Below the pieces are notes generated by a model that did no database searches, was not told the DNA's origin, and was given only the letters and a program-made list of their open reading frames with translations. Both the position numbers and the translations under genes were made by a program. From contig QPMI01000612.1 of NCBI GenBank assembly GCA_004431415.1, positions 62,001 through 126,000 on the forward strand: DNA of 64,000 nt, read 5' to 3'. The stretch comes from Cyanophora paradoxa CCMP329 (taxonomy: Eukaryota; Plantae; Glaucophyta). Below, one piece after another: positions 1-64,000 of the stretch. How positions within the stretch are numbered: the stretch's first letter is position 1; every line of letters starts with the position of its first letter.

Positions 1-2196
1 GCAGGCGTTCGCACGACGGGCCAGGACGTCCGCAGTCAGAATGGTGAGGTTGAGACCCCCTCTCGGCGTCCTTGTGGAAGACGCGGGAACGCCGCCGAGC
101 GCCCGCCGCCGGCTGACGCCGCATCGCAGTCACGGCCGCGGTCGCCGTAGCCAACATTGTGAAGAGCTCGCTGGGCCCTGTTGGCCTGGACAAGATGCTC
201 GTCGATGACATTGGAGATGTGACCATCACAAACGACGGCGCGACCATCCTGAAGCAGATCGAGGTGGAACATCCGGCGGCGAAGGTGCTGGTGGAGCTCT
301 CCAACCTGCAGGACCAGGAGGTTGGCGATGGCACGACTTCCGTCGTTATCATCGCCGCAGAGCTCCTCAAGGTGCGCTCCGCCGACGCGCAGCCGCTGCA
401 GCGGCTCTAATGACAAGCACGGACGCCGCATCTCACCGCTGCCTGCTTGCGCAGCGCGCCAACGAGCTCGTGAAGAACAAGATCCACCCGACGAGCATCA
501 TCTCTGGCTACCGGCTCGCGTCGAAGGAGGCATGCAAGTACATCCAGGATGTGCTCTGCGTGAAGTCGGAGAAGCTCGGTCGCGAGTGCTTGATCAACAT
601 CGCTAAGACCTCGATGTCCTCGAAGATCATCGGAGCGTGCGTTCCCGCTAGCCGCGCGTACGCTGCAGCGCGCTGACGCACGTCTCCGGTGTGCAGCGAC
701 AGCGAGTTCTTCTCGAACATGGTCGTGGACGCGATTACCAGCGTGAAGACGACGAACGAGAAGGGCGAGACCAAGTACCCTGTTAAGTCCATTAACATCC
801 TCAAGGCGCACGGCAAGAGCGCGCACGAGAGCTCGCTGGTCCCGGGCTTTGCCCTCAACTGCACGCGCGCGTCCGAGGGTGCGCCGCCGCCTTGCCCTCG
901 CGCACTCGCGACGCCGCTCAGACCCGCGCGCCAGCTATGCCCCGGCGGATCCAGAACGCGAAGATTGCGCTCCTGGATTACAACCTCAACAAGTTCCGGT
1001 TGCAGGCGCGTCGCTGTGCCGCCGCCGGCAGACCGCCGAGCGGGGCCTGCCGCTGACGACGCCGAGCGCGCAGATGGGAGTGCAGGTCCTGGTCGACGAC
1101 CCGCGCAAGCTGGAGGACATCCGCAAGCGGTGCGCCGCGCCGCGCACTGCGTCGCCGCCGCCGCCGCGCCCGGGCCGAGCCGGCGCCGCAGCGAGTCGGA
1201 CATCACAAAGGAGCGCATCGAGATGATCCTGAAGGCGGGCGCGAACGTGATCCTGACGACGAAGGGCATCGACGACCAGGCGCTGAAGTACTTCGTGGAG
1301 GCGAACGCGATCGCCGTGCGGCGGGTGAAGAAGGAGGACCTGCGGCGCATCGCCAAGGCGACGGGCGGGACGGTGCAGCTGACGCTGGCGAACCTCGAGG
1401 GGGAGGAGGCCTTCGACGCCTCGAGCCTCGGCTTCGCGGAGGAGGTCGTCCAGGAGCGCGTCGCCGACGACGAGCTCATCCTCATCCGCGGCACCAAGAC
1501 CGGCAAGGCCACCTCCATCCTCCTCCGCGGCGCCAACGACTACATGCTCGACGAGATGGAGCGGTCCGCCCCCCCCCTGCCCCGAGCTCGCTCTCCCGCC
1601 GACCCGGCCCCGCAGCTCCGTGCACGACTCGCTCTGCGCCGTCAAGCGCGTGCTCGAGTCGGGCGTGGTGGTCCCCGGCGGCGGCGCCGTCGAGACGGCC
1701 CTCTCCATCTACCTCGAGAACTTCGCGACGACCCTCGGCTCCCGCGAGCAGCTCGCCATCGCCGAGGCGCGCTCATCGCCCGCCCCGCCGGCCTCGTCCA
1801 ACTGTGCTTACGCGGCGCAGTTCGCGGAGGCGCTGCTGGTGATCCCGCGCACGCTGGCGGTGAACGCGGCGCAGGACGCGACAGAGCTCGTCGCCAAGCT
1901 CCGCGCCGTCCACAACTCCTCCCAGACCGACCCCTCCAAGAAGAACCTCATGCAGTGCGCCCCGCTACGCCACCCTCCACGCTCCGCGCTCACGTCTTCC
2001 GCGCAGCACGGGCCTCGACCTGCACAGCGGGAAGCTGCGCGAGAACCTCGCGGCGGGCGTGATCGAGCCCTCGATGGGCAAGGTGAAGTGCATACAGTTC
2101 GCGACCGAGGCGGCGATCACCATCCTGCGCATCGACGACCACATCAAGCTCAACCCGCCGCAACGCGGCGAGGAGGACGACGGGCACGGCCACTGA
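1..2196 (+). CDS. CCT1: T-complex protein 1 subunit alpha (CCT1), 5' end outside window, about 9 introns
   Basis: Spliced translation gives [57 protein letters not shown] and [14 protein letters not shown]. Stop TGA at 2194-2196. Confidence 0.96.
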
Positions 2197-2252
2197 GCAC
2201 AGGCGGCGCGCGCCCGGCCCCGCGGGACTGTAGCCAGATCGCGTCAAATGCA

Positions 2253-2902
2253 TTTTCAGACACGACCAACGACATCTGGACTAGCCCTAGTAGCTGTTTG
2301 GCTAGCAGTGGGCCGCCGGTCGAGTCCATGGGCTCAGACAGATAGGCAAGCGACGTCGAAAATCGAAATCGAATACCGAAGCTCGAGATCGAAACCCTAG
2401 GTCTACTTACCCTACGGGCTTAATGACCACACAATCGATTAAGATCATAGGATCAAAGGTGCGGGCCGTGCCCGGAGGCTCGCCCGTTCCCGCCACGGAC
2501 TGGCCCTAAGGGAGAGGAATGCTGCCCGAGGGGGCCGGAACCCCAACGAGCCCCGGACCGGGAGACCGGTACCGGGCCTCCCCCGCTCCCGAAGGTGCGT
2601 AAGGTGGAGCCGCATCGCGCCGCGTCGGATCGAAGCTGGGGTACTGGGGCCATCGCAATCCGTGCGGATCGCCTGCGCGACGCCGCGCGCGCGCGCAACT
2701 GTGAGCTTTCCTTTCGTCCAAACTTTCGTCCGTCAAACCTCAACTTTCGTCCAAACTTTCGTCCGTCAAACCTCAACTTTCGTCCAAACTTTCGTCCCGG
2801 AACGAGTCCGTCAAACCTCAACTTTCGTCCAAACTTTCGTCCGTCGTGCACGAGACGCTGCGCGGAAGGAATCAACGCTAAAGCGGCTCCCTCTCGCCAG
2901 GA
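2253..2902 (-). mobile_element. Dispersed non-autonomous retroposon-like element (family A) with 12-bp target-site duplication
   Basis: GCGTCAAATGCA flanks it at 2241-2252 and 2903-2914. The minus-strand end is ...GTGTCTGAAAA. 2253-2548 is homologous to the reverse complement of 43032-43343. Confidence 0.7.
2711..2845. repeat. Minisatellite built on AACTTTCGTCC (with CGTCAAACCTC spacers)
   Basis: Directly visible tandem repeats. The same core recurs at 59556-59696. Confidence 0.9.
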
Positions 2903-2916
2903 GCGTCAAATGCAGG

Positions 2917-2972
2917 ATACTGTAGGACGGCAATTGCTTTACACCACGGCAATTTAAGCCGTCCTACAGTAT
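2917..2972. repeat. Perfect 15-bp inverted repeat with 26-nt spacer (mini-MITE or hairpin)
   Basis: ATACTGTAGGACGGC (2917-2931) and GCCGTCCTACAGTAT (2958-2972). Confidence 0.8.
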
Positions 2973-3146
2973 TAGGGAGAATTATGATAGGGAAAATTAC
3001 AGGGAAGACTTGAGAATGGGATACCGGGCCGGATCTAGAGCGAAGACTTGAGAACGAAATTCGAGCTAAAGAGATCTACAAGACTCCCTGGATCGACTCG
3101 GCGATCGGAGAGCTCGAGGCCGAGTAGTACCACGTGCAAGCACAAC

Positions 3147-4195
3147 ATGGCGAGCGCGCGCGTGCACGTGTCGGCTGCAGCTGCTTCTTAAGCTTCTCTT
3201 TGCTGAGGTCATCACCGCGCGTGCAGGGCGACAAGGAGCGCGAAGTACACTCCACGTCGGCCGCCGACAGCGGCGAAGTGCCGGTGCGTTTTTCGCGGCG
3301 CACGCGCACCGCTTGAAGCTTAAAATCAGATCTAAATTAAAGTCGACGTCTCGAGCCCGCGCCGCGGCCGCCGCGGCCGCTCGCGACGATGATCCGATAT
3401 CGATGATCCGCAAATTTTGCGTCGATCATGATCATGACTCCGAAGATTGAAACAGCATTTGCGTTGATCCGCAAAATTTGCGTTCATCAGCCGCTGAGCA
3501 TGGCAGGGCAGATCTTGACGTCGACTGACAAATTTTCGCGCCGCAGGCGGAGCTGAGCAAGCGCCTCATCCACGAGCTCCAACATGTGCAGCGCGAGGGA
3601 TGGGTCTCCATCAAGCCGGGCCATGGCGACGAGGGCGTCGGGAGCCTCCGCGAGCTGGTCGCCAGTGCGCAAAACCCATGCGCACGGCGCAATTGCGACC
3701 CACGCGCTTTCGCAGCGCTTCAGGGCCCGGCGCTCTCGCCCTTCGTGGATGGCGTCTTCAAGCTTCGGATCTGCGTCCCTGAAGACTACCCCGAGGTACG
3801 GTCCAAAAAGGGGCCGCCGCGCCTATAGTACTCCTGATCCGATGATGATCCGATCTCGACCTAGATTTCCAATGATCGCGCGCCGGCGCCCGGCGGCCCC
3901 CGCCACTCATGCCATGATGCTCATGATCCCTTCGCAGTCGCCGCCGACGCTGCAGTTCGTGACCCCCATCTGGCACCCCAATATCACCCGGGAAGGCGTC
4001 GTGGACAAGCATGTGGTGGAGCCACTGCGGGCGTGGAGCCGCACGCGCGATCTGTCCGAGGCACTTTCGGAGACATACCAGCTTCTCCGCTTCCCCGACT
4101 TTGCGCACACGCCGGCCAACGTGGAGGCGGCCGACCGCGCGGCCTTCCAGGCCACGGCCCGCGAGTGGACCCTCAAGTACGCGAAAGAGGAGTAG
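3147..4195 (+). CDS. Ubiquitin-conjugating (E2)-fold protein lacking the catalytic Cys (UEV-like), paralog 1, 4 introns
   Basis: Spliced: MASARGDKERE...LQGPALSPFVDGVFKLRICVPEDYPESPPTLQFVTPIWHPNITREGVVDKHV...AREWTLKYAKEE*. Exon phases are consistent. Confidence 0.85.
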
Positions 4196-4254
4196 AGGAC
4201 TTGTAAATTAATGAGGCGAACGAGAAAAGAATCGCAGGGAGCGCTAGCGGGCCG

Positions 4255-7200
4255 CTAGGCGAGGCGGGCGGCGAGGGCGTCGCGCTCGGCCGTGACGGCC
4301 GCGAGCTGCTCCTCCAGGGCCTTCTTCTTCGCCTGCACCGAGGCCGCCGCCGCCTGCCCCCGCCCATCAGGCCCCCCGCGCAGCGAATAAGAGCAGCAGG
4401 GCAGGGACGGGGCACGGGCCTTGAATTTGGTGAGGAGCTCCTCCTTGTCCGCCTTGGCCGCCGCCAGCGCCGCCTCCAGCTCCGCCACGCGCGGATCGTC
4501 CACAGCGGGCGCCGCCGGGGCCGCCGCCGCTGCCGCCGCCGCCACGCGGGCCTCAGCCGCCTCGAGCTCTGCCTGAAGGCGAGCGACCTTCTCGAGGGCA
4601 GCCGCCGCCTGCGGGGCGCGGGCTCGGACACTGCTGGTCGGAACAGGGCGGGCGGGGAAGGCGAGCGCGCCTTGGCGGCCTCCGCGGCGTGGGAGTCGCG
4701 GAGGGCGTCCAGCTCGCAGCGCAGGCCGGCTGCCCGCGCCGCCGCCTCCTCCGCCCCCGCGCCCGCCGCCGCCGCCTTCTCCTCCGCCGCCCGCGCCCGC
4801 TCGCCGGCCTTGGGGGAGGTGAGTGAGCGGGGCGGCGGGGCGGGGGCGGGGCGAGAAGCGGCGCACGGCGGCGAGGGCGGCGCGGAGGGAGTCGGCCTCG
4901 GCGCGGACGGCCTCGGCCTCGGCGGCGGGGCCGGCGGCGCCAGCGCGGGCGGCGTCGAGCTCGGCCTGGAGGGCGGCCTGCGCGTCGGCGGCGGCCTGCA
5001 GGCGGGCCTTCATCGCGGCGGCCGCCTGCCTCAGCTTCTCCCCGAGGGCCTCCTTCTCCGCCTCCAGCGCCCCGGCGCGCGCCGCCTGCGCCTCGAGCGC
5101 CGCGCGCGCCTCCTCGAGCTGCCCGCGCGCCTCCGCCGCGCCCCGCGCCGCCTCGTCCGCCTCCGCCGCGTGCGCCGCCCGAAGCGCCGCCTCCTTCTCC
5201 AGCCCCGCCGCCTGCCGCGCGCCGCCGCCGCCGTCGGCGAGCGGACAGACGGGGGCGGGGGCGTGGGAGGGGCGGTGCGGACGCGCTGCTCGGCGGCGGA
5301 GAGGGCGGCGGCGAGGGAGCGGAGCTCGGCCTCGTGGGCGGCCCGCATGCCGCCGATCTGCTCGTAGAGCTCGGCGACCTTCGCGGCGCCCTCCGTCACC
5401 TGCGCAGACAGCGCCGCCCTCTCCGCCTCCAGCGCCGCCGCCCGCTCCGCCGCGTCGGCCGCCTCCCCGCCCCGGCCCGCCTCGCCGCCTCGAGCTCGGC
5501 CCGCAGCGAGTCGGCCTCGGCGCGGAGCGCGCCCGTCTCGGCGGCCGCCGCGGCGAGCTGCGCCTGCAGCCGCTCGGCCAGGCGCGCGCTCGCCTGCGCG
5601 ATCGCCTCGCCGCGCGCGTTGACCTGCGGGGCAGCCGGTCAGCGCCGGAGGGGCGGCGGGGGCGGGGCGGGGGAGGGGCGCGCGTGGGCGGAGAGCTCGC
5701 GGAGGGCCTCCTCGCGCGCCGCGAGGGCCGCCTCGAGCTCCGCCACGCGCCCGCCGGCGCCGCCCTCCCCGCCCGCTCCGCCTCCAGCCCCGCCACCTTC
5801 TCCGAGAGCTCCCCGAGGGCCCTCCGCAGCTCCTCCGCCTCCGCCTGCGCCCCCTGCAGCGCCCCCGCCGCCGCCTCCGCCTTCGCCTCCACCGCCGCCG
5901 CCTCCGCGCCCCGCGAAACCAGCGCGGCCTCGAGCAGCGCCACCTGGCCCCGCAGGCCCTCCGCCGCTGCGCACGCCTCCTCGCGCGCCGCCTCCGCCTG
6001 CGCGAGCTGCTCCGAGAGGCGGGCGAGCTCGGCGCCCTCGGCGCCGGCGGCCTCGCGGCTGGCGGCGGCCTCCTCCGCGCGCGCCTCCGCCGCCGCCTCG
6101 AGCGCCGCGACGCGCTCCCGCGCCTCCCCGAGCTGCGCCAGCGCCTCGCCCTGCCGCTTCCGCGCCGCCTCCGCCGCCTCCTCCAGCTCCGCCTTGTCCG
6201 CCTCGAGCTGCGCCACGAGCTCCGAGAGGCGCCCGAGCTCGGCCGACTCGGCGCCGGCCGCCTCGCGCGACGCCGCCTGCTCCTCCTCCCGCGCCTCCGC
6301 CACGGCCTCCAGCGCCGCAATGCGCTCTTGGGCCTGGCCGAAGCGCGCCGCCGCCTCGTGGGCCTGCCTCTTGAAGCCCTCGGCGGCCTCCTCGAGCTCG
6401 GTCTTGTCCATCTCGAGCTGCGCCACGAGCTCCGAGAGGCGCCCGACCTCGGCCGCCGCCTCCGCCCCGGAGGAGGCGCCGGCGCCCCGCTCCTCGAGGG
6501 CGGCCTCGAGCTGGGCGGCGCGCTCCTGGGCGGCGCCGAGGCGGGCGAGGAGGTCCGCGTGCTGCTCCTCGAGGGCGCGGGCGGCCGCCTCGGCCTGCCC
6601 GCGGGCCACCTCCGCGAGCGCCACGCGCTCCGTCAGCTGCGCCACCCGCTCCACGTCCTCCCCGGCCGCCCCCGACGCCCGCAGCTCCTCCAGCCTCTCC
6701 ACCGCCGCGTCCCTCTCCGCCGCCGCCGCCGCCGCGCGCGCCTCCGCCTCCTGCAGCTCCGCCGCCATCGCCTCCAACTGCACAGGCCGTCGGCGGGGCG
6801 CGCGGAAGGGCCCCGAGCAGCGCGCGCGCACCGCCGCCGTGTCGGCCGCGGGGGCCGGGGCGGGCTCGCCCCAACCCGACGCCTCCTCAACCTCCTTCTC
6901 CAGCTCGGCAACCTGCCGCGCGGCTCAGCGGCGCGGACGAGCCGGGCGGAGGCGCTGGGTGCGCCTTCTTCTCGGCAGCGGCGAGCTTCTTCTCGACCTC
7001 GGCTTTCGCCGCCTCCGCCTGCGCCAGACGGTCCGAGAGGCGCCCGAGCTCGGCCGACTCGGCGCCGGCCGCCTCGCGCGACGCCGCCTGCTCCTCCTCC
7101 CGCGCCTCCGCCACGGCCTCCAGCGCCGCAATGCGCTCTTGGGCCTGGCCGAAGCGCGCCGCCGCCTCGTGGGCCTGCCTCTTGAAGCCCTCGGCGGCCT

Positions 7201-10191
7201 CCTCGAGCTCGGTCTTGTCCATCTCGAGCTGCGCCACGAGCTCCGAGAGGCGCCCCACCTCGGCCGCCGCCTCCGCCCCGGAGGAGGCGCCGGCGCCCCG
7301 CTCCTCGAGGGCGGCCTCGAGCTGGGCGGCGCGCTCCTGGGCGGCGCCGAGGCGGGCGAGGAGGTCCGCGTGCTGCTCCTCGAGGGCGCGGGCGGCCGCC
7401 TCGGCCTGCCCGCGGGCCACCTCCGCGAGCGCCACGCGCTCCGTCAGCTGCGCCACCCGCTCCACGTCCTCCCGGCCGCCCCCGACGCCCGCAGCTCCTC
7501 CAGCCTCTCCACCGCCGCGTCCCTCTCCGCCGCCGCCGCCGCCGCGCGCGCCTCCGCCTCCTGCAGCTCCGCCGCCATCGCCTCCAACTGCACAGGCCGT
7601 CGGCGGGGCGCGCGGAAGGGCCCGAGCAGCGCGCGCGCACCGCCGCCGTGTCGGCCGCGGGGGCCGGGGCGGCCGTGGCGCGCGCGTGGTCGAGCTCCTG
7701 CTCGAGCTGCGCGGCCCGGTCGCTCGCGGCCTCGAGGCGCTCGAGAAGCGAGCGCTTGTCCGCCCCCGCCGCCTCCACCTCCTCCTCCAGCGCCCGCTTC
7801 TGGTCCTCTAGAAGTGCCACCTGTCGCCCCGCTCGCCCGGCGCGCGGAGGGAGTGCGGGCAGGCGCGCCTGCTCAGAGAGGCGGGCGAGTTCGGAGCCCT
7901 CGGCGCCGGTCTTCTCGGCGGCCGCCCGCACGGCCTCGTCGGCAACGATCAAGGCGGCCTCGACCTGCGCCGCCCGCTCCTCGGCCGCCCCGACCCGCGC
8001 CGCCGCCGCGCCGGCCTCCCGCTTTGCCTGCTCCGCCTCCTCCTCCGCCGCCCGCTTCTCCTCCTCGAGCCGCGCCACGAGCTCCGAGAGGCGGGCGAGC
8101 TCGGCGCCCTCGGCGCCGGCGGCCTCGCGGCTGGCGGCGGCCTCCTCCGCGCGCGCCTCCGCCGCCGCCTCGAGCGCCGCGACGCGCTCCCGCGCCTCCC
8201 CGAGCTGCGCCAGCGCCTCGCCCTGCCGCTTCCGCGCCGCCTCCTCCGCCTCCTCCAGCTCCGCCTTGTCCGCCTCGAGCTGCGCCACGAGCTCCGAGAG
8301 GCGCCCGAGCTCGGCCGACTCGGCGCCGGCCGCCTCGCGCGACGCCGCCTGCTCCTCCTCCCGCGCCTCCGCCACGGCCTCCAGCGCCGCAATGCGCTCT
8401 TGGGCCTGGCCGAAGCGCGCCGCCGCCTCGTGGGCCTGCCTCTTGAAGCCCTCGGCGGCCTCCTCGAGCTCGGTCTTGTCCATCTCGAGCTGCGCCACGA
8501 GCTCCGAGAGGCGCCCGACCTCGGCCGCCGCCTCCGCCCCGGAGGAGGCGCCGGCGCCCCGCTCCTCGAGGGCGGCCTCGAGCTGGGCGGCGCGCTCCTG
8601 GGCGGCGCCGAGGCGGGCGAGGAGGTCCGCGTGCTGCTCCTCGAGGGCGCGGGCGGCCGCCTCGGCCTGCCCGCGGGCCACCTCCGCGAGCGCCACGCGC
8701 TCCGTCAGCTGCGCCACGCGCTCCACGTCCTCCCCGGCCGCCCCCGACGCCCGCAGCTCCTCCAGCCTCTCCACCGCCGCGTCCCTCTCCGCCGCGACGG
8801 CCCGCACCTGCGCCGGCGGCGTCATGGTCGCCCCGGGGGCCGGGGCCGCGCTCGGGGCGCCTTGGCCTCGAACTTGGCGGTGAGGGAGTCGAGGAGGGGG
8901 TCGGGCGCCTGCTCCGCCGCCGCCTCGAGCCGCCCCTCCAGCTCCCGCACCCGCTCCCGCAGCGCCCCCGCCTCCGCCTTCAGCGCCTCCGCCGCCTCCT
9001 CCGCCCCGGCCGCCCCACCCGAGGCCGCCGCCCCCCGGCCGGCCTCCTCGAGCTGCCCGCCCAGCTCCTCCACCTGCGCCTGCAGCGATGCGGCCTGCTC
9101 GGGCGCGTGAGCCCCGGCGGGTCGCGACGCCATCCGGGCGCCGCGCGCACCTCGGCCGCCTTGGCCTCGGCCCTGGAGCGCTCCTGCGCGCCCCGGCCCT
9201 CCGCCTCGGCGAGCTTGACAGCCGTCCCGTCCAGCTCCGCGCGCAGCGCCGCGAGCTTCTTCTCGTGCTCCGCCGCTGCCGCCTGCTGCTCCGCCGCGCC
9301 CTGCGACGCCGCCTCCAGCTCCGCGGCCTGCGCGGGGGTGACCGGCGGTGCGGCGGCGCGGCGCGGCGCGAGGGGCGCACGCGCTGCTTGGCGGCGGCGG
9401 CGGCGGCGCGCTCGGCGTCGAGGGTGGCCTGGGTGTCGCGGAGGCGCGCCTGGAGCGCCGACATCGTCTCGGCGAAGGCGGCCGAGTCGGCCTCAGCCCT
9501 CTTCCGCGCCTCCTCGACCTCGGCGGCGGCGCCCCCGGTCGCCGACTCGAGCTCCTGCACCCGCTTCTCCAGCGCGTTCCTCTCCTCCTTCAGCCCCGTG
9601 AACTTCTGGGCGGCCACGCTCTTGAAGTGCTGCAGCTGCGCCTCCACGTCCGCCGCGCGCTTCTCCGCCTGCTCCAGCTTCGCCTGCAGCTCCGAGTCAC
9701 CGCCCGCTGCAAGGCTCGGAGGCGCGGCCGTCGCCGCTTTGGCGAGTTCCTCCCGTAACATCTTGATAATCTCGTCTTTCTGCTGGAGTTCGAACGCATG
9801 CTCTCGTTTGATCGCATCTAGAGGGTCTCCGCGCGACTGCGACGATATGGCAGCTGAGCCTCTTAGGCTGACGGGCGGGGCGGGAACGTCGCACGGCAGA
9901 TGCATCGACCGCGACGGCCGGTGACCCTGGCGGCAGCGCAGCTGGCGCTCTGCCATCCGGAGTGGCCTGACCTGCCGACTGCTGGCCGGCGATCTGTCGG
10001 AGGGACCGTCAGCACCGAAGCGGACGATGCAGGCCCATGAATGTTCAAGACAGTCGGAGTGCGCGCGGGCTCTCTAAACCAGAGCGATCGGACCGCATCT
10101 AGCACCGAGAACGGACCGCATTTTCGGCGTTCTGCGCGACTTGCACTGCGTGGGACACCGCGTTGGCCGCCTTGCTCAGGAGCCAGCTCAT
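4255..10191 (-). CDS. Large Ala/Glu-rich coiled-coil protein, golgin-like
   Basis: Starts MSWLLSKAANAVSHAVQ, resembling the MSW[FL] N-termini of golgin-84/TMF-type golgins. Long heptad-rich exons. Stop at 4255. Confidence 0.7.
6010..8795. repeat. Three near-identical intragenic duplications (about 6010-6860, 7032-7670, 8083-8795)
   Basis: Near-identical DNA encoding RDAAVERLEELRASG...GAESAELGRLS. Two copies include the same intron. Confidence 0.9.
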
Positions 10192-10326
10192 CTCGCTCGT
10201 ATCGCTTCCGTTAGCGCTCCACCGCCTTTCCTCGGCGGCTAACGCTCCAACGCCGCAGCTGGACGGACTCAGACACACGCTCCGGGGGGATACGGTGTTC
10301 ATCGGGTGAGGTTCGGTCGGGGCACG

Positions 10327-13102
10327 ATGGTGCTGCAACACCCCGTCTCTAACGAGTCAATCAACTGCGGTAGGCTCGGCCACGCGGCGCGCGGCGCGAT
10401 CGAATGCTCACCCCGGCGCGCTCGTCCCCACGCAGGCCTCGATATCAATGCCGTGCCGGACATATGCGCGGCCCTGTCGAGCGCGCGGGAACAGAATTTC
10501 GACTTCGTCTCGCTGCCCCTGGTCCATCCGCGCTACTACCGGGACCTGGCGGACTCGACGCACCGGAGACCCGAGCCGTTCACGCGCTCCGACCTGCTTC
10601 TGAACTCATCGCAATGGAGCCATTATGTCGTCGGAAAGGTCTCGGCTTGCCTGCAGTTCGACTCGCCTGTCGCAGCGACGCGCCGCAACGCTGAGCTGGT
10701 GCGTGCCCCACCGCCCGGCGAGCTCGCCACACCCCACGCGCGGCTCTCGTCGGTCTAGCTTAGCTCTCATCGGCGGGAGCTAACGCCGACTGCCCCGCCG
10801 CCCGCCCCCGGCCGCTCATCGCGATCGCCAGGCGCTGCGGCAAGAGCTCGCGTGGGCGACGCATCTGTCGCTTCCCGCCGTGCTGCTCCCGACGCCCTCG
10901 TTCCACTCGACCAACTTCGCGAAGACCACCAACCAGGCTCTGCTGGGTCAGCGCACGCGCACGGCGCCTGTGCGCGTCGGCGGAGCTGACGCGCCGTGCC
11001 CGCAGGCCTCAGCCACATGCAGGTCTGGGTGCGCATCCCGCTCGTCTCCCCGACGCGGATGGTCAATGCGTACGACGCCGATGAGGCGGTGAGCGCGCGC
11101 CCCGCTCGCCGCGCCCCGCCGTCGCGCTCACGCGGGCGGCTCTGCAGGGCGCGGCTGCGGGCGGCGAGGGCAGCAGCGGGGGCGCGGTTGGGCCGACCGG
11201 TGCGCGGAGCGGCGTGGTGCGCGCCGGCGTGCCGCTTACGCGAGGGGACGCGGCAGAGCGGGAGGATGATCCGTGGGAGTGGTGGAACGCCTTCAGGACC
11301 GCCTGCGAGCACAACCCGCTCCTCTCGCCCGGTGCGCCCCGCCGCGCGCTCCGGCCGCCCGAGCGCGCGCAGCTGAACGGCGCGGCAGCGCTGGAGGTCA
11401 CTGCGGAGCTCCCGCCCCGGGAGGAGCTCGCGCGCTGGCGCGGCGAGCCAGTCAAGGCGCGCCCCGCCCGCCCCCCGGGCCGGCGAGGCCGCTGAGGGGC
11501 GCGGCAGGCGCTGTTCGTGCCGACGTCGATCTTCCTGACGAACAAGCGCGGCTTCCCGACGCTCTCGAAGCGGCACCAGGACTTCATCTCCTCCTTCTTC
11601 AAGTACAAGGTCTCCGTCGTCGTCACCGGCAAGACCAAGCACCCGGAGGGCGTCCGCGCCTACCAGAACTACCTCTCCTACCTCCTCTCGCGGGCCCCCG
11701 CGCCGACGGAGCAGGAGCAGTTCGAGGGCCCGTACCTGGACTACCTGCAGGCGCCGCTGCAGCCGCTGCAGGACAACCTGGAGTCGCAGACGTATGAGAC
11801 GTTCGAGAAGGACCCGATCAAGTACGTCCGCTACGAGCAGGCCGTCGAGGCCGCCCTCCGCGACCGCGCCGCACCGGGCTCCGGTCCGCCCCGCCCCGCC
11901 CTCCCCGCCCCGCCCCGCCCCGCCGCCCCTCGCCCGACCCGCCCGCGCCCCTGCCGCGCAGTCACGGTGCTCATGGTTGTCGGCGCCGGCCGCGGGCCCC
12001 TCGTCCGCGCCTCCCTCCGCGCCTCCAAGGCATCCCCTCGCCCCCCGGCCCCCGCCGCGACACGCCCCGCGGCCTGACGCCGCCGCGGCAGAGCGCGAAC
12101 CGGAAGCTGCGCGTGTACGCCGTCGAGAAGAACCCCAACGCCGTCGTCACGTGCGCGGGGGACGGGGGGAGGAGGCGGGGTGATGGGGTGAGGAGGGGGC
12201 GGGGCGGGGCAGGCTGCAGAACGCGAAGGAGACGGAGGGGTGGGAGGAGGTGGAGGTGGTGGCGTCGGACATGCGGGACTGGGAGGCGCCCGTCAAGGCG
12301 GACATCGTCGTCTCCGAGCTGCTCGGCTCCTGGGGCGACAACGAGCTCTCCCCGGAGTGCCTCGACGGCATCACCCGCCACATGAAGGGTGCCCCCGCCC
12401 CGCCCCCCGCCCCTCCCCCCCCGCCCCGCCCCCCGCCCCCCCCCCCCCCGCCCCCCGCCCCGCCCCGCCGCCTCGTCGCGCGCTGACGGGGGCGGGCAGA
12501 GGACGGGATCTCGATCCCGTGCGAGTACACGAGCTTCGCGGCGCCGCTCTCCTCCTCGAAGCTCTTCAACGAGGTCAAGGCGTACAACGACCTCCAGCAC
12601 TTCGAGACGCCCTACGTCGTCAAGATCCACAACGCCCACCAGCTCGCCGAGGCCCAGCCCGTCTTCGTCTTCCACCACCCGAACCGCTGCGAGCCGCAGC
12701 CGCCGGACAACTCGCGCTACGCGTGCCTCTCGTTCACCACGGCGGACGCGGCGACGATGCACGGCTTCGTCGGCTACTTCCACGCCAAGCTCTACGGCGA
12801 CGTCTACATCAGCATCGAGCCGCGCACCTTCTCGGAGGGCATGTTCTCCTGGTTCCCCCTCTTCATCCCCCTCCGCAACCCCGTCTACGTCCCCAAGGGC
12901 GCCCGCATCACCGCCCACTTCTGGCGCAACAACTCCCGCCAGAAGGCGCCCCCGCCTCCCCGTCCTTCCTTGCCGGCCCCCGCCCCGCGTCCCGCTGACC
13001 ACCGCCGCGCCCCCGTAGGTCTGGTACGAGTGGGCCGTGACAGAGCCCGTGCACAGCCCCGTGCACAACCCCAACGGCCGCTCCTACTGGATCGGCCTCT
13101 AG
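10327..13102 (+). CDS. PRMT5: Protein arginine N-methyltransferase 5
   Basis: [90 protein letters not shown]. Confidence 0.96.
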
Positions 13103-13229
13103 CCCGCGCCGCGCCGCCCCCTGCCCCCGCACGCAGCACTAGTTAGCCTCTCAGAGTCTCTTCAGTTCAAATACTGCTCTAGTACGCCTCGTCGTTGCCA
13201 CCTCCGGCCCCCGCCGCCTCATTTGCAGT

Positions 13230-14292
13230 CTACATCTCCATCTCCTCTTTCGCGTACTTGATGGTCCACTCGCGGGCCGTGGCGGCGTACGTGGCCGCGT
13301 CCTCCGCCTCGACGTTGGCGGGCGTGTGCGCGAAGACGGGGAAGCGCAGAAGCGAGTAGGCCCCGGCGAGGAGCCTGGCCAGCGAGCTCCGCGCCGACCA
13401 CTCCTGCAGCTCCGCGACGCACTGCGCAGGTTCGATCGCGATCAGAGCCGCTGAGCGCCAGCGCTAGCGCTAGAGAACTACGTGCGCCAGCGCTAGCGCT
13501 ATAGCTGGATATCGATAGCTTAAAGCTTGAACTTCAGCTTAAGCTTATAATTATAACTATAATTAAGCTTTCGAATTCATTTAGCGCGAGAACTGCGGAT
13601 GGGACCGGGGCGCGAATTTTGCGCACGTGGTTGTCCACGACGCCTTCCCGGGTGATATTGGGGTGCCAGATGGGGGTCACGAACTGCAGCGTCGGCGGCG
13701 ACTGCGAAATTAAAGAATCCAAAACTCAGTCATGCAGCCGCTGCAGCTGGCCGCCCGGCCGCGCGCGCGCCTCCGGATAAGTTTCAGGCAGCTTGATGAG
13801 CATTTTGAAAACTCCATCTCCGTATGGCGTGTGCTCCGGTCCGCGGATGGCTTCAAGTACATATATATATGCATACAGTCGATGCAAATTCAGCGATTGC
13901 GATTTTCGCGCGCGCACTGGCGACGAGGTTTCGCTCGTCGGTCTCGCCTTCCTCCGCCGGCTTGAGGAACAACCACCCCTCACGCGAAACCTCCCGCAGC
14001 TCGTTCAGCACCTTCTTGGAGAGCTCGGACTGTGCACGAGGCAGTGCACGAGGTCAGCCGCGCGCGGGGTAAGACGGTGCGCATGCTTCGGTTCGGCGCC
14101 GCGAAAATTAAAAACGCACCGGCACTTCGCCGCTATCGGCGGGCGACGTGCAGTGGATTTCGCGCTCCTTGTCTCCCTGCGCATGCGCAGGGATCGGCTC
14201 AACAAAGAGAAGCTCTAAAAGCAGACTCTGCAGCTGATATGCATTTGCAGCTGACACGAGTGCCGCACTGCGCGTGCTTCAAGGCTTGCCAT
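13230..14292 (-). CDS. E2-fold protein lacking the catalytic Cys (UEV-like), paralog 2, 5 introns
   Basis: Spliced: MASLEGDKEREIHC...IRGPEHTPYGDGVFKMLIKLPETYPESPPTLQFVTPIWHPNITREGVVDNHCVAELQEWS...AREWTIKYAKEEMEM*. Confidence 0.85.
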
Positions 14293-14339
14293 ATTGTGCG
14301 TGTTAACGTTGTTGCCGGCGCCTCGCTCGCCAAGCTCGC

Positions 14340-14920
14340 GATCGAGTACTAGTTGGCCTCGAGCTAGTACTCTAGATCTCTATACAACCGTTGAACATCG
14401 TATATCACAGATCTAGATCTCCTCGCTCTTTCAGATCTCCCGGGAGTCCTCGAGCTCGTATATCACAGAACATCGAGTCGACGTCTCAGACTCTGAGAGT
14501 CTCAGAGTCTAGATCTCCTCGCTCTTTCAATCTCCGAGGCTCTTCGCAAAGAAGTCTTTCTGCCCCTCGGCTATATCTAGCTAACAAAAGAACCGGAGTG
14601 TAGCTATCATCATAGTATATATAGGTCTGACGGTCTAGATAGCGCGGCCGCTGAGCCGCTGAGCTAGCGCTATAGCTATAGGTCCGACGGTCAGGGCCCG
14701 GGGCCTTGCCAAAAAAGTTGGAGCTGCATGAGCCTCCTTACTAAGTTATAATATTTAAAATTAATTAGAGTCGATGATCATGGGCTGCAGCCCTGCGGCG
14801 GCGGCTTCATGACCGTCCTAGTAGCCCCCAGGGGAAGAGTCGATCATGATCACCGAGTGATCATGACTCACTGATCACGAGTCGTCTCTCATTCATGCTG
14901 TACGCTGCAGGTGACAACTA
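14340..14920. repeat. Palindrome-saturated spacer with internal short duplications
   Basis: Dense AGATCT/TCTAGA/GAGCTC/GCTAGC/TGATCA/TCATGA. TCTAGATCTCCTCGCTCTTTCA and CGTATATCACAGA each occur twice. Confidence 0.75.
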
Positions 14921-15252
14921 AACTTGAAAGCCCGCGCGGCCCGGAGCCGCCGGTACTGGGCAGGCCCTCGCGAGTACGATCATGATCAGGTGCTGGGCTT
15001 TATGGGAGGCGTCTACGTTGGCCTGCCGCAGTACTAGTGCCAGCCTTGGCAGACGCCGGAAGAAGACGCCGGAGCACGCGGAGACGGGGCGCTGAAGCGC
15101 GCTGGCCCGAGCGGGGCTTGCATGGGGCGCGGCGAGGGGTGGGGGCCGCTGGTCCGCGGGGCTGCCGCCTGAAGGCGAGCGCGAAAGCCGGCAAGGAAGA
15201 AAGGGAGCCGGCGGGGCCTCTGGGGAACGCGTGGCGAGTCGCCCGTCTAGCG

Positions 15253-16366
15253 TCAGGCCCCCTTGATGCGGGCGCGGGCCCACTCGGAGAGGGGCCCGAT
15301 GCGGAAGGGGCCCTGGTACCAGAGGGCCTCGCCGGCCGGGGAGAGGGCGGCGAGGGCGGGGTGCGGGCGGTCGGCGGCGGCGAGGCGGCCCCAGGCCTCC
15401 GACTGAGGGTCCCGCAGGAGGGCGAAGGCCGCGCCGGCGCGCAGCGCGACGGAGAGCGCCGCGACGAGGGCGTCCGCCTCCGCCGAGCCCGCCGCGTCCG
15501 GAACGTACACGACTGCCGCGCGCGTCACATTGGGGCGGAAGCGGGCCCGACGCCGCGGCGCGAAAGCTCGAGACGAACACGGGGCGCGGGGCGCGGCGCG
15601 CGCGGCGAAGGCAGCGGGGGGCTCCTCGGCGGGAAGGTCGGGGAAGTGCTCCCGGGGTACGTGCGCGAGCGCGAAGTCCCGCAGCGCCTTGACGGAGCGC
15701 GAGCCGCTGAAGTCCGTCCCCGCCTTCAGCGCGTCCACCGCCTTCGCCGAGTCTTCCCCGGCGCCGCCGGCGTGGAAAACCGCCTGCGGCGCCGCGGGAG
15801 GCGTGAGGCGGCTGGCTGGCCATGGCCCGAAGGGTGGGCGCGCCTTCACGGCCGGGTAGCCTGATATCCCCACGCTGTTGCAGAGATCGTACTCCTGAGA
15901 ATGCGCGTGAGTGACGACGGCGGGCGGGGAGTGGGACCCGCGCACGGCTTGGCAGTCGATCGCCGCGAGGTCTGCGATGCCCTGCAGGTCCTCCGCGGCC
16001 CGCTCGTAGGTCGGCGCGAACACCTTGCAGTGGTGGCACCCCGGATGGTAGAACTGCACCACGGCGCCGGCGCTCAGCGAGCCAACACACAGCGCAGCAC
16101 CCATAAACAGAGCGGACCTCAACGAGGCGGAACCCGCCATCCAGTACGACGGCGAGGTTCTTCTTCGTGATGGAGAGGACCGTGCTTTTCCGGCTGTACA
16201 GTCCCGCGCCCTCTCCGTGCTTCTCATCCGCGCTCGCAGGGACCTCGCCGTCGAACGCGGCCTCTTTCTCGCTCTTCTGAGGCGGCGAGCCTCGTCTGAT
16301 GCGCTCTGCGACGTAGACTGCGAGTAGAAACGCCGCCGCGAGCGCCGCACGCTTGCAGAGCGCCAT
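15253..16366 (-). CDS. Thioredoxin/PDI-like protein with N-terminal signal or anchor
   Basis: Hydrophobic N-terminus MALCKRAALAAAFLLAVYV. Thioredoxin motif VQFYHPGCHHCKVFAPTYERAA...AAIDC...GISGYP. Confidence 0.85.
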
Positions 16367-16710
16367 CGTCCCACTGTGTCCTTGGCGCCGCATCGGCGCG
16401 CCGCCTGGCCGCGCGGCTTGGCCGGTCGCTCGAAGACGCTGCCGTTCGCAAAGAGTGGCCGCGATTCGCGCTTATCGCAGATCTAGAGTCGACGCAGAGT
16501 ACGAAGACTCGCTCAGGGGTATGGTAACCTTTTTGAATTGACCGCTACCCGTTCAGCCCGTCTGCGGCCTGCGCCGCACGGTCTGCGGCCTCAGCGCACT
16601 CTTCGAGCGCGCTCAGAAGCGGTTGAGTACGAGCAGCTCGGGCCGCCGACCCCCGCATGTCGTTGCGGGGGAGCGGGCTCCGGCCCTTGCTGCCTGCTCG
16701 CTCGCGGAGC

Positions 16711-19700
16711 ATGGACCTCTTCGGCGAGAGGGCTGAGGCGGAACAGGCTCGGTGCGCGTTTCAGGCCGCCCGCGGCCCGCGCCGCCCTTCCAAATCCGCG
16801 TGCGCAGCGGCGCGTTCGCCGAGCTGGAGCCGCCTCCTCCTCCACCGCCTCGCCGCGTGCAGCCAGACCTCTCAAAGATGGGCACGTTCGTTTATCCGGG
16901 TGCGCCGCCTGCCGGCCGTCCTTCGCTTGACATCCGCCGCTGACTGCCGCCGCGCGGGCCCCTGGCGTGCAGTGGACTTCCCGAAGCGCGAGGTTAGCTT
17001 CACTTCAGCTTCCTGTCCATCGCAGCGCGCCGAACTGCGTTCGCAGTACCAGTTCGAGATGGCGACGGCGGCGATCAAGGCGAACACGCTCGTGGCGCTC
17101 CCGACCGGCCTGGGGAAGACCTTCATCGCCGGAGTGGTCATGGTGCGTTTCGTCCGCTGCGCGCGGGTGCGCCGCCCGCCCACTCGCGCGGCCGCAGTAC
17201 AACTTCTGGCGGTGGTTCCCGGGGGGCAAGGTGCTCTTCGTGGCCCCCACGCGGCCGCTCGTCACGCAGCAGATGCGCGCCTGCCACGAGATCATGGGCA
17301 TCCCCGAGGCGCGCCGCCGCGCACCCTGCGCCCCGCCCTCTCGCTTTTCGCCGCGCCCCCGCCTTGACGCGGCCGGCGCGCAGAGCGACGGGGCGGAGAT
17401 GACGGGGGAGCTGGAGAGCGAGCGGCGGGCCCCTGCCTGGCGCCAGAAGCGCGTCTTCTTCCTCACCCCTCAGACCCTCAAGAACGACGTCGAGAACGGC
17501 GCGCAAGCCCCTCGCCCCTGTACCGCCGGGCCCTAACTCGTGCGGCAGGGGTGTGCCCGGCGGACGAGGTCGTGCTTCTGGTCGTGGACGAGTGCCACCG
17601 CGCCACCGGCGAGAACGCCAACTCAGTCGCCGTCCGCGAGGCGCGCTCCCCGGAGCCCCGCCGCGGCGGCCGCGGGGGCGCGGGGCTGACGTGGGGGCAG
17701 CTGGCGAGGCGGAACGCGTGGATGCGGGTGGTGGGGCTCACGGCGACGCCCGGGTCGGACGCGGCGTCCGTGCAGGCGGTGGTGGACAACCTGCTGGTGG
17801 AGCGCGTGGCGGCGCGCAGCGAGGGGGACCCCGACGTGGCGCCCCACGTGCACGGCAAGGAGCCCGAGGTCAAGCGCGTCGCCCCCTCGAGGGAGGCCCT
17901 CGCCGCCGCCGGCCTCCTCCGCCAGCTCCTCGACACCCCGCTCGCCCTCCTGCACCGCGCCGGCGCCCTCGACCCCTCCAGGAGAGTCGCCCAGGCCGCC
18001 CTCACGGCCGCCGAGGAGCGCTACAGCGCCGGCGCCGCGCAGGCCGCCGCCCCCAGGGACGCCAGCCGCGTCTTCGGTGCCCGCGCCCCCCGCCTTGCAT
18101 CGACTCCTCGCCCTAAGCCGAGCAGGGGCCTTCAGGTGCGCGCTGGAGCTGCTGAGCCTCGTGGAGGAGGTGGAGAAGCGCGGCCTGCGGCCCGCCCTGC
18201 CCCTCATCGAGGCCTTCCAGCGCGAAGCCAGCGCCTCCCAGTGCGCGCCTTCACACGCAATGCCTAGCAGGGCGCCGCGCGGCAGGCCGCCGCCCAGCAA
18301 CAGGCGCCCCGCCGCCCGCGGACGCCCTGCCCCTCACCTTCACCGCACAGGTACCTTCACCGCTGCGACGTCGCAAAGGACGCGCGCTTCGACAAGCTCC
18401 TCCGGTGCGCCCTCTCTCAGCCGAAGCCAACACAGCTGGCCCAGGCTTCGCTTGAAGGCTTCGGTTCTCCGCTTGCGTCTGAGGTCTGGCGTGCGGTGAC
18501 GCGCGGCGGGGCCAGGCTGGTGCGGGGGGCGGTGGCGAGGGGGGTGAGCCACCACAAGGTGGACGCCGTGGCGCGGGAGTTGCAGGGCCACTTCGCCGCG
18601 CCGGGGGCCGGGGCGACCCGCGCGATGGTCTTCGCCTCCCTCCGCACCACCGTCGCGTGCGGCCCCGGGCCCCCCGCTCTTCGCTTGGGCCAGCCGGTTC
18701 GGCGCGAGACGCGGCTGCAGGCTGCTCGAGGAGGCCTTGGAGGGCGTCCCCGGTGTGAGGGCCCTCCCTTTCGTCGGCCAGGGCGGTCCGTCGCCCCGCC
18801 CCCCCGCCCCCGCCGCCCTCCCTGGCCCCCTCGGAGCCGGCCGCGCGCAGCGAGCGCCCAGGCCGGCGCCGCCAAGGGCCTCTCCCAGGCCGAGCAGCAG
18901 GCCACCATCCAGGCGCGCCCGTGTCCACCTCCCCTTCATGCCCCCTCTTCCGAGCCCCGGCCGCAGAGGTTCCGCGGGGGAGAGTGCAACGTGCTCCTCT
19001 GCACCAGCGTGGGCGAAGAGGGCCTCGACATGCGCGTACCCCTCTTCCGCCTCGGCCCCTCGCCTCCCCGGAGCCTGACGGGACCGTGGGTAGAGGCGAG
19101 GTGGACCTCATCGTGTTCTACGATGTGCCGGAGAGCGCGACGCGAACCGTCCAGCGCATGGGCCGCACCGGCCGCAAGCGCGCCGGCCGCGTCGGTGCTG
19201 CCCCGCGGGCACGCGCCTCGCGCCTCCCCGCCCGACGCCGAGCGCGCAGTTGTGCTGGAGGCGGAGGGGGAAGACGGCGGCAGGTTCGAGAGGGCGAGGG
19301 CGGCGGCGGCGGCCACGGCGCGGTTCCTGCGCAGCGGCGCCCCGGGCCTCATCTTCCACAAGAGCACGGCGCCCGTCGTCCGCCCCCGCCCCGCCCCGCG
19401 GCGCCGGCGCGACCTCACGCCCGCACAGATCCCCGAGGGAGTCGAGCCGGCGCCCTTCTTCCGCACCGGAGGGCCGGCGAACGACCCCGCCCCGGACCCC
19501 GAGGCCGCCCCGGCCCCCGCATCGGCTGCCCCGATGGCCTGGCGGCCCATGTCCGCGGGAGCGGGCAAGGAGAACGTTCCCCCTTCCCTCGGGGAGGAGA
19601 AGAGGGGGTTTCGAGCCCCCTGGGCCGGCGGGCCCGCCGCGCCTCCCTTCCGCACCCAATCGGCCCCCTCGCCGGCTGTGCGGGAGGCAGCCGCGGGCGT

Positions 19701-22184
19701 ACCGCAGCAGCAGGCGTCGGGGCCGAGCCCGGCCCCGTGGAAGAAGAAGTCCGGGTTCTTGAGTGGCCCTTCGAGCCGCCCCACCCTCTGCTCCCCTGCC
19801 GCGCCCCTCCCGCACGACCCGCCCTCCCAATCTTTACCCGCCCCGGCCCCCGCCCCAGTTCCCGCATCCAGCGGGCCGGCCCCCGGCCCGTCGGCGCCCC
19901 TGCGCTCCTTCAGCGCCCCGGCCGTCCCGCCGGCGCCGCTCGGCAGCTCCACTTCGTCCGCGTACCCCTCCAAGATCCATCCCTGGCCTCTGCCACGATC
20001 GGCCCCTTCCCAATCAACTTCGCAGTCGCAAGCCTCCCCGAGCTCCGCCCCCCCATCCCCGCCCCGATTCTCCCATTACTTCCCCGCCCCCGCCCCCCGC
20101 ACTGCCGCCGCCGGCCCTCCCCTGCCCCAGTGCTTCTCTGCCCCCACCACCGCCTCCGCCCCCGCCTACGCTGCCCGCCCTGGCTCCGCCGCTGCCTCCC
20201 GCCCATGGGGCGCTGCCGCCGCGCCGAGTGCTTGCAGCGCCGTCTCTGCCTCTTCCTCCGCCCCTCTCCCCTGCCCCGGCAGCTCCCCAGGCGCGTGTAT
20301 TTCCGCCCCCAACCCGTGGCTCTCCGCCGCCGCCCCTGCCGCCGCCCCCCGTCCCGCATCCGCCGCCGCCCCGTGCTTCTGGGGCGCCGCGTCGGCCTCC
20401 GGGAGATGGGGCGGGGGCGTGGCGCCGCGCACGCCGGCGGGGGCCGCCCCTCGGCCGCCTCCGAGCGAGCCCATCGACCTCGTCTCCCCGAGCCCCCGCC
20501 CCGCCCGCCCCCTCGGAGCCCGCCCCGCCGCCCCCGCCCCGCCCCGCCCTCCACTCCCCCTGCCCTTCCCACTCCCTGCCCCGCGACTCGCGCCCCTCCC
20601 TCGAGATCGTGTCCCCCCGCCCCCTCCGCCGCCCGTCGATCTCGTGTCCCCGGAGGGGCCGCGGACCCCTGCCTGCCCCCGGAGTCGCCCAGCACAGGGC
20701 CCCGCCTCTGCAAGCGCCGGCGGCCGCGTCGGGCGGCCGACGGCGGCGCCGCCGGCCCGCCGGGCGCGGACGGGCCCAACGGGGATGCGACGCCAGGGAG
20801 CGGGGTCCGGCCGAGGCGGCGGCTGCGGCGGGGCGGACGGTCGGCCAACGCACCCGACAGCAGCGACGAGGAGGGCGCCGACTCGGAGCGGCCGGCGGCG
20901 GGGGGCGGAGACCGCGGGGGAGCAGGCCCCGGCCGCCCCCGGCTCGCCCCGGGCGCGACGGCGAGCGGCGCTCGCGGCGGCTCCAGAAGGCCGCCGAGCG
21001 GAAGGCCGCGCGGGCCCCTCGCCTCCCGCCCCGCCCCGGCGCCCCCCGGCCGGCGGGGCCGGGCCCGACGGGCGCCTTCTTCGACTGGGAGGCCGAGTGC
21101 GTGGGGGTGCCGGAGCCTCGCCCCCCGGGATGCGCTGAGCGGGGGCGGGGCAGGGTGGAGGAGGGGGAGGAGGGGAGCGGGGACGAGGGCGGCAGCGGGT
21201 CGGAGGAGAGCGGCGGCTCCCTGGGCGGCTTCCTCGTCGACGACGACGTCGTCGAGGCCGAGTGGCCGTGCGCCGCACCGCGCCGCGCCCCAGGCTCGAG
21301 CCGCAGAGCGCTCGCTGACCGGGGCGCTGCCGCAGGGGCGCCGAGGCGGGGGCGGAGGAGGAGGAGGCGCAGGGGAGCCAGGAGGCGGGCGCGGGGGCCC
21401 ACGACGAGGAGGCCATGTACCTGTGCGCGCGTGCCCTCGTTCGCCCCTCGTTCGCCCCCACTGACGGGCGCGCAGGGAGAGCCTGATGAGCCAGCCGGGG
21501 TTCGGGGAGGAGGCGCCCCCCGGGCGCAGCCGGGCGCCGCGCTTCGCGTCGCCGCCGCGGGTGCGGGCGGTGATGGGCCGCCACGCCTTCCACATCCGCG
21601 CGCCCCTGGACGACGACGAGGACGACGTCGTGCGCCCTCCCGAGCCCCTCTGCCCGCTACGCCGCGCTCTCCTCACGACGCACTATTCATCCCCAGGTGC
21701 GGAGCGACGAGGAGACGGACAGCGACGAGGAGGACCCGGGGGCGGGGGCACCGGAGGCCGAGGAGCGCCGCGGCTTCGCGGCGCACTGCTCCGCCGAGTG
21801 GGAGCACGAGGAGCGCGCTGAGGCCCGCCGCTGGCGCCGCCGCACCGCCCGCCGCGCACCCGGCGGCGGCGCCGCCGCCCGCCGCCCCCACCAGCGCCGC
21901 CGGCCCCGGCCCCGGCCCCGGCCGCGGTTGCTCCCCAAGCTGCGTCGTCGTCCAACCCGCCCCCGCTCACCGTTTCGCCTTACTGGGGGGCCCCCGCGCC
22001 GGTCGCCCCGCCGCCCGTGGCGGCCCCCTGGGCGGCCCCCACCTTCCACGGCTCGGCAGCAACCGCAGCATCGGCGGCGGCTGAGCCGTCTGCGGCCGCG
22101 GATGAGGACGAGGAAGCCTTCTGGCTTGAGGTGGCCGCCCGCGCCGACGAGCTGTGCGCCCGCCGGGGCGCCGGCGCAGGGTAG
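16711..22184 (+). CDS. FANCM: FANCM/Mph1-family DEAH helicase (plant-like, no ERCC4 domain seen)
   Basis: NTLVALPTGLGKTFIA, VAPTRPLVTQQ, VVDECHRATG, GLTATPG, TSVGEEGLDIGEVDLIV, QRMGRTGRKRAG, and an acidic C-terminal FFDWEAE...GFLVDD...AMYL motif. The exact 3' exon frame is uncertain. Confidence 0.9.
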
Positions 22185-22348
22185 GCTCCGTTGTGAAGCG
22201 TGGCAGGCCGTTTTTTGGGGGCAGTCACGAATTTGAATGCATTTCGAATTCAAAGAACCAGCTGCTCTGCAGCTGCTCTCGACTGCAAGAGCTCGAGGGC
22301 GTGGCAGGGGCCCGGGCTCCGCGGAGGCCGCCGGCGTGCGAGGGCGGG

Positions 22349-24790
22349 CTAGGCGGCGTCGGGGGCCTCGGGGGCGAGCTCGGGCTCGAGGCCGGTCGCC
22401 TCGAGCGCCTCCTCGTCCGCCTCCAGCGCCGCCTGCAGCTCCTCCTCCTCCTCCCCCTCCTGCGCCCCCCGCCGCCTCAGGGCCGCCGGCGCCGGCGCGA
22501 TCGCGGTCACGCGGAGGGGCGGGGCGCGGGGCGCACGAGGAGGACCTGCTCGGCGGCCTCCAGCCGCTCCTCGGCCGCAGGGGCCTTGAAGCACTCGGAG
22601 CCCTCCTCCACCGCAGCCTGCCGCCGCCCGCGCCGGCGCCGGCGTTCCGTTCAGGCGGCGAATCGATCTTCGAGCGGGGCGCGCACCAGGTCCTTGTTGT
22701 AGACGTGCGTGTAGTGGTTCTTGATCCTGTAGAAGTGGCCGGCGCTGCACCTGTCGCGGCGCGCCGGCATAAGCGTCTCCGCAAGGCAGCGCCTCGGGCC
22801 GCCCCGGGCCAGGCAGCGTCCCAGAGCGGCCCGGGGGCGGGGGCGGGGGGGCGGACTTGGCGGGGCCGTCCTTCTCGAGCATCGCGTAGCGGCAGCCGAC
22901 GTCGGTGCCGAAGTCCCCCGCCGCCGCCGCCTCCGCGTCCAGCGTCGGCGCGTAGCACTGGTACCGCACCACCTTGCCCGACGCGCTGCCGCCCGCCGCC
23001 GGCCGCCACGCGTCAGCTGCAGGCCGAGGCCGGCGGCGGGGGCGCGCGTGCTGGCGATCGCGCGCACCAGGGGATGCATCGCTGCGCGTTTCAAAGGCGC
23101 GGGGTCAGGGGCCGGCTGCCGGCCCAGGTGCGAGCGCCGGTCTGGGGCCGGGGCGCACGGGGATGGCGGCGAGGTCCTGCTGCGGGTCGGCCGCCGCGTT
23201 GGCCGGCTCCAGCGAGATCGAGTGGTACGCGAACTTGCCTGAGAGGCGGGGCCCGTCAGAGTGCCGCGGTATGCCGTCGCTTCGAGGTTCGGCGAGTTTG
23301 TGGAAGTCTAATGCGGATCACTGTGACAACTTGCTTTGAATTTGGTGTGCGCTAGGACGCGCGAGGGTCTAGAGCCATCGAGAGGGCGGACCGCAGAAGG
23401 TGGCGGCGAGGCCGTCGCCCGAGGCGAGCTCGCGCAGCTCGCTGGCGAGGTAGTGCCCGATCAGCACCGACTCTGGCTCCAGGTCCGGCGCCCCCGACGC
23501 CGCCTCGTCTGCCCCGCACGAGACGCTGTTCGAGACGCCCGAGACCTCCACCACCGGCGGGCTGCCCGCCCCGCCCCCCCCCCCCCGCATCTCTCAGCGG
23601 CGGCGGCCGGCGCCGGTCGCTGGGCGGGGCGCGTACGCGCAGCGCTAGCGCACCAGGCGGAGCATACGGTGGAGACGCCGCCCGAGGCGCCGGCGGCCGA
23701 CGCGAAGTGCGTCGCATCGCCGTTCGTGCAGGCCTGCCGGACCGGACCAGCGCCGAACGGCGACGTCAGCGAGCTTCGATGCGGGATCTGAGGCTAAGGA
23801 GGCGGCACCTCCTTGATTTGTGCTGCGGCGAGCGCGGCCGGCTCGCCCTCGTCTGCGGCCGAGGCCGCGAGCACGGCCTGGCCGACCCGGCTCGAAGCGG
23901 CGCAAGTTGCGTCGTCGTGGACGGTCAACGAGGTGACTGGGGGGCACGGTGTGCACTCCGCGACGTCCGCGCCGGCGCTGCGTTCGCGTTGAGCGCTAGC
24001 TCCGAGGCCTAGGCTATGGCTAGCTCGGAAAAAGCGAGCTCAAGCTGCAATGGGGCAGCGCACTTGTCACGAATCGCGTAGTGCGTGGCGCCTGTGTTGG
24101 TACAAGCGGCCAGGACGTCATCCATGAAGGATTCGGCTCGCTCTGGGCCGTGAAGCACGACGGTCTCGAAGTCCTCAAGCGGCGCCTCGCATTTCGCCGA
24201 GCCGTAAACGTCGATTCGCCTCACGGGCGCGCACTGCGTGCAGTCCATCGAACTTCCCGTCTCGCCTGTGTTGCCGCGCCGGCGATCATGATCAGAGCTC
24301 TGACCACCGGTGCGCATGCGGCGCCGGCAGCTGAGCAAGCGCTACCGCAATAGCGCGCGCTTGCCCAGTAGCCAAGCTAGCCTAAAGCTAGTAGCTGAAA
24401 TCAAAGTCGAAACCTGTAATAGTCGCGTTGTAATAGAGAACTCCGGGGCGGGTGCAAATCTCCTGGACATCGTCCGCATCGAGAAAGGCGCGCTCCTCCA
24501 GAGAATCCACCGGCGCGGTCCCGCATTTCTCGTCCGCGAAGCCTGCAAGGCCGGGTACAGGAGCGCCGCGGCGCGGGAGGCTTGGAAATCGATATCGATA
24601 TCGACCGCGCCGGCGCGGCGCCCCCGGGCCCGGCGGTTAAAAATAACGTTAACGCTGTATGCTAGCTACATAGTGCTCTAAATGACAAATAGAAATCGAA
24701 AACGTCGACGTAGGCACTGCGGCACGCACCAGAGAGTTTGGAGCGCACGTCGGGCGTATCGGCGATATCTGAAGAGCTCGATGTCGACAT
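22349..24790 (-). CDS. Hypothetical multi-exon Cys-rich repeat protein
   Basis: In-phase exons give repeated modules (CTQCAPV...C...ACTNTGATHYA; CTPCPPV...C...ACTNGDATHFA; CSACPPV...C) and an acidic C-terminus ending APDAA*. The start and some splice sites are uncertain. Confidence 0.6.
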
Positions 24791-24829
24791 TTAATTTCTG
24801 TGTGCGAGTGACCGTCAGCCTACGTGTAT

Positions 24830-25900
24830 GGCGCCCGCGTATATATACGTGTATGTGTATGGCAGGCGCGGCGCAGGATATAAACGCTGACGTCGACATT
24901 AATATCCATGATCAGATCGATTTCAGCCTGGCTCATGATCAGGCGATGGCAATTTGCAATAGATCGCACCTCAGCTGCAGGGCCGGGCCTGTGCGTAGTT
25001 TTGCAATTGCAATTGGTCGTACGCGTCCTCTTGTCTACGGTCCGCGGCCGCCCGGGCCGATCGTAGTGCACTCGTAATTTTGCTCGCCGATCGCGAGTCG
25101 TAGTTTGCCCAGTATATACGCCGCGCCGCGCAGCCTGGCAGTCTTCCGGTCCGGGACGCGCAGGTTCGAAGCCTAGTTATAAAGACGCGTCAGGCTGGCG
25201 CTTGCTCCCCGACTTTGAATAAAGACAATCTCAGATCTAGAGTCTACTTTACGAAAGCTGGGCGCTCCGGAGTGCAGACCGTCGGACAGCTGAGAATCCT
25301 GAGATCCGATGATCTAGAAAGAGCGCGCGGCGCGCGCGCTGCAGTGCAGTCCGACGGTCGGCGCGCCGAGTCGTCAAGTCGACTCGGCGAAGCCGCCAAG
25401 TCGGCGCCAACCCGTGACCGACGCTGACCGGCCGTCGGGGTCCGACTCGGGGAGTCGGGGTCCCGGGGACCGTCGATCGATATCGGCCGGCCTCAACGTT
25501 AACTTCCGGATTTTCCGCTCGATCAAGCCTCACATGTACGGTACAACTTGGCAAACTTGAAAGCTCGGAGCCTCGGACGCTACCGGTACCGCCGGCCGGC
25601 GCCGGGCCGGTACTACGGCCGCGGGCCCGCCGCCGGCGGACCAGTCTACGGTACCGGTCGGCGGTAGCGCGCGCGCGGCGCGGCGCCGCGGCGCCGCGCG
25701 CGCGCCGGCCGCGGGGCGCCGCCGGGCCGGCGCGCGGGTACTACGGTACGTATACGTATATATACGTATGGCCGTACGCGTAATTATAATCGTCGCGTAT
25801 ACGGAGCGTAACGAGAAACGCGAGTGGCTCCGAGGCGCTGAGCCTCCGGATCCGACTAGTACTCTATCGTCCGAGTACGTATACTAGTCGCTTCGCCGAG
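24830..25900. repeat. Extremely palindrome-rich low-complexity spacer
   Basis: Examples: TACCGGTACC, GCCGGCCGGCGCCGG, CGTATACGTATATATACG, GCAATTGCAATTG. Confidence 0.8.
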
Positions 25901-26663
25901 TCGAGTGGAGCGAACAGTGATGGGATTACAGATTAGACCAAAATCCGCACTTTTATTATAATATTACACTAACGTTATATAATATTATTATAACGATTAG
26001 CGTATTATAAATAACGCTCCATAGAGAGGGCACCCCCGCACCTCACAGTACAGCTCGAAAACGTTAGAAAAGGGATAAGAACATCGCCTAAGCTCTTATA
26101 CTGTGGATTTCAGAATGCAGACATCTAAATTCCCGTGGTTTCACCAGAGGGAGGCGCCGTACCCACTGTACCCCCGTGGCTGGACGGGCGGGCGGGCGAC
26201 CTGCCGGAACGCCAAAGATGCTGTACGACTCTTATAGCTTGCTGCGCATCGTTTCTTTTTGACGTAGGCGTTGCTAAGCATGAATTACGCAGCGTTTAGA
26301 GTGTTTGTAGCCTGTATCCCCCCCGGTTATTTTATTGTTATCGATAACTGCCGCCCTGGGACTATTACAGTAATGTTTATTATAATAATTATATAAATGA
26401 GTATTATTTTGTATTATAAATTAGAGACTCATCACTGGGAGCGAAACGACGCGGCTACCAAGTACTTCGTACCCAGTACTGGCGAGTGCCTCGTCGCAGC
26501 CGTCGCGAAGAAGAGCGCCGGCGTTCGAATTCGATCCCGAGCAATTGCAATTGTCAAGATCTGTTCTTATGAGCGTATAATTTACGATCCCATTGCCAGT
26601 GCACGTGAAAGACAGGAATTCTGGGAACAGTGGGAAGAAGCTCGGGGTCTCAGTGGAGCGGGG

Positions 26664-29600
26664 TCATGAGGGGCATGGAGGTGGGCAGATGCGCGGGGGC
26701 GGGGCCCTGGGCAGCGGGGGCGGCCCCGTGGCCGGAGGGCCAGGCCTGGTGGGAGAGGAGCCCTTGGGCAAGGGGCGCGCTCGGCGGGCGCGGCGCCGCC
26801 GCGTGCGGCGCGGCGTGCTCCGGCGCAGAGGCCGCTGACGCGGGCCGCGGCGGCTCGGGCTCGGGCAGGGCGGGGCCGGGGCCGGGGCCGCGGGCGCGGG
26901 CGGGAGTGCGAGGTCGAGGCAGTCGCGGGCGAGGGAGAGGCGGGAGCGGAGGAGGAGGGTGGAGGTGGCGAGGCGAGCGACGATGGCGTCGACGGCGGAG
27001 ACGTACGCGTCGATGGAGCCGCCGGGGCGGTCGACCGCGGCGATCGCCTCGGTGCCCTCGCGCTGCAGCGCCAGGCACAGGTCCACGTGCGCCCGGTGCG
27101 CCGCCAGCAGCTCGCCCCGCTCCTCCTCCCCCAGCGCCCCCGGCCCCGCCCCCGCCCCGCCCCGCCCCGCCCCCCGCCCCGCCCCCCGCGCGGCCCGCTC
27201 CCCGAGGGCGGCAGCGGCGGGCGGCCGCCCCGGGGCAGGCCCTCGGCCGAGGCAGCCAGCGGCTCGTCGCGGCGGCGCCGGGGGCCCGGCACGGGCGAGC
27301 TCCGCGGCGGCTGCGGGGCCGGGGCGCGGGGCGGGGGCGGGCATCGCGGGGAGGCGTGGCGGGGCGGGGCGGGAGCGGCTGCGGGGCGTGGGAGCGCTGC
27401 GAGGCGTCCCCGGGGGGCCCTCGGCGATGGGGGAGAGGAGGGGCCCCGCCCCCGGCGGCTCCTCGTCGAAGGGGCCGCCGCCGGGGCGGGCGGGGATGGC
27501 GAGCGGCGCGAGGCGCTTCGAGGGGAGCGCGAGGGGGTCTTCTCGGCGGGGGCCGCGACGGCGACGTGCGCCTCGGGGGCCGGCGGCCGCATGCGCGGCT
27601 CGCTGTGCGCGCGCGGCACGGGCATGCGGAAGCCCCGCGGCCTGCGCGGCGGCGCCGACGGCGGCCGCTCCGGCTCCGACGCGCCGCCGGCGGCAGCGGC
27701 GGCAGCGGCCGCGGCGGCGGCGGCGGCGGCGGCCGCGGCGGCGGCGGAGGAGGAGGAGGAGGGCGGGTTGCGGCTAGGGAGGGGCATGGAGGGGGCGCGC
27801 GGGGGCCGCTGCAGCACGAGCGGCTGCATGGCGCGCCGGTTGGGGGACGGCGGGCGCGGGATGCGGAGGTCTGCGAAGCACGCGGGTCACGGCGAGGGGA
27901 GCGGGGGCGGGGCGGGGGCGGGGCGGGACCCTTGACGCGGTCGGCGTAGCGGAGGGTGTTGAGGGTGAACTCGATGTTGGACGAGGAGGGGGAGCAGCAC
28001 GCGATCTGCCCCCCGCGAGGTCAGCCGGCGCCGCCCGAGCCCTCGCTGCGCCGCCGCGCGCCATCACGGTCGAGGCCTGGCCCACGAAGGACTCCTTGAG
28101 GACGGTGGTGAGGACGGAGCCCCGGAACGGGATGTGCTGCTCCCGCCCCCCGGGCCGCTGCATGTGCAGCGCGCGGATGCACTCTGCGGTGCGCGGGAGC
28201 GCGCTCGGGCGGGGCGGAGCCGGGGGGAGAGCGGGTGGGGGCGGACCCTTCAGCGCGAGCAGCGACTTGTTGATCTCCGCCCTGGAGGGGGAGGAAGAGG
28301 AGGGGCGGTGAGCTGGGAGTGGGGGGGCGGAGGTGCGGGGCGGGGGGTACGGACCCCTCCTGGCGGGTGCGGCGGTCCTTGGCGACGGTGTCCGCCCCGC
28401 GCTCGTTGCCGGCCAGGTCCGTGATCGACAGGCGCCCCGCCTCTCTCCCCGAACCGTCTGCTCAGCCCGCCCGGCTCACCGGGGGGCGGCGTCGAACGGA
28501 GGCGGGGGGCGGACCGCGGAGGGCGAGCTGGAGGATGGCGTGGGAGCGGGAGGAGAAGTCGTTGGCGCCGGTGGCGCCCACGGAGCGCGCGCGGAGGCCC
28601 TCGCGCTGGATGGCGAGGAGCTCGCCGCAGGCCCGCGCCGTGCGCTCCGAGAGGCCCACCACCACCACGTTCCCTGCCCCGCCCAACCCCCTTCAGCCCC
28701 GCCAGGCGCCCCCGGGGCATGGCAGAGCCCCGGGGCGGAGGCCTAGAGAGGCTACGCGTGGGGATCTGCAGCACGAGCCCCCCCCCCCCTCAAAGGCGGG
28801 TGCGGACCCTTGCCGTCGTCGCGGGTGACGAGCTTCTCGCGCCGGTTCAGCAGGTCGAAGAGCCCCGACCCGTACACCTGCCAGCCCGGCGCCCCCAGCG
28901 TCAGCGGCGGCGCACGTCAGACGACCCCCCGACCCCCCTCTCTCTCCTCCGGGGCGGAGGGGGCCGGGGCAGGGGCCGGGGCCGGGGGCGGGGGCGGGGC
29001 GGGCCTCGAAGAAGGAGACGGCGACGGTGAGGTCGCGGAGGGCGGGGTGCGCGAAGAGGTCCGCCGCCGCCAGCTCGAAGAGGCCACGCTGCCCCCGGCC
29101 CCCTCACCCTCCCACCCCACCACGCGCCGCCGCCGGCGCAGGCTTGGCGCCGGGCGCGCGTGCGCACCTCGCTGGGGTCGCCCCCCGTCGCCGCCCCGCC
29201 CATCAGCGTATGCGTCTTCCCCGAGCCCGTCTGGCCGCTGCCGGCGCGCGGGTCAGAGGTGGGAAGCAGAAGAGGCCTAGAGTAGGAGCAGGGAGGGGGG
29301 GTAGGGGGCGCACTAGGCGAAGCAGGAGCCGCGGCCGCCCTCGGCGAGGACCTTGGCGAGGAGGGGCGCGAGGACGCGGCGGTAGACGGCCGCGTTGTCC
29401 TCCCGCTCGTCGATCGCCTCGTCGAAGATGAACGCTGCCCCCCGCCCTCCTCAGCGCCCCCGCCGTCGAGCGCCCACGCCGGCACAGGAGAAGGCCCCCG
29501 GCGCGCTTTCACGCATTTTATCGAAGCGGCCGCGCTCTGTCACTCTGTATACTACGCCGCGTATAGGGGACGGGGGCGGCGGGGAGGAGGCGGCGACCGT

Positions 29601-30875
29601 GCTTGCTTCCTAGCGCGCGGGGGTGCACGGGAGGCGGGGCGGCCTCTAAGGGGGCAGGGCGGCAGGCAGCAGAGGACGCACGGTGCTCCTCCTGGTAGGT
29701 CGTCAGGTCGACGCGGACCTTGGGCTGCGCGCGGGGGGCTCAGACACGGGCGGCGAGGGCGCGGCGAGGGCGACCGGCTCGCTCGCCTCCGTGACGGTCA
29801 GCTGGTGGCGGCTCATCACGTGCACGACGTCCTTCGCCTTGCCCGCAGCCTCGCGCCCTGCACGCGCCCCACGCAGGCGTGTCAGCGACGCGGCGGAGCG
29901 GGCCGGGGCGGGCGGGGGGGCGGAGGGGACCGTTGAGGGGCCGCTTGCGGACGCAGACGCGGATGCGGCCGTCGCCGAAGCTGAAGTGCTCGGGCGTCGA
30001 GACGCGCACCGGCTGCGGGCTCGCCAGGATGTCCCCGTGCTGCGCCGCCGCCGCCCCGCCCCGCCCCGCCCGCGGCTCGCTCATGCTCCGCGAGCGCTCG
30101 GGGATCAGCTGCCGCTTCACGCGCGGCGGCAGCTTCGTCGGGCTGCCGTGCGCCCGCACGGGCACCGGCGCGACCAGGGACGGTTCCGACGCGCGCAGCA
30201 GCGGCTCCCGCTCGGCGATCCGGACCGGCGTGAACTCCACCGGCAGCGAGGGGCCAGGCGGGGGCAGCGCCGGGGGGAGCGGCAGCGGCTCCGAGGGCCG
30301 CAGCGGGGGGGAGAACGCGCTGGCCACCTGAGTGGCGGCAAGTGAGTCAGTGGCGGGGCGCGGCTGCGCCGGGGAGCGGGGCGGACCTTGCCCGACTGCT
30401 GCACGGGCGCCTCGGCGAACGACGGCTTGCGCCCGTGTGCCGTCCGCGGTGGCGGCGGCGGCGGCACTGTCGGCACCGAGGAGGCCTCTCCCCGGATCGG
30501 CGACAGCGGGGCGTTCTTCAGCGGCGACAGCGGGGCGTTCTTCAGTGGCGACAGGGGCGCCGCGGCGGCGGCGGCGGGCGGCGGGTGGTTGCCGTTCAGC
30601 GCCTGCAGCGGCGTGACTGCTATCGTCCTGGGCGGCGCTGCCGGAGTCGCGGGCTTCTCGGTGCTCAAGCCTTCAACGAGTATTGATGCCTCCTCGAGGT
30701 TCTCGCTCCTTCCACCATCTCTCGACGGAGGCACACGCAAGCGATCGGTGGTCTCTAAGGCCGTGATGCTGTTTAGCTTCGCGCGCTCCTCCTCGGCGGG
30801 GCGTTTGGCAGGCGAGAGTGGCTGGGGCTTCACGTGGACAACTGTCACACCGCTCTTGGCACAACAGCCACCCAT
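26664..30875 (-). CDS. Kinesin-13 family (KIF2/MCAK-like) with internal motor domain
   Basis: [93 protein letters not shown]. The C-terminal end is approximate. Confidence 0.92.
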
Positions 30876-31260
30876 CGCTGCAGCTGCTTAGGAGGCGATA
30901 GTTGGTCGCCCCAACTGGTTGACAACTGGTCGGGCCCGGCGCCGGCCGGGCCGGTGTATGCACGAGCAGTACGCTCTAAAAGCTGAGAATTGCAAGCTAC
31001 GCCCTGCCTTGTGGATCCATTGACGAGTTGCTGGTCGTTTGGCAACTTCGTATCCGCGTACCCGTGCTGAGCTGGTCCTGAGCTGGACCGAGCTGGTCCT
31101 GAGTTGGCGCCGCCGCCGCCGCGATACGCGAAGCGCCGCCGCCGCTCTTTGGCAACCTGGTCGACTCAGCCGGGCTAGCTTACGCCGTCGTGCCAGCTCC
31201 GCCGTCTAGCTCCGCGGCTGCAAATCCCACCTGGCGTACGCGCGAGTAAGCGGCGCAGGC

Positions 31261-32370
31261 ATGGCGACGGGTTACGCATTCATTCACGGCTTCGCCTCGG
31301 GGCCCTCCTCCATGAAGGGGACAATGCTGCAGAAGATCTTCAAGGAGAAGCACCGCACGCCGCTGCTGCTTCCCGATGTGAACCAGCCATCATTCCGCGA
31401 CCTCGAGTACAACTCCTGCCTCGCGCACCTGCTCAAGATCAGCACCGCTGCCGACCAGTGGTACGCTTAGCTTGGCGCCCGCGTAGCTTGCTCACCGCGC
31501 CGCAGGTGCCTGATTGGCTCGTCGATGGGCGGCTACCTCAGTGCACGTTTTGCAGAGCTGCACCCAGAAAAGGCTCGTTCGCTGAACCACAGACCTCGCA
31601 TGCATTACCGTCAGCGCAGGTCAGCCGGCTGGTGCTCATCTGCCCTGCGTTCGACCTGGGGCGCCTGTTGTCCAAAATGACCGGGGGCGAGGAGGGCATG
31701 CGACAGTGGCGTGAGACAGGTCATTCTGTGTATTTTGTAGCTCGAGCTGCCCTTGCGCCCGTTGCCCTGCGCTGTACCCCACTACGAGCGATCCTTTGCC
31801 TAGCCGCCCTAGCGCCCTACAGTCTCCCAACCCCTTATCTCCACCTTCGCCCAACCTGTACCCTCACTCAGGGCGGCGGAAATTCATGTCGTACGCCACG
31901 GGCGCCGAGGAGGAGGTGGGATACGAGTTCGTCCGGCAAGCGCTCGAGGCGTGTACCCCCTCTCCGGCATCGCGGGTCCCGTACCCCGCCGCCTCACCCA
32001 ACCCCCACTACAGGACCACCCCGCCTTCCCTGACGTTGGGAGCGTTCCCACGGTGGGAGCGCCGCTTCGCCCTTCCCGCGAGCAACGGCTCACGGGGCGG
32101 GCGGGCGGTGGCGGCGGCAGCTGATCATCCACGGGCGGCAAGACGAGGTGGTGCCGATCGAATCGAGCCGCCAGTACGCCGCAGCGCGGCCAGCCACCGT
32201 CCGCCTTCTCGAGGCGCGCGCCGCCCCTCCCGCTCCCTTCCCGGCGCCCCGCGGCCGCTGATCATGGGCCCTTGCAGGTGGACGACGAGCACGGGATGGT
32301 GCGGCCCGAGACGATGGAGCTCCTCACGCGCGAGATCGCCGCGTTCTTCGCGCTCCCCGCCGCCCCCTAG
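31261..32370 (+). CDS. YqiA/UPF0227-like alpha/beta hydrolase (esterase)
   Basis: HGFASGPSS, nucleophile elbow LIGSSMGG, IIHGRQDEVVP and DDEHG supply a Ser-Asp-His triad. Confidence 0.85.
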
Positions 32371-33297
32371 CCCCGCCCCCGGCCGCTCCGAGGCCCGCTT
32401 CCGAGTTCGCTAGCTGAAATCGACATTGCTAAATTCGACAATTGAAAGCTATATATTGCTACCACAAATCACGCTCATGATCACGGTCAGACGATCTCCG
32501 GTCCCTACGTACATACCGTAGTACGTATACCGTAGTATTGTAACATGAACAAGGACTGAAAGAAATGCCGGATGCACTACTACTGCAAGTAACTTAGTAC
32601 AGTAACGAGTTCAACGATTTGCATTAGCACATCCATACAACAATGAAGTCGTAACGTCGACCATACCCTCACTGAAAACAGTATCCAGGAAGAGAATATG
32701 AGGACTCTCGCGTGCTGTGCCTAAACACTACTACTGCATTTCTACTTTTCCTGTGACGTCTACTTTGCTGCATTTCTAAGTCCTACGGAAGCCTAATTAT
32801 ATTTCCGAAGATCCTAATCCCTGCTGGCAATGCCCTATAGCTACTCCATCCTCGTAGCATGCCGCAAATAGATAAAGAAAAGGTGTGAAAGAGAAAGGTT
32901 GCTGGCCAGCCCCTGTATAGTGGGCTACTGGCTCCCGCTCCACTGTTTGCGTCCTCCTCGTGTTGTTGTCCCCGCCGTGCCCCCCAAGCCCCCCCCAGAA
33001 AGCACCCCCTCTCAACGTTTAACGTGGTCTGGTCCTTGCTGTCCCCACGCCCCATGCATACTCTTAGTACAGTAACGAGAGTCACTGAGTGTACATGTAC
33101 TTCGCTGTGATCCGATGATCTGCCCTAATCGATTTCGGACTGTCCGAAGTTTTCGTTCTGCGCGTCGGAACAGAGGCAGAAAACTTTTTCTGCTCTCCGT
33201 TCCGTCCGCCAGAACGGACCCCCCCTTCCACCTGTGCATGTTCAAAAATCAATCATTGAATGCAACGTTAACAAGCACTGATGGTCATGACCATGAG

Positions 33298-33867
33298 CTA
33301 GCAGCTGCAGCCGTGGCTCAAGAAGCGCGCCTCTTCCGCCTCCTTCGCGTTGCGGAAGCGCCGAATGCCCTCCCGGAAGGGCTCGTGGGGGTTGAAATCG
33401 ACCCGGAGGGCGTCGCAAGTCGCCGCATGGTGGCACGAACCACCGCGCGTGACGTAGCGGCCCTTGTAGTCCCTCGAGTACGGCTCTTTGACGCGGGGGG
33501 TGCCCTTGTGAACGGGCAACTTGATGTCCGACGCCTCTCCGGCTTTGCAGCCGAGGCATGCTTCGAAATCGGCGCGGCGCGCGTCCCGCAGGCTGGCGAA
33601 GCGCCACAGGCCCTCCCGCAGCGGCCGGTCTACGTCGCCGTTGACGTGCAGGGCGTAGCAGCCCGCGCGGTGGTACTTCTCCCCAATGTCGCCGGTCACG
33701 TACCGCCCCACCACGTCGTCTGGTACGGTCGTAATATTGACGACAGGCTCCCCCCCGTGCTCCTGCGCCCGGGACGCTTTTATGTTCAACGGTTGGCAAA
33801 ATTCGAAAGCGGCCAATGCGCCGACTAGATTGAGACCTATAGCTGGGGTAGTGCCAATTGAAATCAT
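33298..33867 (-). CDS. Intronless ORF with two Ada-type metal-binding-like repeats; 3' part of a decayed gene
   Basis: GRYVT-x5-KYHRAGC...RFASLRDARRADFEACLGC and GRYVTRGGSCHHAATC...RFRNAKEAEEARFLSHGCSC. Confidence 0.55.
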   Translation of the reverse strand: MISIGTTPAIGLNLVGALAAFEFCQPLNIKASRAQEHGGEPVVNITTVPDDVVGRYVTGDIGEKYHRAGCYALHVNGDVDRPLREGLWRFASLRDARRADFEACLGCKAGEASDIKLPVHKGTPRVKEPYSRDYKGRYVTRGGSCHHAATCDALRVDFNPHEPFREGIRRFRNAKEAEEARFLSHGCSC

Positions 33868-34550
33868 CTAATCGTAACGCACCTGGATAATGCAGTTTCT
33901 GATGTCAGCGGCGCTAAGCGGGCTTCCTGTACACAGAAAGCATTAATAAAGGATGCGGAACGGCAGCTGCCACACGACTTCGGGGAACGCACGAGGAGGC
34001 GTGCTCGCAGCCTGAGTTGGCGGCGCCGGCAGGCTCGGAGGGAGAGCGATGGATATGTTCGGGACCAGCTGCGGCTTCGCATTTGACGGCTCCGGCTGCA
34101 GCTGCGCATAACACGCGCACGGAGGCGACCTCGGGACCTCGAGATCTTCGCCGGGCTCGCGCTTCACTGTATGCGCAGCTGAGCGTGCTCGAGCTCGAGC
34201 TCCCAGCTCGACTTCGTCGGGCTCGCGCTTTACGTTTACCGCAGCTGCAGCTGCAGCTGCGCGCGGCGCGTTCAAGGACCCGAGATTTAATATTCCGGCC
34301 GCTGGAGCACGCACGTGCAGGCGGCAGATGCAGGTCCGCGGTCGGTCGCGATGCATATGTAAACGTCGTCTCGAGCTCGAGCTCGACGACTGCTTCTGCA
34401 GCTGCAGCTGCAGGCGGCGCCGGCTGCAGAGGCGCTTCATCGACGACGCGCTCGAGTTTTACTACTGCTTCCAGGCGCGGGCCAAGGTTGCGGCAAACAC
34501 GTCGCTGCACGCGGGTTAGGCGCGCGCCTTAAGCTTAAAGCTTTTTTAAG
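33667..34550. repeat. 884-bp direct repeat, copy A (putative giant target-site duplication)
   Basis: Identical by eye to 37308-38191 (offset 3641). Confidence 0.95.
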
Positions 34551-37307
34551 TTTTTTTTTTTTTTCAGTAATCCCTAGTGTATTAGGGGACTGGTGCCCCA
34601 AGTTGACAAACAGCTAATGCTATCTGCCTACCCTAGGCCTAAGCCTACAAACACACGACAAGTCTAGCTTACCTCCCCCCTATTGGGTCTCCAGCTAGAC
34701 TAACCCCGAGGGAATCTCCCTACTGCGAGCCCTACCCCCTAAGGCCACTCTTGCGGCCCTCGGTGGGGCCTCCCCCAGCGGCCGCGCGAGCGCGGCCATT
34801 GGGGGGGTGGGGTTGGGGGTGGGGAGCTGGGGCCGGAGAGTTTATTGGGGCAGGGCCCCGGAGGATTTATTGCGCACCGCCTCTGCGGTGCGAGCGCCGC
34901 CGGGCGCGGGGCCCCCGGGGGAGGGGTTGGGGCCCCCCATCCGGCGGCGGGTCCCGCCCTGCAGGCTGCCAGCGGCGTGGCAGCCTGCACCTGCGCGGGC
35001 GGGACCGGACCTGGCGCGGGCAGGCAGGCCACGCCCGAGGGGCCTGCTCTCCTCCAGGAGTGGGCCTCTCAAGCGCGAGCGTGGCGTCAGCCCGGCGCGC
35101 GCGGGCAGGGAGTGCACACTTTGGGCTCAGGGTCTGTAGCCCAGCGGGGAGAGGCCGAAGATGAGGAGGGACTGGATGAGGTCGCCGCGGTGGAGCAGGG
35201 GGTGGTACCTTGGGGGCAGAGAAGGGGTACGGGGCTCGGTGGAGGCGGCGGTGACGGCCCAGGGGGTGTAGGCAGAGGGGACATCGGTCTGGGGCGGGAG
35301 TGCCTCGGGGTGGAGCTGGCGCGCGCGGGCGGAAAACTCGAATGGGGGCGGTGGTGCGGGGACCGAGGGCGGTGCCGGCGGTGGTGGGGGGGCCCGGCGG
35401 CGGGGGGCGCGGGGCTGGCGGGGCGGGGGCCGGTCTTGCGGTTCGACGGGTGACGGCGGTGTGGGGGGGTCAGAGAGGCTCGCCGAGGCGGGGGAGTCCG
35501 GGGGGGGGCGGTCCTGTGGATCAGGGGCTGGGACAGCCGGACCTGCACGTCGGGCTCCGCGGTCTCCACGTGCAAGAAGATTGTTGCGGGCGGAGGTGAA
35601 GCCGGCCGAGTCACGGAGGGCGGCCAGCTCACGCTCGCGGCGCGTGAGGCGGCGGGGTAGCGGGGCTGGGCTGCGGGGAGGGGAGGAGGCTGGGGGTGTG
35701 GGGGGAGGGGCTGGGGGGAAGGGGGGGGAGACGGGCCGGGGACGGTGGAGGGCCGGTCGGGCGGGCGAGGGGAGGGGGCCGGGGTGGCGGAGGGTCCGCT
35801 GGGGCGGGGGCGGCGGGGAGTCCGGAGGGGGAGGGGGCAGTTGCGAGTCGGGCCGGGGGAACGGGGGAGAGACCGACCGCGGACCGGAAGTAGGATTGGA
35901 GGGGGCGCATCGCCACGGTCGTCCCTCTGCCGCGACCTTTGCCGCGGCCCTTGCCGGGTCGAGCTGTGCCGGCACCTAGTCGGGAGGAAGGGCCTGTCGC
36001 CTCCGGTCGGCCTGTCGGAGGTGGGCGAGGCGAGGCGGGGGGCGGGGCGGGGCGTGGGGGGCGGGGGGTCCGGGGCTCGCGGCGGCGGGGTGGAGCCGGA
36101 GCCGGAGGGGGCTGGGGCGGACCTCTGGGGCCGGGTCCGGGTGCTGGGGGCCGTTGGCTTGTGGCTAGGATTCGGGTGAGGATGAGGCTGTGCCAGTGGG
36201 CGCAGCACCGGCTGCTGCCATCGAAGGGCGAGTTGGGGTCCGTGAGCGCGTCTTCTTGGCCCCGGACCAGGGCGTCTGCCAGGGCACAGACAATTACACC
36301 GCAGCTGAAGCGGTCCCGTTGTTCGGGGATGGGGTACCTGGTGGCCGATGCAAGCGGCCAGGCGGTGGGGTCGTCTGAGGGAAGGTTGCGTTCCCGGCGC
36401 TCGAGCTGGAGCCAGCGGAGAATCGGGGCCAGCTTCTCTCGAGCCGACTCTGCGTTTGGCAGGTTGTAGGCATCATAGAGTTCGGCTCGACGGTCACGTA
36501 CGTGGATCGCAGCGAAGGTCCAGTGGCCCGGTGAGTGGATCGGGAAGAGCAGAACATCGAAGTCGAACGGGCTGACCCCGCGGGCTACCAGCTTGTTGTG
36601 AAGGCGCTGGGGCCTCGGCCTGGCGCGGAGAGGTTAGGGTACTCAAGCGAGTCAAAGATTAGTGGACGGCGGGCCAGGGCAGGGAGTTGGGCGAGGAGGG
36701 CGAGGTAGAAGACAACGGTCTCGTCGTCTAACCAGGTCTCACCATTGAGCCGACTGAGAGATCTCCTCGTGACGTTGATGCTGCCCGAGGTACCGAGCAG
36801 CGGCGAGGAGATCTGTCGGAGTACTTCCTGCGCAGGCTTTAGCGGGCCGGGTCGGGTCTGTGCCCACGCTAGGCGGACCTCTTCGGACGGCGGCAGGGGG
36901 GGCCACGGGCTGGGCTGCGGGCGGGTCGGGGCCGCGGGCAAGGGTGAGTGCCGGGGCTCCGGCGGGTGAGGCGCTGGGGGGCTCAGGGGGGGTGGAGGGT
37001 TAAGCTGGGGGGCTGAGCTCACGGGAGGGGCGTCCGATCGCGAGGTTGCTTTGGGGTTCGTGGGCGGGCTGTGCGGGCTGTCTGCGGCGACATTCATCAG
37101 GTCATGGGCGTCGGGCGGGGAGGGCGGGCAAGCTGGACGGTCTGTGCTCGACCGGCCTACTGCTGAGTGCGCATCGCGCGCTGGCGCTGCCGTCGGCTGG
37201 AGACGGGCGCGTTCCGGTACGCTTGGGGGTACCGGAATACTACTGACCGGCACTACGGGTGCGGGCTGCGGGTTCGGGTCCGGCTGGGGGCGTGTCTCCC
37301 GGGCGCG
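34551..37307 (-). mobile_element. 5'-truncated non-LTR-type retroelement with poly(A) tail carrying a Ulp1/C48 peptidase domain
   Basis: T14 at 34551-34564 is an A-tail on the minus strand, preceded by a CCCTA/TAGGG hairpin. Intronless. Encodes WLDDETV...FPIHSPGHW...LYDAYN...EQRDRFSCG with a frameshift near 36620. No RT in the retained part. Confidence 0.75.
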
Positions 37308-38191
37308 GCGGTGGTACTTCTCCCCAATGTCGCCGGTCACGTACCGCCCCACCACGTCGTCTGGTACGGTCGTAATATTGACGACAGGCTCCCCCCCGTG
37401 CTCCTGCGCCCGGGACGCTTTTATGTTCAACGGTTGGCAAAATTCGAAAGCGGCCAATGCGCCGACTAGATTGAGACCTATAGCTGGGGTAGTGCCAATT
37501 GAAATCATCTAATCGTAACGCACCTGGATAATGCAGTTTCTGATGTCAGCGGCGCTAAGCGGGCTTCCTGTACACAGAAAGCATTAATAAAGGATGCGGA
37601 ACGGCAGCTGCCACACGACTTCGGGGAACGCACGAGGAGGCGTGCTCGCAGCCTGAGTTGGCGGCGCCGGCAGGCTCGGAGGGAGAGCGATGGATATGTT
37701 CGGGACCAGCTGCGGCTTCGCATTTGACGGCTCCGGCTGCAGCTGCGCATAACACGCGCACGGAGGCGACCTCGGGACCTCGAGATCTTCGCCGGGCTCG
37801 CGCTTCACTGTATGCGCAGCTGAGCGTGCTCGAGCTCGAGCTCCCAGCTCGACTTCGTCGGGCTCGCGCTTTACGTTTACCGCAGCTGCAGCTGCAGCTG
37901 CGCGCGGCGCGTTCAAGGACCCGAGATTTAATATTCCGGCCGCTGGAGCACGCACGTGCAGGCGGCAGATGCAGGTCCGCGGTCGGTCGCGATGCATATG
38001 TAAACGTCGTCTCGAGCTCGAGCTCGACGACTGCTTCTGCAGCTGCAGCTGCAGGCGGCGCCGGCTGCAGAGGCGCTTCATCGACGACGCGCTCGAGTTT
38101 TACTACTGCTTCCAGGCGCGGGCCAAGGTTGCGGCAAACACGTCGCTGCACGCGGGTTAGGCGCGCGCCTTAAGCTTAAAGCTTTTTTAAG
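37308..38191. repeat. 884-bp direct repeat, copy B
   Basis: Identical by eye to 33667-34550. Confidence 0.95.
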
Positions 38192-38597
38192 CTTGCAATT
38201 AACGAGAGCGTCCGCGGCGGCGCACGCTTGAAGGTTGCTCAATCGGGCACTTTTCCTGTTCAAGGCCCCGCTTCTTCCTCGCCGCCGCGCGCGTGAGCGG
38301 AGGATCGACATTCTGAACCGCGGCCGGCGCCGATTTCTGCGCGAAACAGCGCTTGCGCGCGCCTCGAGCATCACGAGCGGGGCTTCGAGGCACTGACCGG
38401 AGATGCACTGCTCGACCCTCGTTCGTCGTTTTCCTGCTTCATGGTTCGCTGACTGTACGAGGGTCAGCTCGCACTTGAGCTTGGGGGAGGAGCGCCCCGG
38501 CGCCTCGCAATTTTTTTAATCTAAGATTTTTCTAAATAAAAATGCTAAAATACTTGTTAAGAAAATCATTACAAGTTGTGAAGGTAAAGGAATTAAC

Positions 38598-38669
38598 CCG
38601 ATACCGTGACTTGTATCCTCGTTGTGTACTACGAGTGGGCACGCCCACCGTAGATCTTTAAAAAAAAAA
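38598..38669 (+). mobile_element. About 70-nt poly(A)-tailed retro-insertion with 12-bp TSD
   Basis: AAAGGAATTAAC at 38586-38597 and 38670-38681. Stem-loop CTACG-A-GTGGGC-AC-GCCCAC-CGTAG directly before the A-tract. Confidence 0.75.
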
Positions 38670-39119
38670 AAAGGAATTAACGAATACATTATTAAATATG
38701 ATTTCCAATGCTCCCAAGATTTTGAACAAGATCCGTGCTCCTGCGGAGCACTAAGTACGGCGAAGCCTCGCGGACGCCCTCGCGGCTGTCACAGTAGGCC
38801 TATAGGGCACTGGCCAGCGGCCTGGCCGATCGCGAACAGCTTTCTGGTTGGAAGCTGGCCGGCTGACGGCCAGTCCAGCTACCGCTGGCCGGCTAGAGGA
38901 ATATAACTAGAGGAATATTAATGTACTGAGGAAATAAAGGGAGGCCGGAGCAGGTTGAGATTAGAGGAGATGAATTATATATAATATTGTTGAGAGGGAG
39001 GCCCGGGAGGGGCAAGGTTCTCGCGGCCAGGCGCATGCACAGAGCTTGCGAATCGCTTAAACAGAATCTTGAATGCATATAGCTATAGCATCGATGTGCG
39101 GGGCTGCGGAGCTCGAGGC

Positions 39120-41490
39120 GAGGGCGCGCGGAAAGATGTGCAGGTCCATGCAGGATCGAATTTTCGGGGTCGGCTGGGTCCTCGCGGCCCGTCGCATACG
39201 CAAAGCGTGCGGAAGACTTTGCCTACATCTTAAATGCTTATGCTATCGTTCCGCGCATGCGCCGCGGCGTGGGCGCGCGGAAAGATGTCAGGGCGCGTGC
39301 AGGATCGAATTTTGGCCGTCGGGTACCTTCCTGCGCTGTTCCGGCTCCGAAAAGCGGATTTCGGGGGTGCGCAGGCCCTGCTATGTCCATGCGCGCCAGT
39401 ACGCATCGATTGCGCGCGTCGCGGACCGGGCGGGACCGGCTAGCGCTGGATCAAATTTTCGGCCGACTCTTCGCACTGGAGCGTCGACGGCGCTTGAAAT
39501 CGAGCTTGCGGCGATGCGCTCGCCCTCGCGCGGCATTCTGTATCGTTCTGGGGCGTCCCTGGCGCGATTTCGTCGCGGGACCGGCGGGACCGGGTCCCAC
39601 CTTCTGACTCGGACTGCATTTGTCGGAGGTTAAGTACCGGAATTGATCCAGAGGGAAATTCGATTTTCGCGCGACGCCCACGGGCGAGCGGTCGTCTTAG
39701 GGGAGCCACGACGCTAAAAATGGATCTAGAGAGGTCTGTGGGGGTTAGGGTAGCTGAGTCATTAGCGGCAATCGCGTCCGTGTCGAGGCAGAATTAATAA
39801 TTCGTCCTCGAGGGAGTGCGACGCGGAAATTATTTAGCAGGGGGGATCTTGAGTGGAAAAAAAGGTTAAAAAAGGAATTTATCAGGTCCATGCAGGATCG
39901 AATTTTCGGGGTCGGCTGGGTCCTCGCGGCCCGTCGCATACGCAAAGCGTGCGGAAGACTTTGCCTACATCTTAAATGCTTATGCTATCGTTCCGCGCAT
40001 GCGCCGCGGCGTTCTGGGGCGAAGTTCTGGGGCGTCCCTGGCGCGATTTCGTCGCGGGACCGGGCGGGACCGGGTCCCACCTTCGGACTCGGACTGCATT
40101 TGTCGGAGGTTAAGTACCGGAATTGATCCAGAGGGAAATTCGATTTTCGCGGGATGCCTACGGGGGAGCGGTCGTCTTAGGGGAGCCAGGACGCTAAAAA
40201 TGGATCTAGAGGGGTCTGTGGGGGTTCGGGCAGCTGTGTAATGTCCATCAATCGCGTCCGTGTCGAGGCAGAATTAATAATTCTGCCTCGAGGGAGTGCG
40301 ATACGGAAATTATTTAGTAGGGGAGATCTCGAGTTGAAAAAAAGGTTAAAAAAGGAATTTCGCTCGGCGGTTTTTGGGTTGTGGGCGCGCGGAAAGATGT
40401 CAGGGCGCGTGCAGGATCGAATTTTGGCCGTCGGGTACCTTCCTGCGCTGTTCCGGCTCCGAAAAGCGGATTTCGGGGGTGCGCAGGCCCTGCTATGTCC
40501 ATGCGCGCCAGTACGCATCGATTGCGCGCGTCGCGGGACCGGGCGGGACCGGCTAGCGCTGGATCAAATTTTCGGCCGACTCTTCGCACTGGAGCGTCGA
40601 CGGCGCTTGAAATCGAGCTTGCGGCGATGCGCTCGCCCTCGCGCGGCATTCTGTATCGTTCTGGGGCGTCCCTGGCGCGATTTCGTCGCGGGACCGGGCG
40701 GGACCGGGTCCCACCTTCTGACTCGGACTGCATTTGTCGGAGGTTAAGTACCGGAATTGATCCAGAGGGAAATTCGATTTTCGCGCGACGCCCACGGGCG
40801 AGCGGTCGTCTTAGGGGAGCCACGACGCTAAAAATGGATCTAGAGAGGTCTGTGGGGGTTAGGGTAGCTGAGTCATTAGCGGCAATCGCGTCCGTGTCGA
40901 GGCAGAATTAATAATTCGTCCTCGAGGGAGTGCGACGCGGAAATTATTTAGCAGGGGGGATCTTGAGTGGAAAAAAAGGTTAAAAAAGGAATTTATCAGG
41001 TCCATGCAGGATCGAATTTTCGGGGTCGGCTGGGTCCTCGCGGCCCGTCGCATACGCAAAGCGTGCGGAAGACTTTGCCTACATCTTAAATGCTTATGCT
41101 ATCGTTCCGCGCATGCGCCGCGGCGTTCTGGGGCGAAGTTCTGGGGCGTCCCTGGCGCGATTTCGTCGCGGGACCGGGCGGGACCGGGTCCCACCTTCGG
41201 ACTCGGACTGCATTTGTCGGAGGTTAAGTACCGGAATTGATCCAGAGGGAAATTCGATTTTCGCGGGATGCCTACGGGGGAGCGGTCGTCTTAGGGGAGC
41301 CAGGACGCTAAAAATGGATCTAGAGGGGTCTGTGGGGGTTCGGGCAGCTGTGTAATGTCCATCAATCGCGTCCGTGTCGAGGCAGAATTAATAATTCTGC
41401 CTCGAGGGAGTGCGATACGGAAATTATTTAGTAGGGGAGATCTCGAGTTGAAAAAAAGGTTAAAAAAGGAATTTCGCTCGGCGGTTTTTG
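39120..41490. repeat. Higher-order tandem repeat (about 1.11-kb period; sub-blocks P-Q-R1-P-R2-Q-R1-P-R2)
   Basis: A ~335-bp block ending AAAAAAAGGTTAAAAAAGGAATTT occurs 4 times in alternating variants. The CAGGTCCATGCAGGATCG block occurs 3 times. Confidence 0.92.
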
Positions 41491-42712
41491 GGTTTGAGAA
41501 AGAGGCTTCGCCTGATGTAATAATAAACCAATTATTCACGATTGTTCTAGATCTTGCACATCGATAACACTGGCATACTAGCCGCGGACTACGCAGGCTA
41601 GAAGCGGCGGTGCTACCTACGGGGGCGAGAAGCCGCGGACGACGCAGGCAGGGCCCTCTGAAGGGGGGCGCGCAACTTCCCCCTGGGGTTCCTACAAACT
41701 ACGACGGGGACGAGGGGGGGCTAGAGGGGCCTGCGGGCAACGAGCCCGAAGGGCCTGCAGCCGGGGCAGCGGGTGCCGCCGGGGCAGCCGGTGCAGGAGA
41801 GGGGGGCGGCCCCAGCGGGGCGAGCCGCACGGGCTTCATCCTCCGCCCCGCGTCCACGCCGGAGAAGAAGCGCAGCGCGATGTTCCTGCGGAAAGAAGCA
41901 CATTAGAGGGGCCGCCGGGCCAAGTATCGTGGGAATTGCTATCAGAATTACGATCGGACTCTTAGGGGGCTACTAAGTACCGTGGGGCCAGGTGAGCGGT
42001 GAGCTGAACGCACACGTGGCGGGCTCTCCACCCGTGCGCACGTGCACATCGGCCAAACGGCGGCTGCATGCGATCCGCGCCCGAAACGCCGGACCGGGAA
42101 CCAGTTCTCCAGGCACGTGCCGGCCCGCTGAATGCCACCACGACATATGCAATCGCCCCCGCGCGGCCGAAACGCCACAGGAATCATTCGCGGGGCACAG
42201 CCGAAACCAGCCCCCGGCGGCGGTGGCGACGGTGACGTCACCGCTGTCAGAAAAGGCCCCGCGCGCACGCGGAACGGCGGCTCGGAACCGACGGCGACGC
42301 CTGACCGCGGTCGCTATGGAGCGGGACGGCGCTTCCAACTGGATTGCCCACAAGGGGGGTACACACACGTCCCGTGTGATCGGCGAACGAAGAATGAACA
42401 TTAATTAATAACGTACGTTCGAATTAACTTTAATTATAATTAAACCGGTGGCCGCAGTGATGTCATCATAATAGCCGGCGGCCGCAGTGATGGCATCATA
42501 ATAGGTCTCCTGGAAGGAGGACAGCAATTAATTATACTGCAAGGCGGAGGAGCATGCACGCAAGCGGCGCAACAGATCTGGGGCAGATCTAGCTATAGAT
42601 ATAGATCTAGATATAGATCGAAAAGCCGAACAATATGCACGTTCACTTGCCAGCTGAGTCGACCGTCGGACTATATACAATGCATATGGGTAGCAGCGGC
42701 CCGCCCCCGACT

Positions 42713-42844
42713 CGGGGAGGCTCACACGTACAAAGAGAGCGCGTAGCGGGGGGGCCCAAAGCCCTGGAGGCCCCACAAGCCCTGGAAGCCCAATCCAGAG
42801 GGGTACCACTCGCAAACCTCGCGCTGTACATGTGAGCCTCGCCG
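42713..42844. mobile_element. Small MITE-like element with ~20-bp imperfect terminal inverted repeats
   Basis: CGGGGAGGCTCACACGTACA ... TGTACATGTGAGCCTCGCCG (18/20 match). Confidence 0.45.
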
Positions 42845-43031
42845 CATATGGCATGGCGTGTTTCCAGGAATGAACACGGTGCGACCAGGAATGAACACGG
42901 TGCGCTGCACGAAATCGCGCGTGCTGCGATACACTGTGACAAACGAGCACGACCGTCGGACCCCCGCTAGCGCACGTACTACGGTATGCGCATGCTAGCG
43001 CTCGCCTCGCCCCGCTCTCGCGCGATCTGGA

Positions 43032-43343
43032 CGTTGGGGTTCCGGCCCCCTCGGGCAGCATTCCTCTCCCTCAGCGCTAGCGGCCAGTCCGTGGCGGGAA
43101 CGGGCGAGCCTCCGGATCCGGGCACGGCCCGCACCTTTGATCCTATGATCTTAATCGATTGTGTGGTCATTAAGCCCGGTAGAGCAAGTAGACCTAGGTT
43201 TCGATCTCGAGCTTCGGTATTCGATTTCGATTTCGACGTCGATTTGCCTATCCGACTTGAGCCCTTACGATTTCGATCGGCGGCCCACTGCTAGCCAAAC
43301 AGCTACTAGGGCTAGTCCAGATGTCGTTGGTCGTGTCTGAAAT
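43032..43343 (+). mobile_element. Family A element, second copy (inverted relative to 2253-2548)
   Basis: The reverse complement aligns to 2250-2548 with a few indels. Ends ...GTCGTGTCTGAAA followed by TGCA. Confidence 0.85.
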
Positions 43344-43567
43344 GCAGCGCTCTCTCAGAATTTACACGTCGCCGGCGCCGCATGTGCAGGGCGCGACGGG
43401 CGGCGATGGGGGCAGAAAGACAGAAAGAGAGCGAACGTCGATGGAGACGGGAGGCCCTGAGGGCTGGCGGGCGAGGCGTTGAAAGCGGGTGGAAGCGAAG
43501 AGGAGGAGGGAGGGCAGGCGCAGAGGGGGCTCGGCGGGAGGGGGCGGCAGGGGGGTACGGGGTGCGG

Positions 43568-48449
<4,882 letters not shown>

Positions 48450-48590
48450 TGCTGGATTTACAGTAGATGCCGGAGGAGAAAGCCGGCGCCGCCGGTCTTC
48501 GAAGCGCGGGCCACGCCGCGAGTCGCCAGGTCGACGGGTTCGGGAGGGGTACGGCGTAAACGCACACTCGCCGCGCTCGCAGCCAGCACA

Positions 48591-50960
48591 ATGCTGGTAC
48601 TCTTCGAGAGCCCCGCGGGTGAGTTATATCGCTATCTGGACCCTATTGCGCCCCCAAGTTGCCCCCGGCCGTCGCGCGAGTCGAGCGTCCGATCGCAGGC
48701 TACGCGCTCTTCAAGGTCACGGATGAGGGGAAGCTAGAGAACCCAGACGACATCTGGAAGGCGTTCTCGGACGCCGACTCCGCCCGCAAGCTGTGCGCGA
48801 TCGCGTCGCCCCCCGCCGATCGCAAAAGCGCCGCTGCACCGGCGGCTTCGATCATGGCTCACGCACGCTCGCGCTCGGAATCGTAGTGTAAAGCTAAAGG
48901 CGTTCACGAAGTTCGAGAACACGACAGAGGCCTTGGAGGCCGCGACCGCGCTGGTGGAGAGCAAGCTTAGCAAGGGCCTCAAGAAGTTCCTCAAGAACGC
49001 GAAGATTAAGGAGGAGCTTGCGGTTGCAGACGCCAAGCTCGGCGGTGTGATCAAGGAGAAGCTGGAGATCCCATGCATTGCCAACGCAGCTTCGGCGGTC
49101 CGTTCCTCCCTGCTCTCCCGCGCGCGCCGGCGAGCGGCCATAACATTCTCATCCGACTGCGCGCATTACGGCCTCCATCCCCCCCGTCGCTTACGCCCGT
49201 GGCCCGTGCAGGAGCTCATGCGTGGCATCCGTGCCCAAATAACCGAGCTGGTCTCCGGCCTTACGGAGCAGGATATGAAGAATATGGCCTTGGGTCTCTC
49301 CCACAGCCTTTCTCGCTACAAGCTCAAGTTCTCTCCGGACAAGATCGACACCATGATCGTCCAGGCCATTGGTGCGGCCCCACCGAGTCTCCCTTGCGCC
49401 TGCACCCCGCTCACGCCGTTCGGCAGGCCTCCTCGATGAGCTCGACAAGGAGCTGAACACGTACGCGATGCGCGTGCGGGAGTGGTATGGCTGGTGCGCG
49501 GAATCGCCCCACGCCGCCACTGCGTTGGCCCCCGGGAGCGCGCGTCCCCTGACGCGGGGAGCAGGCACTTCCCCGAGCTCACTAAGATCATCTCGGACAA
49601 CATCGTGTACGCGAAGGTTGTCAAGGCGATGGGTGCGCCCCCGCTGCGTCTGGCGCCACTCTGCGCCACCGCCGCCGCCGACGCCGAATCGGGTGCTTCC
49701 GCAGGCATTCGGCAGAAGGCGAAGGAGACCGATCTGTCCGATGTGCTGGCGGAGGAGCTGGAGCAGGAAGTCCGCGACATGGCCGAGATCTCCATGGGCA
49801 CGGACGTGCGCCGTCCCTCCCGCCCGCCCGCCCGCCGGCCCTGCTGACGTCCGCGGCAGATCAGCGATGAGGACAAGGAGAACATCGTGTTCCTGTGCGA
49901 GCAGGTGATCGCCATCGCCGAGTACCGCACACAGCTCTTCGAGTACCTTAAGGTGCGGGATGGCGTCCCCTCGCTCGCCGGACCCGGAGGACCTCAGTCT
50001 CTGACTCTGCCCCGCAGAACCGCATGCTCGCCATCGCGCCCAACCTCACCGTCCTCGTCGGCGAGCTCGTCGGCGCCCGCCTCATTGCGCACGCCGGTGC
50101 GCCCCCGCCCCCTCCCGCCCGCCGCCCCCTCCCGCTCGGCCGGCCCTGACCGCGGCGCGGCGCGCGCGACGGCAGGCTCGCTGCTGAACCTGGCGAAGCA
50201 CCCGGCGTCGACGGTGCAGATTCTGGGGGCGGAGAAGGCGCTCTTCCGGGCGCTCAAGACGAAGCACGACACGCCCAAGTACGGCCTCATCTACCACGCC
50301 TCGCTCATCGGGCAGACGGCGCCCAAGTTCAAGGGCAAGATCTCCCGCGTCCTCGCCGCCAAGTGCGCGCTGGCCATCCGCGTCGACGCCCTCGGCGACA
50401 AGGTGCCCTGCACGCCTCGCCTCGTTCCGGGTGTTCTTTCTCTTTTGCCTGGCTGACGCGGGGGCGGGCGCAGGACACGCCGATGATTGGAGTGGAGCAG
50501 CGGGCGAAGGTGGAGGCGCGCCTGAAGCAGCTGGAGGGCAAGCCCTTCAGCCGGGTCTCGGGGACGGGCAAGGGCAAGGCCAAGCTCGACAAGTACGACG
50601 CCGTGAAGCCCCAGGGCGTCTACAACACCGGCGCCGACTCCACGCTTCCCAAGTCTGACAAGAAGAAGAAGCGCGCGGCGGAGGAGGAGCCGGCGGAGGA
50701 GCCGGCGGCGGCCGAGGAGCCGCCCAAGAAGAAGAAGAAGTCGGAAGCGGCGGAGGCGCCGGCGGAGGACTCGGGCGCGGAGGGCAAGAAGAAGAAGAAG
50801 AAGCAGAAGGAGGCGGCCGCTGAGGAGGAGGCCCCGCCCGTAGACGATGGCGAGAAGAAGAAGAAGAAGAAGGTCCGCTGCGCTGCACCCGCCCCCCGCC
50901 CGCCAGAGGCGTCCTGTTGACGCCCCCGCGCAGAAGAAGGCAGCGTCGGACGACGAATAG
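48591..50960 (+). CDS. NOP58: Nucleolar protein 58 (box C/D snoRNP)
   Basis: [76 protein letters not shown], and a Lys/Glu-rich tail. Confidence 0.95.
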
Positions 50961-51293
50961 GGAGGGGGCCACGTGGCCCTCCGGGCCGCCCCTCGGTAGA
51001 CAGCTTGCGTTGTTTAGGCAGGACCGTAGGCAGGACCCCTGTTTTTTCCCGAGCCTCCCCCCGCCTTCATTCACTCGGCGCCCTTTATCCCCGCGAGGGC
51101 GTGGCGATGCAGTCCCTAGCCCCCCTCTCTCTGATTGTCTGCCCCTCCGGAGTTCCTGTACCTCTTTCCCTCCCCGTTCCGACGGCAACCGCTCGTGTCG
51201 CGCACACGCGCGGCGCCTGTGTAAAGGTGAAGCGATTTGATTCGAATCGCACTACATATGCACTTTCGCAGCTGGGGCCCGGCGCGGGGCTAG

Positions 51294-53478
51294 CTACGGG
51301 GCGCGGCAGCGGCGGACTGCGGCAGCAAGGCGGCGGAGGCCCTCCTCCAACACGCCCTCTTCCTGGGCGAAAACGATGCGGAACCAACCGGGCTCGGGGC
51401 AGTGAAACTGGGCGCCGGGCATCACGTAGACGCCCTCGCTCCCCAGCGCCTCGAAAACCCGCGCCTCGTCCTCCTCGCTCTGGCAAGGGCTGAGAGGGTC
51501 CGAGGCGGCCGGGGCGCCACGGTTAGCCGCACCTCGGCCTCGGGGGCGAGCTTGGCCCAGACGAAGAGTCCGGCACTCGCCGGCACCCGCGGGACCTTGC
51601 GATTCGATCGGGTCGGTGGGCGGGGCGGGCGGGGCGGGGGCGTGACGGGGCGGGGCGCACGTCGAGGTCGGCGAGGACGGCCACCGTGCGGTCGTGGGCG
51701 GCGAGCAGCCGAGCCTTCGCGCGCAGTTGGCGCGCCTGTGCGGGGCGGGCGGGCGGCCGGAGAGGTCGCTCAAGGCTGGCGGACCTGGTGGGAGGCAAGG
51801 AAGCGGAGGGCCCCGTCCAGGTCCCCCACGATGGGCTCCAGCGCCGCCTGCGGGAACCCGACCATGGCCATGAGGAAGGCGGCGCGCGGGGCGGAAGGAA
51901 GATGGGAGGGGAGCAAGCGGGGGTGCTTGCCTGGGTGTCTGAGGAGACGCAGGAGAAGCGGGCGAGGGCGGCCATGGCGTCCAGCGCCGCCGCGTTGCGG
52001 GAGGCGGCCAGCCCGACGCGGTAGCCCGAGAGCCCGAAGTCCTTCGAGAAGGCCCACACGACGTGCACGAGCGCCAGGAGCGCCCCCGGCTCCTCCTCCG
52101 CCGCCGCCGCGTCCGCTGCGCACTCCCACGCCGACACGAACGTACCCCCGCCCGCCCCGTGCACGCTGTTCGCGTACACCTCGTCGCTGATGAGGTGCAG
52201 CCCCTTCCGCCCGCTGCCGTGCCTTTCAGGCGGGGGAGGGGACGGGGGACGGGGAGGGGGAGCGGGGCACCAGAGGTCGATCAGGCCCATGAGCTGGCGG
52301 CGGGTGAGGGGCCGCCCCAGCGGGTTGTCGGGGTTGGAGACGAGGACGCCCCGCACACGCAGCCCCGCCCTGCCGCAGCGCCGCCCCGTCATCCCGAGGG
52401 CGGCCACCAGCGCGGCCGGCGCGCACGCTTCGGCATCGGCGAGGGCGCTCTCGAAGTCGGCGGCCTCCCACGCGAACCCGTCCTCCGCCTCCGTCTCCAC
52501 CGGCACCAGCGAGACCTGGCTGGCATTCTCAGAAATCCGAAGAGCTCGATCGCGGGGCTGACGTCGACGGTGCTGGCGCGCCTGCCCTCGGTACGCGAAA
52601 TCGACGTCGAAGCTGTAGTAGTAGGGAGCAGGGACGAGGACGGCGTCGCCAGCGTCGAAGAGGACCGCCGCGAGGGCGTCAAGCGCGCCCGTCGCGCCGG
52701 GGGCCAGCACCAGCTCGCCGGGGTCCACGGGCGCCCCCAGGAAGGTCTCCAGGAAGGGACACAGCGCCTCACGGAAGGATGGGAGACCGCGGTAGGCGCT
52801 GTAGTGCGCGTGCCGCTCTGTAACGTCCCGCGGCGCGCGGAGCCGATCCCGGAGCAGGTCCCACGCGATGCGGCTCTGCGCCACGCCCAGGTCGATCACG
52901 CCGCCGGGGTTGCGCTCCGCGTTGTACGGGTCCCGGTACACCCGCGCCATGACTGGCAGCACGCGCTCCATCACTTTGGCGGGCGGGGTGATGCAGCGCG
53001 CGCGCGCCGCGAGCCGCGGGCCCTTGCCCTCGCCCTTGGCCCGCTCCTGCGCAGACGCGCCATGGACGCGTTATGCGCGCCCTTCTGCAGCGGAGCGAGC
53101 GGGTCGCACCTGCGCCTGGGCGACGAGGTCCTTGAAGGTAACCGTGTCGCGGTCATCGGCCGAAGTTAGGAATGGAAGGTTGGCGATCCGCGCATCCCGA
53201 CCCTTACGTTTGGGAGCCCTGCACTCGATCCGCAGGGGCCTTGGGCTCGCGGCGGCGGGTGTGCTAAACCGGCTTGCGGCGACTGCACGCCGGGCGAACG
53301 CCGACGCGCGCCAGAGCGCGGCCTGCTCGGACGGCCGAGGATGCTCCCTCTTCGCTCGCTGAACTGCTTCCGAGCACACGTACGCAGGGTTGAGGCGCGC
53401 CGCCGACAGAGAGCAGCCGAGCCCGCCGGCGGCGCTCCAGCTAGATGCGGCTGCCGAGCACGTGTACGCCGACGCCAT
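51294..53478 (-). CDS. Class I/II PLP aminotransferase, ACC-synthase-like, with putative plastid presequence
   Basis: NPGGVIDLGVAQ, VSNPDNPLG, HLISDEVYA, WAFSKDFGLSGYRVG, EPGWFRIVFA. Ser/Ala/Arg-rich N-terminus MASAYTCSAAAS...LRIECRA. Confidence 0.82.
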
Positions 53479-53979
53479 GCGGCAAGCGATCCGCCCACAG
53501 GCGCGCGAGTGCTTGCGAGCGGTACCCGTTCGAATTGGATTGATAGCGTTTGCACATGTACAGGGCTGCAGACAGAACGCCTACAACTCGACGGATTAAC
53601 GATTGGACCACGAGGCCTAGGGGTACCCAGCCCCGCGCCATCCACCGCCGGAGCGGCTTCGGTCGGCCGAGCACGGAATTCGAAAGGCCCCCTTGAGGGA
53701 GGACAGACAAGAGATGCTGGACGACTAAACGACCTGCGGCTGTAGCTATGCCTCGGCCTCGGGAAGGCGCTCTAGATAGCTACAAGCTAAGTATGGCCCG
53801 CCGTGTCGCCGGCGCGGCAGGCACTGTGCTGGGGGCGCGCTCGACGGGAGCGTGCCTGGAAGGGCCGCCGGGCTCAGTGGGTCGGTGAGAAAGTGGTCGG
53901 GGAGGAAAGAGAGGACGGGGGGGTCTGGGGGACATGGGGGCGAGGGGGTGGGACCAGGCCGGATGGGACCAGGGGGCGG

Positions 53980-54360
53980 GGCCACCGGTACCGTCGGGAA
54001 AGGAGGGTCTGGCGGCGCGTTCTTGAGGGCTTCCAGCCGCCAGACGATCGTCTTCGCTTTCGCCGCGCCACTCAGGGACCTGTGGCGCGGAGAGGCGTGG
54101 AGCGCTAAAGGAGCGCTCGCCGCGCGCAGCAAAAGCCAAGCTAGGCGACCAGTGATTAGCCGCGGCGCTGGAATTGGCAAGTGAGCATTGCCGTGCGCTT
54201 GGAGCACTCGCGCGGGATGACTCGCACCTTCGTCGCCTCCTTCGAGGAGGGCCCCGAGGCGAAGCCGTGTATGCGTAACCAGTCGCCAGGCCTGCGTCGC
54301 GTACTCGAGCGTAAGCAGGTTGGCAGCCGCAGAGCTGGACCGTCGGACGGCGGAGCAGAT
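53980..54360 (-). pseudogene. Degenerate unprocessed duplicate of the 5' part of the esterase gene at 31261
   Basis: Reverse complement GCAGGCCTGGCGACTGGTTACGCATACACGGCTTCGCCTCGGGGCCCTCCTC matches 31255-31310 (ATG changed to CTG, 4-nt deletion). The intron-1 flanks also match. Confidence 0.75.
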
Positions 54361-54711
54361 GTCGGCGCCAGCTGCAGGTAGACGGCGCGGGCTCAAGCAC
54401 GGAGAAGGGCTCAAGCCAAAACGGTCCAAAGGACGCAGGCCTGCGTATAGAGAGCACATGCAGCGCTAGCAAGTGCGGTGCCTGCACTCCCGCGACTGGC
54501 GGCCACTGCGGCCGCAGCCGCGCGCAACCGCGCTGCTGTTCGGTGTTCTGGTACGTGGAAAAAGAGGAAAAAACTAGTGTGACGCGGTCCCGTCAGGCCG
54601 GCTCAGCGGGGTAGCACCAGCAAACGCGCAGAATTCTCGGAATTAAGGCCGAAAAAAAGCGAGGCGGAGCACCCTCCGCCCGTCTTCGAGGGTCCCCATT
54701 CTCTAGCAAAC

Positions 54712-55482
<771 letters not shown>

Positions 55483-56304
55483 TGAGCTTTGAAAATCCCC
55501 TCGTCTGTCCTTGATTGGAAGAGTGGAGTGAAGAACCCGTGAGGCCTGTGGCCCTAGTACTCCCGGATCCAGAGAGTGTGGTAGCTGAACCGTAGTTCAC
55601 TCTGGCTCTAAACCATGGAACGCTGTCAGCCTTCAGCAAGGTGTGGGGCACAGGGACTCCTAGGCGAGCTGCAGGTGCCTGGCACTGCCTGCACGCAGGG
55701 TGCCGCATCGCGTCGACGTCTTGAGCCGGCGGGAAAAAAAACTTGCTCGGATAGGTCCGGCCAGCTGCAGGCAGGGAGGGGGTTGCCCCCCTCCCCACGC
55801 GCCACTGTTTGCAGCGGCTCGGCCGGACCATATCTTGAGCCGGCGGGGGCCGTCTCGGGGCGGTGGCGGAACTCCCTACTTATACGGGCCCTGGGGACCC
55901 GACATGGGGTCTGCCTGCGCATGCGCATGCGCTGAGGACGTGGAGGGTCAGATCGAAATCGAAAAACGCCCGAGACCAGGGCGTCTGCGCCTTTGTCAGA
56001 CGTATATACCCAGGCTTGCTGGCGTGGATGTGTCCACTGCTTTCTCTCTCAATCCGAGTCCCAAATCAAATTAAAGCAACCGCGCGCACTCGACCGATGG
56101 GCTTCCCACCTAGAGGAGCACCTGCACGGGTGGGCAAGCAAAGGCTTTGAAAGCATTTGAGCTTTTACTGCCCATTAGAGCCAATTTAGAGGCCTCCTAG
56201 GAAAACGGGCCGAACCAACTTGGTCGAGAACGGGGTAGGACACCGTAGGAGGTCTGTTCATTTATGCAAATTTCGCATTTTAAAGTTTGCCGCATGACAG
56301 GACA

Positions 56305-56470
56305 GGACTCAGATGAGAAAGGAATCTAGGGGTTTCAACCAGAGGCCTAATAACAGAGTAATAACAGACCTGGATCCATGCGGGCCTTGCCCGGACTCCG
56401 GGACTCCGGGAGGCTCGCCCGTTCCCGCCAGCTGCAGGGCCCTAATTAGTAAGGGAAAGGAAAGCTGCTG
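56305..56470 (-). mobile_element. Degenerate family A fragment
   Basis: TGCGGGCCTTGCCCGGA...GGAGGCTCGCCCGTTCCCGCCA matches 2460-2495. Confidence 0.65.
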
Positions 56471-56710
56471 CGAGTGCTGCGAGTGCTGCGCATGCGAGTG
56501 CTGCGCATGCGCCACGATGTGCACATGCGTACCCACTGAATTTGATTCCCCTCGAGCTCAGATTCCGATTCAACAATGTTCGTGGCAGCCCCGGTCGTTC
56601 TCGCGAGAGACCACGCCTCCTCCGGGGTCTCTGCTTCAGCCAGGTGCTCGCTTCGCCGACCCGCAGGCGCTTACAAGGTCCGCCGCTCTTCTTCTAGTAC
56701 TCCGACACGC

Positions 56711-57109
56711 TGCTCCCCCCCGCCTAGTCCCGACACGGCCTAGCCACTTGACCAGAGCTCGCCTCCTGGCCCCCGCCCCCAAAGCGAGGGGGCCAGCAGC
56801 CGCCTAGCCCCGCCCGATCGTAATCGTAATCGTAATCAGGCCAGGGCTCCGGGATCCCCCCGCCTATAGCCCATCGCAATCGTAATCGTACTGATCGCAC
56901 AGACCTCTCGCAGGAGCATCTTCATCCGCTACGGCACGGGCGTGGACGCGAAGCGCCTGCTCGGCTCGTAGCTAGCCTCGGCTCCCATCCCCTTTTCTCC
57001 ATCAGGGCACCAGTCCCTGCGGGTTACGCTCTATCCCTAACAGCACGGGTATAGTTAAAGCGTTGACGGTCTAGGAGTGGTCCCGCGCGCCCGTAGCTTA
57101 GAAAGAGCA
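56711..57109. repeat. About 400-bp dispersed repeat (family B), copy 1
   Basis: Highly similar to 59746-60138. Termini TGCTC...GAGCA. Confidence 0.92.
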
Positions 57110-57111
57110 CA

Positions 57112-58912
57112 CTACATTTGGCTCAGATCAGAAAGGAAATCCTGATACTCCTTATCCAGGTCGGGGGCCGGTGTCTGTGCTGCTGGGGCGCTTTTCTTTG
57201 TGAGTTGTGCGAGAAGACTGACCGGCGCCTGAACTCTCCGCGTAGCAGGTGCAGCGCTGATGACGGCTCTTGACGGCTGTCGGATACAAATCAATTAACA
57301 TTATCATAGCAGGCTAGATGGCAGATGTTATGAATTTTGCACCTTCTCGACTGGAGGTGCAGTCTGCACACTGTCCTCTGCACCTGCTGTGCCAGAGACA
57401 TTCGAAGGCCCAGCTGCAGCTAAGCTCGTGGGAGGAGCTGAAGATAATGAAGATGAAGCTGCTTGCGTCGCTGGTCGAGAAGGAAGAGCTGTGATCGGGC
57501 GAGAGGGTTTGGGGGCAGATGCTCGCTGAACTCGTACAGATGCTGGCACGAGGGCACAGAGTGCTGGGTTTACTTCAGCAGCAAGTCTGTTCCCCTTGTC
57601 GGCATCAGTCTCCCCTTCGCTTCCAGAATCGCTGTCTGACACTGCTGCTGCCTCCAAGCCGGGTGGAGGAGGGCCCGGTGGAAGTGGAGGCATGCCCTGA
57701 AGATGATGGAACATGGGCATCATCCCCCCTACTCCACCGAATCCAGGCGCAAAGTGACCAACTCCAGGAGGAACAGCAAAGTTCGGATGCACAGGTCCAA
57801 GTGGTGCAGGATGTGCCTTGCTTGATGCCAAGTTTTCCGGTCTCGCTGCTAGGGTTTCAACTAATTAAAAACTTAACTTGTTCTAAAATCACACCTTTTT
57901 TGGGTTTCGACTCCACGTTGTCCCCATTATCGTCTTGGTCACTGTCCTCTGCCGAGAAAACAGTTGCCGAACATCATTTGAGATGCAGAACTGTGTGAAG
58001 CTGTCCCAAATAAGACTGAACAACAATAATTACCTTCTGAATCGGACTCTCGGTCGTGTTCAGCTTCCCCATCAGCATCAACATCATCCTCTGGAGGATT
58101 ACCAGGCGGAAGTGGAAGTAGAGCAGGAATTCCGAATGGAAACAGAACTGCACAGAATGAGTGCCAGTGGCGCACTGTGGTGCAGACTGTACCTGGAAGC
58201 ATTGGATGGTCGTGAAGATTAATCGTCTGAGCGACTGTCTGCCCTGGTACAGTGCTTCCAGCGGCCTCTGACTTCGTCATTGCCATCAACCTCTCAACCT
58301 GCTGCTTGAGGTACTTTTCGAGATCCGCTCGAGTCTTGGGCAGCTGGCCCAGCTGCGGGCTGCACACGACAAGAAGGGTTCATTAACGTGAAGTTGTAAA
58401 TTACAATAGGGGCAGACCCTTGCCCCTCCTGCAACAGGCGGGGATTCCTCTTGTACTCTTCCTGCACGTTCATGAGGAAATGGGATTCACTTTTGGCAGA
58501 CATGCCCACCTCCCACATCTCTATACACTTCTCGTATGCATCAAGAAGCTGCTTGCGCTTGTGCTTGTGCTCTTTGATCGCCTGGTTGCCTGTAATCGAC
58601 CCCTGGGCCTCTGCGGAACGCTCAGCCGCCGCAAAAACGATGGTTGGAGCGCTCACCAAGCAGCTCCAATTTCTTCAAGTTCTCGATAATCTGCTCGGGC
58701 CGCTTCTGCTTGAGTATGTTCGTGCGCGTTTCCTTCCTCTGCTTCGCATTCTGCAAAGCGAATGCCCGTCAGATGGATGCGCAGCTGCACCTCGTCCAGC
58801 TGCTCCAGTGTACGCGGCCAGCGCGTATAAGTCAACACACCCGCTGCTTCTCCTTCTTGCGCTCAAGTTTGCGCTGCTGATCCGCGGGGTGGAGCTCTTT
58901 GTTCTTCCCCAT
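57112..58912 (-). CDS. WBP11: WW domain-binding protein 11 homolog (splicing factor)
   Basis: N-terminus HPADQQRKLERKKEKQR...LKQKRPEQIIENLKKLE, Pro-rich middle, LVPASVRVQR, C-terminal DKEYQDFLSDLSQM*. Confidence 0.8.
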
Positions 58913-59555
58913 TTTCAACCACCGATGCCTGCACGATACTCGCCCCGCGCTCACGCTCCACTGCCGCCGCGCCTTACACCAACGCCTCGCGCTGCTGCCG
59001 CCGCGCCGCTGCCGCCGCGCCTCTAAGGATCGCTTTCAGAGCGTATCAACGACGCCCGCGGCTTCGGAAAGCTTCAAGAGAAAGCGGACGAAAGGGGGGT
59101 AGGTCCACGAGCGGTCGGGGAGATCTCGAGTGTACCCCCAATAGCCAACGAGACTTTGAATGATATGCTGCGATATGCTGCGCGCATGCCAGTGAACGTG
59201 AGCATGAGCTTCCGACAATCAAAAGTTATGCGCATGCCGCCAGTGCGCAACGCCGTGACGGCACCCCCGTCCCCTGGGCCGGGTTCACAGCTGCGGCGGC
59301 CGCAGTGTACATCCCACACTTGTATCCCGGACTTGCGGTTTAAATTCGTTTCCAATTGCTGTCTCTACAGGCTGGGTCTCTACAGCATCGACCACAGCAT
59401 AAGCAGATCTCTAATTGAACCGGCTTGGGCGTGTCTTATACATACTCTTCTTCTTCTTCTTTTGACCTCAGCTAGACGTTAACGTTGCGATCGGAATCAG
59501 AGTTGCGATTACGATCGGAATCAGAGTTACTAAGTTAACGTTGCGATTACGACGT

Positions 59556-59696
59556 CCAACTTTCGTCCAACTTTCGTTCAACTTTCGTCCAACTTTCGTT
59601 CAACTTTCGTCCAACTTTCGTCCAACTTCGTCCAACTTTCGTCCAACTTCGTCCAACTTTTCGTCCAACTTTCGTCCAACTTTCGTTCAACTTTCG
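59556..59696. repeat. Minisatellite (CCAACTTTCGT)n, about 13 units
   Basis: Direct tandem array of 10-12-nt units. Confidence 0.95.
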
Positions 59697-59745
59697 CGGC
59701 GCCGCGCGGTGCGTGTTGTGTCTACACACGCCTATACACAATCGC

Positions 59746-60138
59746 TGCTCCCCCCCGCCTAGTCCCGACACGGCCTAGCCACTTGACCAGAGCTCGCCTC
59801 CTAGCCCCCGCCCCCAAAGCGAGGGGGCCAGCAGCCGCCTAGCCCCGCCCGATCGTAATCGCAATCGTAATCAGGCCAGGGCTCCCCCCGCCTATAGCCC
59901 ATCGCAATCGTAATCGTGCTGATCGCACAGACCTCTCGCAGGAGCATCTTCATCCGCTACGGCACCGGCGTGGACGCGAAGCGCCTGCTCGGCTCGTAGC
60001 TAGCCTCGGCTCCCATCCCCTTTTCTCCATCAGGGCACCAGTCCCTGCGGGTTACGCTCTCACCCCGAACAGCACGGGTAAAGTTAAAGCGTTGAAGGTC
60101 TAGGAGTGGTCCCGCGCGCCCGTAGCTTAGAAAGAGCA
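59746..60138. repeat. Family B repeat, copy 2
   Basis: Direct repeat of 56711-57109. Confidence 0.92.
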
Positions 60139-60174
60139 TCAACCATCAGACTGTTTCTCTTCGCGCGGCAGGCA

Positions 60175-62405
60175 TTACATGCCTCCGTGGACACTATTCT
60201 TAAACATTCCATAGCTGTCGTCCACGGCTGCACAGAAGAGGCGGTAGTCGACCATCTCAGGGAAGTCGAATGACTTGAACTTCCGCTCTAACAGGTCGAA
60301 CTCCTCTAAACTGAGCTCGAAGCCGTAGTTGCCCAACACTCGACGGAACTGCAGCTTCGGGTCAGGTCTGAAATAATCGAATTACAGACAGCACACACCT
60401 GGCTCCGGGTAACCCTTCCACGATAGCTGGAATGGGCACCAGTGTGACGAGACTTCAGACTGGATGTGGACATGTAATTCGCATCGAAATCCTGGAAGAA
60501 GGGTTTGCACAGCATATGCCGAACTGCAGTGCTGTCAGTGCGTGTTATATGCAATGGATTAATGACCTCACCTTTCACCCGTTCTGCCATGCGTTCCAAC
60601 AACGCGTGCGTTCGTTCTTCATCGTCGGGCGAAAGGGATGCTGTAAAGTCAATGGGTTCGTAGTCACGAGGCACGTGTGATGGTGTCTTCTCGAGCTCAA
60701 GCAGGCCAGTGGCCTCTGCGTGAAGTGATGAGCAGAAGGCAAAGATGGGCAGGGCTTCACATCAACTGATGCTCACCGAAGGGCTGTTCAATAGCCTGGA
60801 GGAAGGAGGCGTAGTCAACCATATCACGAGCAGCGCCCTCCTCTGGATTGGCAGAAGCAGCGAATGCTTCACAGAGGAGATCAAGCTCTGCTGGGCTCAA
60901 CTGCGCCTTCACGGCGTGACTGATGCCAGTCCTGAATTTGGCTGCGGGGATCATCCGCTTCCGAAGAACCGGGCCGTACAAGGCGCCCTTGTCGTAGTCA
61001 ACAAAGAAGTCTGAACTTTTTGATCAGCATTCTGCGTGACATGAGACTCTTACAGAACACACACACCTTTGAAACGAACTCGGTCTCGGGTCGCCAGATT
61101 CCGAAGCTTGACAAGAAGCAGCTCAAGATCGGCTCTCTGAACAGTCAGTGTCAGAATTCAAGCCAGAGAAAACAGAGCCGATACAGCGATGACACAGACA
61201 AATACATACCTGCCGCTCGGAGACGAAGGTGGCAAACGGCGGCGGATTGGGGTTCCTCGTGTCTGGTCGGGGGGGTTGGGGTGGGTGGGTGGGTGGGTGG
61301 GTGGGTGGGGGCAAACCATTCCAATCGCCCAGGAACTCTGTGTTGAAAACGCGCTTATCCGTAGGCTGCCATGGCGTAGTCCCAAGAGCGCCCTCCAGGA
61401 TTCCGCGAGGCACAATATCGTACACGAATGCCACGTAGTTGACGTCGCCATCAGCAGCGTCGGCGTAGTAATTAATGATTGCTTTCATTTCGGCCTCCGA
61501 GCACTCAAAAGACAGCTTGGTGAGGACCCGGCGGAACTGCTGCTGGGTGATCCTCCCAATGTGATGCTTGTCGAAGTCCATGAAAGACGGCTTCAAGATA
61601 ACCCGGCGCTCAGACGCGCGCTCGCGGAAACGATCGAGAACCTGGTTTTCGATTATGATTAGAGTGCATGGATCTCGTATTACGATCAGGATGGCATCAG
61701 GATAGTACCTGCCCCAGCACATGGAATTCCGCCTCATCGTTCTTGGGGTGCAGCTTAGTGGTAAGCGGGACGCTGAAAGGAAGCAGGCTGCCCGTTGGCG
61801 GGCGGTTCGGGCCTGCGGGGGTGACTGTCGGGGTCTTCTCCAGGCCCTTCGTGGTGAAGACCTGGAAGGGCTTTAGCAGAGAATGCGGGCATTGCTATCA
61901 GACGCTCTAACCTGATCTAGGTAATCTGAGAAGTCACGCCATCGGACCTGCATCGACACGCAGTCAACACACGCACTCGAGCAAGGCCGGTGCAGGTTGA
62001 GCCGCGCTCACATGATTCGGAAAGGTCAACGATGGTGGAAACGCAAACGCGTCGACGAGCATCTCGAAGTCGCTGTCCTTGAGCTTGAAGCCGACAGCGT
62101 TGAGGGCGCTTCTGAAATGATCTTTGCTGATGTGCCCCGTCCTGAGCTTGTCGTAGTCCTGCATGAACTCGTGCACCCGGACTCGGTGTACGAAAATCTT
62201 CCGCCTAAGCGATTCCAGAAGGGCGGGCAGCTGTGGGGCAGGCAAAGCCGGCGTCAGACCCGCCGGCGTCAGACCCCCGGCTTCGGGGCAGGCCAAGCCG
62301 GCGTAGCTGCGGGGCAGCTGCGGGGCAGGCCAAGCCAGAGCACATGCGGCTCACCTCTGTTGGCCCGCCCTTCACATAGTATTCGCTAGTGCCTTTCATT
62401 GTCAT
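60175..62405 (-). CDS. Multi-EF-hand repeat protein, FAP115/CFAP115-like ciliary protein
   Basis: Four repeats such as RVRVHEFMQDYDKLRTGHISKDHFRSAL and RRVILKPSFMDFDKHHIGRITQQQFRRVL, each followed by a VNY/VDY/VRW EF-hand. The family assignment is from memory. Confidence 0.7.
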
Positions 62406-62745
62406 TGCGGCGATGCCGGCGCGCTTGACAAGGTGGCCGTGTCAAGCTGGGGGCTAGGCGTGCTGGTTGCGTCAGGCTGCAAAGCTGGGATTGCTCGCCG
62501 TGGAAGTCTATGTTTGGTAGTGCAATTAAAGTGTACCCGAATCCGATTCCTTGGGTACACGAAATCTTTTGAAAGTTGAAAGCAGCGGCAGCAGCAGCTT
62601 CTGCACGCTGGCTTAGAGTAGCTACCAACTTCAGCGCTTTCCGTTAGTGGAAGCTCGAGCGCTTGCGCCACTCGACGGCGCTGAGCCGCGCGCCCGACGA
62701 ACGTCGACGGGCATCTGCGCGGCCAATCTCCAGTGACGCTCCGCG

Positions 62746-64000
62746 ATGGACGTCGTGCGAATTCGCAGGCACGTTGAGAGCTGCGCTCGAAGGCGCTTGT
62801 ACGCGTCGGCAATCTTCTACGCGGAGAAGCTCGCCACAGTCACAGGCGCGCGACGGCACCCCGAGCGCGCATTTGAGGCGGGTCTGTGCTGAAGCTTTTA
62901 GATCGTGCAGGCTCTGCCGATGATGTCTTCCTGCTGGCGGAGATGTACTTCGCGGCGAGGCAGTACCGCAGGGCGATCGGGCTCCTGAAGAAACACGGGC
63001 TGATTCAACGATCACGTCGATGTCGGCTACTTGCTGCCCAGTCTTTGGCACGTTATTGTTTATCTTTTTCTCTCGCCTTCGACGCTAACGCCTGTGCAGG
63101 CCGAACTGAGGCAGTGGGATGAGTGCCTTCTTGTGTTGGGTGACGACGAGTCGAGTGATGCGCCTAGGAAGGACAACATCGATGACGAGGTGCCGTACTT
63201 CTCCACGAGTACACGACGGGGCCTGACTCCCGCGTTCATGTACCGCCACAGAGTGATCAGATGGCGGTTGTTTACTTTCTGCGGGGGAAAGTGTACTCGG
63301 CAATGGAAAACAGCAGCAGAGCTATTCTTTGGCTGGAGAAGGCTCTAAAAGCAGATCCATACTGTGTAGAGGTCTGTCTGCCCTTTCGCTCTCCTGGCTT
63401 CCTCTAATCAAATCCTTTCAGGCTCTGGATCTGCTTGTGTACAACCATATGCTCTCTGTACAAGAAGGTCTGAGCTCACTCCCCTAGAGTATGCTAAAAC
63501 ACTTAGTGGATCATAAACCTTGGCCCATCCTGAGGCAAAACTGGAGCCCGAAATCAGTGGACCAAACCCTTTTCTGGCTTGTATGGGGACGTAATTTTGG
63601 GGGGTCTGTATTGGGCAGCTAAGCAGGGAATAGTGGAGCCTCAAATGGGTGGTCTATGTCAAGATTTCGGTCCACTATTCTCGGACTCCACTAATTATCA
63701 GCGTCCAGTATTTTCCTGTTCTACGGTTGACTGTCGAATGCAGAGGTCGCCTTGTTGAACGATCTGCAATTTCATGAAGACGATTGGTGGCTTCGGTCTC
63801 TGTATGCTGGTAAACTGAAAAAGGTGTCTTCTGTCACCACAGTCGACGTGCAGACAGAATAATCCTTACCATGTGACGCAGTACGAGCCAGCACTGAAGG
63901 CGTTTGATGAAGGGACCTTGATGGTTGATCAAGTAATGCCAGAGTTCAGTGGCAGTCTTGATGTCATGCTAAATCAAGCTGATCTTCATTACTCTCGAAA
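62746..64000 (+). CDS. APC6: Anaphase-promoting complex subunit 6 (CDC16), runs off window
   Basis: YASAIFYAEKL, DVFLLAEMYF..QYRRA, CRLLAAQSL..WDECL, FLRGKVY..MEN..RA..W..ALKADPYCVEALDLLV.NHML. Confidence 0.9.

What the first reader, a model, noticed from the sequence alone, without database searches (positions are those of the whole stretch)
33667..38191. Poly(A) retroelement flanked by an 884-bp perfect target-site duplication
Seen: the layout is D - T14 - 2757-bp element - D. The duplication ends exactly at the tail and begins exactly at the truncated 5' end. Established: non-LTR TSDs are normally below about 30 bp. From memory, large flanking duplications have been reported for Dualen LINEs in Chlamydomonas and rarely for L1. 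Inference: second-strand cleavage about 0.9 kb away, making this family a generator of gene-fragment duplications. The identical copies imply a very recent event.
Basis: partly seen in the sequence, partly recalled or inferred. Interest (0 to 1): 0.8.

Follow-up and report, generated by a model that had tools for sequence, protein, structure and literature searches.

The report
LINE insertion with 884-bp target duplication
A 5'-truncated copy of a jumping gene (a LINE retrotransposon of the alga Cyanophora paradoxa) landed here very recently and copied about 0.9 kb of the host DNA to both sides of itself. This oddity has been documented once before, for Dualen LINEs in Chlamydomonas, and is now seen in a distant alga.

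Summary
Positions 33667-34550 and 37308-38191 are 884/884 identical, with no similarity beyond either end. Between them lie T14 and a 2743-bp body, which is a poly(A)-tailed element on the minus strand.

The insert is the 3' part of a multicopy LINE family of Cyanophora paradoxa. EukProt gene models of the family carry APE, RT, RNase H, a CCHC-like motif and a C-terminal Ulp1/C48 protease.

Public short-read contigs show the empty site in two runs: left flank, one D, right flank, in a single contig. In two other runs the contigs break exactly at the end of D. So D is host target DNA, not part of the element, and the insertion is recent and polymorphic. The 5' junction has 4 nt of microhomology, so the duplication is 880-884 bp.

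The phenomenon is already published for Dualen-4b_cRei in Chlamydomonas reinhardtii (flanking duplications, median 900 bp; PMC9977147). I could not show that this family has the restriction-like endonuclease that defines Dualen.

Verdict: real, and a new member of a known kind. It is moderately interesting as a second, distant lineage.

First readers of this scan also noted LINEs with identical 308-, 106- and 58-bp duplications elsewhere in this genome. I did not check those.

The parts
33667..34550 (.). D copy 1 (target-site duplication, 884 bp). It holds the first 67 codons and 683 bp of upstream sequence of the minus-strand ORF 33298-33867.
   Evidence: 100% identical to 37308-38191; present once in the empty-allele contigs of runs X2 and X19.
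34551..34564 (-). Poly(A) tail of the element, seen as T14 on the + strand.
   Evidence: read directly from the sequence.
34565..37307 (-). 5'-truncated body of the LINE (2743 bp): the C-terminal part of the ORF plus about 1.6 kb of G/C-rich 3' region.
   Evidence: tblastn of the Cyanophora family models hits only this stretch of the window; depth is 5-20 times that of the flanks and highest at the 3' end; distinct GC skew.
34565..34700 (-). Structured 3' end of the element RNA.
   Evidence: folding 34551-34700 with the tail: MFE -53.7 kcal/mol, z = -3.27, 1 of 200 shuffles folds as well.
36154..36633 (-). C-terminal half of the Ulp1/Peptidase_C48 domain. A His (HW), an Asp (YD) and a Cys (SCG) are seen by eye.
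   Evidence: PF02902, E = 3.6e-10, 40.5 bits against a cutoff of 20.7; 897 hits, all of the scanned ones C48-type.
36588..36860 (-). N-terminal half of the C48 domain, in another reading frame. The frameshift lies at the G-run near 36608.
   Evidence: model P0151 reads straight through this point; family contigs carry one more G behind 36608.
37308..37311 (.). 4-nt microhomology (GCGG) at the 5' junction, shared by the element and the start of D.
   Evidence: in all four runs the family contigs match up to 37311 and then continue with upstream ORF sequence. The reverse complement of that continuation, translated by eye, matches P0022 just upstream of the truncation point.
37308..38191 (.). D copy 2 (target-site duplication).
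33298..33867 (-). Target ORF (189 aa) with weak Ada-type zinc-binding motifs. It stays intact beside D copy 1.
   Evidence: Ada_Zn_binding, E = 0.0046, below the Pfam cutoff; feature score 0.82, a lead only.
36585..37508 (-). Chimeric ORF (307 aa): the first 67 codons of the duplicated target ORF fused in frame to the truncated LINE ORF.

Best explanation
A polyadenylated RNA of an APE-type LINE of Cyanophora paradoxa was inserted by target-primed reverse transcription. The family encodes APE, RT, RNase H, a CCHC-like motif and a C-terminal Ulp1/C48 protease. The + strand was nicked between 38191 and 38192 (empty-site numbering), in AAG^CTT just after a T6 run, and its 3' end primed cDNA synthesis on the poly(A) tail. 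Reverse transcription stopped, or the cDNA was joined, 2743 nt into the element. The cDNA end was joined through 4 nt of microhomology (GCGG) to a break in the other strand 880-884 bp away, at 33666/33667. Filling in the two 0.9-kb single-stranded stretches gave two identical copies of D. The event is recent, because the copies are identical and an empty allele still exists in other cultures or strains. As a by-product it duplicated the promoter region and first 67 codons of a host ORF and fused them in frame to the LINE's protease-coding remnant. Shown: the anatomy, the family identity, the 5' truncation, the microhomology and the empty allele. Inferred: the order of steps, and that the distant second break belongs to the insertion reaction.
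For: Anatomy. Poly(A) tail and 5' truncation inside the ORF. Family identity: the models are 89-92% identical to the insert over matched stretches and come from Cyanophora paradoxa (EukProt EP00741). Their domains are Exo_endo_phos, RVT_1, RNase_H and Peptidase_C48. P0159 and P0022 are neighbouring models on one contig (g5529 and g5530). Multicopy with a 3' bias: table 2. Empty allele: in X2 and X19 one contig covers 33208-33666, one D, and the right flank to 38538 (X2) or 38497 (X19) (tables 5 and 8; contig ends worked out from the record coordinates). In X1 and X18 a contig ends exactly at the last base of D, and in X18 the next one starts 30 nt before that base, as expected at a graph branch created by the D-to-poly(T) junction (table 8). 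Published precedent with the same layout and size: Dualen-4b_cRei, median 900 bp (PMC9977147).
Against: Only assembled short-read contigs could be laid, not raw or long reads. The two D copies and both junctions in one molecule rest on the window assembly plus the contig break at the 3' junction. In X1 and X18 the contig is not broken at the left end of D, where a filled allele should add a branch. I attribute this to graph cleaning but cannot show it. The depth of the D-bearing contig relative to the right flank is 1.30-1.36. One copy predicts 1.0 and two copies predict 1.66, so a mixed or heterozygous state is possible. The window copy is frameshifted in the protease and differs from the majority of family contigs at several G-runs. 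Either its source was a defective copy or the assembly has homopolymer errors. This is a single event, so nothing shows that long duplications are typical of this family.
Confidence: 0.8

Rival explanations
1. The TPRT start is the same, but the distant second end was not cut by the element. The cDNA instead joined a pre-existing nick, a replication intermediate, or a break on the sister chromatid 0.9 kb away. This is the model proposed for L1-mediated tandem duplications in human tumours.
For: This model is published for L1 (PMC7058536, Fig. 7b). In L1, 5'-truncated insertions show a broader range of target duplications and end-joining or microhomology signatures (PMC11702581). The junction here is 5'-truncated with 4-nt microhomology. 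No restriction-like endonuclease could be shown in the family.
Against: In Chlamydomonas more than half of Dualen-4b_cRei insertions carry such duplications, with a median of 900 bp. That argues for a property of the element rather than chance lesions, and the size here matches. Both boundaries sit at the centre of short palindromes, which random lesions would not explain. That observation is post hoc.
Confidence: 0.25
2. Two separate events: an ordinary tandem duplication of D, with a LINE cDNA captured as filler at the junction during break repair.
For: Only the formal possibility. Both copies of D are identical, so the order of events cannot be read from divergence.
Against: The poly(A) tail abuts the end of D exactly and the truncated 5' end abuts its start exactly. 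The only other allele seen is the fully empty one. No allele with D-D and no insert appears in the four runs. One event is more parsimonious, and the same layout arises de novo in Chlamydomonas mutation-accumulation lines.
Confidence: 0.05
3. Assembly artefact: the second D, or the element-to-D junction, is a misjoin of reads from different loci or haplotypes.
For: The window differs from the short-read contigs by many single-G indels in the insert (table 4), so the assembly is not error-free. No long reads were available. In X1 and X18 the contig is not broken at the left end of D.
Against: A simple insertion cannot give an element 5' end joined to the start of D, so that junction needs real reads. 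Contigs of two independent runs break exactly at the last base of D, while two other runs read through. This is what a real, polymorphic D-to-poly(T) junction predicts.
Confidence: 0.05
4. D is a terminal repeat of the element itself, as in LTR, DIRS or Penelope-like elements.
For: Direct repeats flank an internal region.
Against: D stands alone and is continuous with both flanks in the empty-allele contigs. Its depth equals that of the flanks while the internal part is 5-20 times deeper. D holds the 5' end of an unrelated ORF that continues into the left flank. The family's ORF continues beyond the truncation point in other copies.
Confidence: 0.01

Closest known systems
Dualen-4b_cRei (Dualen/RandI LINE) insertions in Chlamydomonas reinhardtii mutation-accumulation lines (Lopez-Cortegano et al. 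2023, PMC9977147)
   Same: The layout is the same: duplicated host sequence on both sides of a LINE insertion. The size class is the same: median 900 bp there, 880-884 bp here. Both are recent events. Both families encode APE, RT, RNase H and a cysteine protease.
   Different: The host is a glaucophyte, not a chlorophyte. The protease is Ulp1/C48 at the C-terminus, whereas a Josephin-like protease is reported for Chlamydomonas Dualen (PMC8557442). The restriction-like endonuclease that defines Dualen, and that those authors invoke for the long duplications, could not be shown here.
Cryptophyte Dualen-1_GCr (Lescot et al. 2016, PMC5029228)
   Same: It combines C48 peptidase, APE, RT, RNase H and a CCHC zinc finger in one LINE protein.
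   Different: There the C48 domain is listed before APE, a SET domain is present and an RLE is reported. Here C48 is C-terminal and no RLE was found. No insertion sites are described there.
R9 LINEs of bdelloid rotifers, with a 126-bp target-site duplication (Gladyshev and Arkhipova 2009, as cited in PMC9977147)
   Same: An unusually long, regular target-site duplication made by a non-LTR element.
   Different: R9 is an RLE-only, rDNA-specific element with a fixed 126-bp duplication. This case is about seven times longer and is not in rDNA.
L1-mediated tandem duplications in human cancers and cell models (PMC7058536, PMC11702581)
   Same: A 5'-truncated, poly(A)-tailed LINE copy sits at the junction of a direct duplication. 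The 5' junction shows microhomology.
   Different: Those events are rare and of highly variable size, up to megabases (22.6 Mb in the PMC7058536 example). They are attributed to pre-existing breaks or sister chromatids rather than to the element's own staggered cuts.

Membership tests
Non-LTR (LINE) retrotransposon insertion made by TPRT | 3' poly(A) tail abutting the target DNA | tested here: met
   A14 (seen as T14 at 34551-34564) directly follows the last base of D.
Non-LTR (LINE) retrotransposon insertion made by TPRT | Variable 5' truncation, with other copies continuing upstream | tested here: met
   Family contigs run on past 37311 into ORF sequence found in P0022. Depth is highest at the 3' end.
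Non-LTR (LINE) retrotransposon insertion made by TPRT | Family encodes a reverse transcriptase and an endonuclease | tested here: met
   RVT_1 in P0151 and P0159 (E about 1e-5) and Exo_endo_phos in P0159 (E = 1e-3). Both are below Pfam's gathering scores. The models are fragmented gene predictions. This truncated copy contains neither domain.
Non-LTR (LINE) retrotransposon insertion made by TPRT | Target-site duplication that is single-copy at the empty site | tested here: met
   Single contigs in X2 and X19 join 33666 to 37308 with one D (tables 5 and 8).
Dualen/RandI clade | Restriction-like (PD-(D/E)xK) endonuclease downstream of RT, RNase H and CCHC, in addition to APE | tested here: inconclusive
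   A CCHC-like motif and a PD...D stretch follow RNase H. There is no D/E-x-K, no Pfam or PDB sequence hit at E up to 10, and the AlphaFold models are unusable (pLDDT 45 and 38).
Dualen/RandI clade | APE N-terminal to RT, with RNase H after RT | tested here: met
   P0159 has APE at 39-190 and RT at 427-511. P0151 has RT at 25-109 and RNase H at 693-794.
Dualen/RandI clade | RT groups with Dualen/RandI in a phylogeny | not testable with these tools
   No reference LINE library was at hand. Word searches found only Cyanophora paralogues and one distant APE-RT-RNase H LINE.
Dualen/RandI clade | Cysteine protease domain | tested here: met
   Peptidase_C48. The type differs from the Josephin-like domain of Chlamydomonas Dualen, but C48 is reported in a cryptophyte Dualen.
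Elements with their own terminal direct repeats (LTR, DIRS, PLE) | The repeat accompanies every copy of the element | tested here: not met
   D has the depth of the flanks, the element has 5-20 times that depth, and D occurs alone at the empty site.
Peptidase C48 (Ulp1/SENP) | Profile match above the curated threshold | tested here: met
   PF02902, 40.5 bits against a cutoff of 20.7. The domain is split by a frameshift in this copy.

The most novel reading that the evidence does not exclude
Target duplications of hundreds of bp up to a kilobase are a regular product of this Cyanophora Ulp1-LINE family, and the family has no working restriction-like endonuclease. Long LINE duplications would then not depend on the dual endonucleases proposed for Chlamydomonas Dualen. 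They would instead reflect an older, shared feature of this group of APE/RNase H LINEs, or of how these algae resolve TPRT intermediates. Both breaks here fall at palindrome centres (CCGC|GCGG and AAG|CTT), which could be a clue to the nuclease involved.
Probability: 0.2. Interest if true: 0.65.

Novelty: new member of a known kind. Interest (0 to 1): 0.45.

Why it matters
Kilobase-scale target duplications by LINEs have been documented in one species and one family (Dualen-4b_cRei). A second case of the same size, in a glaucophyte that diverged from green algae near the base of the Archaeplastida, suggests the behaviour is a property of a LINE lineage or of a shared repair route. It is then less likely to be a curiosity of one strain. 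The locus also offers filled and empty alleles in public data, so the event can be dated and the family's activity tested. It shows concretely how such insertions make new gene structures: a duplicated promoter and N-terminus fused in frame to a SUMO-protease remnant. If the family truly lacks an RLE, the published 'dual endonuclease' explanation would need revising.

Tried and rejected
- Looking up family gene models P0004, P0022 and P0003 to fetch a full-length copy with its flanks: none is on record. I therefore could not collect other copies or measure their duplications.
- Three word-index protein searches and one exhaustive HMMER search: they found only Cyanophora paralogues, generic C48 proteases and one distant LINE. 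None gave a clade assignment.
- Tests for a restriction-like endonuclease: Pfam and PDB sequence searches at E up to 10, a language-model atlas search, and two AlphaFold runs (pLDDT 45 and 38). No fold search was worth running on those models, so the question stays open.
- Search of this scan's notes by sequence: blank.
- I first took the organism for Chlamydomonas, because of the GC content and the Dualen precedent. The EukProt accessions showed it to be Cyanophora paradoxa.
- I considered that the insert is a retrocopy of a host Ulp1 gene moved in trans. I rejected this because the C48 domain sits in the same gene models as RT or RNase H (P0151, P0004) and the sequence is multicopy with a 3' bias.
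Full report
**Observation.** A repeat search and a direct comparison confirm the layout. Positions 33667-34550 and 37308-38191 are identical over 884 bp. Identity falls to chance level (30% and 32% over 50 bp) immediately outside both ends. After the first copy come fourteen T (34551-34564) and then 2743 bp of G/C-rich sequence up to 37307. The insert has a strong GC skew on the + strand (+0.28 to +0.39) where the flanks have about 0. It is therefore compositionally foreign to its surroundings.

**What the insert is.** Read on the minus strand, the insert ends in A14. It encodes a Ulp1-type cysteine protease: Pfam Peptidase_C48, E = 3.6e-10, above the curated threshold. The N-terminal half of that domain lies in another frame, so this copy has a frameshift near 36608.

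An exhaustive HMMER search with the protease half gave four near-identical proteins, 89-92% identical over the matched stretches. These and further relatives are gene models of Cyanophora paradoxa (EukProt EP00741). The window is therefore very probably from this glaucophyte alga, not from Chlamydomonas.

The models are fragmented predictions, but together they show one long LINE protein:
- Exo_endo_phos (APE) and RVT_1 in P0159.
- RVT_1 and RNase_H in P0151.
- A CCHC-like motif, and the C48 domain at the C-terminus.
- P0159 and P0022 are adjacent models (g5529, g5530) on one contig.

Within the window, tblastn with these models hits only the insert.

**Reads evidence.** Only assembled contigs of public short-read runs were available. 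They show four things.

1. The insert is multicopy. Summed contig depth is about 5-20 times that of the flanks and is highest at the 3' end, as expected for a LINE family with many 5'-truncated copies.
2. In all four runs the family contigs agree with the window up to 37311 and then continue with different sequence. The reverse complement of that sequence encodes the residues that precede the truncation point in model P0022. The copy is therefore truncated inside the ORF. Four bases (GCGG, 37308-37311) are shared between the element and D, which is microhomology at the 5' junction. The duplication is thus 880-884 bp.
3. In runs X2 and X19 a single contig runs from 33208 through 33666, through one copy of D, and on into the right flank (to 38538 and 38497). 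This is the empty allele.
4. In runs X1 and X18 a contig runs from 33208 to exactly 34550, the last base of D. In X18 the next contig starts at 38162, 30 bases before the end of D. That is what a de Bruijn graph does at a branch, here D to poly(T) against D to right flank.

So the insertion is present in some cultures or strains and absent in others. D is ordinary single-copy host DNA.

**Caveats on the reads.**
- In X1 and X18 the contig is not broken at the left end of D, where the filled allele should add a second branch. Graph cleaning of a short, low-coverage, very G/C-rich path is a plausible reason, but it is not shown.
- The depth of the D-bearing contig relative to the right flank is 1.30-1.36. 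One copy predicts 1.0 and two copies predict 1.66. The filled allele may therefore be at intermediate frequency, or heterozygous.
- The window differs from the family contigs by many single-G indels and a few substitutions (tables 3 and 4). These are either real differences between copies or homopolymer errors of the assembly.
- In X19, which has the empty allele, half of the depth at 36608 lacks the extra G. Frameshifted copies therefore exist elsewhere in the genome.

**Mechanism.** The anatomy is that of target-primed reverse transcription.
- The + strand was nicked after 38191 (empty-site numbering), in AAG^CTT three bases after a T6 run.
- Its 3' end primed on the poly(A) tail.
- The cDNA was joined, with 4 nt of microhomology, to a break in the opposite strand 880-884 bp away.
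- Fill-in of the long single-stranded stretches duplicated D.

The steps are inferred. The end products are shown. Whether the distant break is made by the element or is a pre-existing nick, replication intermediate or sister-chromatid end cannot be decided from one event. The pre-existing-break model is the one proposed for L1-mediated tandem duplications (PMC7058536). A broader range of duplication lengths at 5'-truncated L1 insertions has also been reported (PMC11702581).

Both boundaries lie at the centre of perfect palindromes: CCGC|GCGG and AAG|CTT. In this window only 1.1% and 3.2% of positions have palindrome arms that long. This is a post hoc observation, and the left boundary is ambiguous by 4 nt.

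**Consequences at the locus.** D holds the first 67 codons and 683 bp of upstream sequence of a minus-strand ORF (33298-33867). That ORF has weak Ada-type zinc-binding motifs. The left copy leaves the ORF intact. The right copy fuses its start in frame to the truncated LINE ORF, giving a 307-codon chimeric ORF (36585-37508) that ends at the frameshift.

**Comparison with what is known.** In mutation-accumulation lines of Chlamydomonas reinhardtii, more than half of the de novo insertions of the LINE Dualen-4b_cRei carried duplications over 50 bp on both sides of the insertion, with a median of 900 bp. The authors interpreted these as exceptionally long target-site duplications, possibly due to the joint action of the APE and restriction-like endonucleases that define Dualen (PMC9977147).

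The present case has the same layout and size, so the phenomenon is not new. What differs is the host (a glaucophyte) and the family.
- Dualen elements of Chlamydomonas are said to carry a Josephin-like protease (PMC8557442). A cryptophyte Dualen carries C48, APE, RT, RNase H, CCHC and RLE (PMC5029228).
- The Cyanophora family has APE, RT, RNase H, a CCHC-like motif and C48.
- The segment after CCHC, where an RLE should be, gave no Pfam or PDB hit and has no D/E-x-K motif. It could not be modelled.

Membership in Dualen is therefore open. I found no paper linking Cyanophora to Dualen, RandI or non-LTR elements in the searchable library.

**Other notes of this scan.** First readers noted several LINEs with a C-terminal Ulp1 domain in this genome. 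They also noted LINE insertions with identical duplications of 308, 106 and 58 bp. I could not read those windows, so they remain leads. If they hold, long duplications are recurrent here.

**Verdict.** The feature is real. It is a very recent, polymorphic, 5'-truncated LINE insertion with an 880-884-bp target-site duplication in Cyanophora paradoxa. It is a new member of a known kind (long-duplication LINE insertions, known from Chlamydomonas Dualen). The interest is moderate. It extends the phenomenon to a distant lineage and to a family whose second endonuclease is undetected, and it provides a locus with both alleles in public data.

Noticed in passing
window 33663-33670 and 38189-38194: Both ends of the duplicated segment lie at the centre of perfect palindromes: CCGC|GCGG (arm 4) and AAG|CTT (arm 3, a HindIII-type site). 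Two more AAGCTT sites lie just upstream. Only 1.1% and 3.2% of window positions have arms that long.
   Followed up: partly
window 35161-36210 and 36608: Short-read contigs of all four runs carry extra single G's in G-runs relative to the window, at 12 or more places. One of them would restore the protease reading frame (table 4). This suggests either homopolymer under-calling in the assembly or a divergent source copy.
   Followed up: partly
window 36585-37508 (-): In-frame chimeric ORF: the N-terminus and upstream region of the duplicated host ORF fused to the LINE's Ulp1-coding remnant. Whether it is expressed is unknown.
   Followed up: partly
window 39141-41476: A complex local repeat just right of the insertion. 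Blocks of 130, 156, 162 and 300 bp recur at spacings of about 742 and 1112-1114 bp, many at 100% identity. Its nature is unknown.
   Followed up: no
window 56708-57037 and 59743-60065: Two copies of a 330-bp repeat, 97-100% identical and about 3.03 kb apart.
   Followed up: no
window 5050-9029: A dense array of imperfect 105/210-bp-spaced repeats, with 118- and 300-nt units at 60-100% identity. It lies in the region another reader described as E2-like genes.
   Followed up: no
window 32500-33000 and 38500-39000: Two low-GC islands (0.48 and 0.45) in a window of 0.67 GC bracket the locus.
   Followed up: no
window 34551-34700 (-): The last 150 nt of the element RNA, tail included, fold more stably than shuffles (z = -3.27, 1 of 200). 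This could be a 3' recognition structure.
   Followed up: partly
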